DNA of 64,000 bases from positions 32,001-96,000 of the IMG/VR virus record IMGVR_UViG_3300002026_002465; one strand, given 5' to 3'. Positions 1 to 64,000 of this stretch are shown here, in pieces; the stretch's first letter is position 1, and every line of letters begins with the position of its first letter. The translations under genes were made by a program, and so were the position numbers. Source of the stretch: a virus. Below the pieces are notes generated by a model. The model saw only the letters and a list, made by a program, of their open reading frames with translations, did no database searches and was not told where the DNA came from.

Positions 1-2
1 AT

Positions 3-221
3 ATTGAGTTTTCTGGTATTGATGTATTCCAATTTATAAAAGAAATAAAAGAAAAAGATATATATAAAAGCACACCTATACTTATTACTTCTAAAGATCA
101 ACACTCTTTTGAGTTGCAGAATCTTTCTTTTGCAAGGCTTATTGATGGGTGGTTAATGAAACCTTTTGATGAAAAAGTATTGATGCTTTTAGTTAAAACA
201 TATTTAGGTGGAGGTGTTTAA
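3..221 (+). CDS. CheY-like receiver domain protein, 5' truncated by window edge
   Basis: Own translation: (D)IEFSGIDVFQFIKEIKEKDIYKSTPILITSK...GWLMKPFDEKVLMLLVKTYLGGGV*, matching the receiver beta4 (ILIT) and beta5 KPF pattern. Confidence 0.7.
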   Translation: MEFSGIDVFQFIKEIKEKDIYKSTPILITSKDQHSFELQNLSFARLIDGWLMKPFDEKVLMLLVKTYLGGGV

Positions 222-231
222 GGTGTATAAT
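203..231 (+). promoter_or_regulatory. sigma70-like promoter TTTAGG-N17-TATAAT
   Basis: Same geometry as four TTTAGA-N16/17-TATAAT sites; ATG 237 follows 5 nt later without SD. Confidence 0.45.
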
Positions 232-236
232 ATAAT

Positions 237-938
237 ATGATTTATATAACAGGTGATACTCATGGTGATTTCTATAGATTTACAACAGATAATTTTCATG
301 ATGGAAAAAATTTGACAAAAAATGATTATATGATAATAACTGGTGATTTTGGTGGAATTTGGGATGTAAATTTTTCAAAATCACAAGAAGATTATTGGTT
401 AAATTGGTTAAATGACAGACCATGGACAACACTTTTTGTTGATGGAAACCATGAAAATTTTAATAGATTAGACAAGTATTCTACCTCTCCAATGTTTGGA
501 GCTGAAGGTGGAAAAATTAAAGATTCAATTTTTCATCTTAAAAGAGGTCAGATTTATACAATAGAAGGATTAAAATTCTTTTCTTTTGGTGGTGGTTTTT
601 CTATTGATAAAATAGAGAGGAAAACTGATATATCATGGTGGGAAAGAGAGATGCCATCTTACAAAGAGTATAATGATGGTCTTGCAAACTTGAAACTTGT
701 TGATAACAAAGTAGATTATATTATAACACACACCTGCTCAATGAAGGCATTTTATGAAATGGCCAGCAAGTATGACATGACTCATAAGGTAATTGATGGT
801 GAGACAGTTTTGAGAAAATACTTTAATGAGGTAGAGTATACAATTGAGTATAAAAAGTGGTATTGTGGTCATTTTCATATTCAAGATGTTTTTCAAAAAG
901 TAGAGTTCTTGTATAAGAACATAGTAAAGATAGTTTAG
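237..938 (+). CDS. Calcineurin-like metallophosphoesterase
   Basis: Motifs GDTHG, GDFG, DGNHE, THT, GHFH. Confidence 0.9.
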   Translation: MIYITGDTHGDFYRFTTDNFHDGKNLTKNDYMIITGDFGGIWDVNFSKSQEDYWLNWLNDRPWTTLFVDGNHENFNRLDKYSTSPMFGAEGGKIKDSIFHLKRGQIYTIEGLKFFSFGGGFSIDKIERKTDISWWEREMPSYKEYNDGLANLKLVDNKVDYIITHTCSMKAFYEMASKYDMTHKVIDGETVLRKYFNEVEYTIEYKKWYCGHFHIQDVFQKVEFLYKNIVKIV

Positions 939-944
939 GTAATT

Positions 945-1121
945 ATGAGCATCAAAAAAGAAGTTATTAAGACACTTATGGAACAAGCTAGAAATGATAT
1001 TTCTTTAGGTAATATTGTTGAAATGAGTCAAAAAGAAGCTGATGATATGAATGACAAGTGTCTTAAAAAAGCTATTAAAAGACTAAAAATGCAATTGGAA
1101 AGCATATATAGATATACATAG
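945..1121 (+). CDS. Small hypothetical protein (58 aa)
   Basis: Own translation MSIKKEVIKTLMEQARNDISLGN...ESIYRYT*; in frame with upstream TAG. Confidence 0.5.
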   Translation: MSIKKEVIKTLMEQARNDISLGNIVEMSQKEADDMNDKCLKKAIKRLKMQLESIYRYT

Positions 1122-1147
1122 TGCAACGCTATGTTTATCTCATCAGT

Positions 1148-1196
1148 TTCCCTTAGAGGGGTCATTAAATCCCACCTCGACTTACCTCTAAGGGAA
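1148..1196 (+). other. Long GC-rich hairpin (12-bp stem TTCCCTTAGAGG/CCTCTAAGGGAA) followed by a T-run
   Basis: Perfect inverted repeat seen directly; terminator or structured leader. Confidence 0.6.
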
Positions 1197-1219
1197 CATT
1201 TTTTAAAAAGGAGGAATAC

Positions 1220-1243
1220 ATGCTGTAGACATTACCACCCTAA
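1220..1243 (+). other. SD-led minigene ATG CTG TAG (M-L-amber), extendable to ML*TLPP-TAA
   Basis: AAGGAGG at 1208-1214, ATG 1220, TAG 1226-1228, TAA 1241-1243. Confidence 0.35.
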
Positions 1244-1294
1244 TCTCAAAGTATTAATTCGACCAAAAAACAAATTAATATTAGGAGATAAATT

Positions 1295-1675
1295 ATGAAC
1301 GAAATGAAACGAGAAATCAAGTCCCTAGCTCAGGAAATCAAATCAACAAAATTACAGTTTAAAGCATCTCAGAGAGAAGTATCAAAAATATGGTTAGAGA
1401 ATAACTTTAATTCTAATACTTGGTATAACAAACCTGAGACATATCATTTAATTGAAAATTCACTTAGGTTAATGTGTTCAAAACAAAATGAAGTATATAA
1501 CTTGAAAAAAGAATACAGGTTAAAACACATTATTTATTCAATGCTTAGAGGAAAAACAATTTCTCAAATAGAGAATAAAACAAGTGATGACAAGTATCAA
1601 ACTATTCTTAGAACCAATCTATACAATGAAGTTAAAAAAATATTATTAAAGCTTGAAAAAGAGTGGTTAGAATAA
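1295..1675 (+). CDS. Hypothetical phage protein
   Basis: SD AGGAG, 126-aa ORF with RLKHIIYSMLRG motif typical of an uncharacterised phage family. Confidence 0.75.
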   Translation: MNEMKREIKSLAQEIKSTKLQFKASQREVSKIWLENNFNSNTWYNKPETYHLIENSLRLMCSKQNEVYNLKKEYRLKHIIYSMLRGKTISQIENKTSDDKYQTILRTNLYNEVKKILLKLEKEWLE

Positions 1676-1687
1676 GCATACATTATT

Positions 1688-1713
1688 ATGTCCAGCAATG
1701 CTGGACATTATTT
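1688..1713 (+). terminator. Intrinsic terminator-like hairpin
   Basis: ATGTCCAGC-AAT-GCTGGACAT followed by TATTT. Confidence 0.6.
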
Positions 1714-1784
1714 GCTTCTATAGCTTAAAGGTAAAGCAGGAGTCTCTAAAACTCTTTATCTCAGTTCGATTCTGAGTAGTAGCA
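1714..1784 (+). tRNA. tRNA-Sup, anticodon CUA (amber suppressor)
   Basis: Acceptor GCTTCTA/TAGTAGC (one U-U), D stem GCTT/AAGC with GG loop, anticodon stem GGAGT/ACTCT with loop CT-CTA-AA, T stem CTCAG/CTGAG with TTCGATT, discriminator A, no CCA. Confidence 0.85.
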
Positions 1785-1785
1785 T

Positions 1786-1959
1786 ATGAGTAAATCTTGT
1801 AGTGGTTGTAAACATTTAAGTGTCTATTCTTCAGGTAAGTTTTTCTGTGGTAATGCACAAAAAGCTTATGATTCTGGAGTTGAATTTTTTGGTGATAGTC
1901 CTGGTTTATTTCGAATAAACAAATTAACAGACGTGCATTGTTCAGTATATGAAAAATGA
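1786..1959 (+). CDS. Small Cys-rich hypothetical protein (57 aa)
   Basis: Own translation MSKSCSGCKHL...FCGNA...HCSVYEK*. Confidence 0.5.
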   Translation: MSKSCSGCKHLSVYSSGKFFCGNAQKAYDSGVEFFGDSPGLFRINKLTDVHCSVYEK

Positions 1960-2017
1960 TGATAAATATAATATTATTTAAAGATATTTTATATTAATAA
2001 AATGGAGGAATAATATT

Positions 2018-2404
2018 ATGGTTGATAAAGCAATTTTGTGTGTTGATGATGAAGCTATACTTTTAATGGCACTTACTTATGAACTTAGAAAAAATTTTGG
2101 AGATACATTCATTTATGAAAAAGCTATAAATGCTGACGAGGCCTTTGGAATAATTGAGGATATTAAAAAAGAAGGAATTCCCCTTATTATGATAATATCT
2201 GATTGGTTAATGCCAGGAATTAAAGGAGATGAATTCCTTGAAATTATTCATGAAAAATATCCTGAAATTAAAGCTATAATGATAACAGGTCATGCTGACC
2301 TTGAATCACTTGAAAAAGTTAAAGCAAACCAATCAGTAATAGGCATACTTAAAAAACCATGGGATGCTCTTGAATTAAAGAATTTAATTAGTAGTATAAT
2401 ATAG
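2018..2404 (+). CDS. Stand-alone response regulator receiver domain
   Basis: VDDE, ISDWLMP (phospho-Asp), ITGH, KKPW all intact. Confidence 0.9.
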   Translation: MVDKAILCVDDEAILLMALTYELRKNFGDTFIYEKAINADEAFGIIEDIKKEGIPLIMIISDWLMPGIKGDEFLEIIHEKYPEIKAIMITGHADLESLEKVKANQSVIGILKKPWDALELKNLISSII

Positions 2405-2413
2405 GAGTTTCAA

Positions 2414-2686
2414 TTGATTTATGTTTATAGGTTTGATTGTAAGAAAGGATGTAAAATAGATTGTAAGATGGAGACTGATATTAAAGATGTTTCTAAATTA
2501 CTTAAAATGACATGTCCTGTGTGTGGTGCGAGAATATATAAGAATGATGAAAAGACAACTATTATTAATCCAAAACTTAAAACAAAACAAAGTAAAACAG
2601 AAGAAAAAGAACAAGAAATAGAAAAAAGATTGATTCATAAAGAGAAAAACAAAAAGATAAAAGAGAAAGGAGCTTCTGTAGTATAG
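2414..2686 (+). CDS. Zinc-ribbon hypothetical protein
   Basis: CxxxC and CPVC pairs; TTG start after TAGGAG; 3' end overlaps tRNA. Confidence 0.65.
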   Translation: MIYVYRFDCKKGCKIDCKMETDIKDVSKLLKMTCPVCGARIYKNDEKTTIINPKLKTKQSKTEEKEQEIEKRLIHKEKNKKIKEKGASVV

Positions 2687-2743
2687 CGGATAGTATACAA
2701 GATTGCGAATCTTGTGGTGGTAGTTCGACTCTACCCAGAAGCA
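2672..2743 (+). tRNA. tRNA-Arg, anticodon GCG
   Basis: Acceptor GCTTCTG/CAGAAGC, D loop with GG-A20, anticodon stem CAAGA/TCTTG loop TT-GCG-AA, T stem GGTAG/CTACC with TTCGACT. Confidence 0.9.
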
Positions 2744-2750
2744 TAAAAAT

Positions 2751-3068
2751 ATGGAATATATAAGTCAAGAAGAAATATATAAACTAAATCAATCTCATAT
2801 AACAAAAGAAGAAAGAAAACTTCTTTATATTTTAAAGCTATTCAAGTTAAATAAACCAGACCATTATGAGGTATTCAAAAAGTCACTATCTCAACAAGAA
2901 ATTGAATATATAGAAGATCTTATATTCAAAAGAGAAGGAGAAGATACAATAGAAACATTGGGTGTTCATGATTTAAATGCAACCATAATGAAAAAAGTTG
3001 AAAGAGCTATTGGTGTAATTGATCAAAAATTATTAACAGATTTTAGAATAATTATATGGGAATCTTAA
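2751..3068 (+). CDS. Hypothetical protein
   Basis: 105-aa ORF filling the gap, no recognisable motif. Confidence 0.6.
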   Translation: MEYISQEEIYKLNQSHITKEERKLLYILKLFKLNKPDHYEVFKKSLSQQEIEYIEDLIFKREGEDTIETLGVHDLNATIMKKVERAIGVIDQKLLTDFRIIIWES

Positions 3069-3097
3069 TTTAGATTTTACATATCATGTAGTATAAT
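3069..3097 (+). promoter_or_regulatory. sigma70-like promoter TTTAGA-N17-TATAAT
   Basis: Direct sequence, upstream of HNH gene. Confidence 0.55.
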
Positions 3098-3120
3098 AAG
3101 ACCATGAAAAGGAGGAAATC

Positions 3121-3753
3121 ATGGAAGCCATTCTTCAGAATCAAGTATTGAAATTGAACAAAAACTATCAGCCCCTTGAAATTATCACAGCAAAAGAAGC
3201 ATTTTCTCTCCTTTGGAGTGAAATTGCAGAGGTTGTTACGGTAGAAGATGGGTCATATGCAAATCATACATTTGATTCATGGGCTGAAATATCTGAGCTT
3301 AAAGAAATGCTTGGTGATTGGACTGACCTTGATGAATGGATCCATACTCCTTCTTTAACTCTTGAAGTTCCTAGAGTTATTCGTGTTTTGACATTTAGTG
3401 ATATTCCAAAATTTGGACTCAAACTTACAAGAAAGAATATTTATTTTAGAGATGGAAATGTTTGTCAGTATTGTGGTAAAAAGTTTTCTACGATTGATCT
3501 TAATATTGATCATGTTATTCCAAAATCCCAAGGTGGAAAAAACACTTGGGAAAATTTAGCATGTTCTTGTATTAAATGTAATCAAAAAAAGAAAAACAGA
3601 ACACCAGAAGAAGCAAACATGAAATTGATAACCATACCTGTAAAGCCAAAACACAACCCTCATTTGACGGTTCATATTGGACATGAAAAATATTCCTCTT
3701 GGAAGAATTTTATTTCTGAAATATATTGGACAGTTGAACTTGATCAGAGTTAA
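3121..3753 (+). CDS. HNH endonuclease (McrA-like, type often found beside rtcB)
   Basis: VLKLNKNYQP N-terminus, RDGNVCQYCG, DHVIPKSQGG, ACSCIKCNQKK. Confidence 0.9.
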   Translation: MEAILQNQVLKLNKNYQPLEIITAKEAFSLLWSEIAEVVTVEDGSYANHTFDSWAEISELKEMLGDWTDLDEWIHTPSLTLEVPRVIRVLTFSDIPKFGLKLTRKNIYFRDGNVCQYCGKKFSTIDLNIDHVIPKSQGGKNTWENLACSCIKCNQKKKNRTPEEANMKLITIPVKPKHNPHLTVHIGHEKYSSWKNFISEIYWTVELDQS

Positions 3754-3810
3754 ACTTCAGAAATAAAACGTATTTAAGACACTTTTTGACTATTTTATAT
3801 AAATCATGAT

Positions 3811-3939
3811 ATGAAGTTAATAATAGAATATGATGAAAAATATCATAATTCACCTCAGCAAAAAGAAAGAGATGAAATAAGACAACAAGAAATACAAGAA
3901 TTATATTCTGATTATAAGTTTAGAAGAATTAAAGATTAA
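3811..3939 (+). pseudogene. C-terminal remnant of a Vsr-like (EDxHD-type) homing endonuclease
   Basis: Own translation MKLIIEYDEKYHNSPQQKERDEIRQQEIQELYSDYKFRRIKD*; upstream FDY in a shifted frame, then stops. Confidence 0.5.
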
Positions 3940-3943
3940 TAAG

Positions 3944-3968
3944 AGAGGCCGAAAGGCCTCTTTTTTTT
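3944..3968 (+). terminator. Intrinsic terminator
   Basis: AGAGGCC-GAAA-GGCCTCT plus T-run. Confidence 0.9.
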
Positions 3969-3978
3969 GCATATATAG
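3969..3978 (+). promoter_or_regulatory. GCATATATAG motif (exact copies also at 1102, 12269, 20813, 27930)
   Basis: Exact 10-mer recurring in intergenic positions, three times 3-4 nt before an SD-less ATG. Confidence 0.6.
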
Positions 3979-3981
3979 AAT

Positions 3982-4374
3982 ATGGAGTATTTATATATAA
4001 ATAGAATATTAACTGTTTTTAATGAACTCGGGTTTAATTATTTCCATATGAATGTTGCACACACTATTTTATTAAAAACAGAACCAGATATTACACAAAA
4101 TGCAGTTTTTAAGAGTTTTCAAAGAGCAAGATGTGATAAATATGTAACTGAGTTGTCATACATTGATAAATATAGAATTGAAGATTTTTATAAACTTTCT
4201 ACACCTCTAAAAAGTAGAGGTGTTTGGTATTTTCAACCGAATAATTTGAATAATATTATAACAAGGTTTCCAAACTGTGTAAAAGAAGAAGACTTCCCAA
4301 GATATGCTAAATACTTATTAAATAATGAAAGCGAAATAAAAAGAAAACTATTAACACACTATCATACAAGATAA
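3982..4374 (+). CDS. Hypothetical protein
   Basis: 130-aa ORF. Confidence 0.65.
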   Translation: MEYLYINRILTVFNELGFNYFHMNVAHTILLKTEPDITQNAVFKSFQRARCDKYVTELSYIDKYRIEDFYKLSTPLKSRGVWYFQPNNLNNIITRFPNCVKEEDFPRYAKYLLNNESEIKRKLLTHYHTR

Positions 4375-4378
4375 TAGT

Positions 4379-4747
4379 ATGGAAGATCAATCATGGACTG
4401 GATGTCCAAAATGTGGATATACTTTAGCAACTGAAAGTTTCTCATCTAATGGAGAAGCCTCTATACAATGTTATCTATGTTCTTTTTATGAAGACTTTTC
4501 AGATATACAAGTAGGATATTATGATTCTAAAGAAGAAAAAGAAGACTATGAAAAAGAATTACAAAAAAATAACCACACACCATCTAAAGAACAATTAATG
4601 GCTGCAAAAAAAATAACAAGAACATTATCTAGTTTAAATGTTAAAATAAATAAAGATGATCTTATTCAAGTTATTGAAACTTCTGTTATAAATGGAGTTG
4701 CTGATATAAATATATTTTGTAAAGAAATGGTAAAAATTATTATATGA
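4379..4747 (+). CDS. Hypothetical protein with N-terminal Zn finger
   Basis: CPKC...CYLC. Confidence 0.65.
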   Translation: MEDQSWTGCPKCGYTLATESFSSNGEASIQCYLCSFYEDFSDIQVGYYDSKEEKEDYEKELQKNNHTPSKEQLMAAKKITRTLSSLNVKINKDDLIQVIETSVINGVADINIFCKEMVKIII

Positions 4748-5034
4748 AATTAATACCTGAATATTCTTGGCAAGATTTTGAATTATATAAAATTACAAGA
4801 TATATGATATGTGTGTTTGAAACAGATATATTAAATCAAGAATATTATATAATATATAATAATGATAACAAATTAGCTGGCGTTTTTATTACTAAAGCTG
4901 GATTTGAACAAATTTGGTTTTTAAAAACACAGAAAATGCAACAACAAGCAATTAAACATTGTATTAAAATAATATTTGAAGAAGGTAATGGATCTGTTGA
5001 ATTTAGATTCATAAAAGAAATATATGAAAGCTGA
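4744..5034 (+). CDS. Small orphan, C-terminal IF-motif family
   Basis: ...KHCIKIIFEE. Confidence 0.6.
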   Translation: MKLIPEYSWQDFELYKITRYMICVFETDILNQEYYIIYNNDNKLAGVFITKAGFEQIWFLKTQKMQQQAIKHCIKIIFEEGNGSVEFRFIKEIYES

Positions 5035-5221
5035 ATGTGAATTATTCCCAGATTGTAAATTTGCTAAAGAGTATATTCAAGATGAAAAATCCCCATGGTA
5101 TATAAAATTCTGTAATGGTGATTTTAAATCATGTAAAAGGCATATTTATTGTTGTAATAGGTTTAAAACAGGTGGTAAATCACTCCCTGTTAATTTTGCA
5201 CCAACAGGATCATTATTTTGA
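5024..5221 (+). CDS. Small Cys-rich protein
   Basis: CxxxxxC...FCxGDFxSCxRH...LPxNFxP. Confidence 0.6.
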   Translation: MKAECELFPDCKFAKEYIQDEKSPWYIKFCNGDFKSCKRHIYCCNRFKTGGKSLPVNFAPTGSLF

Positions 5222-5445
5222 ATAAATGGAAAAATATAAATAAAATAAAACAACAGTCTTGCATGTCAATAATGTCAATAATGGCAAAATCAAACAATAT
5301 GAAAGTTGATGATTATGTTTCATTTAGGTTGGCTTTAGAGTTGTTAAAAGGGGTAAATAATGGCAGAGAAAATGAAAACTTTAGTAGCTTTAATTCTGGA
5401 CAAATCAGGATCCATGCAGCATATTACACAGTATGCTATAAATAA
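5218..5445 (+). CDS. Hypothetical protein (3' part overlaps vWA gene)
   Basis: ORF track; TTG start coupled to upstream stop. Confidence 0.4.
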   Translation: MNKWKNINKIKQQSCMSIMSIMAKSNNMKVDDYVSFRLALELLKGVNNGRENENFSSFNSGQIRIHAAYYTVCYK

Positions 5446-6058
5446 TTTTAATGAACAACTTCAAACATTAAAAGAACAAAGTAATTCACCAGAGATAAAG
5501 GCAAAGAAGGTTTTACTTGCAGCAGATCCTAACGATGTAGAAGATGGAATTGAAACAAAGGTTTCAATTGTTTTATTTAATCACAGTATTGACACCATCC
5601 TTTTTGATGCTAATATTGATAATGTTTCTGAGATAACAGAAAATGAATATATGCCATCAGGCAACACTGCTTTGTTTGATGCAATTGGTGCTACTATTGA
5701 TAAATTTCTTGGGCACTATGATTTAACAGATCCAAACATTGGGGTGTTGTTTGTTATTATAACAGATGGTCAAGAAAATAGTTCCAAGAATTATTCTGGC
5801 AAAGAAGGTTCTAAGAGGTTAAAGAGTGTTATAGAAGAATTAAAGGCCACTGGTAAGTGGACATTTACATTTCTAGGAACATCTGATGCTCTAGATCAAG
5901 CTGAAGAAATTGGAATTAATAATAGAATGGCATTTGAAGCATCTGATATTGGTCTTAAGACTATGTCAGTTGCACAAAATGAAGCGACCGCTCATTATTA
6001 TAGTGCAAGGAGAATGAATAAATCTACAAGTGTTGAAGATTTTTATTCATCAAAATAA
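5360..6058 (+). CDS. Stand-alone vWA domain protein
   Basis: MIDAS ILDKSGSM, GNTALFDAIG, ITDGQENSS. Confidence 0.9.
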   Translation: MAEKMKTLVALILDKSGSMQHITQYAINNFNEQLQTLKEQSNSPEIKAKKVLLAADPNDVEDGIETKVSIVLFNHSIDTILFDANIDNVSEITENEYMPSGNTALFDAIGATIDKFLGHYDLTDPNIGVLFVIITDGQENSSKNYSGKEGSKRLKSVIEELKATGKWTFTFLGTSDALDQAEEIGINNRMAFEASDIGLKTMSVAQNEATAHYYSARRMNKSTSVEDFYSSK

Positions 6059-6074
6059 ATTATTCTTTTTAATT

Positions 6075-6103
6075 AAAGACACCTTTTTTAGGTGTCTTTT
6101 TTT
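6075..6103 (+). terminator. Intrinsic terminator
   Basis: AAAGACACC/GGTGTCTTT plus T-run. Confidence 0.85.
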
Positions 6104-6156
6104 ATTTTTCTTGTTATTTATCATAAGATAGTTTTAATAATGGAGGAACTACTTAT

Positions 6157-6321
6157 ATGATTATAACAAACAACCTGAAGCGTTATCTGAAATTGTATAA
6201 AATGAATGAGGAAAATGTTGACAATGATCAAACTGATATTATTGCTGAACAAATGGAAGAACTATATTACAAGTTAGATGAAGATGAACTGGCTTATTTA
6301 GAAGAAAAACAAATTATATAA
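6157..6321 (+). CDS. Small acidic hypothetical protein (54 aa)
   Basis: Own translation MIITNNLKRYLKLYKMNEE...EEKQII*, SD GGAGG, AAGATA motif at 6125. Confidence 0.55.
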   Translation: MIITNNLKRYLKLYKMNEENVDNDQTDIIAEQMEELYYKLDEDELAYLEEKQII

Positions 6322-6385
6322 CATTTTATTGAAAAAATAACAAAGATAATTTAATATAAATACAATCTATAAGGAGATTATTACT

Positions 6386-6973
6386 ATGATGAAAGACTTT
6401 TTAGAAGGACTAGAGGCTAACGCTGGAAAGATTATTTCTGAAGCAGGAGATGCAGGTGCAGAAGGCGGACAAACTTTCGCCGATGTTGCAGTTGGTGCAA
6501 AATGGGGATATATTCCTCAACCAAAGGGAGCAACAATTTCTGATGCTAATACAGGAAAAGCTGGTTTTGGTTCAGTTGGATCAAGCCTTTTGTTCATTAA
6601 AGAACACAGCCCAGATAACTGGGATATTGTTGTTTTCAAGTTTAATAAGGGTGTTGCTATGGGAGCAGCTTCTGATAAAGCTGCTGCCGCTGCTCTTAGA
6701 AAGAGAGGACCTACTGCTGAAGAGGGTGGAGTTAAGAAAGAGGCTAAAGAAATTGCAAGATATATGGCTCTCACAGAATCAATTCTTAATGGCAAACCAA
6801 TGAATGAAGCCGCTGCAAAAGCTGCCAATGTTGAAGGATGGACAGAATTACTTTCTAATACAGATTGGAAGGTATCAAAAACACTCAAGGGATTAAAGTT
6901 CTCAGAACTTCTTGACAAATGTGTTGCTGTTGTAACTCCAAAAGAAGGTGGAGCAAAGTCATTCCTTAATTAA
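6386..6973 (+). CDS. Hypothetical, possibly virion-internal protein
   Basis: SD AAGGAG, high-expression codon bias, LTE/MNE motifs, own terminator. Confidence 0.7.
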   Translation: MMKDFLEGLEANAGKIISEAGDAGAEGGQTFADVAVGAKWGYIPQPKGATISDANTGKAGFGSVGSSLLFIKEHSPDNWDIVVFKFNKGVAMGAASDKAAAAALRKRGPTAEEGGVKKEAKEIARYMALTESILNGKPMNEAAAKAANVEGWTELLSNTDWKVSKTLKGLKFSELLDKCVAVVTPKEGGAKSFLN

Positions 6974-6983
6974 TTAAAATTTT

Positions 6984-7009
6984 AATCCTCCTCGCAAGAG
7001 GAGGATTTT
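6984..7009 (+). terminator. Intrinsic terminator-like hairpin
   Basis: AATCCTCCTC-GCAA-GAGGAGGATT plus TT. Confidence 0.8.
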
Positions 7010-7031
7010 ATATTTTCTTAGGAGAAACAAA

Positions 7032-9854
7032 ATGGATCTTAAAGAATTTTTAAACGAAAATCTAACTTCTCAAGAAACAATTGATGAAGGTATAAAAGAA
7101 ATAGCATCAGGACTTGTTAATAAAATTAAATCTGTATATAAAGCTGCAAAAGCGTCTGTCGTTAAAATAGGCGATAGAGTTTTTGGTATTTTTATTAAAA
7201 ATGGCGAATCTGGAATAACAGATGGAGCTGGTATTGAAAGAGTTCATATTACTGAAAAAGTTGAAGGTGGATTGAGATTTTATGGTCTTGGATTTACAAA
7301 TGGAACAAGACTTTCTAAATCTGCAAATGAATCAATTTTTACAGAATTAAAATCAAAATTATTTGAAAATGATGATCCATTAAATATATCACCAAATGCA
7401 TCAGATCAATCACCTGATGATGAATTTAAAAGTGACAAAACTGCCAGTATAAAACACATGTTTGGTTTAGGTGGTCAATTAAAAGATACTAAAATTGATC
7501 AAACATATAAGCAATTTTATGAAGGTAAGCCAGATGGTTCAATTTCTGTTGAACAAATGAAAAATCTATTTGGAAGATTAGCCTTTCAAGTAAAATTTAG
7601 AACAAGACAATCACAATACATTCCATCAATTCTTGTTTTTGGTTCTCCAGGTGAAGCAAAAACTGCTATTGGTTCTCAAGTTGCAAGAATGATTGGTGCG
7701 AGATATAAATCAATTGAAGTTGCATCTATTTATACTGAAATTTTCGGTGGTATGCCAATATCACAAGATGTATATGATGTAGAAACTGGAAGAACAAGAT
7801 CAGAAGGTAAAATTACAAGAAAAATTGGCAATATGCTTTTTGAAGGTTCTGAAAAAGATATGGACAAATCAAAAGGAAAATATGGACTTGTTCAACAAGT
7901 TTTAGTAGGTGATAATGGAATTGTTGGTGAAATAACATCATCACAAGAACAAGGAGCCTTATTAGCATTACAATCAATTTATCTCAAAAGAACATTAACT
8001 GGTGTTTGGGATGATTCATATAAATCAGTTAAAGGCAAACTTATTAATCTTGGATATGAATTTGAAGGTAAATCAAAGAATGAAGGAAGAGTGTATTCTG
8101 GTGTCTATATAACTGAAGCTGATGGACAAAAAGTTACTCAACAAAAGAAAAAGATTGTTGAGCTCGTTCCTGTAAAGGGTGTATTACCAGATCCTGGAAA
8201 TAAAGATCCTTGGGTTCTTGCTCTTGATGAATTCTCAAGAACAGATAAAAAAATGTCAGCTGTTATGAACCTTCTTTTAACTGGTGCAATTGGTACTATT
8301 TACTTTCTTCCATTAAAAACAATTGTTTGTGCAACATCTAACCTTGGTGGTAAAGGTAGTTCAGATGATTCAGACGGTGAAGAAGTATCAAAAATAACTG
8401 GTGCTATGTTAACTCGTTTTAGTTATGTTGTAAAAGTTCAAGGTAAGATTAATGATTCTGTTTCTTATATTATGGGAAGTATGACTAAAATGCCTTCTGA
8501 TAAAGAAGAACCTGATTATGATCCTCTTGATGATACTGAAGAATGGGAAATTAAACACAAGAACTTTGAATTAACTCCAGAATTAGCAAGTAAATGGAAG
8601 GGTATGATCCCTCCTGCATTATGGTTAAATTATATAATTAGAAATGGATTAGAACAGGGTCAATATCATAGACAATCACTTGAGAGTTTCCAAACAGGAA
8701 CTCCAGTTAAAATTAATCCTCGTGTTGTTGATCGTGTTGCAAAAAATGTTTCAATGGCAGCATTACAAGACTGGGAAAGTGGTGATTTAGTAAAACCAGT
8801 TGGTATGGCAAAAGCACCATCAAAAGAATGGTATGAAAAAGAGTATAAAAAAGAAGAAGTTCCAATATTTGATGCAGAAGAAAATAAATGGACAAAGAAA
8901 ATTCTTCCATCAGCTCAAGCCTATTATATGATGATAAATCAAGGTAATAGAAGATATTTAGAAATATTGAAGGCTTCATTAATGAAGGGTGGTCAAGAAG
9001 TTCTCGCTGATTTAGAATCTTCTCATGAAAAAACTCAAAAAGAAATGATTCTTGGTGATACTGATCAAATATTAACAAGACATGTTGAAACAGCATTAAA
9101 GTTTAATAAAGATGATGATAAACTTGCTCAATTAGAAACTGTTGCTCGTTCAGCAAAAGATATTGTATTAGATGAAATGCCTAGAAAAATTGTAAAAATT
9201 GGTAATATTGAAAACTATAAAAAACTTATTAAGGGTATAGATTTAAAGAAACTTGGATTTAACAATGAATACTGGTATCTTGCAGCTAATATATGGAGAT
9301 TCACAGATGATGCAATGTGTTCTGGCGATGAAATTGCAGGTCTTGCTATATCTCTTGGACAGGCTTTAGCTGATTCAGAAAATGAAAAAACATCAGAATT
9401 TATTGCAACACTTTTATCAGTTCTTGCAGATGATGTTAAATATAAATCAGCAATTAGTAAGCTTGATAATATTGATCTTAAAGATTTTAATTTTGATGAT
9501 AAGGGTGATGATGATGATATTGATGATATTCTTGGTGAAGCTAAAATATGGGAAGCAAAATTATTGAAAGACAGAGGATCAGCTAGTCATTTTAAAAATG
9601 GTGTTAAAAAGTTTATTAATATTCAACTCCATCAATTAAAAAGAACTGATTTCTTTGATGATTTTAATTCTTATGTTACTACCCTTCCGGGAACAAAAAT
9701 TGAAAACTATCTAAAGGGTATTTGGATGGCAACAAGAAAAGAATGGTTCATTCCAGTTGAAGTTCCAGCAGAAAGAAAACAGGATAAAGTAGCAACAGAA
9801 AGCATATTTATTGAAACAGGATTAAAAAAACTTTTTGAAAATATAAGGGGTTAG
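7032..9854 (+). CDS. Enlarged MoxR-like AAA+ ATPase (module 1)
   Basis: Walker A GSPGEAKT, Walker B LALDEFSR, sensor ATSN, LTRF arginine finger; long N-terminal extension and insertion. Confidence 0.85.
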   Translation: MDLKEFLNENLTSQETIDEGIKEIASGLVNKIKSVYKAAKASVVKIGDRVFGIFIKNGESGITDGAGIERVHITEKVEGGLRFYGLGFTNGTRLSKSANESIFTELKSKLFENDDPLNISPNASDQSPDDEFKSDKTASIKHMFGLGGQLKDTKIDQTYKQFYEGKPDGSISVEQMKNLFGRLAFQVKFRTRQSQYIPSILVFGSPGEAKTAIGSQVARMIGARYKSIEVASIYTEIFGGMPISQDVYDVETGRTRSEGKITRKIGNMLFEGSEKDMDKSKGKYGLVQQVLVGDNGIVGEITSSQEQGALLALQSIYLKRTLTGVWDDSYKSVKGKLINLGYEFEGKSKNEGRVYSGVYITEADGQKVTQQKKKIVELVPVKGVLPDPGNKDPWVLALDEFSRTDKKMSAVMNLLLTGAIGTIYFLPLKTIVCATSNLGGKGSSDDSDGEEVSKITGAMLTRFSYVVKVQGKINDSVSYIMGSMTKMPSDKEEPDYDPLDDTEEWEIKHKNFELTPELASKWKGMIPPALWLNYIIRNGLEQGQYHRQSLESFQTGTPVKINPRVVDRVAKNVSMAALQDWESGDLVKPVGMAKAPSKEWYEKEYKKEEVPIFDAEENKWTKKILPSAQAYYMMINQGNRRYLEILKASLMKGGQEVLADLESSHEKTQKEMILGDTDQILTRHVETALKFNKDDDKLAQLETVARSAKDIVLDEMPRKIVKIGNIENYKKLIKGIDLKKLGFNNEYWYLAANIWRFTDDAMCSGDEIAGLAISLGQALADSENEKTSEFIATLLSVLADDVKYKSAISKLDNIDLKDFNFDDKGDDDDIDDILGEAKIWEAKLLKDRGSASHFKNGVKKFINIQLHQLKRTDFFDDFNSYVTTLPGTKIENYLKGIWMATRKEWFIPVEVPAERKQDKVATESIFIETGLKKLFENIRG

Positions 9855-9856
9855 CA

Positions 9857-10753
9857 ATGTTTTTAGATATATTAAAATATGAAATGTTAACTGAAGAAAC
9901 AAGAATTTCTTCACTACCAAAAAAGTTTTCTAATTTCTTACTTTATTTAAGAGCCGCAGAACCAGTAACCTATGAATTATTAAAAAACTTTACAGATTAC
10001 TGGTGGATGGAAAATTCAACTGGTGAGGATGGTTCTGTTAGAGAAGCCACGATGGGTGTTGCTATGCATCAAGGAAGATTACAATTTTATATTGGAAAAG
10101 GGTTTTATAGTAGACTTTCAATATCACAATTAGCATTCCTTATGTATCATGAATTAGCTCATTATAAAAGAGGTCATTGTAACAATAATTTTAATCTTGG
10201 TAAAGCTAACCACAACTTGGCAAATATTTGTGAAGATATTTATATTAATGAAGATGCTAATAGAGATGGTTATTTTGCTCTCGTTCCATTAAAATTTGTT
10301 GATGGTGTTTTAATGAAAAAATCAGGAAAATATCGTGGTGCAACAGGTCAAGGTATAGATAAATATGGTAAAGTAAATGGACTAACATTAAATGAAAAAG
10401 ATTATATGCCAATAGCTGACTCAGCTGAACTATATGTATACCTCTCAAAAGAACATGATAAACAAGGTAAACCACCAGAGAAAAAACCTGGTAAAGATGG
10501 TGAAGGTGGTAAAGGTGGAGAAGGTGGTGAAGGTGATCCACCTCCTCCAAGATTTCCTAAAAGAGGTGATATTGTTAAAGGTCCTGATGGAACATATGGA
10601 AGAGTAAACAATGTTGTTGGAAACGTTATAAAAGAAATAGAACCACTTACAGAACAAGAGGCTATGGATATAGTCAAGAAAAAAATTTCTTTTATGGCAA
10701 TAAAAACACGAAAAAATATGATGACATTAAAAGATCCAATTGATATAGCTTGA
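9857..10753 (+). CDS. Zincin-like metallopeptidase (DUF2201 N-terminal type), module 1
   Basis: HELAHYKRGH then NICEDIYIN; Gly/Pro linker and KOW/SH3-like GDIVKGPDGTYGRV. Confidence 0.8.
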   Translation: MFLDILKYEMLTEETRISSLPKKFSNFLLYLRAAEPVTYELLKNFTDYWWMENSTGEDGSVREATMGVAMHQGRLQFYIGKGFYSRLSISQLAFLMYHELAHYKRGHCNNNFNLGKANHNLANICEDIYINEDANRDGYFALVPLKFVDGVLMKKSGKYRGATGQGIDKYGKVNGLTLNEKDYMPIADSAELYVYLSKEHDKQGKPPEKKPGKDGEGGKGGEGGEGDPPPPRFPKRGDIVKGPDGTYGRVNNVVGNVIKEIEPLTEQEAMDIVKKKISFMAIKTRKNMMTLKDPIDIA

Positions 10754-10762
10754 GGAGATAAT

Positions 10763-12268
10763 ATGAATATTTGGGAAAAAATAGCTAAAGAAATAGATTT
10801 CGTAGAATATATAAATCTGAACGAATCTGCTCCTCTCGCTGTCAATTGGAAAGCTGAGGATGTAACAATTTTAACAAATGAAAAACCAAATGAAGGTGGC
10901 AATGGTGGACAACCTTCACCAAATGGTGGATCAAAAACACAAAGTGTTAATGATGGCCCAGCAAATCCAACAAATGGTGGTAAAAAAGGTGAAAAAGATG
11001 AGAAAGATAAGAAGGGTGAAAAGGGTGATAAACCAAGCAAGGGTGGAAAAGGTGAAGAAACTAGCAATCCTGTTGAAGATGATCAAACTGGCGAATTAGA
11101 AGGTGGAAAACCAACTGATGATAAAAACAAGAAAGGTGAATGGAAAAAAGGAACTGGTAAAAAACTTCCTGGTAATGAAAAAATGGAATCAATTGATGAT
11201 CACAATATAATGCGATCAAAATCTGATGGATCAAAATTAGATGATGCTCTAAATAAAATACATGAAAAAATGTCAAGAAGAACTGGCAAAAAGAACCCAG
11301 ATGATTGGGTTGGGGCGGCTGGCGATATGTTTAGAGATGACATTAAAAAGGTTGTTAGAAGACGCCTTCCAATGGATAAAATCAAAAATGAATTAGCTGC
11401 CTTTAAAGAAGAAATATCTAAAGCTGTGATGGATGACGAAACTTATCAATTATCAGTTTTATCAGGTTCTTCAAGAGGTGGAGAAGCTGATATAAATAGA
11501 CCTGTTGAAATTAAAGATACTGATACAGATAAAAAATCAGCTATACTTTTCTTTTGTGTAGATACATCAGGATCAATGGGAGATGAAGAGTTTGAATTAG
11601 TGTTTGGATGGTTAAGAGAAATTGCAGAATTCTTTAAATCTGATTCAGCAGGATCAGGCGGAATACCTGGTAAAGTTTATATTATAGAATATGATACTAG
11701 GGTATATACACCAATTAGAGAATGGAGAAATGATAAACTTCCAATGGCTCCAAGAGGTGGTGGTGGAAATGCTGTAAATTGTGTATATAATTTTTTGAAT
11801 AAACACTTTGTTAAAACTGATACAAGGGGGAATCTTGTAACAAATAGCTTCGTCTTTAAAGAAAGTGATTCACAACTTTTTGATAATGAAGATAAAAAAG
11901 AATTCTATGATATAGAACATGAAATAGAAACAACTTATGTCAAAGATGATGCTAGACAAGAACAATTAAAAAAACTAAAGAGCAAGAACTTTAAATATGG
12001 TGATGTTTTAAAGGAATCTTTTGATTATGCAAATGTTCCATTCTTGTTATTTTTTACTGATGGTTATGATGACGTTCCTAATGCTTTTGGACCGTTATAC
12101 AGAAATAATCTTGGAAACATATTATATGTTATAACCTCTAAAGCATGGCTTGGAAACATGAGACCAAGAAACTTTATTTATTGTGATATACATGTAGAAT
12201 CTTTTAGTGATTCTTTTGATACAGATGGTAATTTAGTTGATAATGGACAAGCAAATCGCCGGGGATAA
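10763..12268 (+). CDS. vWA domain protein (DUF2201 C-terminal type), module 1
   Basis: G/K/E-rich linker, VDTSGSMG, RGGGGN, FFTDGY. Confidence 0.85.
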   Translation: MNIWEKIAKEIDFVEYINLNESAPLAVNWKAEDVTILTNEKPNEGGNGGQPSPNGGSKTQSVNDGPANPTNGGKKGEKDEKDKKGEKGDKPSKGGKGEETSNPVEDDQTGELEGGKPTDDKNKKGEWKKGTGKKLPGNEKMESIDDHNIMRSKSDGSKLDDALNKIHEKMSRRTGKKNPDDWVGAAGDMFRDDIKKVVRRRLPMDKIKNELAAFKEEISKAVMDDETYQLSVLSGSSRGGEADINRPVEIKDTDTDKKSAILFFCVDTSGSMGDEEFELVFGWLREIAEFFKSDSAGSGGIPGKVYIIEYDTRVYTPIREWRNDKLPMAPRGGGGNAVNCVYNFLNKHFVKTDTRGNLVTNSFVFKESDSQLFDNEDKKEFYDIEHEIETTYVKDDARQEQLKKLKSKNFKYGDVLKESFDYANVPFLLFFTDGYDDVPNAFGPLYRNNLGNILYVITSKAWLGNMRPRNFIYCDIHVESFSDSFDTDGNLVDNGQANRRG

Positions 12269-12282
12269 GCATATATAGGTAT

Positions 12283-12630
12283 ATGAATTTAGACCTAAAA
12301 AATGTCTTATTAGCTAAAACTGGACTTAGAGACAAAGTCATATCTGTAGATGGTTTAATAAAAACATCTACAGATGAGGCCTATAATTTACTTGTAAAAT
12401 CTGGATATACTTCTAAAATAGTATTTTTCCAAAAATCTGTTAAAATCTTTAAAAACCTCCTAAAACAATTTAATACAAATGAAATTTATAAGTTCTATAG
12501 ACCACATGGTAAATATAGACGCCATAGTAAGATCTTAAAAAAAGAAACTATAAATCTTGTTTTATCCTCTAAATATAGTAAAATCAAAAAACAAATAGAA
12601 GAGAAAATGCATGAAAATACTTATACTTGA
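12283..12630 (+). CDS. Basic hypothetical protein
   Basis: ORF after GCATATATAG motif. Confidence 0.6.
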   Translation: MNLDLKNVLLAKTGLRDKVISVDGLIKTSTDEAYNLLVKSGYTSKIVFFQKSVKIFKNLLKQFNTNEIYKFYRPHGKYRRHSKILKKETINLVLSSKYSKIKKQIEEKMHENTYT

Positions 12631-12955
12631 AGACGCTAACTCAAGAATACAAACATTTATTAAACATTATGGAAAAAAACATGATTTGTATTTTTTTGAC
12701 AATATAACAGATGCAAAAGATGCTCTAAATTTATTAGGTCCATTTGATGTTATATTCTTAGATCATGATTTAGATGATAGGGTTTATGTTAATTCTAATG
12801 AGGCAAACACTGGTTATCAACTTGCAAAATGGATGCAAGAAAACAATATATCTGCTGAAGAAATTATTATTCATTCAATGAATCCTGTAGGAGCTGACAA
12901 TATTAAAGCTGTGTTGCCACAAGCAAAAATAATACCTTTTATAAATTTATTCTAA
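12611..12955 (+). CDS. Cyclic-phosphate-processing-type receiver domain
   Basis: LILED, FLDHDL, TGYQLAKW, IHSMNPVG signature of this phage-common receiver family. Confidence 0.85.
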   Translation: MKILILEDANSRIQTFIKHYGKKHDLYFFDNITDAKDALNLLGPFDVIFLDHDLDDRVYVNSNEANTGYQLAKWMQENNISAEEIIIHSMNPVGADNIKAVLPQAKIIPFINLF

Positions 12956-12957
12956 AG

Positions 12958-13338
12958 TTGGAAAAAATGCAAGACAATGAAAAGGCCAAGGTTCTTTTAG
13001 AAAATGGATCATATTTAAAACATATTGTTGATGTTTTAGAAAAAAATGATATTCATGATTTTATGATTGAAGAATATTTCTCCCAAGAAATAGAAAGAAA
13101 ATTAGAAGAAACAGATCGTTGGTTAATAAAAGAAAACTGGGATGGAGATGAAATAGCTGACTTCTTAAGTGATGGTTACTCAAGAAATGATATTGTTTAT
13201 GCTGATATTGAAGAACTAACTCAAGAATTAAAAATAGAAGCAACCATAAATATAGCTCAATATTATATTGATAAATATTTCAATAAAGATTCAGATTTAT
13301 TAGATAATATGATTTTATATATTAAAGAATGTCAATAA
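12958..13338 (+). CDS. Acidic hypothetical protein
   Basis: ORF track, TTG start. Confidence 0.55.
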   Translation: MEKMQDNEKAKVLLENGSYLKHIVDVLEKNDIHDFMIEEYFSQEIERKLEETDRWLIKENWDGDEIADFLSDGYSRNDIVYADIEELTQELKIEATINIAQYYIDKYFNKDSDLLDNMILYIKECQ

Positions 13339-14027
13339 TAGATGAAAAATTTTTACAAGAAAAAATAGATTCTCGTGATTTTACTTGGTTTTCTACTGGT
13401 GGAAATAGATCAAGAGTAAAAAGATTTTTTAAAACGACACAATTAAATTCAGCCTTACTTTTTGATTTATGGAATGTAAGATCCATAAGATATGATTTAG
13501 TAAGTATGCAATCTCTTCCAGAAGATCTGGTTATAGAAATAATTTGTGAAGCTGGATCAAAAAAAAGAGATATAACAAAAGCAATGTATATTGAAACATT
13601 GCTTAAACAAAAAATTACTCAGGCAATTATAACTCAACATATACAACAAGTAGATTTAGGACTATATCTTGTTGCATGGGAAGTAATACCAAAAACAATG
13701 CTTTTATATAGTGATTTTGATGCCTTTATGCAAATTGTCAGTGGGATGAACAATGACTTCTGGACTTTTCAAAAAGAAAGGAAGGGGGCTGTAGTATCTA
13801 TAATAAGAGCAGAACCATCTAAATTAGATGAGATAATCCATTTCCTTTGTCCTATGCCATCTCATGTAAGTTTTGAAATAATTTCTGCTTTATCAAAAAT
13901 TGTTTTCTTTTCTGATGAGTTGGTATCTTTTTTAAGATCCTCACTTGACCAAAGTACATTCCTTTCGGTCATGGAACATATAATCGTAATAACTGTTCTA
14001 TCAATTCTAAGGCAAGATTTCTTTTAG
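13329..14027 (+). CDS. Hypothetical alpha-helical protein
   Basis: 232-aa ORF. Confidence 0.65.
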   Translation: MSIIDEKFLQEKIDSRDFTWFSTGGNRSRVKRFFKTTQLNSALLFDLWNVRSIRYDLVSMQSLPEDLVIEIICEAGSKKRDITKAMYIETLLKQKITQAIITQHIQQVDLGLYLVAWEVIPKTMLLYSDFDAFMQIVSGMNNDFWTFQKERKGAVVSIIRAEPSKLDEIIHFLCPMPSHVSFEIISALSKIVFFSDELVSFLRSSLDQSTFLSVMEHIIVITVLSILRQDFF

Positions 14028-14050
14028 AGAGTTGATATTTATGGTATAAT
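14023..14050 (+). promoter_or_regulatory. sigma70-like promoter TTTAGA-N16-TATAAT (extended -10 TGnTATAAT)
   Basis: Direct sequence. Confidence 0.55.
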
Positions 14051-14210
14051 ATATTCATGAATATCAAGTTTGATTTTAAGTATTATACTTGGGGTTGAGA
14101 GTATATTTTTTCAGATTATTGGACCAGTTTTTATGAATAAAGTTATGGTTTCTTCGGCAAAAGCTCTTCTTGAAAAAGAATAAAGCATATTTATAGATTT
14201 AGGAGTATAT

Positions 14211-14537
14211 ATGATCATAGGGCAAGACTTTGACAAAATTACTCAGGTTAGCCTTGATGCTCTAAAACAACTATCTAATAAAAAGCTTAAAAGAGTAGTC
14301 ATTATTCTTGATGAAACTGGTTATGAAACAGCCTTTATTTTTGAAGATAAAGATGTATATACTGCATCTGGATTTTCCATTGGGTATAACGGAGAGGGGC
14401 CAAGAGGCCTTTATTCTGCCATTAAAATGTTCTGTCCTGATGCTATTGGAGAGGATTTTTTCAAAACAAAGATCTCTACACTTAAGGGTGGAAAATGGGT
14501 TTGGAGTCCTGAATATGATTTTGTAGAAATAGTTTAG
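14211..14537 (+). CDS. Hypothetical phage protein with GFxxGYxGEGP motif
   Basis: SGFSIGYNGEGPRGL, reminiscent of DUF6166-like phage proteins. Confidence 0.65.
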   Translation: MIIGQDFDKITQVSLDALKQLSNKKLKRVVIILDETGYETAFIFEDKDVYTASGFSIGYNGEGPRGLYSAIKMFCPDAIGEDFFKTKISTLKGGKWVWSPEYDFVEIV

Positions 14538-14560
14538 AGAATACATTTATATAGTATAAT
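14533..14560 (+). promoter_or_regulatory. sigma70-like promoter TTTAGA-N16-TATAAT
   Basis: Direct sequence, upstream of MoxR module 2. Confidence 0.6.
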
Positions 14561-14585
14561 TACATAACAAACATTTGGGGGATTT

Positions 14586-15803
14586 ATGACAATTACAGAG
14601 CTTAAAGCTCGTATTCGCATGATTATTAAAAAGGGTTTTATACAGCCAGTCACACCATTCATTCATGGCGCTCCTGGAGTTGGAAAGTCAGAATCTGTTT
14701 ATCAGATTGCAGAAGAGCTTGGAATTGGCTTTATTGACTTGCGCCTCTCTCAGCTAGAATCAGCTGACCTTCGAGGTATCCCAGTTCCTAACATTGAAAT
14801 TGGATCCTCTAAATGGCTTCCTCCTGAAACTATTCCTTTTGAAGCCTTTGCCAATCTTCCTATTCCTGAAACTTATCCCATCAATAAAGGTAAGAAATTT
14901 AAAGATGGTGGAATTCTATTTCTTGATGAATTCAACCGAGCAAGGTTTGATGTTCAGCAGGCCGCTTTCCAGCTTGTTCTAGACCGTGCAGTTGGTCTTC
15001 ACAAAATGCTTGATAACTGGTATATTGTAGCCGCGGGTAACCTTGGTGAAGATGATGGAACTGATGTCAATGAAATGGACTCAGCTCTAAACAACAGATT
15101 TGCCCACTTCACAGCTACAGTAAACGACAAGGTATGGCTTGATTGGGCAGAGAAAGCAGGTGTTCATCCTGATGTAATTGGGTTCATCCAGGCTAAACCT
15201 GGCTACCTCCAGAAGAAGATTAAAGAGGACGATAATGTCATCCTTACTCCTCGTTCTTGGAAAAAGTTTTCTGATATTCTGAACCAGAATAGTGATACTG
15301 ATCCTAAAGACGTTGCTGAACTTGTTGGTGCCTCTATTATCAATGGAGCGGCAGCCCAGTTTGTTACATGGCTTGATCAGAAGTCAATTGTCTCTCCTCT
15401 TGATGTCTTGACAAAATACAAGACTATGAAAAAGCGGATCAAGGCAATGCAGAGAGATCAGGTTTATGGTCTTAACGAAGAGCTTTCTGGTTATATCTCA
15501 AAGAACTGGAAGGGAGCAAAAGAAGGTGAATATGAAAAGGCCTTCCTTGCCGCTCAGGCTAATGGAGAAAACAAAGAAACTGCCAAGAAAACTGCTAATG
15601 CAAAAGCAGATGCTCTCCTTGATGTTTGGCTTGAGAATATTCATGCTTTTACACAGGAGTGCCTTGAAAAGGATATCTATATTGCCTTTATGCAGAATGT
15701 AACTCGCAAGTGTTCTAAAGAAGGCAATGACTTCATTGACTATTACCTTAAAAAGTACATTGCTGAATCAAAGGATATTGTAGCTGCCTTGACTAAGCGC
15801 TAA
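14586..15803 (+). CDS. MoxR-like AAA+ ATPase (module 2)
   Basis: GAPGVGKS, IDLRLSQ, DLRGIP, LFLDEFNR, AAGN, LNNRF. Confidence 0.92.
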   Translation: MTITELKARIRMIIKKGFIQPVTPFIHGAPGVGKSESVYQIAEELGIGFIDLRLSQLESADLRGIPVPNIEIGSSKWLPPETIPFEAFANLPIPETYPINKGKKFKDGGILFLDEFNRARFDVQQAAFQLVLDRAVGLHKMLDNWYIVAAGNLGEDDGTDVNEMDSALNNRFAHFTATVNDKVWLDWAEKAGVHPDVIGFIQAKPGYLQKKIKEDDNVILTPRSWKKFSDILNQNSDTDPKDVAELVGASIINGAAAQFVTWLDQKSIVSPLDVLTKYKTMKKRIKAMQRDQVYGLNEELSGYISKNWKGAKEGEYEKAFLAAQANGENKETAKKTANAKADALLDVWLENIHAFTQECLEKDIYIAFMQNVTRKCSKEGNDFIDYYLKKYIAESKDIVAALTKR

Positions 15804-15809
15804 ACAAAT

Positions 15810-15833
15810 GGGGGTCATTACGACCCCCGTTTT
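15810..15833 (+). terminator. Intrinsic terminator-like hairpin
   Basis: GGGGGTC-ATTAC-GACCCCC plus T-rich tail. Confidence 0.75.
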
Positions 15834-15835
15834 AA

Positions 15836-15863
15836 TTTAGAGATATAAAAAAAGTAGTATAAT
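15836..15863 (+). promoter_or_regulatory. sigma70-like promoter TTTAGA-N16-TATAAT
   Basis: Direct sequence. Confidence 0.6.
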
Positions 15864-15880
15864 TATAGTAGGAGAAACTA

Positions 15881-17521
15881 ATGGCTGAAGAAATAAACAC
15901 TACTAAAGCAGAACTTACAGAAGAGCAGAAAAAATATATTCACGATCAGGTTGATTCTTTTAACGAAAGAATGAAAGTGGATAAGGTACGCATCCCTGCA
16001 GAAGTAGAAGAAGTTTCTCTCCGCTGGGTAAAACACGCTCCATTTCTCTCTGAGTTTCTTTTGCGTTTTAATTATTTTATGACTGAACAGATTCCTACTA
16101 TGGGTGTTAATTCCAGAAGGGGCAGAATCAATCTTTATATGAACCCAAAGTTTATGCGAGGTGGACAGTTTCTTCCTCGTATGCAGTGGGTTGATGACAA
16201 GAAAAATCCTCTTAAAGAAGATAAAGCAGGAAACCCTATAGATTCTAATGGAAAGGTTCTTCCTAAAGAGACAGTTCAGCAACTTCCAGTTTTTGAAAAA
16301 GATTCTAATGGAAACATTAAACTTGATCCATTTGGAGCTCCAATTATAGAACAGTATGAATCAGCTCCAATGACTGAGGAAGAGCTTGAGGGCGTACTCG
16401 TTCATGAAATTGAGCATCTTATTAGGTGCCATGGAGAGCGCGCTCTTGAAGACCACTATATCTGGAATATAGCCGCTGATATGCTCATCAATGATGACAT
16501 TACAACCATGTCTATAGGAAACAGAAAACTTGTTCTCCCTAAGGGTGCCGTTTATTTGGCTCAGGCTACAAAAGACGGATACACTGGTCAGAAGATAACA
16601 GAGGAACTTTATTTCTGGTTGCTTGATAAGCGAAATGAATATAGAAACCAGATGGAAGATTTGATCAAACAGGCAGGTGGTGGATCTGGCGGAGAGGGTG
16701 GTAAATGTCCTCATTGTGATGGAAGTGGAAAAGAAAAAGATGACAATGGAAATGAGACAGATCAGCCTTGCCCACATTGTGCAGGAACTGGAAAACAGCC
16801 TTCTGGAAATGGTGATGAATTGTTTGATGCAATCTATGGATCAAAAATTGATGATCACTCTGTAATGGAAGAGTCTGATTCTCTTGCTGAACAGGCTATC
16901 AAAGAAATTATTGATACTGCTCAAATTCGTGGTTGGGGAAATATGACAGGCTCAGGTGTTACAAAGCTTGAAGAACTTTGCAAGGGAGCCAAGATAAATT
17001 GGAAGACTCTTTTGAGAAAATATCTTTCAGCTGCTGTATCATCACCTGGAAACATTTATGAGAATAACTGGTCAAGGAGAAATAGACGTGGTCTTCCTCT
17101 CCCTGGAATTAAAAAACTTAGTAATAAGGTTGTTGTTGGTATAGACGTTTCAGGTTCAATTGGTGATCATGATATTCAGGTATTCTTTACAGAAATTGAA
17201 AAAATTGTAAAGGATGTTGGACAACTTACAGTTATTCAGTGGGATACTGAAATAAAGGATGTTTGGAAGGAATATAAGAGAGGTGATTACAAGAAAATCA
17301 AAATCACTGGACGTGGCGGTACAGACGTTCAGAAAACATATAACTGGATGAAAGAAAATAAGATGGATCAATATCCTCTTGTTATGTTTACAGATGGTTG
17401 GTTTGATTATGATTTTGATACTCAGCATGTTAAAACTGTCTGGTGTGTTACAGATGAGAGTAGATGCACGGTTCCAGGTGGAAAGAATATCTTTGTAAAT
17501 ATAAAAGATTATCACAAATGA
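15881..17521 (+). CDS. Fused zincin metallopeptidase + vWA (DUF2201-type), module 2
   Basis: HEIEHLIRCH, WNIAADMLIN, DnaJ-like CPHCDGSG/CPHCAGTG insert, IDVSGS, GRGGTD, FTDGW. Confidence 0.9.
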   Translation: MAEEINTTKAELTEEQKKYIHDQVDSFNERMKVDKVRIPAEVEEVSLRWVKHAPFLSEFLLRFNYFMTEQIPTMGVNSRRGRINLYMNPKFMRGGQFLPRMQWVDDKKNPLKEDKAGNPIDSNGKVLPKETVQQLPVFEKDSNGNIKLDPFGAPIIEQYESAPMTEEELEGVLVHEIEHLIRCHGERALEDHYIWNIAADMLINDDITTMSIGNRKLVLPKGAVYLAQATKDGYTGQKITEELYFWLLDKRNEYRNQMEDLIKQAGGGSGGEGGKCPHCDGSGKEKDDNGNETDQPCPHCAGTGKQPSGNGDELFDAIYGSKIDDHSVMEESDSLAEQAIKEIIDTAQIRGWGNMTGSGVTKLEELCKGAKINWKTLLRKYLSAAVSSPGNIYENNWSRRNRRGLPLPGIKKLSNKVVVGIDVSGSIGDHDIQVFFTEIEKIVKDVGQLTVIQWDTEIKDVWKEYKRGDYKKIKITGRGGTDVQKTYNWMKENKMDQYPLVMFTDGWFDYDFDTQHVKTVWCVTDESRCTVPGGKNIFVNIKDYHK

Positions 17522-17533
17522 CTAAATGACCGG

Positions 17534-17564
17534 ATCCCCCAAAGATAATTCTTTGGGGGATTTT
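17534..17564 (+). terminator. Intrinsic terminator
   Basis: ATCCCCCAAAGA-TAAT-TCTTTGGGGGAT plus TTT. Confidence 0.85.
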
Positions 17565-17565
17565 A

Positions 17566-18054
17566 ATGGAAAAAATACAAACTCACAATTCTTCTACAAG
17601 ATCTGAAGATGGAATTAAATTCATAACAATAAAAGGTTCTTTAGATAGTTTTAATGTTTATGATGTTTCAAATTATATTGGTGAGATATTATCTACTGCT
17701 ACTGAACAAACAATTGTTTTTGAATTAGAAGGGTTAAATTTTATAACTGCTCATGGCATAGTTTCTTTTATAAATATAATAGAAAACTATAAAGATAAAA
17801 AAAATGTTTATTTAAAAGATGTTAATACAACAATATTAGAACAATTCAAGCTTTTGGGGTTTTATGGATGTTTTCATTTTATTACATCAACAGATGAAAT
17901 TGCAAATATTTCAAATGTTTTATTTCCGAAAACTTTAAATTGTCCATCATGTAATAATAAAATTATTGCCACTAAAAGTGGAAAATTTAAATGTCCTGCT
18001 TGTAAATCAACTATATCAGTAAATAAAGAAGGTAAAATAGATGAAGAAGAATGA
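17566..18054 (+). CDS. STAS (anti-sigma antagonist) domain with C-terminal zinc ribbon
   Basis: KGSLDSFN, LNFITAHGI, FKLLGF, then FPKTLNCPSC...GKFKCPACK. Confidence 0.8.
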   Translation: MEKIQTHNSSTRSEDGIKFITIKGSLDSFNVYDVSNYIGEILSTATEQTIVFELEGLNFITAHGIVSFINIIENYKDKKNVYLKDVNTTILEQFKLLGFYGCFHFITSTDEIANISNVLFPKTLNCPSCNNKIIATKSGKFKCPACKSTISVNKEGKIDEEE

Positions 18055-18265
18055 TTTTTTTGATAATTTAAATGTTGTTTTTGCTAACTCAGAAGAAAAA
18101 GAGGATTATGCTTTTACGAAAGCGGTTATTTATAGAGATATTAAAACTGGTAAAATAGAAAGTATTCAGGTTATTAATACTGAATATAATGAATTCATGG
18201 TTATAGAAAGAGATGGTGAAGCTTCATTTATTAATATAGGTGATGAAGTAAATGGAGAAAAATAA
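18041..18265 (+). CDS. Hypothetical protein
   Basis: ORF track, coupled to neighbours. Confidence 0.55.
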   Translation: MKKNDFFDNLNVVFANSEEKEDYAFTKAVIYRDIKTGKIESIQVINTEYNEFMVIERDGEASFINIGDEVNGEK

Positions 18266-18769
18266 GTGGATCTAAGAAAAAACTTTACAGAAGAAGAATT
18301 TGAACAATGGAAACAAGGATGGTTTGAAGAAAAAGGCTGTCCTTTTTTTGCATGTAGTCAAGCACTATATAGAAAAGTTTGTGGAAAGACATTTTTATGT
18401 GGATCTCTTTTTGATTATGATGGATATAAAAATGATAAGTGGATAAAAGTTTGTGATATAAAACTAGCCCAAGATGAAGAGAATAAATTTCCAACTAAAA
18501 ATTGTCCTGCTTGTATGGGGGCGATGACTTTAAAATCAGACCATGAATCAGGAATTCTATATTCAGATAGTTGGTGTCCTGTTATTAATAATTGGTATGA
18601 AGAAGCCGGGATCAAAGTTTTTAGAAAAAATGAAAAATATGGAGTTACATGGGGAGCTTATATCATACCTCTTGTTGGTGAACAAGCTTATCTCGAAATG
18701 ATAAAGGATCCTAAAAAATTCAAGGAATTTATGGAAAATCCTGAATCATTCAAGGATAATTATGAATGA
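18266..18769 (+). CDS. Cys-rich hypothetical protein
   Basis: GTG start after GGAG; several Cys incl. CPAC. Confidence 0.6.
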   Translation: MDLRKNFTEEEFEQWKQGWFEEKGCPFFACSQALYRKVCGKTFLCGSLFDYDGYKNDKWIKVCDIKLAQDEENKFPTKNCPACMGAMTLKSDHESGILYSDSWCPVINNWYEEAGIKVFRKNEKYGVTWGAYIIPLVGEQAYLEMIKDPKKFKEFMENPESFKDNYE

Positions 18770-19187
18770 AATGATAGCTGAATTATATAATAAATATTTA
18801 TTTCGTTATATGGATTTAAGGGATATAACCCCTGAATGTGTTAATATTATATTACATCAAATTGAAACACATAAATATTTTCTTAATCAAGAATATAAAC
18901 AAGAAATACCTCTATTAACAACTTTTAATTCTTGGATTGAATATGTTTTTGATCCATTTATATATAATGTTGAAAAGAGTGATGTCCTTATATATACAGA
19001 TATTAATGTTTTAGAACTTTTTGTTATTGTAATGAAAATATGGGATGATATGAAAAAAGAAATACCAAAACATGAAAAACACATTCATATTTACCATGCT
19101 ATGGATAAATATTGTTTTAATCTAAAAAACTATCCTCTTATTAAAAAATTTTTTATTTGGATGAGACATAAGCATAATTATATATAA
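18762..19187 (+). CDS. Hypothetical protein
   Basis: 141-aa ORF. Confidence 0.6.
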   Translation: MNEMIAELYNKYLFRYMDLRDITPECVNIILHQIETHKYFLNQEYKQEIPLLTTFNSWIEYVFDPFIYNVEKSDVLIYTDINVLELFVIVMKIWDDMKKEIPKHEKHIHIYHAMDKYCFNLKNYPLIKKFFIWMRHKHNYI

Positions 19188-19197
19188 CGGAGAAAAT

Positions 19198-19823
19198 ATG
19201 GACTTGAATTTAGAGGAAGATTAATTACATTATGTGGAATTGATCATTCAGGTAAAAGCACAGTAGCAAAGCTTTTAGTTAAAAAACTAAATGATGCAAA
19301 TATACCAGCAATTTATACATTTCAGCCTGGTGATAATGATGGTGAATATAATCAAATGTTGCATGATATGTGTAAAACAAAAAAATATGACCTAGATCCT
19401 CTTTCTAATTTATTTGCATTTCTCCTTGATAGATCTGAACATACTTCTAAAAAGATTATTCCAAACTTGGAAAATGGTGTAGCTGTTATATCAGATAGAT
19501 ATTGGTATAGTACAATTGCCTATCAGTTTTATGGAAAGCAATTGTTAGAAAAGTATAATCTTTCAATGGATCTTGCTTATTGGATGAATAAAGTTGCTTC
19601 ACATAATCTAACACCATATAAGGCTTTTTATCTTAATCGTGCACAAGAACTAGTCAATGCAACTGAAGATGATAATCAAGATCTTTTTGAAACTGAATCT
19701 TCTCTTTTTAAACAAAGAGTAAAAAATGGGTATAAATTTCTTGTGTCTTCAGGTGAATTACAGGAAATAGAAGTAGATTCTGATCCTGAAGTAACTCTTT
19801 CAAGAATTGTAGGTATGATGTGA
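19198..19823 (+). CDS. tmk: Thymidylate kinase; start ATG 19198 is one base out of frame with the P-loop
   Basis: Frame of 19356 extends upstream to ...RGRLITLCGIDHSGKST; LDRSEH, VISDRYWYSTIAYQ; SD GGAG precedes ATG 19198. Confidence 0.85.
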
Positions 19824-20104
19824 GTTATGAGGTTTGTTCATTTTTAGATTGTCCATATCATCCTAAAAATGAATTTAGAAAAAAGATGATGTCAAGACTA
19901 ATGTATAAAATAAAATCTTTTGAAAAAAGAGCAATGGATGTTTATTTTTTTAAGGATATTTTTGCTCCTATCAATAATTTATATGAATTAGAATCCGTTC
20001 CTAGAGAATGCCTCATTTGTTCTCATTTTGTAAAAAGAGATATGAGATTAGAAAGCATATCTCAATCTGCAAAAAAGGAATTGTTAAATGAAGATTTGCA
20101 ATGA
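19820..20104 (+). CDS. Putative Zn-binding hypothetical protein
   Basis: CxxxDCPxH...ECLxC; paralogue of next gene. Confidence 0.6.
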   Translation: MSYEVCSFLDCPYHPKNEFRKKMMSRLMYKIKSFEKRAMDVYFFKDIFAPINNLYELESVPRECLICSHFVKRDMRLESISQSAKKELLNEDLQ

Positions 20105-20477
20105 GATAGATTGTCCACTTCACTCTGATTACACAGATAGTGAAATTGAAGAAGTGGTTAAAGATGAAAATAGCAAGGGTGGTTATTGGGCAACCACTGC
20201 AAATCAAGGTCCAGGATTTAGTGTATATTCGGGAGGCAATGGTGGACTTGGTCAATCTTCTACAGCCGTATGGACAACAGCAGCCATATCAACGTTATCT
20301 ACAGCGAATATTGTAACTCTTGGTAATAATGAAGAAATAAAAGTTGATAATGGAATAAAATTTAAAACTAATATATTAGAATGTAATTTAGAATGTTTGT
20401 TTTGTATATATAATAAAAAAGTTGATATGAAAAATGAATTGATTGTTGCTAAAACAAAAAAATTATTGGAGAAATAA
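20088..20477 (+). CDS. Putative Zn-binding hypothetical protein
   Basis: CxxxDCPxH...ECLxC. Confidence 0.6.
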   Translation: MKICNEIDCPLHSDYTDSEIEEVVKDENSKGGYWATTANQGPGFSVYSGGNGGLGQSSTAVWTTAAISTLSTANIVTLGNNEEIKVDNGIKFKTNILECNLECLFCIYNKKVDMKNELIVAKTKKLLEK

Positions 20478-20478
20478 A

Positions 20479-20822
20479 ATAGTTTATACACAAACTGATG
20501 ATCCTGTACCATATATTATTACAACTACGGATAATTCAAGTCCATATATAGTTAATGGTAACAGCATACCATATTATACAATTTCAGCAACTACATCCAC
20601 ATTTGAACAAGAGATTTACCCTAAAATACCAAATTCGTTAGGTCTTTTATATATTGAAGGAGATAAGATTCTTATAAGAAAAGTAGATGGAGAAATAATT
20701 CTTTGGGTATTATGGGTGAAGGAGATGAAAAAACATCAATCAAACTTGTAACAGAAATTGCTAAAATGCTATTATTAAAAGCTAAAAAAGCTATAAAAGA
20801 TCATAATAAAAAGCATATATAG
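20479..20822 (+). CDS. Hypothetical protein, probable frameshift at GGG 20705-20707
   Basis: SD GGAG 7 nt before in-frame ATA 20479; second frame continues MGEGDEKTSIKLVTEIAKMLLLKAKK to TAG 20822. Confidence 0.4.
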
Positions 20823-20844
20823 ATTATATAAACAAGGAGAAAAC

Positions 20845-21129
20845 ATGGCTGGATTTGATGAACTTAGTGAAGAGGTTTTAGGAGACATTCGCAAAGGCTG
20901 GGAAAAGATTAAGGTTCTTGCAGAAGAAAAGAAGTCTATTTCAGAAGATATTGCTGAAGAAAAGAAAGAGATCTCCAAGAAATGTGGAATTGCAGTAAAG
21001 GATTTGAATGCAATTTTTACTGTTGTTTTAGCCAAAGAAAAGGGTGAATGGTCAGATGAAGATGTTTTGATTGCTGACAAAATCGCTGCTAGAGTTACTC
21101 TTAGTCCTCCAACTAAGCTTAATGAGTAA
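20845..21129 (+). CDS. T4 DsbA/GapR-like small DNA-binding protein
   Basis: EKIKVLAEEKKSISEDIAEEKKEISKKCG..KDLNAI helical pattern; SD and own terminator. Confidence 0.5.
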   Translation: MAGFDELSEEVLGDIRKGWEKIKVLAEEKKSISEDIAEEKKEISKKCGIAVKDLNAIFTVVLAKEKGEWSDEDVLIADKIAARVTLSPPTKLNE

Positions 21130-21158
21130 CTCTTTTACATAGTCCTCCTTTACTTTTT

Positions 21159-21194
21159 GCTCATGGTGTTTATGCACCATGAGCTTCTTTTTTT
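21159..21194 (+). terminator. Intrinsic terminator
   Basis: GCTCATGGTG/CACCATGAGC plus T-run. Confidence 0.85.
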
Positions 21195-21239
21195 ATAATA
21201 ACTTATACTATTATCAAATTTTTATCAAGATAATTTTAT

Positions 21240-21647
21240 ATGATAAAAGAAAATTATGAAGTTTGGACAAATGATGATATAGATAATTTACCAAAAGGTG
21301 AGAATACAATAAAATTAGTTGATCTCCCACCTGCTATTATATTAAAAAGATGGTATAATTTAGATAATATTTGGAATGAAAATCTTTATTTTTATAAAAA
21401 AGATAGAAAGACTGGATTTTTATTTGCTGTTTCAATTGGAAGCACTAATAGCGGAGTTACTTTTATTACTAAAAAAGCATATTATACTGAAGATGATAAT
21501 TTATATGATGATAGTGATGATGATAGTTATTTTAGTTTTAAAGAGTTAGAACTATCTGATATAGATTCTTTACAAGATATGTTAATGTCTATTTTTGAAA
21601 AAGATATTGATATTGAAAATTATAATATAATGTCATTACTTAAATAA
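21240..21647 (+). CDS. Acidic orphan, C-terminal IF-motif family
   Basis: ...QDMLMSIFEK; AAGATA motif at 21227. Confidence 0.65.
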   Translation: MIKENYEVWTNDDIDNLPKGENTIKLVDLPPAIILKRWYNLDNIWNENLYFYKKDRKTGFLFAVSIGSTNSGVTFITKKAYYTEDDNLYDDSDDDSYFSFKELELSDIDSLQDMLMSIFEKDIDIENYNIMSLLK

Positions 21648-21657
21648 GAGGTATAAT

Positions 21658-22241
21658 ATGGATGAATTAAAAAAATATATAATATTCAAGATGAGTTAAT
21701 TTCTGAGGTTTCAAAATCATTTGCAGACTCATCCAAGGAGAATGAATATATGAGCTATAAAGCATCAAAATTAGTAGAGAATTTATTAAGAGAATTTGAT
21801 ATGGCAGTTGGAGCTGTCAGTTCACCAATGACAAATGATCCATATAAAAATGTAGATCCAAAACTATTGAAAACACAACAACTTATTAGAATTTTACAGG
21901 ATAATGCCTATAAAATGATTGATTCACAAAGAGTTGATTCTTTTTCAAGTGAAAATAATTTAACACCAGACATTAAAGAATTGATAACAACAACGTCAGA
22001 ACCAGTAATTAAAGTAATTGTTAAAAAACTTTATTGTACGTGGTTTGGAGAGCAAACAGAAACAGCAGTTGTAACTCCTCCTGTAGTAGAAAAAGAAATA
22101 GAAATAAATGCCGTTGTTATTTCTCCTCAACAAGAATCTTTTATTATAAAGAAAATTGTTGGAGATGAAGTAATATTAGAAGATATAAAAGGTAATTCAA
22201 AGTTAGTATCAAAACAGATATTAAAAGTTTGGATGAAATAA
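21658..22241 (+). CDS. Hypothetical protein; ATG 21658 joins the 21750 frame via a -1 shift at an A7 run
   Basis: SD before both ATGs; joined reading MDELKKIYNIQDELISEV...MSYKASK is open. Confidence 0.55.
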
Positions 22242-22253
22242 GGGGAAAATATA

Positions 22254-22835
22254 ATGGATTTAGCATTAAATGAATTCCTTGCACAGCTAGGAAACGAAAC
22301 GGTCTCTAGAATAAATAGAGAAACAAAAGTTAAAACAATTCAACCAGTAAAACCCGTAAAAGAAGAAAGACAAGTTCAAATGCCACAACATCAACCAAAA
22401 GAACAACCTAAAATTATTGAAGAAGAAAAAGATATAAACGAAGATTTTATTGAAACAGCTTTAGATTATGCTAATGTTATTATCAAAACTGTTAGATCAA
22501 GTTTTGAAACTCAGGCTGAAAAAAGAAAAGTTATGGAGTCAATAAGATCAGCTATTAATTTATATTTAGGTGAAGAACAAAAACAACAATCTTTCTTTCC
22601 ACAACATCAACAAAAAATAGTTGAATCTGAATATTCAGGAAAATTAAAAATGAATGACTTCACTGGAAAAGAAGTTGATTTTCAACAAGAGTGCCCCAAG
22701 GGTATGATGGAAAATAATTTAAATATAGGTTTAAAAGAAGGACCTGATGGTAAAAAACAAGTTGATCTAAGTAATTTAAGTCAAAATGATATAGCATCAT
22801 TAAGAATATTAAGTGGAATAGATAATATAAATTAA
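22254..22835 (+). CDS. Hypothetical protein (Q/E-rich)
   Basis: 193-aa ORF with SD. Confidence 0.7.
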   Translation: MDLALNEFLAQLGNETVSRINRETKVKTIQPVKPVKEERQVQMPQHQPKEQPKIIEEEKDINEDFIETALDYANVIIKTVRSSFETQAEKRKVMESIRSAINLYLGEEQKQQSFFPQHQQKIVESEYSGKLKMNDFTGKEVDFQQECPKGMMENNLNIGLKEGPDGKKQVDLSNLSQNDIASLRILSGIDNIN

Positions 22836-22846
22836 TTGGAGTTAAA

Positions 22847-23008
22847 ATGTCAGAAATAGAAACTAAACTAGATGAAATTATTATAGAAATTAAAGAATTT
22901 AAACAAATAGCAAAAGATCAAATCGAGGCACTTGAAGAACTTGTTTCTTTGTTTTCTAAATATGATCAAGAGTTGTTGATGGAGAATGATGAAATTAGAG
23001 AAGGATGA
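22847..23008 (+). CDS. Small coiled-coil protein (53 aa)
   Basis: Own translation MSEIETKLDEIIIEIKEFK...EIREG*, SD GGAG. Confidence 0.5.
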   Translation: MSEIETKLDEIIIEIKEFKQIAKDQIEALEELVSLFSKYDQELLMENDEIREG

Positions 23009-23273
23009 TTTATCTAAATTAGGCATAGGACAAGTAGTATTAACATATTTTTCTGAATCTCATAGTGGTGTTACTGGATATGTTTGGGTAAAATTAAATA
23101 AAGATAAATATATGTGTGCCGCAAGAATAGATGCTCCAGATACCATCGTCTCTCTTTTACGTTCTTTAACTTATAATGAAGATCAAGTAGGTGAAAGTCA
23201 TAGAATTGAATTGGGTAATATAGATAATGTTCCTGAAAATCAAATAATAAATGCAATTAAGCATATATTCTAA
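22986..23273 (+). CDS. Small orphan, C-terminal IF-motif family
   Basis: ...NAIKHIF*. Confidence 0.6.
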   Translation: MMKLEKDDLSKLGIGQVVLTYFSESHSGVTGYVWVKLNKDKYMCAARIDAPDTIVSLLRSLTYNEDQVGESHRIELGNIDNVPENQIINAIKHIF

Positions 23274-23700
23274 TATGATTAGTGCTGATATAAAATTTGA
23301 AGGCAAAAGAGATAAAGATATTATTTACCAAACAATACGTATAATTCCAAATAAATCTGCAAATCTAAGATATTTTATGTATGATAGATATTTAACCGGA
23401 AGAACATTAGATGATTTTTTATCAGCTATTTATTATGGCGATGGAATCAATATAAAGTTTAAAGAAAAACATAAATTTAGAAATCAAATAACAATTAAAT
23501 ATGATATAATTAATGACATTCCAGTTGATTTATCACCTAAACAAATTCATATAAAAACAGAATCTCCAGCTTTTGATGGATGTATTTATTGTTCTCACTT
23601 TAATGAAAATAAAAATGGTATTAGCCATTGTACATATTATAAAATTTTCTTGAAAAGAGTGAAAAAGTCATGTGTTGATTTTTTTGAAAAAGACCGTTAA
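23251..23700 (+). CDS. Hypothetical protein with C-terminal Cys cluster (likely start 23275)
   Basis: CIYCSHF...HC...C; GCATATATTC variant before ATG 23275. Confidence 0.6.
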   Translation: MQLSIYSNMISADIKFEGKRDKDIIYQTIRIIPNKSANLRYFMYDRYLTGRTLDDFLSAIYYGDGINIKFKEKHKFRNQITIKYDIINDIPVDLSPKQIHIKTESPAFDGCIYCSHFNENKNGISHCTYYKIFLKRVKKSCVDFFEKDR

Positions 23701-24338
23701 TATGTATATTCAGATATAGCATCTAACAAGTCTTCAGCATCTTCCAAATTAGATTTAGCCACTCCAATTAAATCATTGTAATCAATAATTTTATCTTCTA
23801 TCTCCCAATAATCATCTTTCCAATTATTTAAATCATCTATTTGATCATCAACACTCTGTTGATCAAAATCATCATTAGCAATAGGTGGTTTTATTTTCTT
23901 TTTATATGTTGTGCTGTTAATTAATAATAATGGCATGGATGAAATATCTCTTATATTACTAACCAATTCTTCAAACTTATCCAATGATTGATCTTGTTCT
24001 TTTTTTAAAGAATATACTTCATTTTCCATTTCATCTGTTTGATTTGTTATTTCTTTAATACAATCTTCTATCCATGATATTTCTTTTATTATATCATATT
24101 TATATTTTGTTTGGTATATTATAAAACACTTTAAAGTATCATAACTATAACCAAATCTTTTCATACCTTTTAATTGTGCTGATAACTTTATAACGAAATC
24201 TGGGCGGTTAAATATATTGAAAAACAAATAACTAAAATGATCTTCATTTAAAGGTATATCATAATTATATAAAGATTTATAATCTTCTTTTGTTGAGTTT
24301 GTATATTGTGTTATTTTAATTAAATCTTTTTCTTTCAT
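23697..24338 (-). CDS. Acidic coiled-coil hypothetical protein
   Basis: ORF track; last gene of minus-strand block. Confidence 0.7.
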   Translation of the reverse strand: MKEKDLIKITQYTNSTKEDYKSLYNYDIPLNEDHFSYLFFNIFNRPDFVIKLSAQLKGMKRFGYSYDTLKCFIIYQTKYKYDIIKEISWIEDCIKEITNQTDEMENEVYSLKKEQDQSLDKFEELVSNIRDISSMPLLLINSTTYKKKIKPPIANDDFDQQSVDDQIDDLNNWKDDYWEIEDKIIDYNDLIGVAKSNLEDAEDLLDAISEYTY

Positions 24339-24685
24339 TTTTTACCTATAAAAATATCTTTAATTAAATTTTTTTTATTTGCTTCTGTTAATTTACCAAC
24401 ACCAGCATATTTAATAATAGCATAATTTCCTTCTAAATCTTGAATTACATATTTTAAGTTATCTTCAAATGCATTATGATATATCTTATTTTGATCATCA
24501 ACTGTTAATATTTCTCTTATATAACATATTGTTTCATTTGGAATAAATAAATATTCTTCATTGTTTTTAGTAAAATAATCAATTACTTGGGGATTTTTCA
24601 GAATACTTGTAAATCCTTTTATTTTGTGAAAAACTCCATATATATATTCTTCATTAATAACAATTACTACATCTTCTATATTCAT
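24335..24685 (-). CDS. Tandem paralogue 3 (IF-motif family)
   Basis: IEDVVI..GF..IL..KYVIQDLEGNYAII..LIKDIF. Confidence 0.75.
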   Translation of the reverse strand: MNIEDVVIVINEEYIYGVFHKIKGFTSILKNPQVIDYFTKNNEEYLFIPNETICYIREILTVDDQNKIYHNAFEDNLKYVIQDLEGNYAIIKYAGVGKLTEANKKNLIKDIFIGKK

Positions 24686-25033
24686 TTAAACCTTTTTAAA
24701 AATGGTATCAAATAAAAACACTTTATCATCTTTTGTTAACATTCTAATACCTCTTTTATTTGTTATAGCATAATTTCCTTTCAAGTCTTGAACTACATAT
24801 TTATCACATGCATTGTCTAGTTTAAGAGGAAGTTTTTCTTGACTTTCAATTGTTATTATTTCTTTTAAAAAACATATTTCTTTATTTTTAATAACATAAT
24901 CTCTTAATTTACAATTTTTATAAAAATCAATTAATTCTTGATTTGTTAAAATATTTACAAATCCACCTATTTGATTAAAAGTTGGATATATCATATTTTC
25001 ATTTGTAATTACTAACAAATCTTCTATTTTCAT
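24686..25033 (-). CDS. Tandem paralogue 2 (IF-motif family)
   Basis: IEDLLV..GF..IL..KYVVQDLKGNYAIT..LFDTIF. Confidence 0.75.
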   Translation of the reverse strand: MKIEDLLVITNENMIYPTFNQIGGFVNILTNQELIDFYKNCKLRDYVIKNKEICFLKEIITIESQEKLPLKLDNACDKYVVQDLKGNYAITNKRGIRMLTKDDKVFLFDTIFKKV

Positions 25034-25374
25034 ATCTTTCCTTGGAATATTCTATCAAATAGATATACTCTATCACCCTCTTTTAATTTTTTAGTAGCAA
25101 TACAATCAATAATTGAATATTCACCTCTAAGGGTACGAATAATATATTTAGCTCTCGTTTCATATTCTGATGGAGTAAGAGCACTTACTTGTTGTCCTGT
25201 TAACATCTGAACAACTTGACAAATTACTCCATTTCTTTGGTCAGTTTCATCATGTTTTTTAAAATAGTCTTCTGCTTCTTTATCTTTTAAAATATCATAA
25301 AAACCTACAGTTTGGTGAAATGATGGATATACTTTACCACTATCTATAATTTCAACTAAATCAGTTATTGTCAT
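25030..25374 (-). CDS. Tandem paralogue 1 (IF-motif family)
   Basis: ITDLVE..GF..IL..KYIIRTLRGEYSII..LFDRIF. Confidence 0.75.
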   Translation of the reverse strand: MTITDLVEIIDSGKVYPSFHQTVGFYDILKDKEAEDYFKKHDETDQRNGVICQVVQMLTGQQVSALTPSEYETRAKYIIRTLRGEYSIIDCIATKKLKEGDRVYLFDRIFQGKI

Positions 25375-25772
25375 ACCATCCTCATATTTCCAAAACTATC
25401 AAATTGTAGAGCAAATATTCCATTTTTTTTACAATTCTCTAATTCCCATTTTGAAAAACTAGGTCCAGCAATTATACTTTTTACTTCTCTTGTTCTGTAT
25501 AATTGCTTTTGAATAAAATGAGAATATCTTTTTACTTGATCACAAACACCAATATCAATATTTACTTTTTTTAATTCTAAAACAAACATTGGATTCTCCA
25601 TTGGAATATTACTAACTTCAACTTCATAAACTAAATCTGCTCTTTTACTACCATCATCTGTTCTTATTGGAAATTCTATTCCATATAATCTTAGTTTATC
25701 TAAACCAAGAGTTTCTTTTAATTTATCATGCCAATCATTAATAAACTTGCTTTGTATTTCTTTTTCTAACAT
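25371..25772 (-). CDS. NucS-like PD-(D/E)xK endonuclease domain
   Basis: EKEIQ, EFP...RADL, VLELK, QVKRY, IIAGP. Confidence 0.7.
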   Translation of the reverse strand: MLEKEIQSKFINDWHDKLKETLGLDKLRLYGIEFPIRTDDGSKRADLVYEVEVSNIPMENPMFVLELKKVNIDIGVCDQVKRYSHFIQKQLYRTREVKSIIAGPSFSKWELENCKKNGIFALQFDSFGNMRMV

Positions 25773-25775
25773 TTT

Positions 25776-26153
25776 TTACTCCTTGTCATAAATATAACCT
25801 TGTAATGTTTCACCATTAGACAATTTCATTATATTTATTATTTTCTTTTTGTTATCAAAATATATTTCTATATAACCTAAATCATATCTATCATCATTTA
25901 ATGAAAATAAAAGTGGATAAGTAACTGCTAAATAAGTTCCTTCACTTAATTTGCCAATAATATCTAAATCAGATATTTTTACTCTTTTTTTGAATGCTGA
26001 TTTTATATCATTTTTTATATCTTGTTTTTCTTTATCAGATAAAACTGATATTTTATTAATGTCTCTATAGAAAAAACTTAATTCAGATAATTCTTTAGCA
26101 TATGAATTATCATCAAATACTCTTCTTATTAAATTATTCAGGCTCATATTCAA
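25776..26153 (-). CDS. Hypothetical protein
   Basis: ORF track. Confidence 0.6.
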   Translation of the reverse strand: MNMSLNNLIRRVFDDNSYAKELSELSFFYRDINKISVLSDKEKQDIKNDIKSAFKKRVKISDLDIIGKLSEGTYLAVTYPLLFSLNDDRYDLGYIEIYFDNKKKIINIMKLSNGETLQGYIYDKE

Positions 26154-26406
26154 ATACTCTCTTTATTAAAGTTCCTTGTGGATTTGTATAAACAGGAGCA
26201 ACTTCTACAATATCATCTGTATCAAAATTTGAACCAAGTCTCATCCAACCAATAGATGTACTAACTTCATCAGTATATAATACATCTATATATTCTCTAC
26301 CATTTGAATTATAACCAACTTCTCCAAACCAACATATAGTTCTATATAAAAAATCTGAATCATTAGAAAATGCTAATATTCTATTTGATAATTTATCAAA
26401 ATCCAC
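26134..26406 (-). CDS. Hypothetical protein
   Basis: ORF track, GTG start after GGGAG. Confidence 0.6.
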   Translation of the reverse strand: MDFDKLSNRILAFSNDSDFLYRTICWFGEVGYNSNGREYIDVLYTDEVSTSIGWMRLGSNFDTDDIVEVAPVYTNPQGTLIKRVFEYEPE

Positions 26407-26452
26407 ATTATCTCCCTTAGTAGTACTTATTTTTATAAGACTATATTTATAC

Positions 26453-26508
26453 GTTCACCTGGTGAACAGTAGAGTTCACCAAGAAAACAGCCTGTTCATC
26501 TGGTGAAC
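26453..26508. repeat. Palindrome array GTTCACC-T-GGTGAAC / GTTCACCA / GTTCATC-T-GGTGAAC
   Basis: Copies at 26453-26467, 26474-26481 (half) and 26494-26508. Confidence 0.85.
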
Positions 26509-27068
26509 ACATCCTTACTTTGTTCAATATTTTTAATATATTCATCAGTTATATTACCAGCTTGTAATTCTTTAGCAAAAACACATAAAGCTGTTGAATC
26601 AACAACATTGTCATTCATTCTCATATCAGGGAGTTTTTTTGTTCCATAATTTTTTAATATTGGAATATCATAACCTCTATCTATAGTTGCTTGGAGCATT
26701 TCTTCTTTCTTGGCATTACCCTTACCAAACCAATATTTTTTTAATGTAGTTGGTGGAATGATAATAAAATTAACACCTAATTCAACAAACTTGGCACGTA
26801 ATAAATGTGATAGTCCACCCATTGTCATAACTGATCTTCCCAGTGCACCAAAAGCAAGACCTTCTATTGCTATATAGTTTATCTTATGTTTATTTATTAA
26901 TTTTTCTATCTCTTTTGAAATATAAATAATTCTTCTTGTATTATCAATATCTGGAGCACAAGTTTCTTTTGTTCTTTCTGTTTCTATTAAATAATAATAA
27001 AAATTGTTTTCATCATAAATTGTAATGCCAGAACCAGTTAAGCTTTGATCAATCCCACAAATTTTCAT
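26496..27068 (-). CDS. RuvC-like Holliday junction resolvase (phage type)
   Basis: GIDQSLTGSG, IAIEG, PTTLKKYWFGKGNAKKEEM, NDNVVDS. Confidence 0.88.
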   Translation of the reverse strand: MKICGIDQSLTGSGITIYDENNFYYYLIETERTKETCAPDIDNTRRIIYISKEIEKLINKHKINYIAIEGLAFGALGRSVMTMGGLSHLLRAKFVELGVNFIIIPPTTLKKYWFGKGNAKKEEMLQATIDRGYDIPILKNYGTKKLPDMRMNDNVVDSTALCVFAKELQAGNITDEYIKNIEQSKDVFTR

Positions 27069-27092
27069 ATTTTCTCCTTTAATCTATATATT

Positions 27093-27113
27093 TATCTTTA
27101 TACTTCTAAGATA
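27093..27113. promoter_or_regulatory. Back-to-back AAGATA motifs at the divergent junction
   Basis: TATCTT 27093-27098 (minus-strand AAGATA before ruvC-like) and AAGATA 27108-27113 (before 27137). Confidence 0.45.
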
Positions 27114-27136
27114 ATAATAATGACAAGGGGAAAGAA

Positions 27137-27667
27137 ATGTACGATTCTAAACAAGAAGCTTGGAATGATTATGAAACAGAAGTTGAAAATGTATTTGATA
27201 TTGAAATTGATGATACTCCTTCATCAGATATAGTATATAATAATACAGAACCAAGAACAAAATACTATTATACAAATCAAAAAATTATGACAAGTGCTAT
27301 ACAAAAATCTATTAAAAGATTAAAAGAAATGATACAAGATGGGAAAAATGCAGAAGATCCTTCATCAACTATAGAAGAAAATTGGGAAAGCAATTTTAAT
27401 GATGTAAAAAGTGATTATCCTATATGGAAGGATTATATTTATAGTGATGATTATAATAGAGAGTATAATGTTCTTTCAGAAATATTTTGGAATGATTTTA
27501 ATAGAGAGTATGAAGATGAATTAAGTTATTTTGATGATTGGAGAGATTGGAATCAACTTGAAGGCCAAATAGAACAAATAATAGATGATATTAAAAATAT
27601 TCCAGATAAAATAAATAAAATAAAAATTGATATTGGTCGTTTAATAATATCAAGGTGTTTTCAATGA
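27137..27667 (+). CDS. Acidic hypothetical protein
   Basis: ORF track. Confidence 0.65.
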   Translation: MYDSKQEAWNDYETEVENVFDIEIDDTPSSDIVYNNTEPRTKYYYTNQKIMTSAIQKSIKRLKEMIQDGKNAEDPSSTIEENWESNFNDVKSDYPIWKDYIYSDDYNREYNVLSEIFWNDFNREYEDELSYFDDWRDWNQLEGQIEQIIDDIKNIPDKINKIKIDIGRLIISRCFQ

Positions 27668-27927
27668 AAAAATCTAAATATTACTTGAATAAATGTTTTC
27701 AAGTTAGTCTTGAAACTCATATATTATCTATTATTTATTTTTATAAAGAAACTGAACATGATTTAATTTCTTTTACTATTAATTTTGGAAATAATAGAAT
27801 ATATACACAAGATTTGTGGCCAAAAACACTAAGCTTTGATCACTTAACAATGAAAGATATTCAACATTTGTTTATTACAAGCATATTTACTGGGTCTTTT
27901 AAAATAGATACAGAAATGAAATTATAA
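27655..27927 (+). CDS. Small orphan, C-terminal IF-motif family
   Basis: ...QHLFITSIFTG. Confidence 0.55.
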   Translation: MFSMKKSKYYLNKCFQVSLETHILSIIYFYKETEHDLISFTINFGNNRIYTQDLWPKTLSFDHLTMKDIQHLFITSIFTGSFKIDTEMKL

Positions 27928-27942
27928 AGGCATATATAGTAT

Positions 27943-28632
27943 ATGATGAAAAGATATTCAGCTTCTGGTATTAAGACATATGAATCATGTAAATTAAAGT
28001 ATCATTTACATTACAACAAAGAAATAAAAATAGATAAAATTATTAGTGCTGACACTTCTTTTGGATTAGTAATTCATGAGATTGCAGAAAACTATACTGG
28101 TAAAAATTATCCTGAGTTATTAGAGATTGTTAATAAATACAAGAATGATTTAGATAAAGAGTTTAAAAATATTCTCCCTACAACTATAGATAACATGTTT
28201 AATTGGTTAAGGAAATACTCCAAGTTTGAATCTAAAAACGAACAAGAGTTAGAATTAAAAACAGATGATTATTGGATATATGGTTTGGCAGATAAAATAT
28301 TTGAAAAAAATAAAATGTTTGTTGATTATAAAACTGCTAAAAGTAATTTCAGAGAGAATCATCTTTTCCAAATGCAATTATATAATTTAATACTTTCTAA
28401 AAAATGGAATTGTGATCCAAGTAAAATTAAGTGTATAATATATTATCCAAGAATAAATGAAGAAGATAAGATATTATTTAATAATACTCAAATAGAGATA
28501 TTTGAAAAATCACTCAAGAAAACAATTCTTGATATAGAAACGAATACAAAATGGCTTCCAACTAAGGGATATCATTGTAGATGGTGTGAGTATAAAGAAT
28601 CAGGACATTGTCCAATACAGGAGAAAAAATGA
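27943..28632 (+). CDS. RecB/AddB-like PD-(D/E)xK exonuclease with probable 4Fe-4S cysteines
   Basis: YSAS..YESCKLKY, GLVIHEIAE, GLADKI, VDYKT, QMQLY, CRWCEY..HCP. Confidence 0.88.
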   Translation: MMKRYSASGIKTYESCKLKYHLHYNKEIKIDKIISADTSFGLVIHEIAENYTGKNYPELLEIVNKYKNDLDKEFKNILPTTIDNMFNWLRKYSKFESKNEQELELKTDDYWIYGLADKIFEKNKMFVDYKTAKSNFRENHLFQMQLYNLILSKKWNCDPSKIKCIIYYPRINEEDKILFNNTQIEIFEKSLKKTILDIETNTKWLPTKGYHCRWCEYKESGHCPIQEKK

Positions 28633-28868
28633 GTAAAGAAAAACTTATACTACAAGGTGAAGATCCTATTCTTGTAGAAAAATGGGCTGCTTATTTAGCA
28701 CTTTGGCCAAGTAAAATTAAATGTCAAGAACTTGCCTTAAAAAGTGGATATAAAGATGTAAGATTCTATAATCCAAAGACAGCTATAACCATATCTCCAT
28801 ATCAAAAAGATAGACTGACAATTTATTATAATGACAAGAATAAAATATACAAGATTATTGAGGGGTAA
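28608..28868 (+). CDS. Hypothetical protein
   Basis: ORF track. Confidence 0.55.
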   Translation: MSNTGEKMSKEKLILQGEDPILVEKWAAYLALWPSKIKCQELALKSGYKDVRFYNPKTAITISPYQKDRLTIYYNDKNKIYKIIEG

Positions 28869-28870
28869 AT

Positions 28871-29557
28871 ATGATAAAAAATCCAAAAGCATTAATGACT
28901 TTGGTAAGAAATAAATTAAATGTTGATCAACCTTTAGAAGAGAGAATGAAGTGGTTTCATGAAAAGGGAATAACTGTTATTGAAAAAGATGGTAGATATT
29001 ATTTAAAGGCAGATCCAAGAGGTCATCATTCTGAGTTATCAGACGTTTGTAATAATGTGATATTTCATAATCAATATTTATGTGCATTTCCAGGATGGAT
29101 AGAACAAGAAACATCATGGACAGATTTAAAAAAGAATGAAAAATTTGTATTAGATGATAACACTATTTTTACAAAACCATTAGATGAAGGTCATACTATA
29201 TACATGTATTGGGATGAAGTTGATATTGAATGGAAGTTTTCATCTACTAAAAAACTAGAATCACCATACGCTGTAATTGTAAAAAATATGGTTAAAAACA
29301 TTATGGCAGGTGAATATTGTTATACTTATAACTTAAGACTTATAGAAAGTGGAGATAATAAAGGATTGTATCTTGAAAGTCTTTTTAATCATAAAACATT
29401 CAAAGAAGAATCTTTACAAAGACTTGTTCAATTTGCTACAAGATTTGAAATAAAACACACTGATTTATTTGTTATAAAAAACAATCTTGAAAAAGAAGAT
29501 TTGCCATTAATAGTGAGAGATGTTTCAGGAAATAAGTATAAAATTACTAGTTTATAA
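28871..29557 (+). CDS. Possible divergent Rnl1-like RNA ligase fold
   Basis: Order YYLK..SDVCNNVIF..LCAFP..KPLDEGHTIYMYW..WKFSS mirrors Rnl1 N-terminus, but KxDG motif is atypical. Confidence 0.35.
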   Translation: MIKNPKALMTLVRNKLNVDQPLEERMKWFHEKGITVIEKDGRYYLKADPRGHHSELSDVCNNVIFHNQYLCAFPGWIEQETSWTDLKKNEKFVLDDNTIFTKPLDEGHTIYMYWDEVDIEWKFSSTKKLESPYAVIVKNMVKNIMAGEYCYTYNLRLIESGDNKGLYLESLFNHKTFKEESLQRLVQFATRFEIKHTDLFVIKNNLEKEDLPLIVRDVSGNKYKITSL

Positions 29558-29568
29558 CAAGATATATT

Positions 29569-30300
29569 ATGAAATTTGAAGAAATAAAAAACCTTAACAC
29601 CCCTAATAAAACATACTCTAAAAAAGAGATTAAAAAATCTAATAAAATTAGTGATATAAAACTTATTAATAGACATGGAAGCCTTGCAATTATATTAATG
29701 AATCCGCATACAAATGGATCCTTGAGAGATTTATCTGTTATTGTAAATGATGGAGAGATAAATTGCTCATGGGTGGTTAGAATAACATTTAATAATAATG
29801 AATGGTTATTGTCATTAGCACCATATAGTAATATTGAAAAATCAAATATAGAAATAAATGTCTTTCAAACAATATTAGACAAGTTTGAAAACTATAATAT
29901 AACTGGAAACCTTCACACAGCTTTTTTGAAATCAAAAAACAAAAAAGAAATAGAAGAAGTTACCAATTATATTATATCAATTTTTTCAAAAATACAAATA
30001 AAAGGCATTGAAAATTTTGAAATAAATAAAAAATATCAAACAGAAAACACTACAAGTGAATATAAAATTATACATGAGTTTGTTGAACTTCAAGGTGATA
30101 AATCCAAACTTAAAAATATAGAATTAATTAAGATAATATTAGAAAACTCTCCTACAGATAAAGAAAAGGAAGATATTCTTTATCTATTAACAAGAATAAA
30201 TGAAAACAAATCTATAGACGTAGATCTATTAAACTCTCTAAGCACAAAATACTGCACAAGCAAGCAAAGACTCCAAATAGCAATTAAATTTATGGCTTAA
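29569..30300 (+). CDS. Hypothetical protein
   Basis: 243-aa ORF after AAGATA motif. Confidence 0.65.
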   Translation: MKFEEIKNLNTPNKTYSKKEIKKSNKISDIKLINRHGSLAIILMNPHTNGSLRDLSVIVNDGEINCSWVVRITFNNNEWLLSLAPYSNIEKSNIEINVFQTILDKFENYNITGNLHTAFLKSKNKKEIEEVTNYIISIFSKIQIKGIENFEINKKYQTENTTSEYKIIHEFVELQGDKSKLKNIELIKIILENSPTDKEKEDILYLLTRINENKSIDVDLLNSLSTKYCTSKQRLQIAIKFMA

Positions 30301-30364
30301 TGAATATTTCTCTAAAATAACATAAGATAATTAATATAGTTATATGTGTTATTGGGGGTTAAAT

Positions 30365-30790
30365 ATGGATGGGCAATTTGTGAATTTGATTAATTTTGGG
30401 GCCGAGTTACATAAAAATGTAGTTGAAGAAATAGAAAAAGAACATAATATTAAAGTAGAACAAATAAATGTTCCTGCTTCTTTAAATCTCAAGAAATATT
30501 CTACATATATTCAAGTGCATGATTTAGTAGAAAATAATAAAGATTTATTCTTTCAAAAAGATTTCTTTATTTTAAATCTTCCAGGTCTTCCAATATTCAG
30601 TGCATTCCTTGTTACAGAAATACATGCATTAACTGGAAAATTTCCAATTTTAGTGGAATGTTTAAAAGATTATAGCAATGATGGTATTTTTAGTCATTAT
30701 AAGTTTAAAAGATTATATGATTTAGAAAGAGAAAGGGTTCAATCAAGAGAAAAATATAAACAAAATGTTCGTTCTGAGGATAAAGAATAA
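30365..30790 (+). CDS. Csx15-like protein (candidate cA4 ring nuclease/sponge); ORF track start 30344
   Basis: LINF..INVP..QV..LV..ILNLPGL..LVTEIHALTGKFP..YDLERERVQSRE follows the Csx15 motif order; SD GGGGG before ATG 30365. Confidence 0.65.
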   Translation: MDGQFVNLINFGAELHKNVVEEIEKEHNIKVEQINVPASLNLKKYSTYIQVHDLVENNKDLFFQKDFFILNLPGLPIFSAFLVTEIHALTGKFPILVECLKDYSNDGIFSHYKFKRLYDLERERVQSREKYKQNVRSEDKE

Positions 30791-31054
30791 ATGAAAAGCG
30801 TTGAAGATTTTTTTAATATTATAAATGAAAAGCTTTGGAGAGACAATATTTCTTCTGAAGCTGAGGCTCATTTTGATAAAATGATTGAAGAACTCATTGA
30901 AAATAAACAAGAAATAATAAATGAAGTTGTTCAAGATATTAAAAGAATTGAATCAATAAAAGTTAAAGAAAGTGAAAGCTTTGAATATTCTACTTTTAAA
31001 AAATGGTTAGATAAATATATTGTAGAAAATATGCAAAACTTTCTGGAGAACTAA
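30791..31054 (+). CDS. Hypothetical protein
   Basis: ORF track, coupled. Confidence 0.6.
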   Translation: MKSVEDFFNIINEKLWRDNISSEAEAHFDKMIEELIENKQEIINEVVQDIKRIESIKVKESESFEYSTFKKWLDKYIVENMQNFLEN

Positions 31055-31840
31055 ATGGATTTATCAGCCCTTGTAACACAACTCCTACCTACAACACAAA
31101 ATAAACAAACTATTCAAGATCTCCTCCCTACGCAACAAACCAATAGATCATATCCAGATACAAAACCTATTCAACAAACAAAACTAAATATAACTGCAAG
31201 TTTATTCTCTGCATGTGAAAGAAATGGAGAATGGATATTGTGGTATAATTTAGAATGGCCTGGATTTATGCCATTAAATCAAAGACAAGCAACGGAACAA
31301 CAATTAAGGAATTTTTATGATTATTTCGTTGAATTAAAATCATATCCTGGCGAAGAGAAATACTATAAATTAAAAAGTATTGATAAAAAAGATATGAAAA
31401 TTATATTTGATGCTGATTTGTGGATAAGAGAAAACCTTTTAGGTGTTAAACAAACATTCTCTCCTCCACTTTCATTATTGTATAAATCAAGAAAAACACT
31501 ACCAACACTAGCTTATATAACTGCAGGAACTGGGGAATTAAGCAAGTTCTTGTGTGATAGATTTCAAACTTATTTAAAGAATAAATCTCAATTATTAAAA
31601 CATAGAGAATTTGGATTCTTGAAAAAAGTTGGAATTGAATTATTTGACTACTCTTTTTCATTTAGAGATATGACATATAGAGCTACATTAAAATTTTCTG
31701 TTATTCTTGCATCACTTGCAGCTTATATGATATGGAAATATCAAAAAGACCTTAGTAAAAAAGAAATAGACTCCCTCCAAAAAAAGGCTTCTAATATGAA
31801 AGATGTCAAAGGCCTTGATAAATATATAAAGAGGTTGTAA
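31055..31840 (+). CDS. Hypothetical protein with C-terminal hydrophobic segment
   Basis: 261-aa ORF; FSVILASLAAYMIW. Confidence 0.65.
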   Translation: MDLSALVTQLLPTTQNKQTIQDLLPTQQTNRSYPDTKPIQQTKLNITASLFSACERNGEWILWYNLEWPGFMPLNQRQATEQQLRNFYDYFVELKSYPGEEKYYKLKSIDKKDMKIIFDADLWIRENLLGVKQTFSPPLSLLYKSRKTLPTLAYITAGTGELSKFLCDRFQTYLKNKSQLLKHREFGFLKKVGIELFDYSFSFRDMTYRATLKFSVILASLAAYMIWKYQKDLSKKEIDSLQKKASNMKDVKGLDKYIKRL

Positions 31841-32166
31841 TGTTATCACTTACTTTTGATGGAAAAATAATTTTTAATAAAAAAAGAATAGCTAACAAAG
31901 AGTTGGCTGATATTCTTGGAAAGTTTTTAATGGAATTTATTCCAAGATATATTACAACAAATGGAAATAGTTTGCCTGAATATATTAAGATAGTAAAAGA
32001 TGAAGATGGATCAATATGTTCAAAAGTTAAATATGAAAATTCTTATGGAAGAAATGGTGTATCAACAGATTATCTTGATAATTATTCAGAAGATATATTT
32101 ATTGAAAATATTTTAATGTATATATTTGAAAATAAAATAAAATTAAAACCAATAGGACATTTTTAA
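31840..32166 (+). CDS. Small orphan, C-terminal IF-motif family
   Basis: ...ENILMYIFEN. Confidence 0.6.
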   Translation: MLSLTFDGKIIFNKKRIANKELADILGKFLMEFIPRYITTNGNSLPEYIKIVKDEDGSICSKVKYENSYGRNGVSTDYLDNYSEDIFIENILMYIFENKIKLKPIGHF

Positions 32167-32178
32167 AGGAGACACAAA

Positions 32179-32712
32179 CTGGCTTTTGAAAAAATAACAT
32201 ATAGGAAGAGGTTTACACCTAATGTAAAGAAAACTAATTTACAGTTACAACAATCAGCTAAAATGAAGAAAAAGTATTATACTGAAAATTGGGATGATAT
32301 AAGAAGAAAGGTGTATCAAAGAGATGGTTATAGATGCGTTCTTTGTGGTCATAAAGGAAAACTAGCAGCCCACCATATAGTGCCTGTAAAAGTAAGCAAA
32401 GATAATTCTTTATCAAATCTTGTTTCTGTTTGTGCAAAGTGTCATAGAAAATTAGAGTCAGTTGGATTAAAAATATTACAAGAAGGCGGATCAAGATCAG
32501 ATGTTAGAAGAATAGAACTAACAATGATAATGGAAAATAAAAAAGAGAGGATGCAAAAGTATCTAGATAGGAGTAAAAATGACACCAGTAGAAAAGAAAC
32601 TGATGGCGGCAATAGTAATGGGGTTGGAACAGAACCAGAAGTTATTAGTGAAGGTAAAAGCAATGGAGGATACTTTGGAGACTGTAGCAGAGAGTGTGAA
32701 TACTCTTATTGA
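32179..32712 (+). CDS. HNH endonuclease; probable CTG start at 32179 (ORF track 32263)
   Basis: W..IRRKVYQRDGYRCVLCG, HHIVP, NLVSVCAKCH; AAGGAG 7 nt before in-frame CTG. Confidence 0.8.
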   Translation: MAFEKITYRKRFTPNVKKTNLQLQQSAKMKKKYYTENWDDIRRKVYQRDGYRCVLCGHKGKLAAHHIVPVKVSKDNSLSNLVSVCAKCHRKLESVGLKILQEGGSRSDVRRIELTMIMENKKERMQKYLDRSKNDTSRKETDGGNSNGVGTEPEVISEGKSNGGYFGDCSRECEYSY

Positions 32713-32743
32713 AATAGAAGCTCAAAGAATAAAAAAAGGGTAA
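32579..32743 (+). CDS. Small coiled-coil protein (54 aa) overlapping HNH tail
   Basis: Own translation MTPVEKKLMAAIVMGLEQNQK...QRIKKG*, SD AGGAG. Confidence 0.55.
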   Translation: MTPVEKKLMAAIVMGLEQNQKLLVKVKAMEDTLETVAESVNTLIEIEAQRIKKG

Positions 32744-32744
32744 T

Positions 32745-33023
32745 ATGAATTTATATTTAAAAGATGGAACTATAAATTATGATGATTCATTTCAAGAAAT
32801 AACAGCTCCATTATTATTTTGTTCAAATAGTGTTGATAAAGATCAAATGGATGGCTGGGTGTATTCATTTACTGACAATATAATAGTAGCTGAAACTGGG
32901 TTTAGCTATGATTCAATGATAAATGCAGGATGGACTAATGGCAGTGAATTACCAAAAAATGAAAAACAAGAACTAATAATTAATATATTTGAACAAATTC
33001 CAAGAATGAAAGTTTATAAATAA
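32745..33023 (+). CDS. Small orphan, C-terminal IF-motif family
   Basis: ...KQELIINIFEQ. Confidence 0.6.
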   Translation: MNLYLKDGTINYDDSFQEITAPLLFCSNSVDKDQMDGWVYSFTDNIIVAETGFSYDSMINAGWTNGSELPKNEKQELIINIFEQIPRMKVYK

Positions 33024-33045
33024 TTGGATAAACAAGGAGACTATA

Positions 33046-33270
33046 ATGGAAGACAAAGAACTAAAAGGCAAAACAAACACCTTTAATAAAATTCAAACTC
33101 AAGAATATCCAACTGATTATTATACTGGCGATGTGTATAATGCTCCTGGATGTGAGGATTTTGCAAGTGCGGTTAAAAATCTTGATCAAAGTGAATTAGC
33201 AAAATTAAATAAAAAATTACAAACAGAACTTGAAAAAGGTCTTAATCCAAAATTTGCAATTAAAAAATAA
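33046..33270 (+). CDS. Hypothetical protein
   Basis: SD AAGGAG. Confidence 0.6.
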   Translation: MEDKELKGKTNTFNKIQTQEYPTDYYTGDVYNAPGCEDFASAVKNLDQSELAKLNKKLQTELEKGLNPKFAIKK

Positions 33271-33884
33271 TGGCCAATGTTTTATTCCAAAAACTTTCAC
33301 AGATATTACAAAAAAATTATGGGCCTAATTCAAATGTAATACCATTTGGAATAGGAAGAGTATATTCATGTGCATATAGAAACTGGCATCATGATCCTAA
33401 ACCTTTATTGTTTATTATAGGATCTGATGCCTTTTATACTGTTGGAATAAACATACATTATGTTGGTCTCTATGGTTCTGCTTTAATAAACTTTATTAAT
33501 AATTCTAGAAAAGCTAATGTTGTTTTTACTTCTCATACAATATATCAAGTTTTAAAAACACAATATCCTATGATACCTAAAATAGCTTATAGAAAATATT
33601 TTACATCAATGTTAAGAGGTGTAAAAGTATCAGAAGGATTAAGTCAAATACAAGAACCTGTAAATACAGTAGTAGCTTTAAGAGAAAATTGGGTAAGACA
33701 ATTAAATAACGTCATTAGACCAAAAGTTTTTTCATATAATAAAGTTCAATATAATCCTCTAGAAGCTCAAAAAATAGCATCACAAACAATTCAAATACAA
33801 TATCGTCAAGATTCGCAAAAACCATATCAAAATCAGAAAGGTATATCTGTGCAATATAACCCTCAGGAGAATATTAATGGATGA
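33270..33884 (+). CDS. T4 gp2-like DNA end protector
   Basis: HDPKPLLFII..GINIHY..AYRKY pattern resembling gp2 family. Confidence 0.5.
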   Translation: MANVLFQKLSQILQKNYGPNSNVIPFGIGRVYSCAYRNWHHDPKPLLFIIGSDAFYTVGINIHYVGLYGSALINFINNSRKANVVFTSHTIYQVLKTQYPMIPKIAYRKYFTSMLRGVKVSEGLSQIQEPVNTVVALRENWVRQLNNVIRPKVFSYNKVQYNPLEAQKIASQTIQIQYRQDSQKPYQNQKGISVQYNPQENING

Positions 33885-35853
33885 ATCTGACATAACAAGC
33901 TCTTCTATTCCATATATTGAAGTTAAACTTGGAAATGACAAAGAAAAACCTCTATATAAAATAAGTACTAATCAATCAGAAACTGGTTATTATGATGGTG
34001 GAAACTTTATTGCAGATGGAACTGCCTTAATTCAAAGTGCAAATATTGATGGAGTTGTTCCTATGGGAAGACAAGGTAATATTACACTAATTGATATTTC
34101 AGGAACATGGACAAGTAGAATGGCTGATGTTGGAAAATCTTCATCATCTATGTTATCACCATCAGGTCCTAATATTTATATAAGTTTTGGATGGAGAGGA
34201 TTACAAGCAAATAAAGAATATTCAGGCGGTAAATCACATATTAATGAAATGGATGGATTTATTCAAGGAGTAAAATTTGACATTGGAGATGATGCTTCAG
34301 TTACAATAACAATAGATTTTGTTGCATATTCAGCAATAGCCTTTAATGATATAATTGCATGGGGATGGGATGATTTTATAAAGACGGCTCCTGATAAATT
34401 GTGGAAAGTTATGCAAAATATTACTGGTGCAACAACTGCTAATAGTGGTGGTAGTAGTGGTGGGCGTAGTGGACCTGGAGCAGCTGGTGGAAATGCTACA
34501 GGTTATGGTCCTAATATACCACAATCAAAAAATGCAAACTGTACTGCTGCAGATGTTATCAACTATGTCTTAGCAGTTCCAGATTGGGATTATCCAGTAA
34601 TAGGAAAACAACAACCTGATTTTGCATACTCAAAATCTTTAGCATCTAAAAAAATAATAGTTCAAGTAGGAACTAGGATGTCAGAATATGTTGCTGAAGG
34701 TTTAACTGGTAATAGTGATTTAACTTCTATAGAGTTTGGTGAATCACTAAGTAGTTGGTTACAAAAGATGTTAGAAAAAGTTGTTTTAAATGCAGATGGA
34801 CAAAAAAAAGCAGAAGAAAAGAAACTTGTTATAACACTAGAAAAACAAAATGATAAAGATGCGTATACATATAGTGGAAGAAATCCTAAATTTAAGGATT
34901 GGACACTTATTGTTTATGATTGGAAAGCAGTTGCTGATCAAGGAACAACTTCTGGAAGTGCTATATCAGACATAGCAAAATATAATCTAGAAGTAGAAAA
35001 TAGATATAAATATAATAATGGACCAATGTTATATTGGAAAAATGGAACTGATGAATATGCTTATTTAAAAAAGGCTGCAAAAGTTGTTGAAAAAACATAT
35101 GAATATGATGGTGCTGACATAGCAAAAGTTATTGTAGATAGAAAAAGAGTATTAAGTTGGTCTAGTAATTTATCATCTATGCCTCAATTATTTAGATTAT
35201 TTAAAGATGAATTTCGTGATAAATTAAATGAAGTAAAAAGTAATGAAAATTATGGTGATTTTTTAAAAATCATGCAAAAGTTTGATAATGCAACACAAGC
35301 TGAAGATTTTTTTAAAGGTAAAATGAGTGGACTTAATAGATTAGCAACATTTGGAGTTGGTGGTCCTAGTAAAAAAACTTCTGACGCTGCAGCTCAAGCA
35401 TTTGCAACAACAAAAAATATAGGGGATGCCGTGTCTAATATGGGTAATATTACACAAAGAACAGCAACAAATAGAGACCAAACATTTGCATCTATATTAG
35501 CAAATAATGTTTTTACAGTAGATGTTGAAGTAATTGGAGATCCAGATCTTGGTACTAGACTTCCTGGTGGTAATACAATTATATCAACTGACTTCCATTG
35601 GGCAGATCAAGGATATTTAACAAAAGTTTTTGGAAGTGATAAAGAGTTAATAAATATTGCAAAAGAATCATTAGTCAATATGTTTAGTAGACAGTGGATT
35701 CTCATGTCATCTAATCATTCTATATCAGATGGAAAATATACTACTAAATTACAATTAATAGGATATATACCATTAATAGATGCAAAAGAATATGCAGAAA
35801 ATAGAGCTGCAGAAAGAGCTGGCGGAGGTCTCGGCCGTGCTACAGAGATATAG
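33877..35853 (+). CDS. Baseplate hub (gp27/late control D-like)
   Basis: ISFGW, VEVIGDPDL, W..SNHSISDGKYTTKLQL; position before tape measure. Confidence 0.65.
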   Translation: MDESDITSSSIPYIEVKLGNDKEKPLYKISTNQSETGYYDGGNFIADGTALIQSANIDGVVPMGRQGNITLIDISGTWTSRMADVGKSSSSMLSPSGPNIYISFGWRGLQANKEYSGGKSHINEMDGFIQGVKFDIGDDASVTITIDFVAYSAIAFNDIIAWGWDDFIKTAPDKLWKVMQNITGATTANSGGSSGGRSGPGAAGGNATGYGPNIPQSKNANCTAADVINYVLAVPDWDYPVIGKQQPDFAYSKSLASKKIIVQVGTRMSEYVAEGLTGNSDLTSIEFGESLSSWLQKMLEKVVLNADGQKKAEEKKLVITLEKQNDKDAYTYSGRNPKFKDWTLIVYDWKAVADQGTTSGSAISDIAKYNLEVENRYKYNNGPMLYWKNGTDEYAYLKKAAKVVEKTYEYDGADIAKVIVDRKRVLSWSSNLSSMPQLFRLFKDEFRDKLNEVKSNENYGDFLKIMQKFDNATQAEDFFKGKMSGLNRLATFGVGGPSKKTSDAAAQAFATTKNIGDAVSNMGNITQRTATNRDQTFASILANNVFTVDVEVIGDPDLGTRLPGGNTIISTDFHWADQGYLTKVFGSDKELINIAKESLVNMFSRQWILMSSNHSISDGKYTTKLQLIGYIPLIDAKEYAENRAAERAGGGLGRATEI

Positions 35854-35862
35854 GAGTTTAAA

Positions 35863-38800
35863 ATGTTTGGAATAGACGTTGCAATCAATTTAGTATCAAA
35901 CACCACATCTTTTAGTAAAGGCCTTACAGATGCTGGTGCAGGTTCATTCAAATTTTTTGAATCTATGAACAAACAGTTGAGCACAATGAAAAAAGAATTT
36001 AAAATAAGTGAAGAACAAGTATCTAGTCTTTCAAATAAATTCATAAATATGATGCCAAAAAATCTTGATGCAAATTCAACAGCTTATAGAATTTTATTTT
36101 CACAAATTGCCAATGATGCTCAGCGTGCAACTAATGATATAAAAACTTCATTATCAGACATGTTTGGAACAGGGGCTGTAAAAGATAATAAATTTACAAA
36201 AGATTTTAAAGGTCTTGAAAATATATTAATATCCACAGATGAAAAAACACTCCATTCATTGGCAGCTTCTTTTAATTTACTTAAAGGTAATATTGATAAA
36301 ATGACTCATAAAGAGTTAAAGCAATTTGGTGATATGTTTGATGATCTTAAAGAACATCCAGAAAAAATAGAACAAATAACTAAAGGGGCAGGGAAACTGG
36401 CTAATGTACTAGATAAAAGAACAAATAAGAGTTTAAAAGAAATGGTATCTGGAGTTGGGAGGTTTGCCAAAAATGCATTAGAACTATATAGTATATTTGA
36501 AATATTTACTCAAATAATTGGAGTACAAAATGAATTAGCTCGTTCAACATGGAAGATGGGTTTAAGTCAAAACACAGTATTTAAAGATCTAAATGGTAAT
36601 GTGTTAAAAGTTAATAATGCTACAAAAGATGCAAATAAAAATGTAAGAAATACAACATCTTCATTGATGGATATAAATAGACAAGTTGCAGCAAGCACTC
36701 AATCATCGCTTAGTGAAGTATCTGCTACAATGAGAGGATTAATGGATATGAGGGTTGGAACTTTAAATGGTGATTTAGCTGGATTAACAGAAACATCTGT
36801 ACTAATGTCAAAAGCCTTAGGAATAAGTGGAGATGCCGCAAATAGATTTGTTAAAGATTTAAGTCTTATTGGTGGATTAGCAGAAGGTGAGATTAGAGAT
36901 GCAGCACAAGCAATATCTAATGTTCAACAACAGTTTGGATTAACAGAAGTAGAGGCTCAAGGTGTTGGTGATACGGTTGGTTATTTAATGCGAAGATTTA
37001 GAACTTTTGGTGGAAGTGTTAAAGATATAAAAGTTGTCACAAAAGAAGTTGCAAAAATGACTGCAGTATTTTCGTCAGTTGGTCTAGAAGCTAGTGAAGC
37101 AGGTTCAATGATTAAAAAAATGATGGATCCTGAAAATTTGTCACAATCTATTATGCTATGGAATCAAATGGGCATGTCAGCTTCTGAAGGTATGGCTATG
37201 ATGAATGGACAGGGTGGCAATATGGCTAACATGACAGAAAAAATGGTCGTAGCTGCAAAAAATCTCAAGGCTCAATATGGTGGAAATATATTTGCTTTAA
37301 AAGCAATGGCTGAAGCCTCAGGCATGACACTCGAATCAGTACAGGCATTATCACAGTATGATTCAAAAAAACTAAAAGATCAAAAAGATAGTCTTAAATT
37401 AGAACAAGCGGCAAACGCTGCAAGACAGGGTATGTTAGATCAATTAAATAGAATTAAAGACTCATTAATGGTAGTTCTCCAAGGAGCAATACTTCCATTT
37501 TTAAAACCAATAGGTGATTTATTAGAAACTATAGCAAGGGGTTTAAGTTGGATTAATGAATTAGCAGAAAGTCAAAATTTACTTGTGAAAGGTATTGGTA
37601 TGGCATTAAAAGGTGGCATATTAGTAGCATTGCTTATGGTGACAGGTGTTATACCTGGAATAATTAATGGTTTTGCCGCCATTGCAAGAGGAATACCAGT
37701 TATAGGTAAAAATATTGGTACTGCCGCATCTACATTAAAAGACCTTGGAAAATCTGCATGGGAAACTTCTGGTAAATTTATAGATGGATGGCGAGGAGCT
37801 GCAAAAAACGGTGAAGGTATATTTAGTCAAATAGGCGCAGCTTTTAAAAATGCATTTGGTAAAAAAGTAGAAGAACAATTACCAGATGCGGCAGCAAAAG
37901 GATTGGATAGTGCTAAAGATTCAGCAGCAGAAAAAGCTAAAGATGCTATTAAGAAAAATGCAGAAATAAATCCTGAACCTTTAGAAAAAGCTGGAAAAGC
38001 AATGAACAGTTTTCCTTCAGCAGGTCAAATATTAGCAATAGGCGGAGCAATACTAATGATCGCCGTAGGCATAGGTGCAATAGCTCTTGCAACTGCACAA
38101 CTAGCAAAGGCAATGAAGGATCTTAATCCAGAACAATTGAATGCCTTAATGGGTACAATGGGAATAATAATGGGTGGCATGGTATTAATAGTTCTTGCAT
38201 TCGCAGGAGCATTAGCAGTTTTAGGAGCAGCAGGTTATGTTGCTGCTGGACCAATATTAGCAATTGGTGGTGCTGTATTTTTAATGGCATTAGGTGTATC
38301 TTTAATAATATTATCATTAACTGAGCTTGTTAAAGCATTTGCAGGATTAGGTGAGAATGCTGGCATGGTTGCATCTGGAATAGTATCTATTATAGGTGCA
38401 GTAACTAGTTTAATGGTTGTAGCCAGTGGATTAGGTTTAGTTTTGATGGCAATGTCTGGAGCTCTTATTAGTGGAGCTTATGGAATGGCAATATTCTCTG
38501 CAGCATCATTGTTACTTGTTGGTTCTTTTTTATTATTAAGTGGTGTTGTTGGAATTGTTGAAAAAATTGGAAATACTTTCTTAAATATGGGTGCTGGTAT
38601 AGATCTTATTACAGGGAATATATCCTCTGCAACAAAAGGTTTGTTAGAATTTAAAAATGAATTAGGTGGTGGATGGAAAGGCATAGCAGATGGTATTGTT
38701 GCAGAGATAGGAAGAGTAAATGCTGAATTAGATAATATGCAAAATCTTTTATCTGGAGTTAATTTAAAGGCTGCAATTTCACAAGTTGTTAAAGTAGTTG

Positions 38801-38988
38801 GAGGGGATAAAACAGAAGCAAGTTCAAAACCAGTTGATTATACAAGTCAATTAGACATTGCCAACAAGCATTTAGGTGATATTAGTTCAAACACAGCAAC
38901 AACAAATACAAAACTAGATGGCGTAATAAATGCTATAAAAAGCACAAGATATAATGTGACATCAAAACTAGTAATGAATAATGCGTAA
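35863..38988 (+). CDS. Tail tape measure protein
   Basis: 1041 aa, Ala/Gly-rich helical with hydrophobic segments, in tail module. Confidence 0.85.
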   Translation: MFGIDVAINLVSNTTSFSKGLTDAGAGSFKFFESMNKQLSTMKKEFKISEEQVSSLSNKFINMMPKNLDANSTAYRILFSQIANDAQRATNDIKTSLSDMFGTGAVKDNKFTKDFKGLENILISTDEKTLHSLAASFNLLKGNIDKMTHKELKQFGDMFDDLKEHPEKIEQITKGAGKLANVLDKRTNKSLKEMVSGVGRFAKNALELYSIFEIFTQIIGVQNELARSTWKMGLSQNTVFKDLNGNVLKVNNATKDANKNVRNTTSSLMDINRQVAASTQSSLSEVSATMRGLMDMRVGTLNGDLAGLTETSVLMSKALGISGDAANRFVKDLSLIGGLAEGEIRDAAQAISNVQQQFGLTEVEAQGVGDTVGYLMRRFRTFGGSVKDIKVVTKEVAKMTAVFSSVGLEASEAGSMIKKMMDPENLSQSIMLWNQMGMSASEGMAMMNGQGGNMANMTEKMVVAAKNLKAQYGGNIFALKAMAEASGMTLESVQALSQYDSKKLKDQKDSLKLEQAANAARQGMLDQLNRIKDSLMVVLQGAILPFLKPIGDLLETIARGLSWINELAESQNLLVKGIGMALKGGILVALLMVTGVIPGIINGFAAIARGIPVIGKNIGTAASTLKDLGKSAWETSGKFIDGWRGAAKNGEGIFSQIGAAFKNAFGKKVEEQLPDAAAKGLDSAKDSAAEKAKDAIKKNAEINPEPLEKAGKAMNSFPSAGQILAIGGAILMIAVGIGAIALATAQLAKAMKDLNPEQLNALMGTMGIIMGGMVLIVLAFAGALAVLGAAGYVAAGPILAIGGAVFLMALGVSLIILSLTELVKAFAGLGENAGMVASGIVSIIGAVTSLMVVASGLGLVLMAMSGALISGAYGMAIFSAASLLLVGSFLLLSGVVGIVEKIGNTFLNMGAGIDLITGNISSATKGLLEFKNELGGGWKGIADGIVAEIGRVNAELDNMQNLLSGVNLKAAISQVVKVVGGDKTEASSKPVDYTSQLDIANKHLGDISSNTATTNTKLDGVINAIKSTRYNVTSKLVMNNA

Positions 38989-41900
38989 TGGAGAAATCAA
39001 TGTCAGATAATATTGAAGAGAAAAAACCTAGTGATATTGTAGGTACAAACAAAGAATATAAAAGAGTTGAATATACACTCCCTGAACAACATTCTTCAAA
39101 GGGTCTTGAACCTATTATTCCAGCATCAACTGGTAATAATAAAAATGGAAGAACAATTGGCTCTATGGGGTCTAGACAAGAAAAATCAATGTTTGATATC
39201 AATTCAATTGGAAAACAACCTCATAAATTATCTGATGATATAGTTACACCAGCATCTAGAATAGAAAAAGAAAATCCAATCATTGCAGAAAAAGAAAATA
39301 GATCTTTTAAAGATGATATTGTTATACCCCAACAATCAGATAGAGAAAAAAAATATAATGAATTACAACAAGATATAACTCGCCTTTCTATGAAAAGAGA
39401 TTTGAATGTTAAAACAGAACAACAATACGAAGCAAAAAAAGAAGACAAAGTAGATATAAAACAAAATCAAGTTAAAAAAACAGAATTATTTCTAGAAGAA
39501 AAAAAACATCGTGTTAAACAAGAAAGTGATATATTCAAGGATATGAATCATGATAGAAAATCATCCGTTGAAATAGAGCCTAGCAATAACACCTATGTTA
39601 AAAAAGAAAATGATACCCAAGTATTATCTGATCACTTAAATAAAAAAGAAATTGATGAAACAATCATTGGAAGTAATTTATCAAAATTAGAACAAGAAAT
39701 ATCTCCTAAAAGCAATGAAAAAAAGAGTGAAGTTCTTATTTCATCTAGTGATGATAGAAAAGAAAAAACAGAGAAAGCTTATGATCCTGCTATAACAGAA
39801 AAAAAGATTGACAAAAATATTGTTAATGTAGATACAGGAACGGAAAAGACAGAGATAAGAGAAAATATAATAAATAAAAATACTCCAAAACCTGATAATG
39901 AAGTCAGTGCATTCTCTAAAAATGAATCTAGAGATGATAAAGATGTTTATGAAACAACAGGTGATGTTAATTTTATTAATTTGCAGAATAATGAAAAGAC
40001 ATGGGAACACAATACAACAGATCTTTCTTCTCCTAAACAATCAGATCATGATCCAAAAAGATCAAATATAGATTTACCTAACAATAGAAATGATAAAACT
40101 GGTTTATTAGGCGATGAAGAATACACTCTTGATTATTATGCAACAAAACCAAAAAGTGCAATACAAGAACATAATATCAACTCAACTGATAATGTAAAAG
40201 AAAAATCATTTGGTGACTCAACACCAAATTTTCATAATTCGTCTGCAACTATAGATAGTATATCAAATTATTTAATAGATGATATTGATTTACAATCTTC
40301 ATTGGATAAAAGAGATGGAAGAGATATAAATAACTATACAGATTATTCTCCTGTTCCAGCGTCAAAGCCACAAACTATCATTACAAAAAAATCTGTAAAG
40401 CCAATTGTTAATCTTTCTTATTCAAATGTTTTAGATGAGTTTAATAATGCTTTATTAAATGGAGCAAAAGAAGGATATTCTGATGATAACACACCTAAAA
40501 ATCCTATAGCACCATCATCAGCACCTGGTAAAACTAAGTTTGATTCTAATAGTATTATTAATGGAGTAGTAAATTATGGTAATGAAGAAGATCATACAAA
40601 TAGTGGAATAACATTAAATGCTAGGCCTGTTAAAACACAAGATATAAAAAATAAAGTATTAGCTTCACCAAATAATGTTGATGATAGAATATCTGAAGAT
40701 AGATCAGATTTATCTAAAATTGCATTATCAGAAGATAAAATAAATTATGGTAATGAAGAAGATCATACAGTTAGAGGAATCATAGATACTGCAAGACCAT
40801 ATAAATCTGGTGATACCTTATTAAGTTTTGATAAAGATGGAAAAGAAGTAAAAACACAAATTGTACCTCAACCAAATAATGTTGATGATAGAATATCTGA
40901 AGATAGATCTAAACTTGATAAATATACACTAGAATCTGGAAAAATAGATATAAATAAAAAAATAGATTTCAACACTAGAACATTAGGGCCTGTTGGAAGA
41001 GAAAATAAAAACTCCAATGATTCAGGCGATATAATAGAGCCTATTGTAATAACTAAAACAGAAACAGAAGATGAATCCATTGCTTATAGACCTCAAAGAC
41101 AAGATGATTTTTGGCAAAAAATAAGAGGTATTAATACTGCTACACTTGCATCGTTCTTGAGACCAATTGGAAATATTAGAAAATTTGTAAATAATACACG
41201 TAAAGGTTCTGGCGATTTAGATTCAGTAGCATTAAACGCTTTAATGCCATTTACAAATGAAATTCCAGATAATGTATTTGGTCGAAATATTGAAGGTTTT
41301 AAACAGATTTTTAATGGAAGCAAGGCTATAATACCATTAACGCCAGAAGTTTTTGGGCAAGAATTTACAGCCGGAAATTTGAAAGATGATTTAGTAAATT
41401 ATACTCGACACGCTATAATAAATGGATTTAGAGTTATAGCAAATAATATTGTTGACAACTTATGGATTCAAGGAGAAAACGAGCAGGGTGATAGAACACA
41501 AGCATTAAACGTTATTAAACAATCATCACCAGAAGCTGCTAAAATTATTGAAAAAAGCACTCCAACAGAACCTCCATATACAGGAGCATTAACAAAATCA
41601 AGTCAATCACAAGATGTTAGAGGACAAATAAATTCAGACATAGGCATTTTACAAGGTGGATACAGTAATGCAAGTATAAAAAACTCTATAGCAAATAAAT
41701 ATAAAGATTTTGAATCATATAGAGAAATGTTAAAGATTCAACTTGCAAGAAAAAGTTTTGCTTCTAAAATTAAAGGTGCATTCTCATCTGATGAAAACAA
41801 TAAAGATTTAATAAAAGAATATAATAGATCATCGCCTACTACTCCTCTAGAAATACAAAGACAAAAGATGATTGGCCAAATGATTGATTTTGAGTCTAGA

Positions 41901-44243
41901 ATATTTGAAAATGATGGAAAGACAAATGTTATGATGGGTCTTGAGTCTGCTGCTTCTAAAAATCAATTATTTAGCAGATCTACCTATTCTATTACAAACA
42001 ATTTATTTTCTTCTGATGATGATAAAAGTTTTAGTAAAACAATAAATTATGGTGATAATGATATCTATGAAGTTCATTTTAAACAATCACAAATAAAAGA
42101 CTATGGAATGAAAGTGTCTGATAGAAGTTTAAGACAAAACTTTAAAAATGTTTTTAAAAAAAGTGATAAATTTTCTATTTATGATGGAAGCGAAAAGGAT
42201 TTAAATTTTTCTAATTTAGATTTAACTGGAGAAAGTAAATTTAAAACATCTATAACTACTAATAATAATTATAGGGCTATAGATAATAAAACAATAGACT
42301 ATAAAGGTTTTTTATTAGAAGATGATAAAAAAGATCCTCATATTTTAAATGCTTATTCTCAAGGTAAAAGCAAAGATGAAATTATTATTACAGATAGAGG
42401 CACAAAAGAATTAGTCTATAAGAAACTACTAGAAGATTCTCCAGATGATACTTTGTTTTTTAATGATATGCCTTGGGCAACAAAAGGTGAACAAATAAAA
42501 AATAGAGAACTATCAAATAATAGTAAATTCTCTAGTATTAAATCTGAATCTGGTATGTTTAAAAGCACTGAAGATAATGAAACATATAATTTAAGTGGAT
42601 TGACACATGTTGAATATGAAACAAAAATAACAAAAATAACAAGTAATAATTCTATATATAATAAAGAAAAATATACTAATGATATTAGATCTGCAAAAGA
42701 CATATGGGCTAAATATGCTGAAAATTATAAACTAGAAAAATGGCAAACAGATAGTATAGACAGAAGTGTAGGTATATTTAAGTGGAATTTATCAACAGCA
42801 CAACAGTTACTACAAAAAGGCAATACAAATATATATTCTAGTTATAATTATAAAGATATTAATTTAAATAATACAAAATTATTATTTGATATCATAGGCA
42901 ATGCTTCTTTAAATAATATTGTTTCAGAAGAAAAAATAAAAAATTATTATAATTTAACTCTTCCATCAGATTATACTATTAAAGCAAATATAAATCCTCT
43001 CATAAAAGATGTTTTATTTGATAAAATACATGATGGAACAATAATTGATGATCAATTAAAATATATAAAAAATAAAAATATTTATAAAAACACAAAAAAT
43101 TATCAAGATACTATTGACAGTAATATAGAAAATGTTAATGATTTCAGATATCAAAAAAATATATTTGATAATATTGAAAAAAATATAGAAGTAAGACAAT
43201 CTATTCAAGAAGATGCTAATATTTCTGGTGCTGTTAATAGTTTAATTAGTAAACTAAGAACTAATCATATCTTATCTAACGAATCTGTGGTTCCACACAC
43301 AGATGGAAAACTTCCATTAAAAATAAAAGATTATCATAAAGAGCAAGAAAATTTTGAAAAAGAAATTTTTGTTAAAGATAGACATAACTTGGCTACAAAA
43401 GAAGGTAAAGATGCTTGGTGGAAAAAAAGTTTATTTAATAAATTAACCGGTGATAAAAGCGGTGCTGATAATCAAGATATTGGTTATTTAGTTATTACAA
43501 CAAACCCACAAGTAGGTATGACAAAAACACCTGTTTTAAGTGATATTCAACTTAAAGCTGATTTTAATGAATCAGATTCTCTACAAGACACAGTTTTATT
43601 TAGAATACCACTTCAATTTAATCCTGAAATAACAGGTGAATCTATTCAAGCAAATTGGTCAAATCATACTGGTTTTGGAAGAACAAGTGAATTTTATATT
43701 TGGAACAATACATCTTCTAGACAAATAAGTTTTAAAACAACATATCTAGCTCTAGATGGAACACCTTCTGCTGAATCTGCATATACAACTACTTCAACAG
43801 ATCAATATTCTGTAGAATCATTTAGAAGATTACCAGCTGAAAAAAAATTATCAAAAAATCCTGCAATGGTAAGAGACAATTCATCTTTTAGTGGGTGGAG
43901 TCCTATTTTCTTACATAGAACTATGGAAAAATATAGATCGCTTGTTTATCCTATTAATCTATCAGACCCAAATCTATCATCTCCACCTATTATTATTATT
44001 GATTTTAATGGTATGTTTAAAAGATTTACAAAACACTCCAAAGATTTTGATTCAAGATGGATATGTGAAAACGTATCTATTGACCCTCTTACTCAAATGG
44101 GATTTACCACTGAGAACTTTCCAATGGGATTTGAAGTTAATCTAACATTAAGAGAAATATTAAATGATTGGGGAGATTATCAAGATATAAAATCTAATTT
44201 TATGGATAATGTAAATAGATTTCATGGTTTAAGAAAATTCTAA
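38988..44243 (+). CDS. 1751-aa baseplate/tail-tube-initiator-like protein with huge N-terminal extension
   Basis: C-terminal RIPLQFNPEITGESIQANW..GR..IWNNTSSRQISF..PPII..WICENVSID..VNLTLRE pattern. Confidence 0.6.
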   Translation: MEKSMSDNIEEKKPSDIVGTNKEYKRVEYTLPEQHSSKGLEPIIPASTGNNKNGRTIGSMGSRQEKSMFDINSIGKQPHKLSDDIVTPASRIEKENPIIAEKENRSFKDDIVIPQQSDREKKYNELQQDITRLSMKRDLNVKTEQQYEAKKEDKVDIKQNQVKKTELFLEEKKHRVKQESDIFKDMNHDRKSSVEIEPSNNTYVKKENDTQVLSDHLNKKEIDETIIGSNLSKLEQEISPKSNEKKSEVLISSSDDRKEKTEKAYDPAITEKKIDKNIVNVDTGTEKTEIRENIINKNTPKPDNEVSAFSKNESRDDKDVYETTGDVNFINLQNNEKTWEHNTTDLSSPKQSDHDPKRSNIDLPNNRNDKTGLLGDEEYTLDYYATKPKSAIQEHNINSTDNVKEKSFGDSTPNFHNSSATIDSISNYLIDDIDLQSSLDKRDGRDINNYTDYSPVPASKPQTIITKKSVKPIVNLSYSNVLDEFNNALLNGAKEGYSDDNTPKNPIAPSSAPGKTKFDSNSIINGVVNYGNEEDHTNSGITLNARPVKTQDIKNKVLASPNNVDDRISEDRSDLSKIALSEDKINYGNEEDHTVRGIIDTARPYKSGDTLLSFDKDGKEVKTQIVPQPNNVDDRISEDRSKLDKYTLESGKIDINKKIDFNTRTLGPVGRENKNSNDSGDIIEPIVITKTETEDESIAYRPQRQDDFWQKIRGINTATLASFLRPIGNIRKFVNNTRKGSGDLDSVALNALMPFTNEIPDNVFGRNIEGFKQIFNGSKAIIPLTPEVFGQEFTAGNLKDDLVNYTRHAIINGFRVIANNIVDNLWIQGENEQGDRTQALNVIKQSSPEAAKIIEKSTPTEPPYTGALTKSSQSQDVRGQINSDIGILQGGYSNASIKNSIANKYKDFESYREMLKIQLARKSFASKIKGAFSSDENNKDLIKEYNRSSPTTPLEIQRQKMIGQMIDFESRIFENDGKTNVMMGLESAASKNQLFSRSTYSITNNLFSSDDDKSFSKTINYGDNDIYEVHFKQSQIKDYGMKVSDRSLRQNFKNVFKKSDKFSIYDGSEKDLNFSNLDLTGESKFKTSITTNNNYRAIDNKTIDYKGFLLEDDKKDPHILNAYSQGKSKDEIIITDRGTKELVYKKLLEDSPDDTLFFNDMPWATKGEQIKNRELSNNSKFSSIKSESGMFKSTEDNETYNLSGLTHVEYETKITKITSNNSIYNKEKYTNDIRSAKDIWAKYAENYKLEKWQTDSIDRSVGIFKWNLSTAQQLLQKGNTNIYSSYNYKDINLNNTKLLFDIIGNASLNNIVSEEKIKNYYNLTLPSDYTIKANINPLIKDVLFDKIHDGTIIDDQLKYIKNKNIYKNTKNYQDTIDSNIENVNDFRYQKNIFDNIEKNIEVRQSIQEDANISGAVNSLISKLRTNHILSNESVVPHTDGKLPLKIKDYHKEQENFEKEIFVKDRHNLATKEGKDAWWKKSLFNKLTGDKSGADNQDIGYLVITTNPQVGMTKTPVLSDIQLKADFNESDSLQDTVLFRIPLQFNPEITGESIQANWSNHTGFGRTSEFYIWNNTSSRQISFKTTYLALDGTPSAESAYTTTSTDQYSVESFRRLPAEKKLSKNPAMVRDNSSFSGWSPIFLHRTMEKYRSLVYPINLSDPNLSSPPIIIIDFNGMFKRFTKHSKDFDSRWICENVSIDPLTQMGFTTENFPMGFEVNLTLREILNDWGDYQDIKSNFMDNVNRFHGLRKF
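40571..40909 (+). repeat. Internal tandem duplication (INYGNEEDHT / PNNVDDRISEDRS x2)
   Basis: 28-bp identity 40571-40598 vs 40742-40769; 38-bp identity 40668-40705 vs 40872-40909. Confidence 0.85.
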
Positions 44244-44257
44244 CAAGGAGAAAGTAA

Positions 44258-44572
44258 GTGGAAGCAAAGAGACCATATTTTAATAAAAATAGTAGAATGA
44301 AACATTATGATATAATATTTGATAGTACCATTGAACAAAATAGAGTTGCGTTCTATAAATATTCAAATATTGCTTCAAGCACTAATGATCAAAAATATAC
44401 TGTCACAAAAGGTACACAACATAGATTAGATTTAATTAGTGTAAAATTTTATGGAACGGCAGCTTATGATTGGTTTATTGCTGAATATAATAATATAGAA
44501 GATCCTATAAGAGATATAAAACCTGGGTTAAAATTAATAATACCAGATAGAAGTCGTCTTGGGGGTGTTTAA
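44258..44572 (+). CDS. LysM-like baseplate wedge protein (gp53/tail X type)
   Basis: YTVTKGTQHRLDLISVKFYG...IAEYNNIEDP..IKPGLKLIIP. Confidence 0.85.
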   Translation: MEAKRPYFNKNSRMKHYDIIFDSTIEQNRVAFYKYSNIASSTNDQKYTVTKGTQHRLDLISVKFYGTAAYDWFIAEYNNIEDPIRDIKPGLKLIIPDRSRLGGV

Positions 44573-45486
44573 TGTCAGCTGAAGTTTTTTCGGCGGTTGT
44601 TTTAGAGAATAAAAGTTTTCTCGATAATGGAATGATTCTTGTTCAACTATCTGAATTGAAGACACCTCTTTATGCAGAAATAATGACTCCAATTGGTGGA
44701 TTAGAAAACATGGCAATGCAATGGGTCCCTCCAGTTGGTGCTCATGGTTATTTATTATATAAAGGTGGAGATGAAAGAAAACCTGTATGGATTGGTTCTA
44801 AACTCCTTCCATGGGATAAAGCAAATGCAACTACAATGGCAGATGCTGAAATTGTGCAAGGAGTTGTTGAAGCTGATGATGGTGTGAGTGATTTTATTAT
44901 TAAAACCCAAAATACAACTTTTGAAGATCAAGATACAAGATCAAAAGATAATAAAATAGAAAACATATTAAAAATGAGTAAAGGAGAATTTACTCTTGCT
45001 AAAGTAAAGCAAGGTGATAAGTATGAATATAAAACTGAAACATATGATATTAAAACTGAACCTAATTATCAAATAATTACAATGACAGATGACAAGATAA
45101 ATATAAGATTTAATTCATCATCTAAAGATACTGATAAAGCAGAAATAATTATGACAGAAGGTGAAACAAAATTATTAACATCATATAATAATAAAACAGC
45201 AACTATAACAATGAGTGAGGGAGGAGTATTAATAGATTCTTCAGAAACATCAACAATACAAATAGATAAAGATGGTAATATAAACATTACTGGAAAGAAG
45301 ATGGTTGTAAGTGCAGATAAAATTGAATTAGGTGGAAATGGAAGTAAGGGTGTATTGTTTGAACCATTGAGAGATTTCATAAATCAATCATATATGAAAC
45401 ACACTCATGCAACACCATCAGGTCCTTCAGGCCCTCCACCTCATGCAAGAATAAAAATTGATTCAAAAAAGGTGAAACTAGATTGA
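44572..45486 (+). CDS. Central baseplate spike (gp5/gpV-like)
   Basis: OB-fold N-terminus (WVPPVG..PVWIG), beta-helix strands, terminal HTH metal-binding motif. Confidence 0.85.
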   Translation: MSAEVFSAVVLENKSFLDNGMILVQLSELKTPLYAEIMTPIGGLENMAMQWVPPVGAHGYLLYKGGDERKPVWIGSKLLPWDKANATTMADAEIVQGVVEADDGVSDFIIKTQNTTFEDQDTRSKDNKIENILKMSKGEFTLAKVKQGDKYEYKTETYDIKTEPNYQIITMTDDKINIRFNSSSKDTDKAEIIMTEGETKLLTSYNNKTATITMSEGGVLIDSSETSTIQIDKDGNINITGKKMVVSADKIELGGNGSKGVLFEPLRDFINQSYMKHTHATPSGPSGPPPHARIKIDSKKVKLD

Positions 45487-45515
45487 AAACATATAGAGCA
45501 TTAGGTGGTTATTCA

Positions 45516-45743
45516 ATGGAAACAACATTCATCAAATTTAATTATGGTTAAAATATTACTGTGTTTTTAATTGAAAAAGATTATGATGAAAGCTACGCTA
45601 TAAGATTAGTAAAATATAATATTGGATTTTTAAGTATTATAAATAATACAGAAAAATTTGCTTTAATTGATAGTGAGATGTTTTTAAATTTACTTACTAT
45701 TGATAATAAAGAATTGATGATTAAAGAGGTTTTTGGTATATGA
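45516..45743 (+). pseudogene. IF-motif orphan interrupted by in-frame TAA at 45549 (ORF track 45561)
   Basis: SD AGGTGG + ATG 45516 in frame with 45561 ORF; ends KELMIKEVFGI. Confidence 0.45.
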
Positions 45744-45958
45744 TAATATATGAAATAACAAAAAGTGCAACTGTTTTTATGTTTGATAATACAGATTATA
45801 TTGTTAATATAGTTGATAATAAAGCTATTTTCTTTAAAAACCGCCAAGATCTTAATAATAACATAAAAAGATCATATCAAATATTAGATACACAAGAGTT
45901 TATATCAAAGCTTTCAATAGAAACAAGACAAGAAATAATTACAAAGATTTTTAAATAA
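45740..45958 (+). CDS. Small orphan, C-terminal IF-motif family
   Basis: ...RQEIITKIFK*. Confidence 0.6.
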   Translation: MIIYEITKSATVFMFDNTDYIVNIVDNKAIFFKNRQDLNNNIKRSYQILDTQEFISKLSIETRQEIITKIFK

Positions 45959-45966
45959 GGAGTATA

Positions 45967-46944
45967 ATGCCTGTAATCCCACAACTTAGCCAAATAATAA
46001 AAATTGGAAAAACTGCATCAGGTGGATTACCAGCTGAAGTTTCTGCATCTATTGACGCTTTTTCACAAGCACAAGTAGCAGGACCTTCATTACAACCTGT
46101 TCCTCTTCCTTGTTCTGTAATACCTGTAATACCTTTTGGAATTGCATTATCTATTATAATGACAAAAATAGAAGCTCTCATGTTTAAGAGTTTTGAAGAT
46201 TTATCATCATTAACAAAACAATTATTAGAAAAATATCAGGCTGATAAAACAAAGGCAGAAACACAAAGAGGAATTGCTGAAACAAAATTATTTAATGATT
46301 TAATTAAAAAACAAGAAATAATTAAAGAACAAGTTATAGAACTCCAAACTCAAATAGATGATATTAATAAGCAACTACCTGAATTACAAGCAAAGCAAGA
46401 TTCTGAAATGGTGGCTTATCAAGCTGTTATTTTTGAAATAAAAAATAGAGCTAAAAATTATGAAGAATCTGGTGATATTAAAAAAAGAGATGAAGTATTA
46501 GAAGAGATTAAAAAACATGATAATTGGCTTGCAGAAATAATAAAAATATCAGTTCAAATAATAACATTAAAACTACAACTTCCTTCTTTAAAATCTGAAT
46601 TAGAAGAAAAGAATATTCTTGCAAAGATGTCTTTGCAAAAAAAATGGGATGATAATATAAATCAGGCAGACTTATTTGAAGTTGCAGCTCCTCCTTATCC
46701 AGATATTCCATCTCCACCTAATTTGCCAGTAGCCCCACCAATTCCTAAAGAGAGTGAGTTTGTAAAGGCTATGAGGAAGGCTTATGCAAAATGGCAAGTA
46801 ACTCCAACAATACTCCCAACTGGAATTCCATTAGCAGCATTATTATTGTATATACAAGCACAAGCTCCAGTTCCTCCTCCTCTTGCTGCTCAATTAGAAT
46901 CAAATGCTGATGCAAGTATTTTATCAGGAGCAGGTTTAATTTAA
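45967..46944 (+). CDS. Probable structural protein (Pro-rich ends, coiled-coil centre)
   Basis: SD AAGGAG; in tail module. Confidence 0.65.
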   Translation: MPVIPQLSQIIKIGKTASGGLPAEVSASIDAFSQAQVAGPSLQPVPLPCSVIPVIPFGIALSIIMTKIEALMFKSFEDLSSLTKQLLEKYQADKTKAETQRGIAETKLFNDLIKKQEIIKEQVIELQTQIDDINKQLPELQAKQDSEMVAYQAVIFEIKNRAKNYEESGDIKKRDEVLEEIKKHDNWLAEIIKISVQIITLKLQLPSLKSELEEKNILAKMSLQKKWDDNINQADLFEVAAPPYPDIPSPPNLPVAPPIPKESEFVKAMRKAYAKWQVTPTILPTGIPLAALLLYIQAQAPVPPPLAAQLESNADASILSGAGLI

Positions 46945-46975
46945 CGCTTCTCTTTATATAAGATAAAGATATAAT

Positions 46976-47227
46976 ATGAAAATCTACAGAAAAACAGAAG
47001 ATGATGTTGTCCAAGTTGGAGATGATGAATTTGATTTACAAGATCAATATGTTATTACTATAATCGGAAAAATACAATTTACTTATTCAATGGCAGGATA
47101 TGGATGGAAAGTAGTAATATTACAACAACCAATAGATATGAGAAACTATTCAGAGATTTCAATTAATGAGATTGATGAACCTGAATATCAAGAAATGATA
47201 AAACAGATATTCAAGGAATGGAGTTAA
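46976..47227 (+). CDS. Small orphan, C-terminal IF-motif family
   Basis: ...YQEMIKQIFKEWS; double AAGATA at 46960/46966. Confidence 0.6.
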   Translation: MKIYRKTEDDVVQVGDDEFDLQDQYVITIIGKIQFTYSMAGYGWKVVILQQPIDMRNYSEISINEIDEPEYQEMIKQIFKEWS

Positions 47228-47230
47228 TAT

Positions 47231-50200
47231 ATGGCAGTTAGTATAGATGATAAAAAAAGAAAAATCAAAGAAACAAGATCTCGTGCTATACAACAAAAAA
47301 TAAATTTATTATGGGCTAGAGATGGAAATGAACATCCATTAATTGAATCATCAGCAGAAGATGATGATTTTAATTTAAATCAATTGTTTGGAGGGTCTAA
47401 ATCAGCTATTATAGACTGGACACAATTAGGTGTAGAAGGATTAATAAGATGTTATTATGAAATAATATATAATATAAATGGTAAGAAAAGAAATAATATA
47501 ATAACTAATAACGGAGAAACTCCAAATGGAGGTGCTTTCACTCCTAAATATAATAGATCAGACTTAACAACAACTGCTAGGCAAATTTTAGTTGGAACAG
47601 CATATAAATCAGGATACTTTGTTGGAAATGAAGATGGTTTTGAAGGCAGATCAAGATCTTCAGATACTATTAATGCCGCGGCGGCCAAAGGAACATATGA
47701 TCTTAATTCAACAACATTTTCAACAAATATAGATCAAGAAGTTCCAGAAAATGATTCTGGTAAATTAATAGATCAATTTAATAGTGCTATTAGTTTAATA
47801 GGAATTAATTCTCCATTAGGACCTCACATATCATCAACAACTCCAACAACTGAAACTCCAAACCCGCCCGCTCCACAAGCAAATAATTATATTTATAATA
47901 CAATATTAGGTAAAAGATTTTGTGATGTTTATCCAAGTAATATAAATTATGGATATGGTGAAGGTTCATCAACAACATATACTTTTGGAAATGGAGTATA
48001 TGATACAAATAATATATCTTTAAGAGATTATTATAATCCAGGTTTAGACAGTAATCTAACAACAATAGTTAATTTATTAAATCTTATAAGACAATATATT
48101 GTTTATAGTAAAGTAAGTTATGATAATTTTTTTATGAACACAACTATTATACCAGGAAGAGATAATAATTGGGCATTGCAAGGTGGATGGCTTTCAACAA
48201 TTGACACAGTATTATCACAAATAAATCATTTTATAAGTTTAAAACCAATGGCAACAAGATTAGAATTAGACCAATTAATTATTGATCTTAAGACTAATCT
48301 TTTATCAGCTATATCTCCAATTAATGCTATAGTTCCTGCAGTTGATGCTTTGTTTGGAACACCATTAAGCCCTAATACATTATATGGTTTTAGACTTTTG
48401 TGGATTAAAAATCTTATTGATGTTCAAAATGGAGGGTCTAAAATAACTCTTCTTTCTGTAGCAGGATCTATAGAAGATGCTGATAAAAAAATATCACAAG
48501 CAGAAGAGGGTTATGGAATTATAGGTGTTCAATTAAAAAATGAACCATCATTTTCTTCACAAAGATATTGGGATGGAGGAATAGTAGATCCAATAATTGG
48601 TGGAATCGAAACACATCTTGCTTTAGATACTAGACAGTTTTTAGATACAGCACAAACTATAGAAAATGAAAATTATTTTCAAATGGTGCCTGATGGTTTA
48701 ATAATTGCATGGCAACAAACGGCTCATGCTACTGCCTATAATTTATATAAATCAAATAATTATGATCCTACAACAGAGCAAGGAACATGGACTGCTTTAA
48801 TTCCTACTGGACAAACATATACAAATGAAAATATAGATTTAAATACTGGAAAAGTTTTATCTTATTTTATAGATTACAATGTTAGTTTTGAAGCAGAAGA
48901 AAGCCCTTACTATAAAGTTAAAGTAATTGATACTGGTAAAATGTCTGCTAATAATTATTGGTGGTATGGATCAACATCTGGATTCTCCAAACCAATGTCA
49001 GCATCAGACTTTTTATCATCTCCATCAAGTGGAACAAATGTTCCTGGAATGTCAGGTTCTCCATCAACAAGACCTGATGAGTTGCCAGATTATTTATTTA
49101 AATATGCTACAATGAAAATGGGTGGAGAGGCTGCAGATTCACCTGTAAATAAAATATATAAATCAGATGTTGAGTTTGATTCAATAGGTTCTAATTTAGA
49201 AGTATTCATTGATGGTGAATTAAGAAATCAAGGTAGTGGAAATAATGACTATAGATTATTAAATCTTGTTGATATAGAGTTTAAAACACCAATAGATTCT
49301 AATTCTAAAGTTACAATGATTGTTTATTATGGTTCATCTTCAGGATCAGGTTCTGGTTCTTGGAAGGCACCTGTTGCAACATTAGATCAAAGACCAACAA
49401 TTGGAAATGTTAATGGAGATATAATACTTGTTATTGAAAATAATACAATTTATTCTTGGAGTGGAACTGAAAATAATTGGTTTAAAGTTTCAAGTGCTGG
49501 AAGTGATTTAGTTCATACAGATTTATTAGACATGCCAGATTCTAGTGGTATGAACTCTGACCATGATCAACGCTATCCAAGGAGAGATGAAGTAGATAGT
49601 TTAATAAGTGATTTACAATATAAATTAAATAATTTATCATATCTTATTCCTGATAATGCTATCCCTTTAACATCTCATCTTGAAATTACAAATACAGATT
49701 ATTATACTGGATATTTATCAAGTGGAACTAATGCATTTAATACTCTTCAAGCAAATCAATTATTTAATAAAATTGTTATTGGTGATTTATTTATTATAGA
49801 ATCTACAAACAAAGATGCTGAATTTGCGGATGCTGATAAAGGTGTATTATCCATTTATTTAAATGATGTATTAATTGATTCTATAAACTTAGAAACAAAT
49901 TTTATAGAAGATGATAGAGGTCTTGTACAATCATGGACCCCATTCTCTTCATCAATTATTGAAATAACATCAATATATCCATTTAATAATTTTGGTCAAT
50001 ATCAAAAATGTAATTTTAAATTAAATATACCTAAAACAAGATTAACACCAGGAGAAAATAAAATTGTATTAAAACATGAGAGCTCATTATTCTCAAGAAA
50101 AACACCAGATTTTATATTTTTCTGGGATTCTTCTCCATCTACAATTTTCTTTTCTGACTATACATTAACAGAAAAATTATTAACATCTCAAAAATATTTG

Positions 50201-51106
50201 TCTGGTTTAAGATATTATTATTTAGGTGATAAATTAGAAATAAAATTTAGAGCACAAGGATTATTTGATAATACTTATGTAAATGGAGATCAAGTAAAAA
50301 CTGATATGACTGAATTAGGTATTCAATTATTTGATTTTGATTATACGGATTCTCATACAACTGTAGATGGACAAAATAATCCATCATTAATGTCTACAAT
50401 GCCAATGTGGTATACAAATACAATATCACTTAATCAAGCAGGTATATATTCAACATCTCCAACAATAAAACTTATTGGTAAAAAACCATACATAACATCT
50501 GATGTATTTACTAAAACATTCAATAATGTACTTATTAATACGTGGGCAAAACAATCAGATGATAAAAATGAATATTTTGTTGATGAAAAATACCGTCTCC
50601 CTTATGATACCTTTAATTCTATTCCTGGTTCTTTTGTTGATAGATGGGATAGTAGAAAATTATTGACACCAGGCAATCTTATGTTATATGGTGGCAAGTT
50701 ATATTATCCTGCATATAGTTTTGTTGTTGGATTTAAACCTGCTCAAACAGCAAATTACGGAGCTTTTACTGGAAACTGTGAATATTATAGAGCATTTATT
50801 GATGCATCTTCTCCACATAATAATGGAGTTTTTAATATTAAAGGCAACATATTTGATGATAGTCGCGTAAAGATAATGATGAAACTTCCTGGACAAACAA
50901 ATTGGCTTGATTTGAAAGTTGCTTATAATGAGGCAACTTTCAGTGGGAGTGAGGGTGATGGATGTTTATTAGAATATAGTGAAAATAACTTTAGTTGGAC
51001 AAGTGGAGGATTCAGCACCGCTATCTCGGGGTATATGATAATCTTACGAGTTATAATGGTAGATGCTGGAGCTGCACCAATTGAAGAAATTTCAATAAAA
51101 TGGTAA
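47231..51106 (+). CDS. Large virion structural protein (baseplate/fibre-like)
   Basis: 1291 aa; VFIDG domain, WKAPVAT..GNVNGD fibre repeat, C-terminal half paralogous to next gene. Confidence 0.7.
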   Translation: MAVSIDDKKRKIKETRSRAIQQKINLLWARDGNEHPLIESSAEDDDFNLNQLFGGSKSAIIDWTQLGVEGLIRCYYEIIYNINGKKRNNIITNNGETPNGGAFTPKYNRSDLTTTARQILVGTAYKSGYFVGNEDGFEGRSRSSDTINAAAAKGTYDLNSTTFSTNIDQEVPENDSGKLIDQFNSAISLIGINSPLGPHISSTTPTTETPNPPAPQANNYIYNTILGKRFCDVYPSNINYGYGEGSSTTYTFGNGVYDTNNISLRDYYNPGLDSNLTTIVNLLNLIRQYIVYSKVSYDNFFMNTTIIPGRDNNWALQGGWLSTIDTVLSQINHFISLKPMATRLELDQLIIDLKTNLLSAISPINAIVPAVDALFGTPLSPNTLYGFRLLWIKNLIDVQNGGSKITLLSVAGSIEDADKKISQAEEGYGIIGVQLKNEPSFSSQRYWDGGIVDPIIGGIETHLALDTRQFLDTAQTIENENYFQMVPDGLIIAWQQTAHATAYNLYKSNNYDPTTEQGTWTALIPTGQTYTNENIDLNTGKVLSYFIDYNVSFEAEESPYYKVKVIDTGKMSANNYWWYGSTSGFSKPMSASDFLSSPSSGTNVPGMSGSPSTRPDELPDYLFKYATMKMGGEAADSPVNKIYKSDVEFDSIGSNLEVFIDGELRNQGSGNNDYRLLNLVDIEFKTPIDSNSKVTMIVYYGSSSGSGSGSWKAPVATLDQRPTIGNVNGDIILVIENNTIYSWSGTENNWFKVSSAGSDLVHTDLLDMPDSSGMNSDHDQRYPRRDEVDSLISDLQYKLNNLSYLIPDNAIPLTSHLEITNTDYYTGYLSSGTNAFNTLQANQLFNKIVIGDLFIIESTNKDAEFADADKGVLSIYLNDVLIDSINLETNFIEDDRGLVQSWTPFSSSIIEITSIYPFNNFGQYQKCNFKLNIPKTRLTPGENKIVLKHESSLFSRKTPDFIFFWDSSPSTIFFSDYTLTEKLLTSQKYLSGLRYYYLGDKLEIKFRAQGLFDNTYVNGDQVKTDMTELGIQLFDFDYTDSHTTVDGQNNPSLMSTMPMWYTNTISLNQAGIYSTSPTIKLIGKKPYITSDVFTKTFNNVLINTWAKQSDDKNEYFVDEKYRLPYDTFNSIPGSFVDRWDSRKLLTPGNLMLYGGKLYYPAYSFVVGFKPAQTANYGAFTGNCEYYRAFIDASSPHNNGVFNIKGNIFDDSRVKIMMKLPGQTNWLDLKVAYNEATFSGSEGDGCLLEYSENNFSWTSGGFSTAISGYMIILRVIMVDAGAAPIEEISIKW

Positions 51107-51137
51107 TACATATAAAATTTTTATAGGAGGAAATTAA

Positions 51138-54100
51138 ATGGCGCTTACTCAAATTCGTGGCGAACAAATTCGTGACGGTATAGTCTACAATAGACATATC
51201 GCTGCTGATGCTGCTGTAGCTTATTCAAAGTTAGATCTTGCAGGAAGAATAGTTGCAACAGATCTTAATACAGATGGCTCAGTTGCACAAAATGTACTTA
51301 GTTCCAAACTCATTACTTTATGGGATATGGTTCAAGGTGTAACAACTGGAACGGGTTCTTCTGTTGTTGTAACATCTTTGGTAGAAGCCTCTGCTGCAAA
51401 TGACAGTGTTCAAAAAACAGTCGCAGCAAAAGGTATTTTAACAACTGGATCTGGCACAAATGGTGCTGGTGTTCAAAATTACAAAGTACAAATTAGAAAT
51501 TCATCTTCTGGTGAACCAATTGCTGATGGAACTGGTGCTGGTGATAATGAAACTGCAGCTAATGGTGCTACTGTTTATGGTGAATTAAGACATGATGGAA
51601 CTGCTTGGACTCTTTACTTTTTTAAATCTGATAACACTGCATACTCATTTGCATCCAGTGCTCAAATAGACTTCCTTTTCTTGGAAATCTATTCTCTATT
51701 AGATGCTCCAGCAAAGGGATTTATTGCAGGAATGGGATTTGCTGACGTTGTTGGTATTTCTGGTTCACACAATCATAATGATCTTTATTACACACAAACT
51801 GAATTAAACGGTGGACAATTAGATACTCGTTATTTCACTGAAACAGAATTAACAGGTGGTTCTCTTGATGGTAGATACTACACAGAAACAGAATTAAACC
51901 CTGCAGCTGCTTTAGCAGCCAATGTTTTAGATGCTCGTTATTATACTGAAAGTGAATTAGGATCAGTAGCATCTGGTTCTTCTGGTGCTGATAAAATTGG
52001 TATAACTGCTGGTGGTGGTCTTGCTGCAGGAACTGTACAAGGTGCTCTTGCAGAATTACAAGGCGATATCAATGATATTATTGGTGGAGCTGTTGATATT
52101 AAATTCTCAATGGATGATACATATAATGATGGTTCAGTAGTTACAGTTGATAATACAAATGTTGATTTTAAAGTTACTGATACAAAATCATTCCAAGTAT
52201 CTGATTCTGCTGGAGTTGAAATTGTAAAAGTTGATGCTCTTCTTGCTGGTGATAAAGTTAAAGTAAACGCTGACACAACTATTGTTGGTGACTTATTACA
52301 ATCAGGTGGGGCAGTTACTCTTAACGCTGGAACAGAAGCTGTAAATGTTGATGGTGGAGCAGTTACTGTTGATGGTTCATCAGTTGCTCTAGCATCTACT
52401 GGAGCCTTAACTCTTAAAGACTCTTTCTTGACAGCTGGCATTCCAATCTCACAAACTGATAATGCTGCATTAGTTGGTTATACAGCCACTTCAATCGTTG
52501 GTGCTTTAAATGAAGCCAAAGCTGCTGCCTCTACTGCTTTAGGTATTGGTGCTGCTGAAGATGCTTCTTACACTGATGGGTTATTCGTTGATTTTGTCCC
52601 TGCAACTCCAGTTGGAACAGCAGTTGACCGCTTCAATGAAGTATTAAAATCTCTCGCCCCTCAACCAGCTCCTGTTCTTGGAAATATTGGAACAGATGTA
52701 GATGGTGTTACTGGCAGGCTTTCTTTTGGAGCAAGTAATACAATCGCTGGATACACAAATCATCCAACATTAGATATTGGTGGATTATATACAAAGGCCG
52801 GTGATACAATGGGAATATTCCCAAAATCTGGAACAATCACTGGATTATTAGCAAACAGCACCCCAGTTGGCGGAGCTAATGACAGACCTTATCCTGCTAA
52901 AGCCTTTGGAAATGGAGAATTAGGAACACTTAAATTAGTTGTTAATGGAGTAGAAGTTCATTCAACTGATCTTACAACATTTGCAAGTGGAAATAGTGTT
53001 AATGCAAATGGAAGTGGATTCTCACTTTCTGCTGCAGCTGCAGTAAAATTCGATAATGGAAACAGCTTTGAAGTATTCAAATACAGAACAGGTTCTTACA
53101 TTGTTGGTGTTGCTGATTTCAGAAATGGATATAATACAGTTCAAGTTATTCATACAACAACTGGTGATAGCAGTACAAATACTGTTAACTTTGTTATTGA
53201 TGATAGCACAACAGCAACTTCTTATTCAGCTGAAACTCTTTCATCAACTGCAATGACTGGTTCTAATGTAATTTCTGGTGTTACATATAACACAGCAGGA
53301 ACAGTAAGCTATGCAGTAACTGCTTCTAATGTTTACAAGAATACTTATAATTCTGGAGCAACAGCTGTAAATTATACAGGTGTAAATGCTTCTATTACAG
53401 ATGAAATAATTACAATTCCTTCAGATGAAGCTAATTCTCTTGTTCTTTCAAAGAGTGCAACTATATCAACTGGAAGTAGATTACTTAATGGCAATGTAAC
53501 AATGAATGTAAATGTTGCAAGAACATTACAAACAACAAGTACTTCATCTGGTGCAACTCTTGGTGGTATTTTATTAGATGCAACAGTTGACAACTCAACT
53601 GCAACTTTAGAATCATTTAATGGTGAAAAGTTTAGAATGAACAATACAGTTTCTACAACTGTAACTGCTGGATATTCTGACACTGGTTCTTCTCCTAACG
53701 AATGGAGTTCAAATCAATCACTCGTTGGAGCAGATGCTGCACACAATGATGGACTCTTGGTTTATAATGGACAACTTGTTTATCCAACATCTGGTCTTAA
53801 TGGTGGCGTGTTTACAACTTCAAATGGTCCTGCTAACCCTGATTATTCAGGCGCAACTGGACTTAGAACATATTACAGATATTTCTACACATCTTCTGCA
53901 AAGAGTAATTTCAGACTTGCAATGACATCTGCTTCTACAGCATTTGTTCCTGTTGCAACTGGAGCTAGTGGAAATAATCTTACTATGCAAGTTCTCGCCC
54001 CTAATACAACTGGTGGATGGAAAGATGGTGCAGTTTCTTATACTGACGATGCTGCTGTTGGTTGTTATGCTGCTACATATGGCGGTTCAATTCCTTCAAA

Positions 54101-54221
54101 TTGGGGAATGACATTAGGAACCAAAAACACATCAACAAGCGGCAATGTTATTGTCATTAAAATTACAGCAGCCGCTGCATGGACTGGAAACATAAGTGAC
54201 ATAACAATTACTTGGTTATAA
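51138..54221 (+). CDS. Large fibre-like structural protein
   Basis: Four (D/L)xRYYTETEL repeats, TSIVGALNE motif, Thr/Gly/Ala-rich. Confidence 0.75.
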   Translation: MALTQIRGEQIRDGIVYNRHIAADAAVAYSKLDLAGRIVATDLNTDGSVAQNVLSSKLITLWDMVQGVTTGTGSSVVVTSLVEASAANDSVQKTVAAKGILTTGSGTNGAGVQNYKVQIRNSSSGEPIADGTGAGDNETAANGATVYGELRHDGTAWTLYFFKSDNTAYSFASSAQIDFLFLEIYSLLDAPAKGFIAGMGFADVVGISGSHNHNDLYYTQTELNGGQLDTRYFTETELTGGSLDGRYYTETELNPAAALAANVLDARYYTESELGSVASGSSGADKIGITAGGGLAAGTVQGALAELQGDINDIIGGAVDIKFSMDDTYNDGSVVTVDNTNVDFKVTDTKSFQVSDSAGVEIVKVDALLAGDKVKVNADTTIVGDLLQSGGAVTLNAGTEAVNVDGGAVTVDGSSVALASTGALTLKDSFLTAGIPISQTDNAALVGYTATSIVGALNEAKAAASTALGIGAAEDASYTDGLFVDFVPATPVGTAVDRFNEVLKSLAPQPAPVLGNIGTDVDGVTGRLSFGASNTIAGYTNHPTLDIGGLYTKAGDTMGIFPKSGTITGLLANSTPVGGANDRPYPAKAFGNGELGTLKLVVNGVEVHSTDLTTFASGNSVNANGSGFSLSAAAAVKFDNGNSFEVFKYRTGSYIVGVADFRNGYNTVQVIHTTTGDSSTNTVNFVIDDSTTATSYSAETLSSTAMTGSNVISGVTYNTAGTVSYAVTASNVYKNTYNSGATAVNYTGVNASITDEIITIPSDEANSLVLSKSATISTGSRLLNGNVTMNVNVARTLQTTSTSSGATLGGILLDATVDNSTATLESFNGEKFRMNNTVSTTVTAGYSDTGSSPNEWSSNQSLVGADAAHNDGLLVYNGQLVYPTSGLNGGVFTTSNGPANPDYSGATGLRTYYRYFYTSSAKSNFRLAMTSASTAFVPVATGASGNNLTMQVLAPNTTGGWKDGAVSYTDDAAVGCYAATYGGSIPSNWGMTLGTKNTSTSGNVIVIKITAAAAWTGNISDITITWL

Positions 54222-54245
54222 AAAAATAAAAAATGGAGGAATATA

Positions 54246-56507
54246 ATGGCGTTCGATATAAACACAAAAGCTAATATTGCTTTTAAACAAATTAAAGCTA
54301 AGGCCCATACTTCTAACAGCCGCGATCCTGTAAACGAACCTTTCGTAACAAGATCACTCTTGACAAGCAAAGATATTTGGGCACAACCAATATCACAAAC
54401 AATGTCAATTGCTACTGCTGTAAGTGAAGGAATTATTGGCCACGCTACTGCTGTTGATTTATCACTCTCTGCAGTAAGTGGAACAAATGATTTATCATCA
54501 AAGTATAGTGCCTATACACTAACAGTACCTGGAACTGTTCCAGCTGGTTTAGTTGGTAAAGTAAATCCACTAACAGGAGCAGAATATGCACCTGGAGATA
54601 GAGTTTCTAATATCATATTAGAAGCTTATTCTAATCAAAACTTTAGAGTTCATCTCTATACAAACTCAGGAAAAGCCGTAGAGGTTGCTCCTCTTGATGC
54701 TTGCGATTGGACAATTGATCCAGTAGCCGGTATTGTTGTTCAAGAAACTGATGTTGTTGCAAGTATGCTTGATTTATCAAGTGCTGTTCTTAGTTGCTAT
54801 GTATATGTTGGTGACACAGCTCAATCAGCAACTGCAACTGCAGGTTCTACTTCTTTAGATCTTGCTTACAATCAAGGTTCAGTTGTTGGTGTTGATAAAG
54901 CAGATCTTGATTTACAACTTAATGGTTATGGTTTTACAGTAAGTGATGCAACTGGAGCAAATGAATATGTTTCAGTAAAAGCTGGTGAAACTGTAATTTC
55001 AAATGACCTTGATGTTCAAGCAATTAAAGGTGATTATGTTACAACAGCAATTCCATTCGATAATGTTGGAGTTACTGCTCTTTCTACTAACCTCTCTGCA
55101 ACTTCTATCGTTGGTGCAATCAATGAAAATGCAGATGATTTACACACTTTAATAAATACAACTTTAACTTCAAAAACAAATGGATCATCTGGTGCTGATG
55201 GTATTGGAGTAACTGGTATTATTGGAGTTCTTCCTGAAGGTGGAACAGTTGGTGCAGATGCAACTCTTCAAGCTATGTTAGAAGGTCTTGCAAAATCTGC
55301 TGGTGGATTAAAAACATTCGCATCAATAGCTGCATTTACTGCTTCTAAAGCAGCAGGTGATTATCTACCAGTAAATACAATTGGTTATATTAAAGACATT
55401 GATAGAATGGTTATGGTTCTTGTTGAAGGTGTTGCTGTAGTTGAAGGAACTGATTATGATGTTCTTTGGGATATTAATCAACCATTAGGTGGTACAAACT
55501 TTAGAGTAACTTCAACTAGTGTTCAAATAGTTCCTAGTGGAGTTCTTACTCTCACTGGAACAGAATCAGCAGTTTTAACTGGTGATGATGCTATTCTTAC
55601 TCTTGATAAAACTGTTGCTTTAAGTGCAAAGACTGGAAATAAAGTTACCATCACTTCTGATACAGAAACAGAAATAAACGGTGGAGCTTTAGTTGATATC
55701 AATGCAACTGCTGTAACAATTGATGGTGATGTTGCAATCAATGGTGCAAGTAATGATGACTTCAAAGTAACAACTATTGGAGCTACTGGTGGTATTTTCC
55801 TTAAATCAGAATTCAAAACTGAAATAGACACTCCTGTTGTTAATGTAACAGGTGATGTTGTTATTGCTGCTAATAAAATACTCAGTGTTGACAAGATTAA
55901 TATTTCTTCTGTTGATCCTACAGACGCTGCTACAATTACTGGACAAAGAACTGGTATTCCATTCACTGGAAATAAGTTAAAGAATCCAGGATTTGAAAAA
56001 GGATCAGGTGCTAATGCAGATGATTGGACAGAAGGACCTAACTCAGGAAGAGATGCTACTGAAAAGTATTTTGATAACTATTCATTTGGTTATGAAAAAT
56101 CTTCAGAGCTTGGTGGTGATGTACCTATTCTTACACAAGCAATAACTGGTTTAAATCTTACAAATCATATTGTTTCTGTTTGGTTTAAAGGCTCAACTCA
56201 ATCTTCAGTTGATGCAGTTTTAAATGGAACTACAGTTGAAATTGTTCCTGCTAACACATCAGTTTCTGTATGGACAAGATTCTATAAAGATGTAACTCCA
56301 GGAACTGCCGCAGGCAATTTCTCACTTGTTGTAAATGGTGTTGCTGTGTTCATAATAACCATTTCTATGTTGATGCTCTTCAAGTTGAAGAGAAGGCTGC
56401 TCTTTCAGCACCAACTGGATTCTTCTCAACATATATGTCAGAACTTATTCTTCGTGTTGGTAACAATGCAGAAGATAAAATTTCATTCCAATCAGTTGCA
56501 CCTGTAG
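54246..56507 (+). CDS. Fibre-like protein, N-terminal part (probably frameshift-linked to 56435 ORF)
   Basis: CBM-like domain (LKNPGFEKG..W) breaks after VVNGVA at about 56345. Confidence 0.65.
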   Translation: MAFDINTKANIAFKQIKAKAHTSNSRDPVNEPFVTRSLLTSKDIWAQPISQTMSIATAVSEGIIGHATAVDLSLSAVSGTNDLSSKYSAYTLTVPGTVPAGLVGKVNPLTGAEYAPGDRVSNIILEAYSNQNFRVHLYTNSGKAVEVAPLDACDWTIDPVAGIVVQETDVVASMLDLSSAVLSCYVYVGDTAQSATATAGSTSLDLAYNQGSVVGVDKADLDLQLNGYGFTVSDATGANEYVSVKAGETVISNDLDVQAIKGDYVTTAIPFDNVGVTALSTNLSATSIVGAINENADDLHTLINTTLTSKTNGSSGADGIGVTGIIGVLPEGGTVGADATLQAMLEGLAKSAGGLKTFASIAAFTASKAAGDYLPVNTIGYIKDIDRMVMVLVEGVAVVEGTDYDVLWDINQPLGGTNFRVTSTSVQIVPSGVLTLTGTESAVLTGDDAILTLDKTVALSAKTGNKVTITSDTETEINGGALVDINATAVTIDGDVAINGASNDDFKVTTIGATGGIFLKSEFKTEIDTPVVNVTGDVVIAANKILSVDKINISSVDPTDAATITGQRTGIPFTGNKLKNPGFEKGSGANADDWTEGPNSGRDATEKYFDNYSFGYEKSSELGGDVPILTQAITGLNLTNHIVSVWFKGSTQSSVDAVLNGTTVEIVPANTSVSVWTRFYKDVTPGTAAGNFSLVVNGVAVFIITISMLMLFKLKRRLLFQHQLDSSQHICQNLFFVLVTMQKIKFHSNQLHL

Positions 56508-59500
56508 GTGGAACAATTAAAGAATTAATGGCTATTGATAATAGTCAAGTTAGAGTATATGGTGATCTTATTGTTGATGGTGCTACTACTACAATTAATT
56601 CTACAACACCTGTTCAGGATAATAAAGTTACTCTCAATAATGGAATGACTGGTGATCCTGCTACTAATATGCCAAATGGCGAAGCTGGAATCGAAGTTAT
56701 TCGTGGTTCTTCAGCTAAAGTTGCTGTTAGATGGAATGAAACAACTGATAAGTGGGAATTAACAAATGATGGTACAACTTATGGTGCAATCGTTACTGTT
56801 GGTGGTTCTTCTGGAATCTCAATGGATACTGCCTATAATGGTGGATCTGTAGTTACTGTTGATAATACAAACGTATCATTTGATCTTGCTCTCACAAAGA
56901 GCTTTACTGTCTCTGACCCAACTGATGCTTCAAAATTTGTTGTATCTGCTGGGTCAGGTGCCGATTCAATAAAGATTGATACAACTGGTGGAGTTGATAT
57001 TGATGTTGATGGTGGATTTGTTGTAAGTGATAATAGCGGTGCATCGTTTGAACTAAACACTAGTGGTGAAATTGGTATTTATGGTGCTTCTAATAGTACA
57101 GTAACACTTGGTGCAACAGGTTCCGGATGGGCACAACTTACATCACAAGGAAATACAAAAGTTTCATCAAGTGGAACAGGAGTTGAATCAATAAAGATTG
57201 ATACCCTTGGTGGAATTGATATTAATGCAGCTGCTACAAGCCCAATAACTATGGACTCAGGTTCATTCTCAATTGATGGTGTATTGGCTTCTAATGTAAG
57301 CGTAACTGGTGCAGACCTTACTCTCTCTACTATAACTTCTGGAAACGTTGTTATCTCATCTGACAAGAATATCACATTTAATGATGAGTTCTTGACTACT
57401 GCTCTTCCTCTTGGACAAACTGGTTATACAGGTCTTGTTACTGAATTTGCTTATAATTCACAAACTGGATTTAATTGGTCAGCAAGAGATATAGGAATAA
57501 CTGCTCCTACTTCTATAATTGGTGCAATAAACACAAATAGAGAAGACTTGTGGCAATATGTTGAGTTGTTAGCAACTCAAGGTGCCGCTGTTGGTGTCGC
57601 CGCTGGTGCTAACTTGATTGGTGTTGATGGTATCGTAAGCGTTATCCCAACTGGAAAAACACTCGGTGCTAATTCTAATCTTCAAGAAATGCTTGAAGGA
57701 ATTGCTTCTTCTGGTGGTGGTTCTTGTAAACACTTTGCTTCTGAAGCTGCATTCAAAACTGCTAAGGCTGGTGGAGAATACTTTAATCTTGGAACTCAAG
57801 TATACTTTATTGATACTGAAAGAGAAGCTCGTGTTCTTACTCAATCAGTAAATGCTGTTGAAGGAGCTGATTGGGCTTACTTATGGTCAACTGTAAGACC
57901 TCTTGCTGGTCCTGCATTCGTAGTTGAGAGTGCTTCTGTTGATATTGATGTTGCTGGTAGTGTTGCAATTGATGGAGCTACAGGTATTACTCTCGATTCA
58001 GTCGCTGCTATATCTCTTGATTCTACTGCTGCTTCTAATTTCTCAGTCGCTGGTGCTAACTTGACATTATCAACTGCAACTTCTGGTAACGTTGTTATCA
58101 ACGCTGCTACAACAGTTGATATTGATGGTGCTGCAATTGATATGGATTCTACTGGAACAGTAACAATCAATTCAGGAACAGATAAAGATATTACTCTTAC
58201 AACTGCTGGAACTGGTGATGTTGTTCTCGCTGGTAATGGTGTTAGAGCAAGTGTCACTGGAAATACTGGTGTTGATGCAGTTTATGTAAGTTCTTCTGGT
58301 GGAGTTCAAGTAACCTCTGCTGGTTTAGTTGATATCACTTCTGGTACATTCAGTCTTGATACTACAGGAGCTGGGGCAGATTCTATAAAGATTGATACTC
58401 TCGGTGGTATTGATATTGATGTTGATGGTGGATTTAGGGTAGATGATGCAGGTGGAAGTAAAATTGCTATTGGACACTTAGCAGTATTTGAAATTACTGC
58501 CGCTAATGGGCTTGTTGTTGATGTTAATGGTACTGGAAACTATAATACAACTATCGTAGGTGGATCATTCAACCTTGACATTGTAGATAATAGCACATCA
58601 AGTGCATTTAAGCTTAGAACTATCTCTGGTGGTATTGATATTGATACTGCAGCTACTAAACCAATAACTATGGACTCAGGTTCATTCTCAATTGACGGTG
58701 TGTTGGCTTCTAATGTAAGCGTAACTGCTGCTGATCTTACTCTTTCTACTATAACTTCTGGTTCTCTTGTTCTTGGATCTGCTGGTGCCTTAACACTTAA
58801 AGATTCATTCTTAACAGCAGGACTTCCTCTTTCTGAAACTGGACATGCTGCTTTAACTGGATTTGCTGCAACATCAATCGTTGGTGCATTGAATGAAGTT
58901 AGACTTGCAGCTACTAGTGCAAACACTCTTGATGAAATTTATGATGGTGAAGCTGGAACCAGAACAGTGACTATGGATAATGGATCAGTTCTCTTTAAGA
59001 TGACTGATACCTATGAATTCAATGTTGCTGACTCTGCTGCTGCAAAGATTCTTTCTGTTAAAGCTCTTGCAGCCGGTGATAAGGTTGATATTGTTGGAGC
59101 ACTTGATGTATCAGGAGATTCTACATTTGATAAAGTCACAATGTATGGAAATCTTGATCAATCAAATGGAACTGTTGTTCTTAATGCTACTGGAAATGTT
59201 GACATTGATTCTACAGCAGCATTTACAGTTGACGCTGCAAGCTTCAGCTTAGATGCTACAACAGCTTCTAATGTTACAGTTGCAGGTGCTGCTCTTACTC
59301 TTTCTACAACTGGTGCCTTTGATGTTAATGTTACTGCTGGAAAAGATGTTGTTGTATCTGCTGTTGCCTTTGATGCAAATCTTACTGGTGCCTTAACTGT
59401 TGATTCAATAGGTGCATCTAGTATTACAACTTCTGGTGGATCACTCACTCTTGCTACTGTTTCTTCTGGTGCAGTTATTGTATCCTCTATCGGTGCAGTA

Positions 59501-60034
59501 ACAGTTGATGGAACTGGAATCTCAATTGATGGAACTGCTGCTTCTAACTTTACAGTAAACGGTAATAGTCTTACTTTATCAACTGTATCAAGTGGAAATG
59601 TTGTTGTATCATCAGCTGGTGAATTAACATTCAAAGATTCTAGAACAGCTGCAATTCCTTTCTCTGATGCTGGTGCAACAGCCCTTCCTGGTGGAGCAAC
59701 ATCCATCCTTGGAGCCTTGAAGACAGCTTATGAAAAGTCAATTGATATTGGTTATGGAGAAAAGGATGTTAACTCAACTGATGTTACTAATGATTATGTT
59801 GTTGTAACAATTGAAGAGCTTCCTATTAATGGTGTAACATTCCCTGCTACTCCTACTGCTCTTAGAACTGCTGGAGTTTATGCTTCTGTATATCTCAATG
59901 GTCTTAGACTATCTGATACAGAATGGAAGTATAATTATGCTGGTAGTGTAAAACAAATTACATTTAACGGTTCAAATGATATCGTTCTTGTAAGTGGTGA
60001 TAAAATCATGGTTGAAGTCAACAAGATTAACTAA
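56435..60034 (+). CDS. Fibre-like beta-repeat protein, C-terminal part
   Basis: Frame is open from 56288 and supplies FYVDALQVEE before the ATG; repeated SNFSV..LTLST units; terminal VYLNG domain. Confidence 0.7.
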   Translation: MSELILRVGNNAEDKISFQSVAPVGGTIKELMAIDNSQVRVYGDLIVDGATTTINSTTPVQDNKVTLNNGMTGDPATNMPNGEAGIEVIRGSSAKVAVRWNETTDKWELTNDGTTYGAIVTVGGSSGISMDTAYNGGSVVTVDNTNVSFDLALTKSFTVSDPTDASKFVVSAGSGADSIKIDTTGGVDIDVDGGFVVSDNSGASFELNTSGEIGIYGASNSTVTLGATGSGWAQLTSQGNTKVSSSGTGVESIKIDTLGGIDINAAATSPITMDSGSFSIDGVLASNVSVTGADLTLSTITSGNVVISSDKNITFNDEFLTTALPLGQTGYTGLVTEFAYNSQTGFNWSARDIGITAPTSIIGAINTNREDLWQYVELLATQGAAVGVAAGANLIGVDGIVSVIPTGKTLGANSNLQEMLEGIASSGGGSCKHFASEAAFKTAKAGGEYFNLGTQVYFIDTEREARVLTQSVNAVEGADWAYLWSTVRPLAGPAFVVESASVDIDVAGSVAIDGATGITLDSVAAISLDSTAASNFSVAGANLTLSTATSGNVVINAATTVDIDGAAIDMDSTGTVTINSGTDKDITLTTAGTGDVVLAGNGVRASVTGNTGVDAVYVSSSGGVQVTSAGLVDITSGTFSLDTTGAGADSIKIDTLGGIDIDVDGGFRVDDAGGSKIAIGHLAVFEITAANGLVVDVNGTGNYNTTIVGGSFNLDIVDNSTSSAFKLRTISGGIDIDTAATKPITMDSGSFSIDGVLASNVSVTAADLTLSTITSGSLVLGSAGALTLKDSFLTAGLPLSETGHAALTGFAATSIVGALNEVRLAATSANTLDEIYDGEAGTRTVTMDNGSVLFKMTDTYEFNVADSAAAKILSVKALAAGDKVDIVGALDVSGDSTFDKVTMYGNLDQSNGTVVLNATGNVDIDSTAAFTVDAASFSLDATTASNVTVAGAALTLSTTGAFDVNVTAGKDVVVSAVAFDANLTGALTVDSIGASSITTSGGSLTLATVSSGAVIVSSIGAVTVDGTGISIDGTAASNFTVNGNSLTLSTVSSGNVVVSSAGELTFKDSRTAAIPFSDAGATALPGGATSILGALKTAYEKSIDIGYGEKDVNSTDVTNDYVVVTIEELPINGVTFPATPTALRTAGVYASVYLNGLRLSDTEWKYNYAGSVKQITFNGSNDIVLVSGDKIMVEVNKIN
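57242..58760 (+). repeat. Near-identical ~100-bp direct repeats 1419 bp apart (PITMDSGSFSIDGVLASNVSVT)
   Basis: 57242-~57340 vs 58661-~58760, mostly synonymous differences. Confidence 0.8.
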
Positions 60035-60050
60035 TAATTAATCAAGTATG

Positions 60051-60081
60051 AAAAGGAGGGGGTCAAACCCCTCCTTTTTTT
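60051..60081 (+). terminator. Intrinsic terminator (possibly bidirectional)
   Basis: AAAAGGAGGGG/CCCCTCCTTTT plus T-run. Confidence 0.85.
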
Positions 60082-60230
60082 ATGCCACTACCATCATATT
60101 TTTTATAGTAATCATAGAGATACTTTACTGTCTCTGCCATTGTTTTATTCAACTCAATTGATAAATGCATTACCTCTTTCCAATACCCCTCTCTTAATCT
60201 AATTGTCTTATATTGTTCTTTTTCTTCCAT
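60063..60230 (-). CDS. Ribbon-helix-helix DNA-binding protein (55 aa, absent from ORF track)
   Basis: Own translation MEEKEQYKTIRLREGYWKEVMHLSIELNKTMAETVKYLYDYYKKYDGSGIKKGGV*; SD AAGGA. Confidence 0.65.
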   Translation of the reverse strand: MEEKEQYKTIRLREGYWKEVMHLSIELNKTMAETVKYLYDYYKKYDGSGIKKGGV

Positions 60231-60339
60231 TTTGTTCCTTTATATATTTATATACAATTTATTAAAATAATTTATTCTATTTATTAAATATGCTACAAGA
60301 TAATCTAAACCACAAAACTATTAAAATTAGGAGGCTAAT

Positions 60340-63024
60340 ATGCCACGTATTCGTTCGGAACAGATTGCTAATTTTGGAATTAGTGATTTGCAGATTGCTT
60401 TAAATGCAGCAATCCAACAATCAAAAATTGCTGATCAACTCGCAGACCCACAAGGTTGGATTAGTAAAGGAACAATGAATGTTGTTGATTCATTTTCAAC
60501 AAACACAGCAGGTTATCAAGAATTCGGCTTAACTATTTCACCAACAGATGATTCAGGATTAAGACAAGAAACTATTTATTATTTTGAAGTAAATAATAAA
60601 GAATATGCAATCGCAACACCAGCTTCTGCACTAACACACCAACAAGTAGTTGATCTTATGCAAGCAGAAATATCAGGTGATGGTCTTGTTATTGCTATTG
60701 TAAACAATGATTATAGAATATCATCTGTTGCAACTGGATATGATAAAGTTGTTTTTATTAATCCAAATTGTACAAGACACCGCCTCCATGATTATTTAGT
60801 TGGATTTACATCATTTGAAAAACCAGTAAAGGGAACAGGAATTATATGGGGACCAGATCTTGCAGGAAGAATGTTCTTTGCTGCTGATACAAATGAAACA
60901 TATATTGGCGTAACAACCCAGCCATATTATCAATCATTAAGTGGTTCAGGTGCTGGTGAAAGTAAGATAACAACTGTTGTTGCTAATCAAGCTACAAACT
61001 GGAATGGAACTACTGCAACTATATTTAGATCTGAATATGGTTTTGCTCCTGATGGTTCAAATGTATTTGCATATTTAAACGGTCAATTATTACAATATGG
61101 TCCTGGTGGAAACAATGACTATCAAATTGAAATGGGAACTGGTACAGGTGGAGAGTATACTGATATCGTTTTAAATTCAAATTATAATATAACAGCAACA
61201 GATAAAGTAACGATGATAGTTTATATAAATAGTGAATTATCATCTTTTGCTACTAAGGCATATGTAAATAATAAATTTACAAATGGTGTAGAATTAAATG
61301 GTGATACAACAATTGATGGTAGTATTTTACCAGGACAGGGTGGATTATTTGATATTGGATCTACTACAGATACATGGAAAAACATATATCTTGGAGGATC
61401 AATTAAATTCTCACCAATAGGAACAGGTGACACAGCAGAAATTTATCATCAATTAGTTGGTGAAAACACTCAATTAAAATTCAAGATTGGTACTTCTGCT
61501 AATGATAAAATTATATTTGAAGATGAAAACAACACAGTAATTATGGCTATTGACGGTGAAGGTGGATGTACTATTCCTGGAAACTTAGTTGTTCAAGGAA
61601 CTACTACATATGCTAATGAAGATAATACAACTATAACAGATGCTGATTTTATTATTAAACAAGGTTCTGGTGATGGTGATGCTACATTCTCTGTAGAAAG
61701 AACAACAAATAACACTTCTATCAAATGGAATGATTCAATTGATAGATGGCAAGCTATTTATGGACCAACTGCTAATATAACTTCTACCATCCTTACAGAG
61801 GATGATTTGGTCAATGGAAAAAATCTTGATGCAAGATATGTTAATGAGAATCAAATTGTAGTATCAGGATCCACTGTAACTAGTGGTGCTGTAAAATATG
61901 CAGGATCATTTACTTCAGCCCCTCCTGATGGAGTTTTCTATGGTGGAACTATAAATCCAGATGCTCATGTAAGACTTAATTATGGTGGAGATTTATATGT
62001 ATCAGCTTTATATGCTGATGATATCTATGTTTCAGCAAGTTCACTTTATGTTAATGGTAAGAAAGCAATTGAAGATGATAATGATATAATGACATTCCGT
62101 GCTTCTGCTGATCAATCTATTCAAGTTAAAACAACTGGAACAGAAGGTGATATTGATTTAATATCAGTAGATAATATCACAGCAATTTCTGCTGGACACC
62201 TTGATTTCTCTATTTCAGGAACTAAAACTGGAAAAAATATATCATTTACAAACATTTCATCAGGTGGAGAAATTCAGTTTGCAGCAACTGGTAATAATGG
62301 AGTAATTCAAATACAAGCAGGTGGACCTCTTGCAGATGTTGTAAATATCAATACATCAGCAAATGCACCAACAGGAATAGGTAGACTTAACGTTGATGGT
62401 AATTTATATGCAACTGCATTTATTGGTAATATATCAACAGCTTCTAAACTTGAAACTGCAAGAACAATTTCATTATCAGGTGATACAACTGGTAGTATTA
62501 GTTTTGATGGATCTACGGATAAAGATATTGTAGTTTCAGTTAATAAAATAAGAGGTATTGCTTGTAATACTACAACAACTGATCCTACTGGAGCTAATAG
62601 ACTTAATATTGAAGGTTATGTTTATGCAACTAGAGTTTATAATGCAGTTTGGAATGACTTGGCAGAATTTATGCCTAAGGCAAAAGATTCAATGGCAGGT
62701 GATGTTATTATAATGACTTCATCTGGTGTTGCTCCTTCTGTTGCAAGGGCTCAAAAAGCAGTTGTTGGTGTTAATTCAGATACATATGGTTATATCCTTG
62801 GTGCTGAAGATCAAGAGAATAAAACACCAATTGGTCTTGCCGGTAGAGTTCAAGTTAAAGTTAAAGAAAAGTTAGAGATTGGTGATTTATTAGTAAGTGA
62901 TGAAGATGGTTTTGCTACTAAGGCAACGGCTGAAGAAGAAATGAGAGCTAGTATAATAATTGGAAAAGTTCTTGAAGAAAAAACAGATACAAATGTTTCA
63001 AGAATTTGGATGCTTATAAAATAA
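60340..63024 (+). CDS. Tail fibre/spike with C-terminal peptidase G2-like intramolecular chaperone
   Basis: NDLAEF..GDVI..VVGVNSD..PIGLAGRVQVKV..IGDLLV..GFA..IIGKVLE; AAGATA motif at 60297. Confidence 0.8.
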   Translation: MPRIRSEQIANFGISDLQIALNAAIQQSKIADQLADPQGWISKGTMNVVDSFSTNTAGYQEFGLTISPTDDSGLRQETIYYFEVNNKEYAIATPASALTHQQVVDLMQAEISGDGLVIAIVNNDYRISSVATGYDKVVFINPNCTRHRLHDYLVGFTSFEKPVKGTGIIWGPDLAGRMFFAADTNETYIGVTTQPYYQSLSGSGAGESKITTVVANQATNWNGTTATIFRSEYGFAPDGSNVFAYLNGQLLQYGPGGNNDYQIEMGTGTGGEYTDIVLNSNYNITATDKVTMIVYINSELSSFATKAYVNNKFTNGVELNGDTTIDGSILPGQGGLFDIGSTTDTWKNIYLGGSIKFSPIGTGDTAEIYHQLVGENTQLKFKIGTSANDKIIFEDENNTVIMAIDGEGGCTIPGNLVVQGTTTYANEDNTTITDADFIIKQGSGDGDATFSVERTTNNTSIKWNDSIDRWQAIYGPTANITSTILTEDDLVNGKNLDARYVNENQIVVSGSTVTSGAVKYAGSFTSAPPDGVFYGGTINPDAHVRLNYGGDLYVSALYADDIYVSASSLYVNGKKAIEDDNDIMTFRASADQSIQVKTTGTEGDIDLISVDNITAISAGHLDFSISGTKTGKNISFTNISSGGEIQFAATGNNGVIQIQAGGPLADVVNINTSANAPTGIGRLNVDGNLYATAFIGNISTASKLETARTISLSGDTTGSISFDGSTDKDIVVSVNKIRGIACNTTTTDPTGANRLNIEGYVYATRVYNAVWNDLAEFMPKAKDSMAGDVIIMTSSGVAPSVARAQKAVVGVNSDTYGYILGAEDQENKTPIGLAGRVQVKVKEKLEIGDLLVSDEDGFATKATAEEEMRASIIIGKVLEEKTDTNVSRIWMLIK

Positions 63025-63025
63025 T

Positions 63026-63059
63026 AAAAAGCGGCATCTTAAATGGTGCCGCTTTTTTT
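63026..63059. terminator. Bidirectional intrinsic terminator between convergent genes
   Basis: AAAAAGCGGCATC/GGTGCCGCTTTTT. Confidence 0.85.
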
Positions 63060-63085
63060 ATAAAAAAAGTATATAATAATTTTAA

Positions 63086-64000
63086 TTACGAATAGAATAT
63101 TTTTCTATCTCCTGATAAATACTTTAATTTATAGTTTTCTATCATTGAATCTTGAAGAAAATAAAATTGATTTAAATGATAATACTCGTTCAGTTCAATT
63201 TGTCTATAAAATGTTTTTAATCCTTGCCATGAATTAGAGTGTTTACCTAGACCTAAAACAGAATTTAAATATCCATTAATATTATTAGGCTTATCGAAAT
63301 AAATAAAGTTAAAATTAAAATCATAATTTTTTCTTAAAAAATTATAAAAATTTTCATTTGTTATATCTTTTTCATAATCATATTTATTGTTTTCTAATAT
63401 ATTTTTTAGTAATTTATCAATATAATTTATTTTTACATCTCTAAGTTTATTTTCAGCAAAATCATTATGAAATGTTGTTGTGAGTTTACTATATACAGTT
63501 ATTTTAGGAATATCAAGATTAGATAAGAAATTAAAATCATTTATCAATGTTTGATTGCTTTGATCTGAAAGCCCAGCCATTAAATCAACATTAATAATAT
63601 GCTTTTTATTTTTAAATTTATTAATAATATGTCTTAGTCTTTTTTCAATTATTTCTATTGACGGGTTAAATCTGTCTTCTGACGTTAAAGGTTGTGGACT
63701 TAATGATTGAATTCCTATACTTACTCTATTTATAAAATTAGAATCTGCTAAAAAATCTATTTTATCTTCAGTAAGAGTAGAGATACTTGTTTCAAAACTA
63801 TATATATTGTTGTTCATATCTAAATTAAAATTAGATTTTATCATATCAAACAATCTTTTCATTTGATATGGCTGGAGTAGTGATGCAGTCCCTCCACCTA
63901 TATAAAGAGACTTAAATACTTGATTCTTAAATAATGGTGAATACTCTTTCATTTGTAGTTCTAAATTATTTAAATAATCATTTATTTGTTCTTCATTTTT
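63086..64000 (-). CDS. HemN/HemW-like radical SAM protein, 5' end beyond window
   Basis: SLYIGGGTAS, RVSIGIQS, NVDLMAGL; frame open to window edge, CxxxCxxC not visible. Confidence 0.75.
   Translation of the reverse strand, partial: KNEEQINDYLNNLELQMKEYSPLFKNQVFKSLYIGGGTASLLQPYQMKRLFDMIKSNFNLDMNNNIYSFETSISTLTEDKIDFLADSNFINRVSIGIQSLSPQPLTSEDRFNPSIEIIEKRLRHIINKFKNKKHIINVDLMAGLSDQSNQTLINDFNFLSNLDIPKITVYSKLTTTFHNDFAENKLRDVKINYIDKLLKNILENNKYDYEKDITNENFYNFLRKNYDFNFNFIYFDKPNNINGYLNSVLGLGKHSNSWQGLKTFYRQIELNEYYHLNQFYFLQDSMIENYKLKYLSGDRKIFYS

Follow-up and report, generated by a model that had tools for sequence, protein, structure and literature searches.

A phage Csx15-family protein without the two residues used for ring cutting is a candidate cyclic-nucleotide trap

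Introduction

The product of a 141-codon gene of a large phage (protein P0001) was found to belong to the Csx15 family, and in it the two residues with which canonical Csx15 proteins cut their cyclic nucleotide are replaced. The protein may bind cA4 or a related cyclic nucleotide without cutting it and so act as a trap in counter-defence against type III CRISPR or CBASS; judged from its sequence, this reading has about an even chance of being correct.

In 2024, Csx15 was regarded as a predicted ring nuclease whose activity was not clear. [quoted passage not shown] PfCsx15 was subsequently reported to sponge cA4, and CliCsx15 to cut it slowly (Chi et al., bioRxiv 10.64898/2026.01.21.700848). 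In that study the H11A mutation of PfCsx15 led to the loss of both oligomerisation and sequestration, while the H13A mutation of CliCsx15 led to the loss of cleavage with little effect on oligomerisation; residue H90 of CliCsx15 was also implicated in catalysis. Csx15 was not seen in phages by these authors, who doubted that sponging could be effective against type III output. Klimavicius et al. (bioRxiv 10.64898/2026.10.26.761840) described Csx15 filaments that cleave fast and with broad specificity, with H8 and R125 as the catalytic residues. In HaCsx15 the H8A and R125A mutations abolished cleavage, cA4-induced multimerisation was kept, and activity was restored when both mutant proteins were mixed. 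The canonical proteins in that study also accepted cA3-cA6, 3'3'3'-cAAG and 2'3'3'-cAAA; just over 20 viral homologues were reported, for which the name AcrIII-3 was proposed and which were expected to be nucleases.

Filaments of CbCash bound to cA4 have been solved (PDB 9ylu/9ylv/9ylx), and in these F275 stacks on an adenine. The known viral answers to type III signalling are enzymes, namely AcrIII-1, AcrIII-2/vSAVED and 2H phosphodiesterases; sponges (Acb2, Tad1 and Tad2) are so far known to act against CBASS and Thoeris, not against type III CRISPR.

Results

The gene and its phage setting

The DNA analysed here, referred to as the window, is a 64,000-nucleotide stretch (bases 32001-96000) of a 177,948-bp IMG/VR virus record with 29% G+C and 34 tRNA genes, which was scored by CheckV as 74% complete and is labelled 'provirus'. 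The gene lies on the plus strand at positions 30365-30790 of the window, including the stop codon, and encodes a stand-alone protein of 141 aa; it was defined by its open reading frame and translation, the NF040560 match, the hhalign comparison and the AlphaFold2 model that are described below. Its frame runs for 141 codons from the ATG at 30365 to the TAA at 30788-30790. This start was preferred over an ATG located further 5', at 30344, because a G-run (GGGGG, 30354-30358, plus strand) lies 6 nt upstream of it and because, in the clade alignment, the homologues begin at the equivalent methionine. The G-run, as read from the sequence, is likely to be the ribosome-binding site of the gene. A promoter and terminator scan around the gene gave no terminator, and sigma-70-like sites were fewer than in shuffled sequences.

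The record also carries tape-measure-like and tail-fibre genes and genes for HNH endonucleases, RuvC and a Cas4-like PD-(D/E)XK nuclease. The original prediction had placed the gene in a phage, and this was borne out by the virus record itself, the tail genes, the 34 tRNA genes and the syntenic viral contigs of 82-480 kb. Its gene order is shared with contigs of 437-480 kb and with six IMG/VR contigs of 82-388 kb, and consists of RuvC, the Cas4-like nuclease, 2-3 unknown genes, the Csx15-like gene, genes of approximately 90 and approximately 255 aa, HNH and large structural genes. The Csx15-like gene was present as one copy in each of five phage records. The window had also been said to lack cas genes, and this was upheld across the 178-kb record, in which neither a cas gene nor Cas10 was detected over the cut-off. 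No Cas10 over the cut-off, SMODS cyclase or AcrIII-1 (PF08960) was detected in this record and four related viral records, one of which is 98% complete and some of which are incomplete, so that the absence is weak evidence; nor was there any sign of a second known ring nuclease in these records. With no Cas10 or SMODS cyclase found, there is therefore no sign of a signal of the phage's own that the protein could regulate.

Only two of 185,579 species genomes contained the Csx15-like gene. In both cases it was located on a MAG contig with the phage gene order, one labelled Thermoplasmatales and the other Gammaproteobacteria, and both contigs are most likely mis-binned phage DNA. The 'provirus' label is doubtful, since these sole species-genome matches look mis-binned and the related sequences are viral contigs, linear and 82-480 kb long. 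No match was obtained when the 27-34 kb region was compared by blastn with 50,697 phage records. DNA of the record was found in the sequencing runs of one microbial-mat study, and no RNA run was among those listed. A Pfam search for Gp23, the T4-type capsid protein, gave no match, but the controls gave none either, and the result has no bearing on whether the phage is T4-like.

A tRNA island extends over positions 9525-34743 of the record (G000), and a tRNA with the anticodon CTA, an amber suppressor that ARAGORN labels Pyl, was located at 1713-1785 of the window (G000 33713-33785). Recoding of TAG was considered and was not evident: TAG ends 22 of 110 long frames, reading it as sense adds only approximately 12 kb of long frames, and there is no in-frame TAG in the Csx15-like gene. 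At the end of the window, a radical-SAM gene cluster starts on the minus strand (63086-64000 and beyond).

Three genes on the plus strand follow the Csx15-like gene directly at its 3' end with no gap (30791-31054, 31055-31840 and 31840-32166); the first junction reads TAAATG, and the subsequent starts lie at or within the preceding stop codon. The downstream genes for 87-aa and 261-aa proteins are co-conserved with the Csx15-like gene in most of the related contigs, and their products could be its partners. There was no usable match for the flanking genes in Pfam and PHROGs, or for the 261-aa gene in a protein atlas. The gene for the Cas4-like PD-(D/E)XK nuclease, which has a C-terminal Cys cluster, is located 1.7 kb upstream (27943-28632, plus strand; PF12705, E 7e-19; Cas_Cas4, E 1e-5) and is syntenic in all relatives.

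Membership of the Csx15 family

The protein matched the NCBIfam model NF040560 (CAS_Csx15) with 36.2 bits (cut-off 35; E 6e-9) over profile positions 2-124 of 125, and the PADLOC Csx15 model with an E value of 1e-6. Because the clade has diverged, the protein clears the NF040560 cut-off only narrowly; four of five related phage copies were over the same cut-off. Pfam gave no match to the protein, and PHROGs gave one weak match only (E 0.09), to a family with unknown function.

When a profile of the close clade (A1) was searched against 1.84 billion representatives, 47 proteins were recovered, which formed a graded series. A mixed profile (A2) was built from 41 aligned proteins, comprising P0001 and 40 of these 47 matches, and 39 of the 41 matched NF040560, the best with an E value of 1e-38. 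Searched against the sequences in the PDB, the A2 profile matched two Csx15 proteins of known structure, 9teu with an E value of 1e-19 and 9tet with one of 9e-13, and it matched the CbCash Csx15 domain (9ylu) at E 1e-19. The clade-only profile detected CbCash faintly and nothing else; 9teu and 9tet were reached through the broader A2 profile. Direct comparison by hhalign of the clade-only profile with a profile of 18 canonical, His-bearing Csx15 members (A3) gave a probability of 99.8% and an E value of 2e-27 over 126 columns. The Csx15-like identity originally predicted was thus confirmed by the NF040560 score, the A2 matches to solved Csx15 proteins and the hhalign result, and we regard the homology to Csx15 as secure on these sequence comparisons.

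The motif order on which that prediction was based was also found in full: LINF (residues 8-11), INVP (34-37), LNLPGL (70-75), TEIHALTGKFP (84-94) and DLERERVQSR (119-128). The protein has the same length and secondary-structure order as canonical Csx15 (HaCsx15, CsCsx15 and CliCsx15, PDB 9teu), and has in common with it the NLPG motif, the middle His, an aromatic residue, the invariant Leu and, on the tail helix, the first two Arg. In contrast to the canonical proteins, it has Ala in place of the head His and Tyr in place of the third Arg, it is encoded by a large phage without adjoining cas genes, and its clade carries a specific invariant loop at residues 39-50.

The AlphaFold2 model that was obtained with the clade alignment (mean pLDDT 87, pTM 0.77) is beta-alpha and Rossmann-like, with the order strand-helix-strand-helix-strand-helix-strand-strand-helix and a long C-terminal helix at residues 120-139. 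It fits the Csx15 fold, which is related to SAVED and CARF domains and combines a Rossmann-like, five-stranded beta-alpha arrangement, a beta-hairpin and an extended helix at the C-terminus. A Foldseek search of the model against the PDB gave no match at E ≤ 0.001, and no solved Csx15 entry was among the fold-library results. Csx15 had earlier been described as CARF-related, which holds roughly; the solved folds nearest to the model were the SAVED domains of CBASS proteins.

Catalytic and binding residues

Residues were mapped onto PfCsx15 (9tet) and CliCsx15 (9teu) by counting chain positions from the HMMER alignment; both chains are offset by +7 relative to the published numbering, an offset that was adopted because the spacing of the published His residues then fits exactly. 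The head motif comprises N10-F11-G12-A13-E14 (30392-30406, plus strand), in which, according to MAFFT, HMMER alignment to 9teu and 9tet, and hhalign, A13 replaces the catalytic His (H8 of HaCsx15 and CsCsx15, H13 of CliCsx15, H11 of PfCsx15). It had been noted before that NFGAE, which occupies residues 10-14, stands in place of the usual NFSHP; the canonical motif is NF(S/G)HP, and the alignments agreed that its His is replaced. Each of the 39 aligned clade members carried A, S, T or V at position 13, and the head His, H8, was invariant in the canonical set A3. Among the canonical invariant columns (H8, P70, G88, P91, L115, R119 and R123 in the numbering of P0144) six of seven were kept in the phage protein, the His alone being lost. 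His16 was considered as a stand-in for the lost head His and was rejected, since it is found in the closest relatives only and is K, R, S or N elsewhere.

The second replacement is in the C-terminal helix, from R124 to Y131 (30734-30757, plus strand), as aligned by hhalign and HMMER. R124 and R128, both invariant in the clade, take the places of the first and second Arg in the canonical triad; these two make phosphate contacts and follow the invariant Leu by 4 and 8 residues. Y131 replaces the third Arg, 11 residues after the Leu, which is the catalytic R125 in HaCsx15, a numbering inferred from the 4,3 spacing; this position is Y or F in the clade and is followed by K132. R122 is clade-invariant, and R122 and K132, which are invariant or nearly so, are located on the same helix.

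The remaining mapped positions were kept. H87 (30623-30625, plus strand) aligned to the middle His of 9tet and 9teu, that is, PfCsx15 H82 and CliCsx15 H90; it is at least 90% conserved in the clade and is missing from three clade members. Y112 (30698-30700, plus strand), located 8 residues before the invariant Leu as in all aligned chains, is the counterpart of the adenine-stacking aromatic residue (CliCsx15 Y113, PfCsx15 F106, CbCash F275). The clade alignment contained 35 invariant columns, the Arg pair included. From these alignments the protein looks like a natural double catalytic mutant in which the binding face has been preserved, and it is likely, although not certain, that ligand binding has been retained.

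A loop with the pattern SLNLKK.ST.IQ (residues 39-50; 30479-30514 of the window) is invariant or near-invariant in the phage clade, is variable in canonical Csx15 and was modelled as coil. A site for a ligand or partner, specific to the clade, may lie in this loop.

Evolution and conservation of the His-less lineage

When 54 rows were placed in a maximum-likelihood tree, 30 of them, the His-less proteins, formed one group (support 99/88). This group was sister to the His-bearing proteins P0114 and P0120, and the whole tree requires only two label changes. The Arg pair has also been lost in many His-less lineages; the clade that contains P0001 retains H87, R124 and R128. Some relatives are tandemly duplicated, namely P0112 (283 aa, both copies His-less) and P0125 (327 aa, the first copy His-less and the second His-bearing), and in P0126 (304 aa), whose head motif is His-less, Csx15 is fused to Schlafen. 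These three proteins illustrate how SAVED-like and sensor forms can be reached from Csx15.

The close homologues fell into 103 clusters at 90% identity, were 54-88% identical to P0001 and were located on contigs of up to 499 kb. Across eight related contigs the Csx15-like protein was 53-82% identical, while most of its neighbours were 24-72% identical or undetectable; the sole neighbour with comparable identity was a partial HNH match, and this on some of the contigs only. In the two contigs that are most distant, no more than three of the block's genes were detectable, and of these the Csx15-like gene was by far the best conserved. On this comparative evidence, the gene is under strong purifying selection.

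Discussion

Canonical Csx15 dimers stack head to tail around cA4, and the ring is cut by the His on the head face together with an Arg from the tail helix of the next dimer. Neither of these cutting residues is present in P0001 (A13 and Y131 stand in their place) or anywhere in the phage clade, while R124, R128, H87 and Y112 are kept. The phage protein would bind, and would probably polymerise on, cA4 or a related signal, with little or no cutting of it. If produced in large amounts at infection, the protein could keep the signal from the CARF/SAVED effectors of type III CRISPR, and perhaps of CBASS. This interpretation is favoured because both cutting residues are replaced while the binding residues have been kept under strong purifying selection.

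The original prediction had already suggested a non-catalytic sponge from the altered head motif; the suggestion is strengthened by the additional loss of the third, catalytic Arg alongside the retention of the binding residues. Its wider idea, that a phage uses Csx15 against type III CRISPR, is not new, as viral Csx15 was put into print as AcrIII-3 in October 2026. What is new relative to the texts of Chi et al. and Klimavicius et al. is an abundant, conserved large-phage clade without both catalytic residues.

Several known proteins bear on this interpretation. One precedent is PfCsx15, an orphan protein from Pseudomonas fluorescens (PDB 9tet) that is a non-enzymatic cA4 sponge. Unlike the phage protein, PfCsx15 is cellular, has all three Arg residues and has kept its head His, H11, which it needs for binding. 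In the Csx15 domain of CbCash, the HMMER alignment of A2 places Gln opposite the head His and also opposite the middle His, yet the domain binds cA4 and forms filaments, and its F275 corresponds to Y112. CbCash differs from the phage protein in being a defence effector fused to a Schlafen tRNase, and its cA4 contacts one dimer only. The AcrIII-3 proposal resembles the present case in that it concerns Csx15 homologues from viral genomes of metagenomic origin, with a putative role against cyclic-nucleotide defence. It differs in that AcrIII-3 is proposed to be a ring nuclease with rare viral copies (just over 20), whereas the present clade comprises 103 clusters at 90% identity and lacks the cutting residues; of the catalytic residues expected of such a nuclease, both of those known from HaCsx15 are replaced in P0001. 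Acb2, Tad1, Tad2, AcrIII-1 and AcrIII-2 (vSAVED) are alike in proposed working, each being a small, abundant phage protein that removes a defence signal, but no sequence relationship between them and P0001 was found. None of the known sponge families was among the structural neighbours listed for the protein, and the likeness is one of proposed mode of action only.

The alternative that survives best is that the protein serves the phage's own biology, as a nucleotide-binding sensor or a filament-forming regulator that works with the 87-aa and 261-aa products in a replication or recombination block. The main argument for it is the core-like conservation of the gene, which is unusual for a counter-defence gene: it is the best conserved of its block and holds a fixed syntenic place between the Cas4-like nuclease and the HNH and packaging genes on contigs of 82-480 kb. 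The downstream genes, which begin at or within the preceding stop codon, are translationally coupled, Csx15 domains act as sensors in Cash, and a Schlafen fusion (P0126) is found among the relatives. However, the protein is a stand-alone domain with no fused effector, the genes next to it fall into no known family, a search of the record and four related viral records turned up no phage-borne cyclase, and the residues that have been retained are those that contact cA4 in the canonical proteins. We consider an internal role of this kind unlikely.

It is distinctly unlikely that the protein is still a ring nuclease that destroys cA4 by means of substitute residues, for which H87, R122, K132 and the loop at residues 39-50 would be the candidates. 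The counterpart of H87, CliCsx15 H90, has been implicated in catalysis, R122 and K132 are invariant or nearly invariant on the same helix, and Klimavicius et al. (bioRxiv 10.64898/2026.10.26.761840) expect viral Csx15 proteins to be nucleases. Nevertheless, both of the residues whose single mutation abolishes cleavage by HaCsx15 are absent, their loss is ancient and common to the whole branch, and three members of the clade are also without H87.

A trap for cA4 could also be distinguished from a trap for some other signal, such as the cyclic trinucleotides of CBASS or cA3/cA6, that is not aimed at type III CRISPR. The range of ligands accepted by canonical Csx15 (cA3-cA6, 3'3'3'-cAAG and 2'3'3'-cAAA) would allow for this, CBASS SAVED domains are the nearest solved folds, and the clade-specific loop and R122 could retune specificity. 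The link of the family is mainly to Cas10 and cA4, however, and the symmetric-dimer residues for cA4 have been kept, and such a redirected trap is judged to have a low probability. That the protein is a decayed or purely structural remnant with no nucleotide binding is scarcely credible, even though the invariant catalytic His has been lost and PfCsx15 H11A lost binding, given strong purifying selection over more than 100 clusters and 35 invariant columns that include the Arg pair.

A broader form of the trap hypothesis concerns the clade as a whole, namely that this His-less Csx15 lineage, fixed as part of the core gene set in an entire group of large phages (82-480 kb), acts as a filament-forming, stoichiometric trap for cA4. 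This is offered tentatively, as a possibility that is less likely than not. If true, it would represent the first inhibitor of type III CRISPR signalling that is of the sponge type, not the nuclease type, and would mean that sponging works against type III systems despite their high signal output. If the role of the protein were instead internal to the phage, it would constitute a new use of a sensor fold of the CARF/SAVED type.

There is at present a disagreement in print, with one group holding that phages have no Csx15 and that sponging would be futile against type III systems, and a second reporting a few viral copies that are expected to be nucleases. The clade described here is abundant, strongly conserved, naturally disarmed on the evidence of the alignments, and carried by large phages, and it provides a concrete protein with which this disagreement may be settled. 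It also constitutes a natural set of 'mutants' by which the residues that Csx15 uses for binding could be told from those that it uses for cutting.
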